A stretch of DNA of 10,515 nt from Myxococcota bacterium. Lineage in GTDB: Bacteria > Myxococcota > SpSt-1050. The stretch lies in contig JBMFOP010000101.1 in assembly GCA_049969675.1 (NCBI GenBank), positions 1 through 10,515 on the forward strand. The letters are read 5' to 3'. Every line of letters begins with the position of its first letter. Within the stretch, counting starts at the first letter, position 1. The notes beneath the pieces were generated by a model. It was not told the origin of the DNA and made no database searches. It was given only the letters and a program-made list of their open reading frames with translations. A program made the position numbers and the translations under genes. Positions 1 through 10,515 of the stretch are shown here, piece after piece.

Positions 1-390
1 CTTTTGGATTCCCTCATCAATATTTTGGTTATCTTCTGAATCTTCCATCTCATTTTCCACAATATTTTCAATTTTTTGTTTTGTTTCGTGATGTGAAAAT
101 GAACCGTCTTTTGCAGTGCTTATTAAATCATAAGTCTCTCTGTTTGTGCCAATGCCAACTAGAATTCTTATCCGCTCACTCCCTTCAAGTGGTTTATACA
201 ATGCATGAAACCCGCTTACATAAAAATAACCAACGAGACAATCAAAAAACTTGCAATCCTTTATTAGCTGTTCAAATCTATTTTTAAGTGTTTTACCCGC
301 TTCATTTACTATAAATGTTAAATCTAAAGATAAATGCTCATCTTCAGTCCAGTTATAAATTTCTTTGGGATATTTCTTTTCTTTGGTCAT
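1..390 (-). CDS. N-terminal 130 aa (runs off window) of a probable PLD-nuclease-domain / SNF2-family helicase of the kind found in restriction-modification/defence loci
   Basis: Hand translation from ATG 390-388, open to base 1: MTKEKKYPKEIYNWTEDEHLSLDLTFIVNEAGKTLKNRFEQLIKDCKFFDCLVGYFYVSGFHALYKPLEGSERIRILVGIGTNRETYDLI...SHHETKQKIENIVENEMEDSEDNQNIDEGIQK. The FDCLVGYFY.SGF and IRILVG blocks match, from recall, the N-terminal PLD-like domain of such helicases. The HxK and helicase motifs would lie outside the window. Missed by the ORF track because there is no stop in the window. Confidence 0.8.
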   Translation of the reverse strand, partial: MTKEKKYPKEIYNWTEDEHLSLDLTFIVNEAGKTLKNRFEQLIKDCKFFDCLVGYFYVSGFHALYKPLEGSERIRILVGIGTNRETYDLISTAKDGSFSHHETKQKIENIVENEMEDSEDNQNIDEGIQK

Positions 391-393
391 AAA

Positions 394-495
394 TTACTTT
401 TCTCTGCCTTTTTTCTTTGAGGAAGACTTTACATTCTCTGTTATCCTTTCTAATGACCCTTCACCTGTCCATTTATCTATTATATCTTTTTTAAA
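394..495 (-). pseudogene. Startless 3' remnant of a probable excisionase-family (HTH_17/MerR-like) DNA-binding protein gene
   Basis: Open frame FKKDIIDKWTGEGSLERITENVKSSSKKKGREK* ends 3 nt before the helicase ATG, in the same frame. FKKDIIDKW resembles the WRFKKxxIDxWI C-terminal motif of HTH_17 proteins. No start codon; upstream the frame is closed by a TGA inside the repeat. Confidence 0.5.
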
Positions 496-532
496 GTTTC
501 AATCCTTATTTTAATGGAAGTGGGGTTAAAAC
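496..532 (-). CRISPR. Solitary 37-bp CRISPR direct repeat (class 1-like, ATTGAAAC 3' end); not a multi-unit array
   Basis: Minus strand GTTTTAACCCCACTTCCATTAAAATAAGGATTGAAAC: 37 nt, GTTT...GAAAC ends, canonical 8-nt ATTGAAAC handle and a short TCC/GGA stem. The 3' 23 nt differ at one position from the recalled repeat-family end TCCATTAAAACAAGGATTGAAAC. Only one intact copy is present. Confidence 0.8.
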
Positions 533-651
533 GGATTTCAAAGAACAGGGATATCATATCAATTATTTTCTTAAATGCAAATTTGTTTTGGACAAATATG
601 GATCTGTATGTGTATTTTTTAGGTTTTTAATAATTAGAATTACAGTCAAAA
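533..651 (-). promoter_or_regulatory. AT-rich CRISPR leader-like region with sigma70-type promoter (TTGCAT-N16-TATGAT, extended -10 TGn)
   Basis: Non-coding, about 24% GC by hand count (29/119). On the minus strand -35 TTGCAT is at 580-575 and -10 TATGAT at 558-553, preceded by TGA, 20 nt upstream of the repeat's 5' end. Confidence 0.55.
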
Positions 652-2100
652 TTATTTTTTTAGTGGTATCTTTTCAATCTCAAATTGAAACTGCTCCAGT
701 CTCTGAGCCTGTCTTTCATGCATCTTCTTGATTTCATTGAATCTCTCCTGCATCCTTTTATTGTAATCTGCGCTCTCACTCCCGATTGGTGCAATATTTC
801 TATAATCAATTGTCCGTTTTATCTGTAGCCAGATCTCCTTGTAAAGTTCATTTAAGTGTCTTTTAAGCTCCTCTGAAAACTCCCAGTTGAAGATGGTCTC
901 CTTGCTTGATGGTGAACGCCAGAGAATGATCTCATCCACATCCCCATATCCCCTGATATGCCTATCTACAATCTCAAATGCCGGATATGTATAAGTGGGA
1001 AATCTATCTGTATAGACAGTGATTGTAATTGTTCTGTCCTTTGAGAGTGTTACACCAATAAAATTATCTCCAAATTGAAACAATTTAAGACTTTTGGGGT
1101 CCAGAAGGTATGAGATCAGTCGGAACTGTTCGCTCGTATTCAAAAAAGATAGTTCCTTCTGTGGATTGGGGATAATTGATTTCTTATTCCTGATAAAATC
1201 TATCAGGTCATCAATCCCTACGACGAGGTTCAGCCCTTTCCCCTCAGAGTAGAAGGCGTGATATAGCCCTACGAGCTCATATTCTCCACTTTCACAATTT
1301 ATTGCAAAGACTGGTGAACCGCTCTGGCCGGTATTGAGCTGTGCATCAACTATAAAATCGGTATGGTGCCAATCTCCGTCATTGTCTTCTATATTCACAT
1401 TTATCACCTTCCCTGTATTGCTTGCATTAAATATCCCGAGAGGGAATCCCTTTATCATAACAACATTCCCGGTTTTGAGCTCCGAAGAGGAACCGAGCTT
1501 ATAAGGTATAGGTCTTATATTTACCTTCCCCTCCAGGATTGCCGCATCCAGCTCCGGTGCAATGGCAATGACCTTCAGTTCAATGAAGTTCTTCTCAAAT
1601 GTATCATTTTCATTCTGGACGATCTTGATTACCTCCCCGACCTTTTTGGAGCCAAATGGCACACCCTCAAGTCTATTATTCTCTGTGGTGACGAGTGGTT
1701 GATTCGCCACATGCTCATTGGTCAGAAAATATACTGTCTCCCCTTTCTTCTCAAAAGGGAATGCTGTCCCATGAATTACATATTTAATAAATCTCTTATT
1801 TATCTTCCCGTCTTCAGAATAGAAGATCTGTTCGTATGTTGTGGTATTTCTGATACAGACCGAATAGTTGCTACTTGAGGACTTCTCAAATTCCATTACC
1901 TCTCTCTTTAATGCCTCAATATTATCCGCATATCTGCCTGTGCACCTCAAAGAATCCCCTTTTCTGTTCTCCACATTCTGTATCTTCGCATCTATGTCTG
2001 TATCTTTGTCAAACACCTCTTCAGATCTTACCCTCTCTTTGGAGCAGTCAAGAATGGAGAATAGACAGATCAGTAAAGAAAATAATCTCAAAACCTTCAT
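652..2100 (-). CDS. Trypsin-like (S1, Trypsin_2) serine protease, exported / possible lipoprotein, with uncharacterised C-terminal domain
   Basis: Catalytic triad motifs FLTNEHVA (His), ELDAAIL (Asp), LNTGQSGSP (Ser), plus GFPLG. Start placed at ATG 2100 because MKVLRLFSLLICLFSILDC forms a signal peptide (atypical lipobox); the ORF-track start at 2157 is less likely. Confidence 0.88.
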   Translation of the reverse strand: MKVLRLFSLLICLFSILDCSKERVRSEEVFDKDTDIDAKIQNVENRKGDSLRCTGRYADNIEALKREVMEFEKSSSSNYSVCIRNTTTYEQIFYSEDGKINKRFIKYVIHGTAFPFEKKGETVYFLTNEHVANQPLVTTENNRLEGVPFGSKKVGEVIKIVQNENDTFEKNFIELKVIAIAPELDAAILEGKVNIRPIPYKLGSSSELKTGNVVMIKGFPLGIFNASNTGKVINVNIEDNDGDWHHTDFIVDAQLNTGQSGSPVFAINCESGEYELVGLYHAFYSEGKGLNLVVGIDDLIDFIRNKKSIIPNPQKELSFLNTSEQFRLISYLLDPKSLKLFQFGDNFIGVTLSKDRTITITVYTDRFPTYTYPAFEIVDRHIRGYGDVDEIILWRSPSSKETIFNWEFSEELKRHLNELYKEIWLQIKRTIDYRNIAPIGSESADYNKRMQERFNEIKKMHERQAQRLEQFQFEIEKIPLKK

Positions 2101-2275
2101 ATAAATATTTATATCATCAAAACGGCTATTATCAAGAAATAGGCAGAGCAAATTCAATTTTTGTATTAAAACACATCTGCCTTTTTAATTGAAGCCTGAA
2201 GGATGTTGAATTTTTAAGAGGATGACTTTTACCCCGTCTGCATACGCATCCACCCCTCTACTAATCTCAACAGAA

Positions 2276-3988
2276 TCAATTTTTGCAATTGTAGAGCTCT
2301 GTTAATCCGGAATAATTTGATTTCAAAATACTGACAATGTCTGAGAGTGTTTGATTAAATTTATTTGTTGAAGAATCAGATGTCTTAACACAAATTATGC
2401 GTTCATCTCCACAGACTTTTATCTCCTCACAATAATTCTGATGAGGGATCCTGTCCATCCATCTCTTAACACCATAAAGTGGTTTACCTCCCAGAAAGAC
2501 GAGCTTTACATCCTCTACTCCGAGATTTGTGATGTCCGAGTAGTCTTTAAGGCTGTCATATTCAAATATGGTTATATCCGCCACATAGTCCTTTGCGAGT
2601 TTGCCGAGCCTATCCTCCATTGCAAGTGCCTTTGCCGGGGTATAGGTTATCATATTGAATATATCTCTATCTGAGAGGGCATTGTTGAGTTTCTCCCGAT
2701 TATATCTGCCTACAAAACGCAACTCCTCCAGCATATTCTTTCCACCTGATGGATTCCAGTCCGGGGCGATGGATATATCCAGCCCAACATTCTTTGCTGT
2801 CTGGATATCTGTGGTGGCACCGTATAATCTTGTATTGGAGATAGGGGACCAGATGAGTTTGGCGCCCACATTCTTCATCTCCTGAAATTCTGCCAGAGTC
2901 AATGCAGTCCCGTGAATTATAGCGGTCTCCTTTAATAAGAGCCCTTTTTTCTTTAAGGTTGTGAATTCATTTCTTGAGAGGGTATCAACCCCCTCTGCCA
3001 GATGTATGACAAAGGATTTTACAGAACCATTCTTTGTCCCATTTATTATACTTGCAGCAGTACTATCATCCAGCGAATCTATAGAAGGGACATGAGTCCT
3101 TACATAGTCAAAACCGAATCCATTGTATTGTGTATCCACATTTCTCACCAGAACATTTATACAGGCAGATGTATATGAAGAGCCCTGAGATGAGGTGGTC
3201 CCTGCCAGAAGTGCTACAACCTCTGCAAACTTTACCATCTCGCACTTCAGATTTAAATTCCCGAGGTCATCAAAGGGCTTCTTAAATAACTTGTAGCTGC
3301 TATCACTCTGCCACTGATATCTATTTTGATACAGCTTCGTATTCTCCCACTTTGGAAGTACATTATAGGCAAGATGATTGTGTGCATCATATAGTGCTGG
3401 CATAATGGTGCCGTGGGTAGAGATGGTAGTAAATTTGCCTATATCGTTCTGATATGTAGAGCTGCAATCCTTTGCGACACAGAATATCTTATCACCAACA
3501 ATATATATCTCGCCGACATACGGGTCGCTTCCATCTAAAATCAGCCCTTTTAGAAGATATCTATCTGTTGAACTACCGACCACCACCTCCTCATTCCCTA
3601 TATCTACATCAGAAGGAGATACATCTATGCCCCCATCAAAACCTGCATCAAGGGTATCAGAAATATCTGTATAGTCTGGTATATCAGTTACATCATAGGA
3701 TATATCCAGAATATCTGTTGAGGCATCGGGCTTAACCGTTGTATCGTCTCCTATCAGAACGCACTCTCCATCTATACATACCTCATCTGCATTACAGGGG
3801 AAGAGACACTCCTTTCCTGAATCTATATCTGGATTGGAGGTATCCATTATGTATCCATTATCTGCGACATCAATTAGCAAGACATCGCCTTGAGTAGAAT
3901 CATTAGAATCAGTGGTAGAATCACCTCCACAGGAAGAGAGTGAAAACACCAACATAAGAAGGATAAGTATAAACGATATCTTTTTCAT
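2276..3988 (-). CDS. Amidohydrolase-superfamily (deaminase-like) lipoprotein with Asp-rich and Cys-rich N-terminal tether
   Basis: Lipobox LSSC at residue 20. Metal-binding motifs DAHNH (HxH), IHLAEG (HxxE), IIHGTAL and APDW, and the C-terminal GKLAKDYVADI beta-strand motif. RBS GGAGG upstream of the ATG. Confidence 0.88.
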   Translation of the reverse strand: MKKISFILILLMLVFSLSSCGGDSTTDSNDSTQGDVLLIDVADNGYIMDTSNPDIDSGKECLFPCNADEVCIDGECVLIGDDTTVKPDASTDILDISYDVTDIPDYTDISDTLDAGFDGGIDVSPSDVDIGNEEVVVGSSTDRYLLKGLILDGSDPYVGEIYIVGDKIFCVAKDCSSTYQNDIGKFTTISTHGTIMPALYDAHNHLAYNVLPKWENTKLYQNRYQWQSDSSYKLFKKPFDDLGNLNLKCEMVKFAEVVALLAGTTSSQGSSYTSACINVLVRNVDTQYNGFGFDYVRTHVPSIDSLDDSTAASIINGTKNGSVKSFVIHLAEGVDTLSRNEFTTLKKKGLLLKETAIIHGTALTLAEFQEMKNVGAKLIWSPISNTRLYGATTDIQTAKNVGLDISIAPDWNPSGGKNMLEELRFVGRYNREKLNNALSDRDIFNMITYTPAKALAMEDRLGKLAKDYVADITIFEYDSLKDYSDITNLGVEDVKLVFLGGKPLYGVKRWMDRIPHQNYCEEIKVCGDERIICVKTSDSSTNKFNQTLSDIVSILKSNYSGLTELYNCKN

Positions 3989-4055
3989 AAATGACCTCCG
4001 AGCCAGGATGGAATTATATCAGCAAAATGGAGATAATAAAACAGAAAATTTATGT

Positions 4056-5267
4056 CTATTCATATCTAAGGGCATCAATGGGGTTCATATCGGCGGCTCG
4101 TTTTGCAGGGAATACTCCAAATATTATGCCGACAGCCACAGAAAAACCGAATGAAAGCATAAATATCCACGGTGTCAGCTGCACCTGAAAGTCTGGCACT
4201 AATGAATTAAATACGATTATTGTAAGCAGTCCAAGCAAGAGGCCGACTACCCCTCCGAGCAGAGAGATTGTTACACTCTCAATTAAGAATTGAATTAGTA
4301 TATCAGACCTTCTGGCACCGACAGCGATTCTGATACCAATCTCACGGGTCTTCTCCTTGACTGTCACAAGCATAATGTTCATAATCCCGATGCCCCCTAC
4401 CAGAAGAGATATACTTGCAATCCCGAGTACGACCAGTTGCATAGTGGACGCAATCTTTTCAAATGTGGAGAGCATATCCTTCTGAGAAATTATTGTAAAG
4501 TCCTCATTCCCATTATGTGCCTTTTTCATCAATTCATTTATCTCATCTATTGCTGCATCTACATTTGAGGCGGAATTTGCCTTAACTGTTATCCTTGTAA
4601 GTCCTTCTTGATTAAACATATCCATTGCTATAGTAAGAGGGATATATACAATGTCGTCCATATCAATTCCGAGTGATTGTCCCTTGCTCTGCATTACCCC
4701 AATTACAGTGAATCGCCCGCCAGCCACAGTCATCTGTTTCCCGAGCCGATTCTCGCCCTGAAAGAGCTCTTTTAGAACCGTGTGGCCAATAACCGCTACC
4801 TTCTTGCGACTTGATACATCTTCCTCAGATATAAAAGAGCCGCTTTCAACTGGCATATTATGAATATATGAAAATGTCTCATTTGTACCTATTATCATCA
4901 GATCTCTCTGTCTATTCTGATATTTTGTATTCCCTCCCCCCATTATAAGACCATTTACTGTCTCAAATGTCCTTCCCCGTTTTTTTAAGAACACCATATC
5001 AGAGAGACTGAGCTTCCTTACTGTATTAATCATCGGGTGTGGCGCTCCACCTTTTGTATCTTTTTTACCTGGCAACACAATCAGTAGATTTGAACCCATA
5101 CCGGAGAACAGATCTGCGAAATAGATTTTTGCCCCTTCGCCGAGTGATACGAGGATTACAACAGAATATACACCAATTACAATCCCGAGTGTGGTCAGAA
5201 ATGTCCGCCATTTATTCAGAAGGGCAGATTGAAACGCTGTCTTAAAAAACTCAAAGAGATCCACCAC
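4056..5267 (-). CDS. MacB/FtsX-family ABC transporter permease
   Basis: RTFLTTLGIVIGV N-terminal TM, large periplasmic domain, SLLVGGIGIMNIMLVTVKEKTREIGIRIAVGA signature and PIDALRYE C-terminus. GTG start (5267 or 5264) after AAGGAGA. Confidence 0.95.
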   Translation of the reverse strand: MVDLFEFFKTAFQSALLNKWRTFLTTLGIVIGVYSVVILVSLGEGAKIYFADLFSGMGSNLLIVLPGKKDTKGGAPHPMINTVRKLSLSDMVFLKKRGRTFETVNGLIMGGGNTKYQNRQRDLMIIGTNETFSYIHNMPVESGSFISEEDVSSRKKVAVIGHTVLKELFQGENRLGKQMTVAGGRFTVIGVMQSKGQSLGIDMDDIVYIPLTIAMDMFNQEGLTRITVKANSASNVDAAIDEINELMKKAHNGNEDFTIISQKDMLSTFEKIASTMQLVVLGIASISLLVGGIGIMNIMLVTVKEKTREIGIRIAVGARRSDILIQFLIESVTISLLGGVVGLLLGLLTIIVFNSLVPDFQVQLTPWIFMLSFGFSVAVGIIFGVFPAKRAADMNPIDALRYE

Positions 5268-5949
5268 TATTCTCCTTATCTTCTATAATATTCCCATCAA
5301 GTATCCTCACAATCCTTCTCGCCACATTTGCCACATTCAGGTCGTGAGTAACCAGTACAATCGTCACACCCTTCTCAGAGTTTAGCTTGCCAAAAAGGGA
5401 GATAATCTCCTTACCTACCTTCTGGTCCAGATTCCCTGTTGGTTCATCAGCAAGAATAATATCTGGATTATTCACAATAGCCCTCGCAATCGCCACCCTC
5501 TGACGTTCACCTCCTGAGAGCTCAGATGGTCTGTGCCTATTTCTATGAGTTAGGTTTGCACTCTTTAATGCCTTTAGTGCGAGCCTCTCACGCTCCCGTG
5601 GACCGACACCGCTATAGAGAAGAGGGAGGGCGACATTATTTAACACATTATATTGTGGGAGAAGATTGTAATTCTGAAAGACGAAGCCAATTCGTCTATT
5701 CCTCATATAAGCGAGCTTCTCATCCCTCAGATCCTTTACATTTACACCGTCAAAGAAGTAATCACCGCTGGTTGGACTCTCCAGACATCCGAGAATATGC
5801 ATTAGAGTTGACTTACCAGACCCAGAGGGACCTATTATAGATATAAACTCCCCTTTCTCAATTTTGAGATTTATATTATTTAAGGCGACAACTTCCTCTG
5901 AGCCCAGATGATAGATTCGAGAGATATTCTTGAGTTCAATGAGTGCCAT
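5251..5949 (-). CDS. ABC transporter ATP-binding protein (MacB/LolD/FtsE-like)
   Basis: Walker A GPSGSGKST, Q-loop GFVFQ, signature LSGGERQRV, Walker B/D-loop ILADEPTGNLD, H-loop VTHD. Start is coupled to the upstream stop (TGATG). Confidence 0.97.
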   Translation of the reverse strand: MALIELKNISRIYHLGSEEVVALNNINLKIEKGEFISIIGPSGSGKSTLMHILGCLESPTSGDYFFDGVNVKDLRDEKLAYMRNRRIGFVFQNYNLLPQYNVLNNVALPLLYSGVGPRERERLALKALKSANLTHRNRHRPSELSGGERQRVAIARAIVNNPDIILADEPTGNLDQKVGKEIISLFGKLNSEKGVTIVLVTHDLNVANVARRIVRILDGNIIEDKENSGGSL

Positions 5950-7091
5950 CAGAACTTCCTGGACCTCTTCATTGTTCGCTTATTTATCTTCATTCCATCT
6001 TTTAACTCTTCAGAGTTGAGGGGCACCACAACCTTCTCTAATTCAGTTACTCCCGAAAGAATCTCTGTCTTCTCCCAGTTAGAAAGACCTGTTTCAATTG
6101 CCTTTTTTTCAATTGTATCTCCTTTGATTACATATACATATTTCTCACCATATTTCCCGACAATCACCTGTGATGGCAGATACTTTACAGACTCTTTTTT
6201 GTTTACTACCACCTCTGCCTCAAATGTCATCCCTATTCTCATATCAGGTTCTGGTGTAGATATCTCAAAATGCACCTCTACACCTCGGGACGCCTTGATG
6301 TCCGTTGAGACGACCGGTGATATCCAGCTAACCCTCCCTTCAATAACCCTTCCCTGAACGGCATCCGTCTTTAATCTGACCTTCATACCTGTTGTAATTT
6401 TCGCTGCGTCTACTTCATCAAATCGGGCAGAGAGATAATACCTCTCATCGCTAAAGAGTTCATATATTGGTGTTCCGGGGACCAGATACTCCCCTATCTC
6501 AACGAACATATCAGATATGACTCCATCAAAGGGCGCCCTGATTAGCGTATTCTCATATAGAGAGCGTGCAATCTTTAGTTGTGCCTCCAGTTGAAGTATA
6601 TTTGCCTCAGAGACATTTAATGCCTCCTGAATCACCTGAGATTCTGTCTTTGCCTGATCCAGATTTGATTCAGAGACCACCTTCTCTGAGAATAGCCTCT
6701 CTGCCCTCTCAAGGCTCTTCTGAAGATTTGAAGACCTTATCTTTGTCTGCCTTAATTGAGCTATACCGGCATTAAGGTTTGCCTCTGCAAGTTTAAGCCT
6801 TGCAAACTGCTCATCATTCTTAAGTTTGATAATTAAGTCGCCTCTTTTTACTCTATCACCCTTCCTGAAGAATATCTTCTCTATCTCCCCATTTGTAGAT
6901 GCCCTTATATGTGCAGACATATCCGGTTGGAGGACTGCATTTGAGAGTGGGGTTACAACCTCCTCAATATCGCCTTCCATCAGGACGGTATATTCAACAT
7001 CTAAAAGCCTTTTGGGCCAGAGATAAAAGAGTAGAAAGATGACTGTCAGGGGAAGTATGACATATCTGAATATTTTCTTTACAGTGTTCAA
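5949..7091 (-). CDS. Periplasmic adaptor / membrane-fusion protein (MacA/HlyD family)
   Basis: N-terminal TM, lipoyl-like halves (GEIEKIFFRKGDRVKRGDLI; IRAPFDGVI), coiled-coil hairpin, FDEVD and MRIGMT motifs. Start placed at TTG 7091 after a GAGGAG RBS, just downstream of the upstream gene's stop at 7096. Confidence 0.92.
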   Translation of the reverse strand: MNTVKKIFRYVILPLTVIFLLFYLWPKRLLDVEYTVLMEGDIEEVVTPLSNAVLQPDMSAHIRASTNGEIEKIFFRKGDRVKRGDLIIKLKNDEQFARLKLAEANLNAGIAQLRQTKIRSSNLQKSLERAERLFSEKVVSESNLDQAKTESQVIQEALNVSEANILQLEAQLKIARSLYENTLIRAPFDGVISDMFVEIGEYLVPGTPIYELFSDERYYLSARFDEVDAAKITTGMKVRLKTDAVQGRVIEGRVSWISPVVSTDIKASRGVEVHFEISTPEPDMRIGMTFEAEVVVNKKESVKYLPSQVIVGKYGEKYVYVIKGDTIEKKAIETGLSNWEKTEILSGVTELEKVVVPLNSEELKDGMKINKRTMKRSRKF

Positions 7092-7095
7092 GTTG

Positions 7096-8340
7096 CTACT
7101 CCTCTGTAATATTAAACTCTTCAACAAGTTGATTATTGTTGTCAAATGATTTTACATTTATTGATGTATCACTCACATAAACTATAGAAAAGTTATAGAC
7201 CATCTGATACTTCACCATATAAGGCTCTTCTCCCACCTCATACTTAATCTCCCCTTCTGGATACAGAGGGGCTCCACCTCCACCTGAGACAAGATAATGA
7301 ATTCCGTCTTTATGCAGGTGTTCATAGAGATGATTATGCCCATTAAATACAAGTTTTGTACGGGTGGTTTTAAGTAGTGGCACAATGTAATTTCTGGCTT
7401 CTGCATCTGGAGAGTGCCTTGAGAATGTATATGGCGGATTATGAAATGCCACAAAGATATACTTTATATTCTTATTTGAATCCGCCGTCTCTATGTCCTG
7501 CTTAAACCATCTGTACTGCTCTGTATCATCTGAAATACCACACTCTATGCATAGAACAATAAAATGAGATTTCCCCCAATCAAATGAGTAATATCTATTC
7601 TCTCCATTCGGGAAGAGAAGCTGTCTCTTCCAGATATCCTCTCCACCACTCTCGTGATTTCCAAATGCCACAAAGAGCGCCGCCTTTCGAAATAATTGTG
7701 ACCCATCGTTGAAAAAGAGATACCACTCATCTTCAAGCCCACCTGAAAATACGATGTCACCTGTATTTATCACAAATTCTGGCTCGTACTTTGCTATAGT
7801 TGAAGTAATCTCTTTATGAGTGGGATTCTCCGCCATAAAAGGGGCACCGGGTCTATTATCTCCATATATAGCAAAAATAAAGTTATTGTCGGAGGAAGGT
7901 GTATGGAAGCCCCCCTCAAATGGAGTGGATAGTGAGAGAATGCGATAATTGTACTCTCTCTCCTCAGAAAGATAGTCAAAGTCTATTTTATATTGATAAA
8001 CATTTTTGATATGCTGGTCAGGACCCATCTTTAATGGCTGCTTTTCTGGTTCTACTATGTAGAGTTTACCATTCAATTCTACATATCCAGTCTCTTCTCT
8101 GTCAGTCTCCCAGAAGAGTGTAAACGAATCTGCCCCCCTGTAAGTTATATATGGATATCTTGTGAGACGGGAACTGAATTTCCCTATATCCGATATACCG
8201 GCATCTACATCTGTATCTGGTGCCTCCACATCAACGATATCATCAGCAATATTTGTAGAACCACCGTCAGATGAACAGGCATTTAAGCAAAGACCTGCAA
8301 GGTAAATGAAACAAAAATAAAGGTGTAAAATTCTTTTCAT
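7096..8340 (-). CDS. Calcineurin-like metallophosphoesterase (purple acid phosphatase-like architecture) lipoprotein
   Basis: Lipobox LNAC, Asp-rich linker and FN3-like N-domain (PY...FWETD). Motifs YGDNR, TGDIVF, FGNHE, FHNPPY, FNGHNHLYE, SGGGGAPLY. RBS GAGGT. Confidence 0.92.
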   Translation of the reverse strand: MKRILHLYFCFIYLAGLCLNACSSDGGSTNIADDIVDVEAPDTDVDAGISDIGKFSSRLTRYPYITYRGADSFTLFWETDREETGYVELNGKLYIVEPEKQPLKMGPDQHIKNVYQYKIDFDYLSEEREYNYRILSLSTPFEGGFHTPSSDNNFIFAIYGDNRPGAPFMAENPTHKEITSTIAKYEPEFVINTGDIVFSGGLEDEWYLFFNDGSQLFRKAALFVAFGNHESGGEDIWKRQLLFPNGENRYYSFDWGKSHFIVLCIECGISDDTEQYRWFKQDIETADSNKNIKYIFVAFHNPPYTFSRHSPDAEARNYIVPLLKTTRTKLVFNGHNHLYEHLHKDGIHYLVSGGGGAPLYPEGEIKYEVGEEPYMVKYQMVYNFSIVYVSDTSINVKSFDNNNQLVEEFNITEE

Positions 8341-8382
8341 ATTTATACCTCATAGAAAACATCGGTCTATAATAATACACTT

Positions 8383-8399
8383 TTGTAATAAAATTACAA
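8383..8399. promoter_or_regulatory. Perfect 7-3-7 inverted repeat, putative operator in divergent promoter region
   Basis: TTGTAAT-AAA-ATTACAA, about 40-60 bp upstream of the phosphatase start; overlaps a possible minus-strand TTGTAA-N16-TATTAT promoter. Confidence 0.4.
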
Positions 8400-8491
8400 T
8401 AAAAGATAATTGCTTTTCAATGTCAATTGACCTTCACCCAAAGGTTATTCTTCCAGTTCGTTCTAAATTTTGTTATTCCTCTTCAATATTC

Positions 8492-8520
8492 TTGCACTAT
8501 AATTTGATTGGTTGTAAAAT
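8492..8520 (+). promoter_or_regulatory. Putative sigma70 promoter of exbB-exbD-tonB
   Basis: TTGCAC (8492-8497), N17, TAAAAT (8515-8520); RBS AGGGAG at 8535-8540 before ATG 8546. Confidence 0.55.
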
Positions 8521-8545
8521 GTCCTCGCCTTTTTAGGGAGTATTT

Positions 8546-9184
8546 ATGCTTGTTCAGAGACTTTTAAGTATAACACTTTCGGGTGCTGAGTGGGTATTAT
8601 ATCTTTTACTCATTCTCTCTGTCTTCTCTGTGGCGATTATGATTGAAAAATTTATCATCCTTAAGATAAGGGAGGCAAAGCGGGAGAGGGTTGATGAGAT
8701 CCTGAAGAAAATTAAAGAGAATGGAATAAATTCTATTCAGAAAGAGATTGAAGATAAAAGGACATTCTTTGAAAAGGTTCTCTTATATGTCATTAGAAAT
8801 GGTATTGAGCCGCAGAAGAGGGAGGAGTCTATAAGTATTGCTATTATGAGGGAGAGGCTGTACCTTGAAAAGAGGCTTATGTTTCTTGGGACACTTGGAA
8901 ACAATGCGCCATTTATCGGACTCTTCGGGACAGTGCTCGGAATAATCAAGGCATTTCACGACCTCTCTATTAACCAGCAAGGTGGCGCTGCAGTTGTGAT
9001 GGCAGGTATCTCCGAGGCACTGGTTGCCACCGCTGTGGGTCTATTTGTGGCAATCCCGGCGGTGGTGGCATACAACTACTTTATGAGATGGATAAAGAGA
9101 ATAGTTACAGATTCCGAGACATCTGTAAGAGAGGCATTTCTGATTTTAGGTAATATTGAATCAGGGGATAAAGATGGCAGGTAA
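8546..9184 (+). CDS. exbB: MotA/TolQ/ExbB proton channel family protein
   Basis: LGTLGNNAPFIGLFGTVLGIIKAF and GISEALVATAVGLFVAIPAVVAYNYF signatures; followed by an ExbD-like gene and a TonB. Confidence 0.93.
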   Translation: MLVQRLLSITLSGAEWVLYLLLILSVFSVAIMIEKFIILKIREAKRERVDEILKKIKENGINSIQKEIEDKRTFFEKVLLYVIRNGIEPQKREESISIAIMRERLYLEKRLMFLGTLGNNAPFIGLFGTVLGIIKAFHDLSINQQGGAAVVMAGISEALVATAVGLFVAIPAVVAYNYFMRWIKRIVTDSETSVREAFLILGNIESGDKDGR

Positions 9185-9581
9185 ATCTACAGAGAATGAA
9201 GAGATGATAACCGATATCAATGTGACTCCACTCGTGGATATTACACTGGTCCTCCTGATTATCTTTATGGTAACAGCGACATATATCGTCACACCTTCCA
9301 TTAAGGTAGAACTCCCAAAGGCAGCAAATAGTGAAGAGAGCAGCCCCTCTACCATCGCAATTGTGATTACAAAAGATGACAGAACTTTCTTAAATGGCGA
9401 GGAGGTCAACTCCGGTGCACTGGTTGAGAAGATTAAGAAGGCGGTTGAACTCAATCCAGATGTTCAGGCAATAATCAGCGCGGATAAATATGTCTACCAT
9501 GGAAAAGTGGTCAATATAATTGATGTGGTGAAGGGGGCGGGTATTACAAAGTTTGCAATCTCCATAGAAAAGAATGAATGA
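9174..9581 (+). CDS. exbD: Biopolymer transport protein ExbD/TolR
   Basis: INVTPLVDITLVLLIIFMV TM with conserved Asp, VELPKA, ISADK..YHGKVVNIIDVVKGAGITK. Start placed at ATG 9174 after GGGGA, overlapping the end of exbB. Confidence 0.93.
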   Translation: MAGKSTENEEMITDINVTPLVDITLVLLIIFMVTATYIVTPSIKVELPKAANSEESSPSTIAIVITKDDRTFLNGEEVNSGALVEKIKKAVELNPDVQAIISADKYVYHGKVVNIIDVVKGAGITKFAISIEKNE

Positions 9582-10329
9582 AGAGAGACTTACAAAGATT
9601 ATTTACCTATCTGTATTTGTCTCAATAGTCATACATTTTGGACTTGGTATTGCTGTTGTAAAAAGTGGAACAGGAGAACAGAAGAAAGAGACAATTATAT
9701 CATTTAATGTTGTAAAGGAGGCAAAGAAGGAGGTCGTTCCTGAACCACCAAAGGAAGAACCAAAACCGAAACCAGAAATTCCAAAACCTAAGAGGGTCGT
9801 TGACCTCACCAGAAAGGTAAAGATTGCGAAGCCAGAGGAGATAAAAGAGCAGAAAGAGCAACCTCCAATGGAGGCACAGAACGCACAGAACTTTGGAATT
9901 GATAGCTCCCTTGTAGATACCTCCGGGAAATCCTCCGTGGCGATGGCAATTCCTATAGGAGAGACTATGATTGGGGACCCGGGGCTTAAGAAGGGGAATT
10001 CAAACAAATTTATAAAGCCAGAGGATATAGCGCATAAAGAGAGATCGGTTGAGGTTATCAGTCAGATGCCAAAACTTATAAAAGAGGTAAAGCCCGTATA
10101 TCCCGAGGAGGCTAAGAGGCTGGGCATTGAGGGCTCTGTTGTGCTCCTGCTGGAGATTGATGAGAACGGGAATGTTGTATCCGCAAAGCCATTAAAAAAG
10201 GCCGGATACGGGATGGATGAGGAGGCACTAAAAGCCGCATATCAGCTAAAATTCTCACCCGCCCTCGCCGGCAAGACCCCTGTTAGAGCAAGGATAAAAT
10301 ATACATTCACATTTATACTGGAAGACTGA
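9574..10329 (+). CDS. tonB: Energy transducer TonB
   Basis: N-terminal TM with SxxxH (SIVIH), Pro/Lys/Glu-rich linker PEPPKEEPKPKPEIPKPK, and C-terminal TonB_C domain (PVYPEEAKRLGIEGSVVL...IDENGNV...FSPA). Confidence 0.94.
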   Translation: MNEERLTKIIYLSVFVSIVIHFGLGIAVVKSGTGEQKKETIISFNVVKEAKKEVVPEPPKEEPKPKPEIPKPKRVVDLTRKVKIAKPEEIKEQKEQPPMEAQNAQNFGIDSSLVDTSGKSSVAMAIPIGETMIGDPGLKKGNSNKFIKPEDIAHKERSVEVISQMPKLIKEVKPVYPEEAKRLGIEGSVVLLLEIDENGNVVSAKPLKKAGYGMDEEALKAAYQLKFSPALAGKTPVRARIKYTFTFILED

Positions 10330-10450
10330 TATTTTATGCTAAAAGCCAATATGGTGGCGTGAATTGACGCAGGATAGTCTTTTGATGCATAAGTTCAATC
10401 GGGAGTATTTAAAATGTTGTGTCTGAAATAGGCAGTGGCAGGTCATCCCT

Positions 10451-10469
10451 TTTATTGATAATCATAATG
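10451..10469. promoter_or_regulatory. Fur-box-like sequence
   Basis: TTTATTGATAATCATAATG matches GATAATGATAATCATTATC at 14/19 positions. It lies downstream of tonB; the regulated gene is not visible. Confidence 0.3.
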
Positions 10470-10515
10470 CTAACCCCTTCTGTAAATATATCTATCCGCC
10501 AAATTTTCTACCATC

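Follow-up and report, generated by a model that had tools for sequence, protein, structure and literature searches.

A solitary type I-B CRISPR repeat stands in front of a PLD-SNF2 helicase gene, and we consider it somewhat probable that it marks a fusion scar with promoter capture, in which an HTH regulator gene and its native promoter were lost and the helicase gene was put under a CRISPR promoter. The window, that is, the whole stretch of 10,515 nt that was analysed, makes up all of contig C101 in a 3.05-Mb host genome (G000; 188 contigs). Its minus strand reads, in order, a trypsin-like gene (stop at 652), an AT-rich stretch, a promoter-like site, GTTCTTTGAAA, TCC, the repeat, 105 nt and an ATG at 390. 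As we picture the events, a type I-B locus related to, not identical with, that on contigs C42 and C164 would have been reduced to the end of cas4, the leader promoter, a boxA-like motif and the first repeat, and this reduced piece would have been joined, at the 3' edge of the repeat, inside the HTH gene of an HTH/PLD-SNF2 helicase/type IIG cassette. Homology comparisons establish the origin of each piece, as well as the loss of the 5' half and the promoter of the HTH gene. Because a CRISPR stub has replaced the front of the regulator gene, the helicase gene seems to be read from the CRISPR promoter; transcription would now start at ~546, would be free of HTH control and might be antiterminated, with the repeat as a passenger of the promoter.

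Composition of the junction

The 37-nt repeat (496-532, minus strand; identified with Rfam CRISPR-DR7 and a genome scan) ends in ATTGAAAC, and a predicted Cas6b cut at 504/503 would leave an 8-nt handle (503-496). It scores 27.2 bits against CRISPR-DR7, under the gathering score of 37. When the host genome was scanned allowing 12 mismatches, the closest copy was the first repeat of the array on C164, with 4 mismatches in 37 (BLAST E 1e-6), and the other three matches had 12 mismatches each. Neither a second repeat nor any cas gene was found in the 10.5-kb window, which bears out the earlier note's reading of one intact minus-strand repeat on its own. The repeat core is absent from all three congeners and from all 400 genomes of the phylum that were searched. 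As an active array the unit falls short, since ~210 nt of leader present in C164 are missing and there is only one repeat.

The cognate array and cas6 for which the earlier note had proposed a BLASTN search are present in the host, as the C164 array and a Cas6b gene on C42. C164 holds cas1, cas2, cas4, a leader and an array with one spacer before the contig ends, and the end of C42 holds a 383-aa ORF followed by Cas7 (DevR), Cas5, Cas3 and Cas6b; the ORF has no family match and sits in the cas8 position. From the truncated ends of these separate contigs, we infer that they form one I-B locus. Cognate Cascade genes and a matching I-B processing nuclease, Cas6b, are hence encoded in trans in the host genome, as the note had supposed possible for Cas6. 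The window unit shares repeat length, handle, Cas6b, DevR-type Cas7 and the order cas1-cas2-cas4-leader with the Methanococcus-type I-B system, which has 37-nt repeats and Cas6b (PMC3479195); it differs in having no cas gene, no spacer and little of the leader. The host also carries a second I-B system with a shorter repeat (C153, C136, C29, and C176). Its arrays on C136, C176, and C29 intersperse two repeat variants that are one inserted G apart, and cas1 on C136 is reduced to 90 codons. The DNA upstream of cas6 on C153 is ~82% identical to that before an intact PLD-SNF2/Eco57I-type operon (C54:14339-14768, L217), and a broken second helicase copy lies at C54:7491-8027.

Upstream of the repeat, positions 536-588 match C164 321-373, which is the end of cas4 plus the first part of the leader, without gaps and with 40 of 53 bases identical; elsewhere in the genome, the best site reaches 33 of 53. 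The last cas4 codons (I-C-I-stop; 571..582, minus strand) overlap the -35 box as they do at the C164 cas4/leader junction, and cas4 in related loci ends CCY(K/R)NIC-x-stop immediately before the leader. The predicted leader promoter (553..580, minus strand) consists of a -35 box TTGCAT (580-575), 16 nt and an extended -10 element TGn-TATGAT (558-553), with a predicted transcription start near 546 and the same -35/-10 spacing as in the C164 leader. Taken alone, a sigma70-like promoter at 580-553 is at chance level (3 sites found, 2.0 expected). The boxA-like motif GTTCTTTGAAA (536..546, minus strand), a putative Nus antitermination signal, is found again in the two array leaders that the genome contains; in the form G(C/T)TCTTTGAAA it is kept in the window and in the other array leader, among 16 genome-wide matches. 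It resembles the B. subtilis boxA consensus, which binds NusB (PMC13753749), and nusB is present in the host genome. Only 3 nt separate the boxA-like motif from the repeat, compared with ~210 nt more in C164. A search of metagenomes for this compact boxA-plus-repeat pattern gave three matches, all judged by inspection to be chance.

The earlier note had described the AT-rich DNA as a leader with a promoter and had suggested aligning 533-651 to host leaders. This description is borne out for 536-588, which aligns to C164, and fails for 589-651, which is not CRISPR leader and holds a dispersed host element. A truncated copy of this element (580..600, minus strand) breaks off where the CRISPR-derived piece begins, and its 15-nt core is found in 23 copies at up to one mismatch, with 0.8 expected in the host genome. 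Dispersed degenerate elements of this genome also include another core in well over 50 places, and they flank cas operons and restriction cassettes.

On the other side of the repeat, 102 of the 105 nt belong to an excisionase-type HTH gene, of which they form the 3' end (394..495, minus strand), so that this stretch is not a spacer; a second repeat after a short spacer was considered and rejected, as the region is HTH coding sequence. The remnant of this HTH_17/Mad1-like regulator gene is joined at the repeat's 3' edge and retains 33 codons and the stop but no start. It reads FKKDIIDKW...stop over 495-394, and the repeat places a stop in that frame. The remnant is 75-79% identical at the DNA level to helicase-upstream DNA in four loci (L026, L008, L015, and L024), every match begins at 495, and it is the sole match in the host genome. 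L026 encodes an intact 87-aa homologue (HTH_17 E 2e-16; PADLOC mad1 E 1e-8). At other loci, this HTH gene stands before a HinP1I-like nuclease (L181) and a DNA methyltransferase (L188), and at L026 before helicase-IIG. With the HTH regulators of restriction operons (PADLOC mad1), the window shares a small HTH gene directly before restriction-modification (R-M) genes and differs in keeping its last 33 codons only. Control by such regulators is C-protein-like, and Mad1, which is described as an accessory regulator-like gene, would repress its own operon.

A partial survey of 90 helicase loci, 77 of them with at least 300 nt upstream, placed the HTH gene upstream in five. In four of the five it is broken or strongly diverged, by a stop (L015), an insertion (L008), degradation (L024) or strong divergence (L029); judged from these loci, the HTH gene is dispensable. 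The L008 insertion (5781-5877) has inverted ends and splits the HTH gene; no copy of it was found in the host genome. A truncated HTH copy near 1500 in L187 (G401) diverges at the same codon as L008 into the same residues (NPALS).

The helicase gene (1..390, minus strand) starts at ATG 390 and encodes the N terminus of a ~1090-aa PLD and SNF2 family, which agrees with the note's placement of a PLD/SNF2-like gene 105 nt past the repeat on the same strand. The 130 aa encoded are 72% identical to a full-length member (P0009; PLDc_2, SNF2, and Helicase_C), and a protein of 98% identity continues, still open, as far as 275 aa. The contig end cuts the gene at residue 130, and the remainder is absent from the host assembly. 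A type IIG restriction-methyltransferase comes next in 37 of the 39 homologous loci with at least 5 kb downstream; the window ends within the helicase. No terminator-like site was found in 300-800, and the repeat lies in the sense orientation between the leader-derived promoter and the helicase gene; as the note had suggested, it thus appears to form part of the helicase 5' leader.

On the host side, the unit is flanked by conserved chromosomal genes, beginning with a trypsin-like peptidase gene (652..2157, minus strand; Pfam Trypsin_2), whereas the cassette side runs out at the contig end, position 1. Downstream of the trypsin-like gene, gene content differs among three congeners, and this site is therefore variable. 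Two other groups in the window, seen from translations only, are an ABC exporter trio (4056-7145) and a TolQ/ExbB-ExbD-TonB-like trio (8546-10329).

Scar or selected control

Several observations argue for the fusion scar. First, the three pieces have separate homologies and sharp borders, and the HTH gene, to judge from the 90 loci above, is dispensable. Second, congeners vary at this site, dispersed elements abound in the genome, and a second CRISPR scar exists in it, where a cas2 fragment lies directly before a single repeat of the second I-B system (G000:C143:1605-1858, L216). Third, orphan leader-plus-repeat units away from restriction genes occur in the genus of another genome, G406 (L153, L172, and L171). 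The window shares with the C143 scar and these remnants, as with repeat-edge deletions, a single repeat with a foreign flank; it differs in that the defence gene downstream has no evident promoter other than that of its unit. Fourth, no guide target was found, and the 37-nt repeat itself was absent from all 80 homologous loci in a partial survey of the best 80 of 512 confirmed (best match 26/37); the note had proposed such a survey. A further 14 loci, some of them re-finds, had no additional upstream repeats. In one genome of the set (G403), the same leader plus one repeat occupies two unrelated loci, L153 and L172.

Set against the fusion scar, the losses spared exactly the -35, the -10, the boxA-like motif and the whole repeat with its handle, and the position of the join is precise to about two bases. 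The 3-nt gap between boxA-like motif and repeat also looks streamlined when the two leaders are compared. These features raise the possibility, which we regard as unlikely though worth keeping in view, of a selected guide-independent control: Cas6b would cut the 5' UTR repeat and Cas5/Cas7 would load on the handle, altering the stability or translation of the restriction mRNA, with a hairpin as the switch and the whole replacing the lost HTH regulator. In its favour are the compact promoter-boxA-repeat module, the intact handle, the cognate Cas6b in trans, and the cleavage by Cas6b in vitro of a single 37-nt repeat, which suffices and leaves an 8-nt handle (PMC3479195). Cas6b cleavage of the repeat in the helicase 5' UTR is accordingly a possible event under either reading. 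On the fusion-scar reading, Cas6b could cut the 5' UTR once and yield a long, targetless RNA with an 8-nt handle that would act as mRNA, and the hairpin may often hide the site.

This predicted long RNA hairpin spans 433..546 (minus strand) and pairs the boxA-like motif and the 5' 21 nt of the repeat with the HTH remnant, leaving the handle and the cut site in the loop. Its predicted energy is -28.2 kcal/mol (z -2.09), and 6 of 200 shuffles are as good. In the AAYAA-loop model of Cas6b recognition, repeat base 16 should pair with base 29; in the window RNA, base 16 is predicted to pair downstream with a probability >0.98 at 37-65 C, and the hairpin may thus hide the Cas6b site. The substitutions that set the window repeat apart favour the hairpin. 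Exchanging the window repeat for the C164 array repeat weakens it to -21.7, and random substitutions equal the native gain in only 17/3000 and 51/3000 trials, which speaks for selected control and against a mere scar. However, 213 of 2000 synonymous recodings pair as well as the native hairpin, and the tail of L188 gives -27.1 compared with -29.2; according to these folding models, most of the hairpin came with the coding sequence. Since recoded sequences and the L188 tail do nearly as well, co-evolution of the hairpin is not established; correction of imperfect hairpins by template switching leaves this signature even with no selection at work.

A second line of support comes from another repeat family. 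When 500 nt upstream of the 90 loci were searched with a generic repeat pattern, 26 matches were obtained, and only a pair at L017:26-123 (G406:C75) was repeat-like, as judged by eye. There, two diverged 30-nt units, which agree with each other at 19/30 and each carry the ATTGAAAC handle, are separated by 38 nt and lie 45 nt before the ATG of a PLD-SNF2 helicase gene that is followed by an Eco57I-type gene; they match the array repeat of a congener at 21/30 and 18/30. By its sequence, the pair looks like a crRNA-like mini-array. In the same genome, L132:1436-1530 (G406:C11:4850-4879) contains a degenerate repeat-like stretch, a promoter and one repeat ~300 nt before an N6-methyltransferase gene. 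Both cases weigh against the fusion scar as the whole account, but no DevR-type Cas7 was found in G406, a genome whose completeness is not given, and L017 begins 25 nt before its first unit, which may be an array end. We therefore treat L017, one of 90 loci and at a contig start, as a hint of recurrence and not as enrichment. The window junction itself has been seen once, and the repeat plus HTH remnant had no match in viral contigs. As a separate observation, L119:395-502 (G402:C17) has a two-repeat mini-array right after the end of a transposase-like gene, with a repeat unlike that genome's main array. Were guide-independent control true, loss or inhibition of CRISPR proteins would retune the restriction system.

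Origin of the join and other readings

Compatible with the fusion scar, and in our estimate doubtful, is an origin of the join by Cas1-Cas2, in which the first repeat would have received a long DNA end from inside the HTH gene at its spacer-side edge, much as it receives a new spacer, or a break at that edge would have been resolved there. The homology of nine HTH homologues begins at the repeat edge or within two bases of it, and the repeat is followed directly by the four bases TTTA, a listed PAM for this repeat family, which is what an end that escaped trimming would leave. Just before the join, two of five HTH homologues match the repeat core at 12 of 13 bases (0/300 shuffles each), a third at 10 of 13 (9/300 shuffles), and the remaining two not at all. 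However, the core match lies 4 nt off register, and the tests were chosen after the alignment had been seen; TTA is common in AT-rich DNA, and the far end of the cassette is absent from the assembly. In addition, the triplet before the join in the nine homologues, none of which is the direct ancestor, is CGG in five and CAG, CGA, AGA, and TAC in the others; with TTN in 0/9, the joined sequence does not qualify as a canonical protospacer. Recombination through simple microhomology at the repeat core was also considered and was rejected, since the repeat is complete in its 3' part.

The earlier note had named crRNA-like regulators (CreA/CreR) and RNA anti-CRISPRs as roles that such solitary units can play. 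We consider a crRNA-like guide of the CreA/CreR/CRISIS type, directing Cascade to repress a promoter, to be very improbable. The layout invites it: a handle-bearing repeat directly follows its own predicted promoter beside an SNF2/methyltransferase-type defence gene, cognate Cascade and nuclease are encoded in the host, and CRISIS (bioRxiv 10.1101/2024.12.27.630466) includes such clusters and possible I-B cases. Nine bases after the repeat even match the unit's own promoter at 575, position 6 excepted, but GCA and not TTN occupies the PAM position there. The PAM was taken from a published table, in which 22 of 22 repeats ending like the window repeat have TTA, TTG, TTn or TTTA (PMC8482600, supplement file 2), because spacers gave no data-derived PAM: the one spacer of C164 had no viral match, and none of the 197 spacers from related arrays matched the collected loci or the host genome in full. 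Using the 36 nt after the repeat and requiring TTN, we scanned the assembled host DNA for seed matches against 30 shuffled versions; the best run was 12, compared with 9-16 for the shuffled spacers. Scans with TTN and without a PAM gave nothing above shuffles, at the cas promoters, at the unit's own promoter or elsewhere, and the unit therefore fails as a CreA/CRISIS guide. The absence of TTN before the join in all nine HTH homologues likewise means that the RNA would not target incoming HTH copies. The spacer-like part derives from coding sequence, and neither a second repeat nor a 3' hairpin closes it; when the RNA that begins at 503 was folded, 194 of 200 shuffles did better, and it showed no 3' structure. 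CRISIS/crlRNA units, including SMRD clusters, share with the window a solitary repeat by an SNF2-helicase/methyltransferase-type gene in a type I host. In that preprint, they lie after defence genes within the cas operon and guide Cascade to a PAM-flanked promoter site, whereas the window unit sits in a 5' UTR, far from cas genes, and has no target that we found and no defined 3' end. With neither target nor 3' structure, it resembles CRISIS and Racr in layout and departs from them in target, 3' end and context.

Still less probable is a Racr, an RNA anti-CRISPR carried by the cassette to titrate host Cas6b/Cas7. PMC10651486 describes solitary repeat units as one repeat just past a promoter, with a subtype matching the host, both of which the window shares, and ten helicase homologues lie on viral contigs. 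None of these ten has a repeat upstream, though, and the origin of the module is a cas4/leader junction; the window shows no sign of a phage, a plasmid or acr genes, and, unlike the units of that paper, this one runs into an mRNA. The two RNA roles that the note had named are not supported, given an HTH remnant as the "spacer", no second repeat and no PAM-flanked target above shuffles. One viral contig (L095:1500-1525) carries the lone 3' two thirds of this 37-nt repeat family and is a possible Racr candidate.

An assembly artefact at a repeat is barely credible: the site is 500 nt from the end of a contig in a fragmented assembly, but a separately assembled Logan contig (one study, possibly the same sample) bridges 250-1500 with 3 differences and no gaps, against the mis-joining that the note had named as fatal to its reading, and the repeat and leader differ in sequence from those of the C164 array. 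A second contig, in run X1, joins 471-495 to the helicase, with the repeat itself uncovered.

Meaning for restriction and CRISPR loci

In the literature searched, which left aside most subscription papers and bioRxiv supplements, we found no paper that places a CRISPR repeat in the 5' UTR of restriction genes. A broader proposal is that R-M operons have, time and again, taken CRISPR leader promoters and repeats into their 5' UTRs, so that a protein regulator gives way to guide-independent Cas6 cleavage and Cascade loading on the mRNA, possibly seeded by repeat-edge joins made by Cas1. We put it forward tentatively and think it unlikely; if true, the window, with its 37-nt family, and L017/L132, with a 30-nt family, would represent independent instances of it. 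Should Cas6b act on the helicase mRNA, CRISPR would control innate defence without guide-target pairing, unlike CreA, CreR, and CRISIS. As a mere scar, the junction would still show clearly how a CRISPR leader can turn into the promoter of another defence system, and would caution that what looks like the "spacer" of a solitary repeat may be left over from a gene.

Follow-up and report, generated by a model that had tools for sequence, protein, structure and literature searches.

How does a single, complete CRISPR repeat come to lie, without one intervening base, against the severed end of a gene that once regulated a chromosomal helicase cassette? The question is raised by the window analysed here, a 10,515-nt stretch of DNA that makes up the whole of contig C101 in G000, an assembly of 188 contigs and 3.05 Mb from a member of the Myxococcota. 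We consider it most likely that the lone promoter, boxA and repeat, fused to the truncated HTH regulator of a PLD-SNF2 helicase cassette, are a real, one-off chromosomal deletion scar. More tentatively, we attribute this scar to a crossover between a CRISPR spacer and the gene from which it had been taken. The window locus is not a new system.

Architecture of the locus

The repeat, the leader remnant, the HTH gene tail and the helicase gene all lie on the minus strand, and the features of the window are as follows.

1..390, minus strand: helicase gene (PLD(HKD)-SNF2, defence-type family, about 1,090 aa when complete), of which the contig end leaves only the 5' part
394..495, minus strand: 3' remnant of an HTH_17/excisionase-type regulator gene, 33 codons and a stop, no start codon
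496..532, minus strand: solitary CRISPR repeat, 37 nt, 33/37 identical to the type I-B array repeat on contig C164 of the same assembly
536..546, minus strand: boxA-like antitermination motif, fitting the E. coli and B. subtilis consensus
553..581, minus strand: sigma-70-like promoter with 17-nt spacing and a TG before the -10 box, in the same place as on C164
536..590, minus strand: remnant of a leader start, with homology (42/55 columns) to the 3' end of cas4 and the first leader bases on C164
652..2157, minus strand: trypsin-like protease gene (Pfam Trypsin_2, E 1.5e-9), the left anchor of the synteny break
2276-10329: amidohydrolase, a MacAB-type ABC exporter set, metallophosphoesterase and ExbB-ExbD-TonB, all ordinary genes

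The window looks chromosomal, as its genes are syntenic in congeners. The protease gene, whose stop lies 119 nt from the repeat, is kept in three congeners (completeness 97, 97 and 85), each with a different gene downstream and none showing the repeat; an intact array downstream of the protease, proposed as a check in relatives, was not found in any of the three. In one of them, G003, the protease ortholog is in two pieces (L015:3906-4613 and L016:2799-4331), each adjoined by transposase-like ORFs that were named by eye. Only one public run contains C101, and it is labelled hot-spring metagenome. Neither the left end of C101 nor C164 has a contig-end overlap in the assembly, and the rest of the window's helicase was not found there.

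A gene tail that begins at the repeat edge

The open frame that the original prediction had described behind the repeat is as it was drawn: the tail stays open for 33 codons from 495 to 397, its stop occupies 396-394, and the helicase ATG follows at 390, 3 nt further on. Its proposed HTH_17 identity was supported by way of its relatives. Pfam gave no match to the 33-aa tail alone, while a phmmer search of 1.84 billion representatives returned five relatives at E ≤ 0.001, aligned over residues 1-31 of 33; four of the five match HTH_17, two of them over the curated cut-off. An HMM of 120 related HTH proteins matched the tail at 39.6 bits over model positions 42-74, and found no further HTH part when run across 300-760. 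What is left, positions 42-74 of a 75-position model, is thus an incomplete HTH_17 domain, residues 1-42 of about 75-79 being missing, and with them most of the DNA-binding domain.

The pairing of such an HTH gene with this helicase is native, as had been proposed. Of 20 genome loci with relatives of the helicase, six have the HTH gene, whole or in remnants, immediately upstream: one copy (L020, 79 aa) is intact, and the other five have been broken by a stop, by an insertion, by deletions or through decay. In the window, the cassette's own promoter and the 5' half of the HTH gene are gone, and this 5' half was not found in the G000 assembly, as a deletion predicts. The stretch at 533-651 was considered as a 5' remnant of the gene and rejected, because all six alleles scored within the shuffle range (P 545-959 of 1000) and the HMM gave no match. 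No HTH relatives were confirmed in IMG/VR.

At the DNA level, the alignment of the window with L020 extends over 511 nt at 79% identity, begins exactly at position 495, takes in all 99 nt of the tail and then runs on into the helicase, so that the homology is not limited to the roughly 38 nt of an ordinary spacer. Against the six HTH alleles, the window agrees at 113/120 positions over the 20 nt that follow the join and at 33/120 over the 20 nt that precede it, whereas in those preceding 20 nt the other five alleles still match L020 at 69/100. Homology therefore breaks exactly at 495/496, and the junction does sit at the repeat edge. An in-frame stop lies within the repeat, two codons ahead of the Phe that opens the tail, which makes the tail a predicted untranslated remnant and not a fusion. 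Of the earlier statement that foreign coding DNA occupies the place of the first spacer, the homology to a gene tail thus stands, and the translated continuation does not.

Tail and helicase are equally close to L020 (81/99 and 229/279 nt identical, respectively; Fisher p = 1.0), which suggests that the join is not very old. The same comparison, which has little statistical power, suggests that the join is younger than the four differences that the repeat has accumulated. A short HTH allele among the Logan proteins (P0001) resumes its homology at the same Phe, which may be chance; the four residues that it carries before the Phe correspond to repeat positions 4-15 coded in another frame.

The join in a second assembly

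A Logan contig of 1,394 nt from run X1 (depth 8) spans positions 250-1500 of the window without gaps and with more than 240 nt on each side of the join. It departs from the window at three bases, 362 on one side and 555 and 913 on the other, and therefore represents a separate consensus, although the run itself could have been made from the source sample or from one close to it. The variant at 362 restores the residue of the closest helicase relatives, and the variant at 555 turns the -10 box into the full consensus found on C164. Among the Logan matches listed there is neither a near-identical intact HTH allele nor a continuing array, and the sole other contig that touches 471-495 is a decayed allele of the L023 type. 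Runs X2 and X3 do not cover the join, and no RNA dataset is among the listed holders.

The suggestion that the assembler had walked from a spacer into its protospacer, creating a chimera, is very unlikely in view of these data. The Logan contig is itself built from short words and may derive from the source sample, which leaves this explanation some weight. On the other hand, that contig crosses the join gap-free with a consensus of its own, G000 contains no array of this repeat variant from which an assembler could have walked, and the leader is already collapsed.

The solitary repeat and its leader remnant

The repeat is present in one copy within the window. It differs from the C164 repeat at positions 7, 8, 11 and 25, while its 3' 12 nt are intact, and the two are the only full-length matches at 10 or fewer mismatches in the assembly, against a chance expectation of 1.6e-8. 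Its score against Rfam CRISPR-DR7 is 27.2 bits, where the gathering threshold is 37. Patterns of the repeat, both exact and degenerate, matched nothing in JGI metagenomes or IMG/VR, and in 401 genomes they matched G000 alone, the 400 other genomes of the phylum being without a match. The best candidates for a second repeat reach 20/37 downstream and 19/37 upstream, both in A-rich DNA. The locus accordingly falls short of a CRISPR array, which would have at least two repeats with spacers and a full leader, of which about 210 leader-proximal nt are missing here relative to C164; its repeat nevertheless belongs to a cas-linked family, that of the repeat behind cas1-cas2-cas4 on C164. RNA structure exceeds that of shuffles neither for the repeat (z -0.49) nor for 440-548 (z -0.33), and no RAMP family was found in G000. 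A chance origin of the repeat by decay of HTH codons was also considered and rejected, since only 13 nt are alike and the last 12 nt are unlike.

The DNA ahead of the repeat aligns with C164, a target that first surfaced as a blastn match at E 0.012, with a score of 55 against a shuffle mean of 27.6 (sd 4.2; 0 of 1000 shuffles reach it), and is gap-free between the -35 box and boxA. Comparison with Cas4 C-termini identified the final three cas4-like codons and a stop at 582-571. Promoter-like sites taken alone are not above chance (three found, shuffle mean 2.3). The promoter-plus-boxA module, in contrast to the bare motif, which occurs 23 times, is found at three genome sites, namely C101, C164 and a weak one on C19, and the promoter-to-boxA spacing is equal in the window and on C164. 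The boxA consensus of E. coli and B. subtilis, and the occurrence of boxA upstream of CRISPR operons, are described in passages of PMC13753749. Part of the likeness between the window and C164 leaders could be convergence on the promoter and boxA consensus. The DNA downstream of the cas4 ortholog in congener G003 is unlike the window, and the window unit is hence closer to C164 than the congener's is.

What separates the two units is the distance from boxA to the first repeat, which is 3 nt in the window, 214 nt on C164 and 116 nt on a third contig, C136. On the strength of these alignments we read the window unit as a putative satellite copy of the C164 leader-array, minus the leader-proximal part and all but one repeat. 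The predicted CRISPR promoter now faces the helicase, about 160 nt downstream, and may drive it.

CRISPR systems and relics in the same genome

On C164, cas1, cas2 and cas4 are followed by the leader, a first repeat, a single spacer and a second repeat that runs into the contig end; an identical Cas4 (P0126) is encoded on longer contigs, of up to 19.6 kb. Other contigs of the assembly hold cas genes or their fragments.

G000:C42:20865-27085: type I-B module with Cas8b split into a large and a small ORF, cas7, cas5, cas3 and cas6, running off the contig end
G000:C143:1604-1873, minus strand: second CRISPR relic, in which pieces of cas3 and of a cas2-like gene (the latter named by eye) accompany a single degenerate repeat of 30 nt

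Judging from gene order, and with no overlap between the contigs, the interference module on C42 probably continues into the cas1-cas2-cas4 genes of C164, and the adaptation and interference genes of the genome probably belong to the repeat family of the window. A second type I-B system is seen at G000:C136:4287-4559, where cas1 is cut to 90 aa, no cas2 precedes the array and 12 repeats follow. None of the 30 spacers in the G000 assembly matches the window, and the protospacer of the single C164 spacer has no match in IMG/VR.

Precursor and protospacer-adjacent motif

An intact array, or a spacer matching the HTH gene, was found neither in G000 (30 spacers) nor in three congeners, 400 genomes of the phylum, JGI or IMG/VR. 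The related alleles bear on the motif that was to be looked for beside the junction. Arg stands immediately ahead of the Phe in 119 of 120 related HTH proteins, its codon fixing a G at -2, and none of six DNA alleles has a pyrimidine there. According to PMC13199841, a pyrimidine at -2 is common to the ten type I-B systems profiled, and all characterised Cas8b proteins prefer one. By this standard, which is that of other type I-B systems and perhaps not of this one, the G at -2 excludes a type I-B PAM at the would-be protospacer, and the PAM looked for at the junction is absent. It follows that escape from self-targeting cannot have been the driver and that any spacer must have been non-canonical, which leaves a tolerated, PAM-less spacer as a possible substrate for a crossover.

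How the join may have arisen

Our preferred reading, to which we give a rough probability of 0.42, is a crossover between spacer and protospacer. The HTH gene would have supplied the spacer after the window repeat from a site that lacked a functional PAM, so that the spacer was tolerated; homologous recombination between it and its protospacer would then have deleted the remaining array together with the intervening DNA, leaving a repeat and spacer that continue straight into the HTH gene and, as a by-product, a CRISPR promoter directed into the helicase gene. The leader-proximal loss would be a separate deletion. This sequence of events fits the shape of the locus best, with its zero-gap boundary, its homology far past the length of a spacer and its one repeat with a leader remnant upstream, and it is favoured by the recurrence of the join in a second assembly with three base differences and by the presence of adaptation and interference genes in the genome. 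Recombination between spacer and target has precedents (Watson 2018; Varble 2019; both as cited in sections of PMC8616872). Against the crossover stand the absent PAM, the lack of a precursor strain and the 5' side of the repeat, where another deletion ends almost flush and is left unexplained by recombination, together with the breakage of the HTH gene by ordinary means in five of six related loci and the second lone-repeat relic on C143. Of the self-targeting recombination first envisaged, then, the shape is retained as the best fit, and the selective version is given up with the unfit PAM position.

Three of these counts, the PAM, the broken HTH genes and the relic with its cas3 and cas2 fragments and lone 30-nt repeat, argue equally for ordinary erosion, an explanation that is possible and nearly as likely. 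It was missing, as was the collapse of the leader, from the four mechanisms originally listed. A satellite or terminal repeat decaying near the cassette would have been reached by an illegitimate or microhomology-guided deletion that ended at its edge by chance. Both sides of the repeat are indeed eroded (3 nt of leader instead of 214, cas genes gone), a decayed array tail lies about 45 nt before the helicase in one of 20 related loci (L033), and a flush end, expected by our estimate in about 2-5% of such deletions, will sometimes be met in a genome-wide scan. Terminal CRISPR repeats usually decay at the 3' end, however, whereas the 3' 12 nt are intact here, and a 0-base 3' edge combined with a 3-nt 5' edge is jointly unlikely (≤1e-3, a rough and post hoc figure). 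The two edges of a repeat are the sites of Cas1 attack, and Cas1-Cas2 may have ligated a long, broken HTH-helicase end to the spacer-side edge, as a giant spacer or by end-joining, possibly with a second end, the distal leader, joined to the leader-side edge as well. We regard such joining as unlikely, although it alone would explain why both edges are flush or within 3 nt and although an intact cas1-cas2-cas4 module of this repeat family exists in the genome. No second repeat is demonstrable, the contig ending at base 1 and the remaining helicase being absent from the assembly; the PAM is lacking, as is the leader-proximal part needed for integration; and the repeat has four mismatches. In Cas4 systems, moreover, integration probably begins with the leader-side end, an order that would yield the opposite half-product. 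Slightly less likely is a more elaborate form, in which the CRISPR integrase would have stitched two broken chromosome ends, the distal leader and the HTH-helicase, onto the edges of one repeat, the product being kept because CRISPR promoter, boxA antiterminator and Cas6-cleavable repeat would control, from the 5' side, a helicase defence operon that has lost its own HTH regulator. The use of the repeat as the attachment site of an integrative element, also among the original proposals, is not supported and appears very unlikely. It has a precedent in phage AP1.1 at S. pyogenes repeats, with an 8-bp core (10.1101/2020.10.09.333658, as excerpted), and the HTH gene contains a 13-nt look-alike of the repeat core, matching at 12/13 in two of six alleles (reached by 13 and 4 of 1000 shuffles). 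Yet a crossover in this core would replace the last 12 nt of the repeat, and these 12 nt are intact; the gene brought in has itself been cut, its 5' half not having been found in the assembly; and an ORF listing of the six related loci has no integrase-like ORF adjoining the HTH gene.

Relation to known kinds of solitary repeat

In shape, the join resembles the CRISPR-phage recombinants between spacer and protospacer (Varble 2019 and Watson 2018, in the account excerpted from PMC8616872), in which a repeat is likewise followed by target DNA past the length of a spacer; in the window, target DNA begins at the first base after the repeat. Unlike the recombinants of that account, the window case is chromosomal and fixed in a natural genome, involves a host-type defence cassette and a type I-B repeat, and has no PAM. 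It cannot be filed as one of them, because no cognate PAM lies beside the intact protospacer, by the standard of other type I-B systems, and a precursor was not seen.

The standalone repeats, solitary repeat units and regulatory mini-arrays described by Shmakov et al. (2023; 10.1101/2023.03.03.530964) are similar in having a near-consensus repeat, a promoter of their own and no acquisition part of the leader, and the window appears to share this predicted arrangement, typical of a crlRNA. By comparison with those described, the window repeat stands outside a cas locus, has no distal degenerate repeat and is followed by a gene tail in place of a spacer; its position, which in crlRNAs is conserved in related cas loci, is unconserved, the repeat not having been found in 3/3 congeners. 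Instead of a seed match of at least 10 nt with a PAM in a cas or cargo promoter, the best 5'-anchored run in five regions is 9. A guide match to the cas promoters or to the locus's own promoter was accordingly rejected, a best run of 9 being expected by chance in A-rich DNA.

With the AP1.1 prophage (10.1101/2020.10.09.333658) the window has in common that foreign DNA abuts a repeat and that spacers are lost. In AP1.1, however, the crossover lies inside the repeat, with an 8-bp core, an integrase and attL/attR, whereas in the window it is the incoming gene that has been cut, next to a complete repeat. The eroded relic on C143 likewise combines cas or leader fragments with one surviving repeat, but a base-flush join to a truncated gene is seen only at C101. 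RNA anti-CRISPRs (Racr) are solitary repeats on a virus or plasmid that inhibit Cas, in contrast to the chromosomal appearance of the window.

A natural chromosomal case of such a join was not found in the literature, searched at the level of titles and abstracts with thin coverage of subscription journals. If the crossover or the integrase reading is true, the locus would be a natural, fixed case of CRISPR machinery rearranging a host chromosome and rewiring an adjoining defence operon, a kind of rearrangement demonstrated to date mainly in laboratory phage-host recombinants, and its signature, an entire repeat that abuts a truncated gene without a gap, would be searchable across genomes. If plain erosion is the cause, it is an ordinary relic of little significance.

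Variation in related helicase loci

The decayed array tail at L033:26-123, a Kryptoniota record, consists of a pair of degenerate repeats, each of 30 nt, and a spacer of 38 nt, and ends about 45 nt before its PLD-helicase. A repeat-like 10-mer in L019 lies inside coding DNA and is taken as chance. P0006, a helicase start with 98% identity to that of the window, is encoded on a contig of 1,085 nt that has about 260 nt beyond the ORF. Two more members of the helicase family were seen in G000 itself, both on contig C54: an internally deleted copy whose N-terminus is fused to a middle piece (7530-8030) and a full-length, divergent copy (14804-18163). In L022, at about 2278-2380, the HTH gene holds an insertion with 12-bp terminal inverted repeats, just 5' of the AGQW codons, and peptide scars like it are found in two other alleles (proteins P0003 and P0005), which suggests a small mobile element that inserts preferentially at one site.
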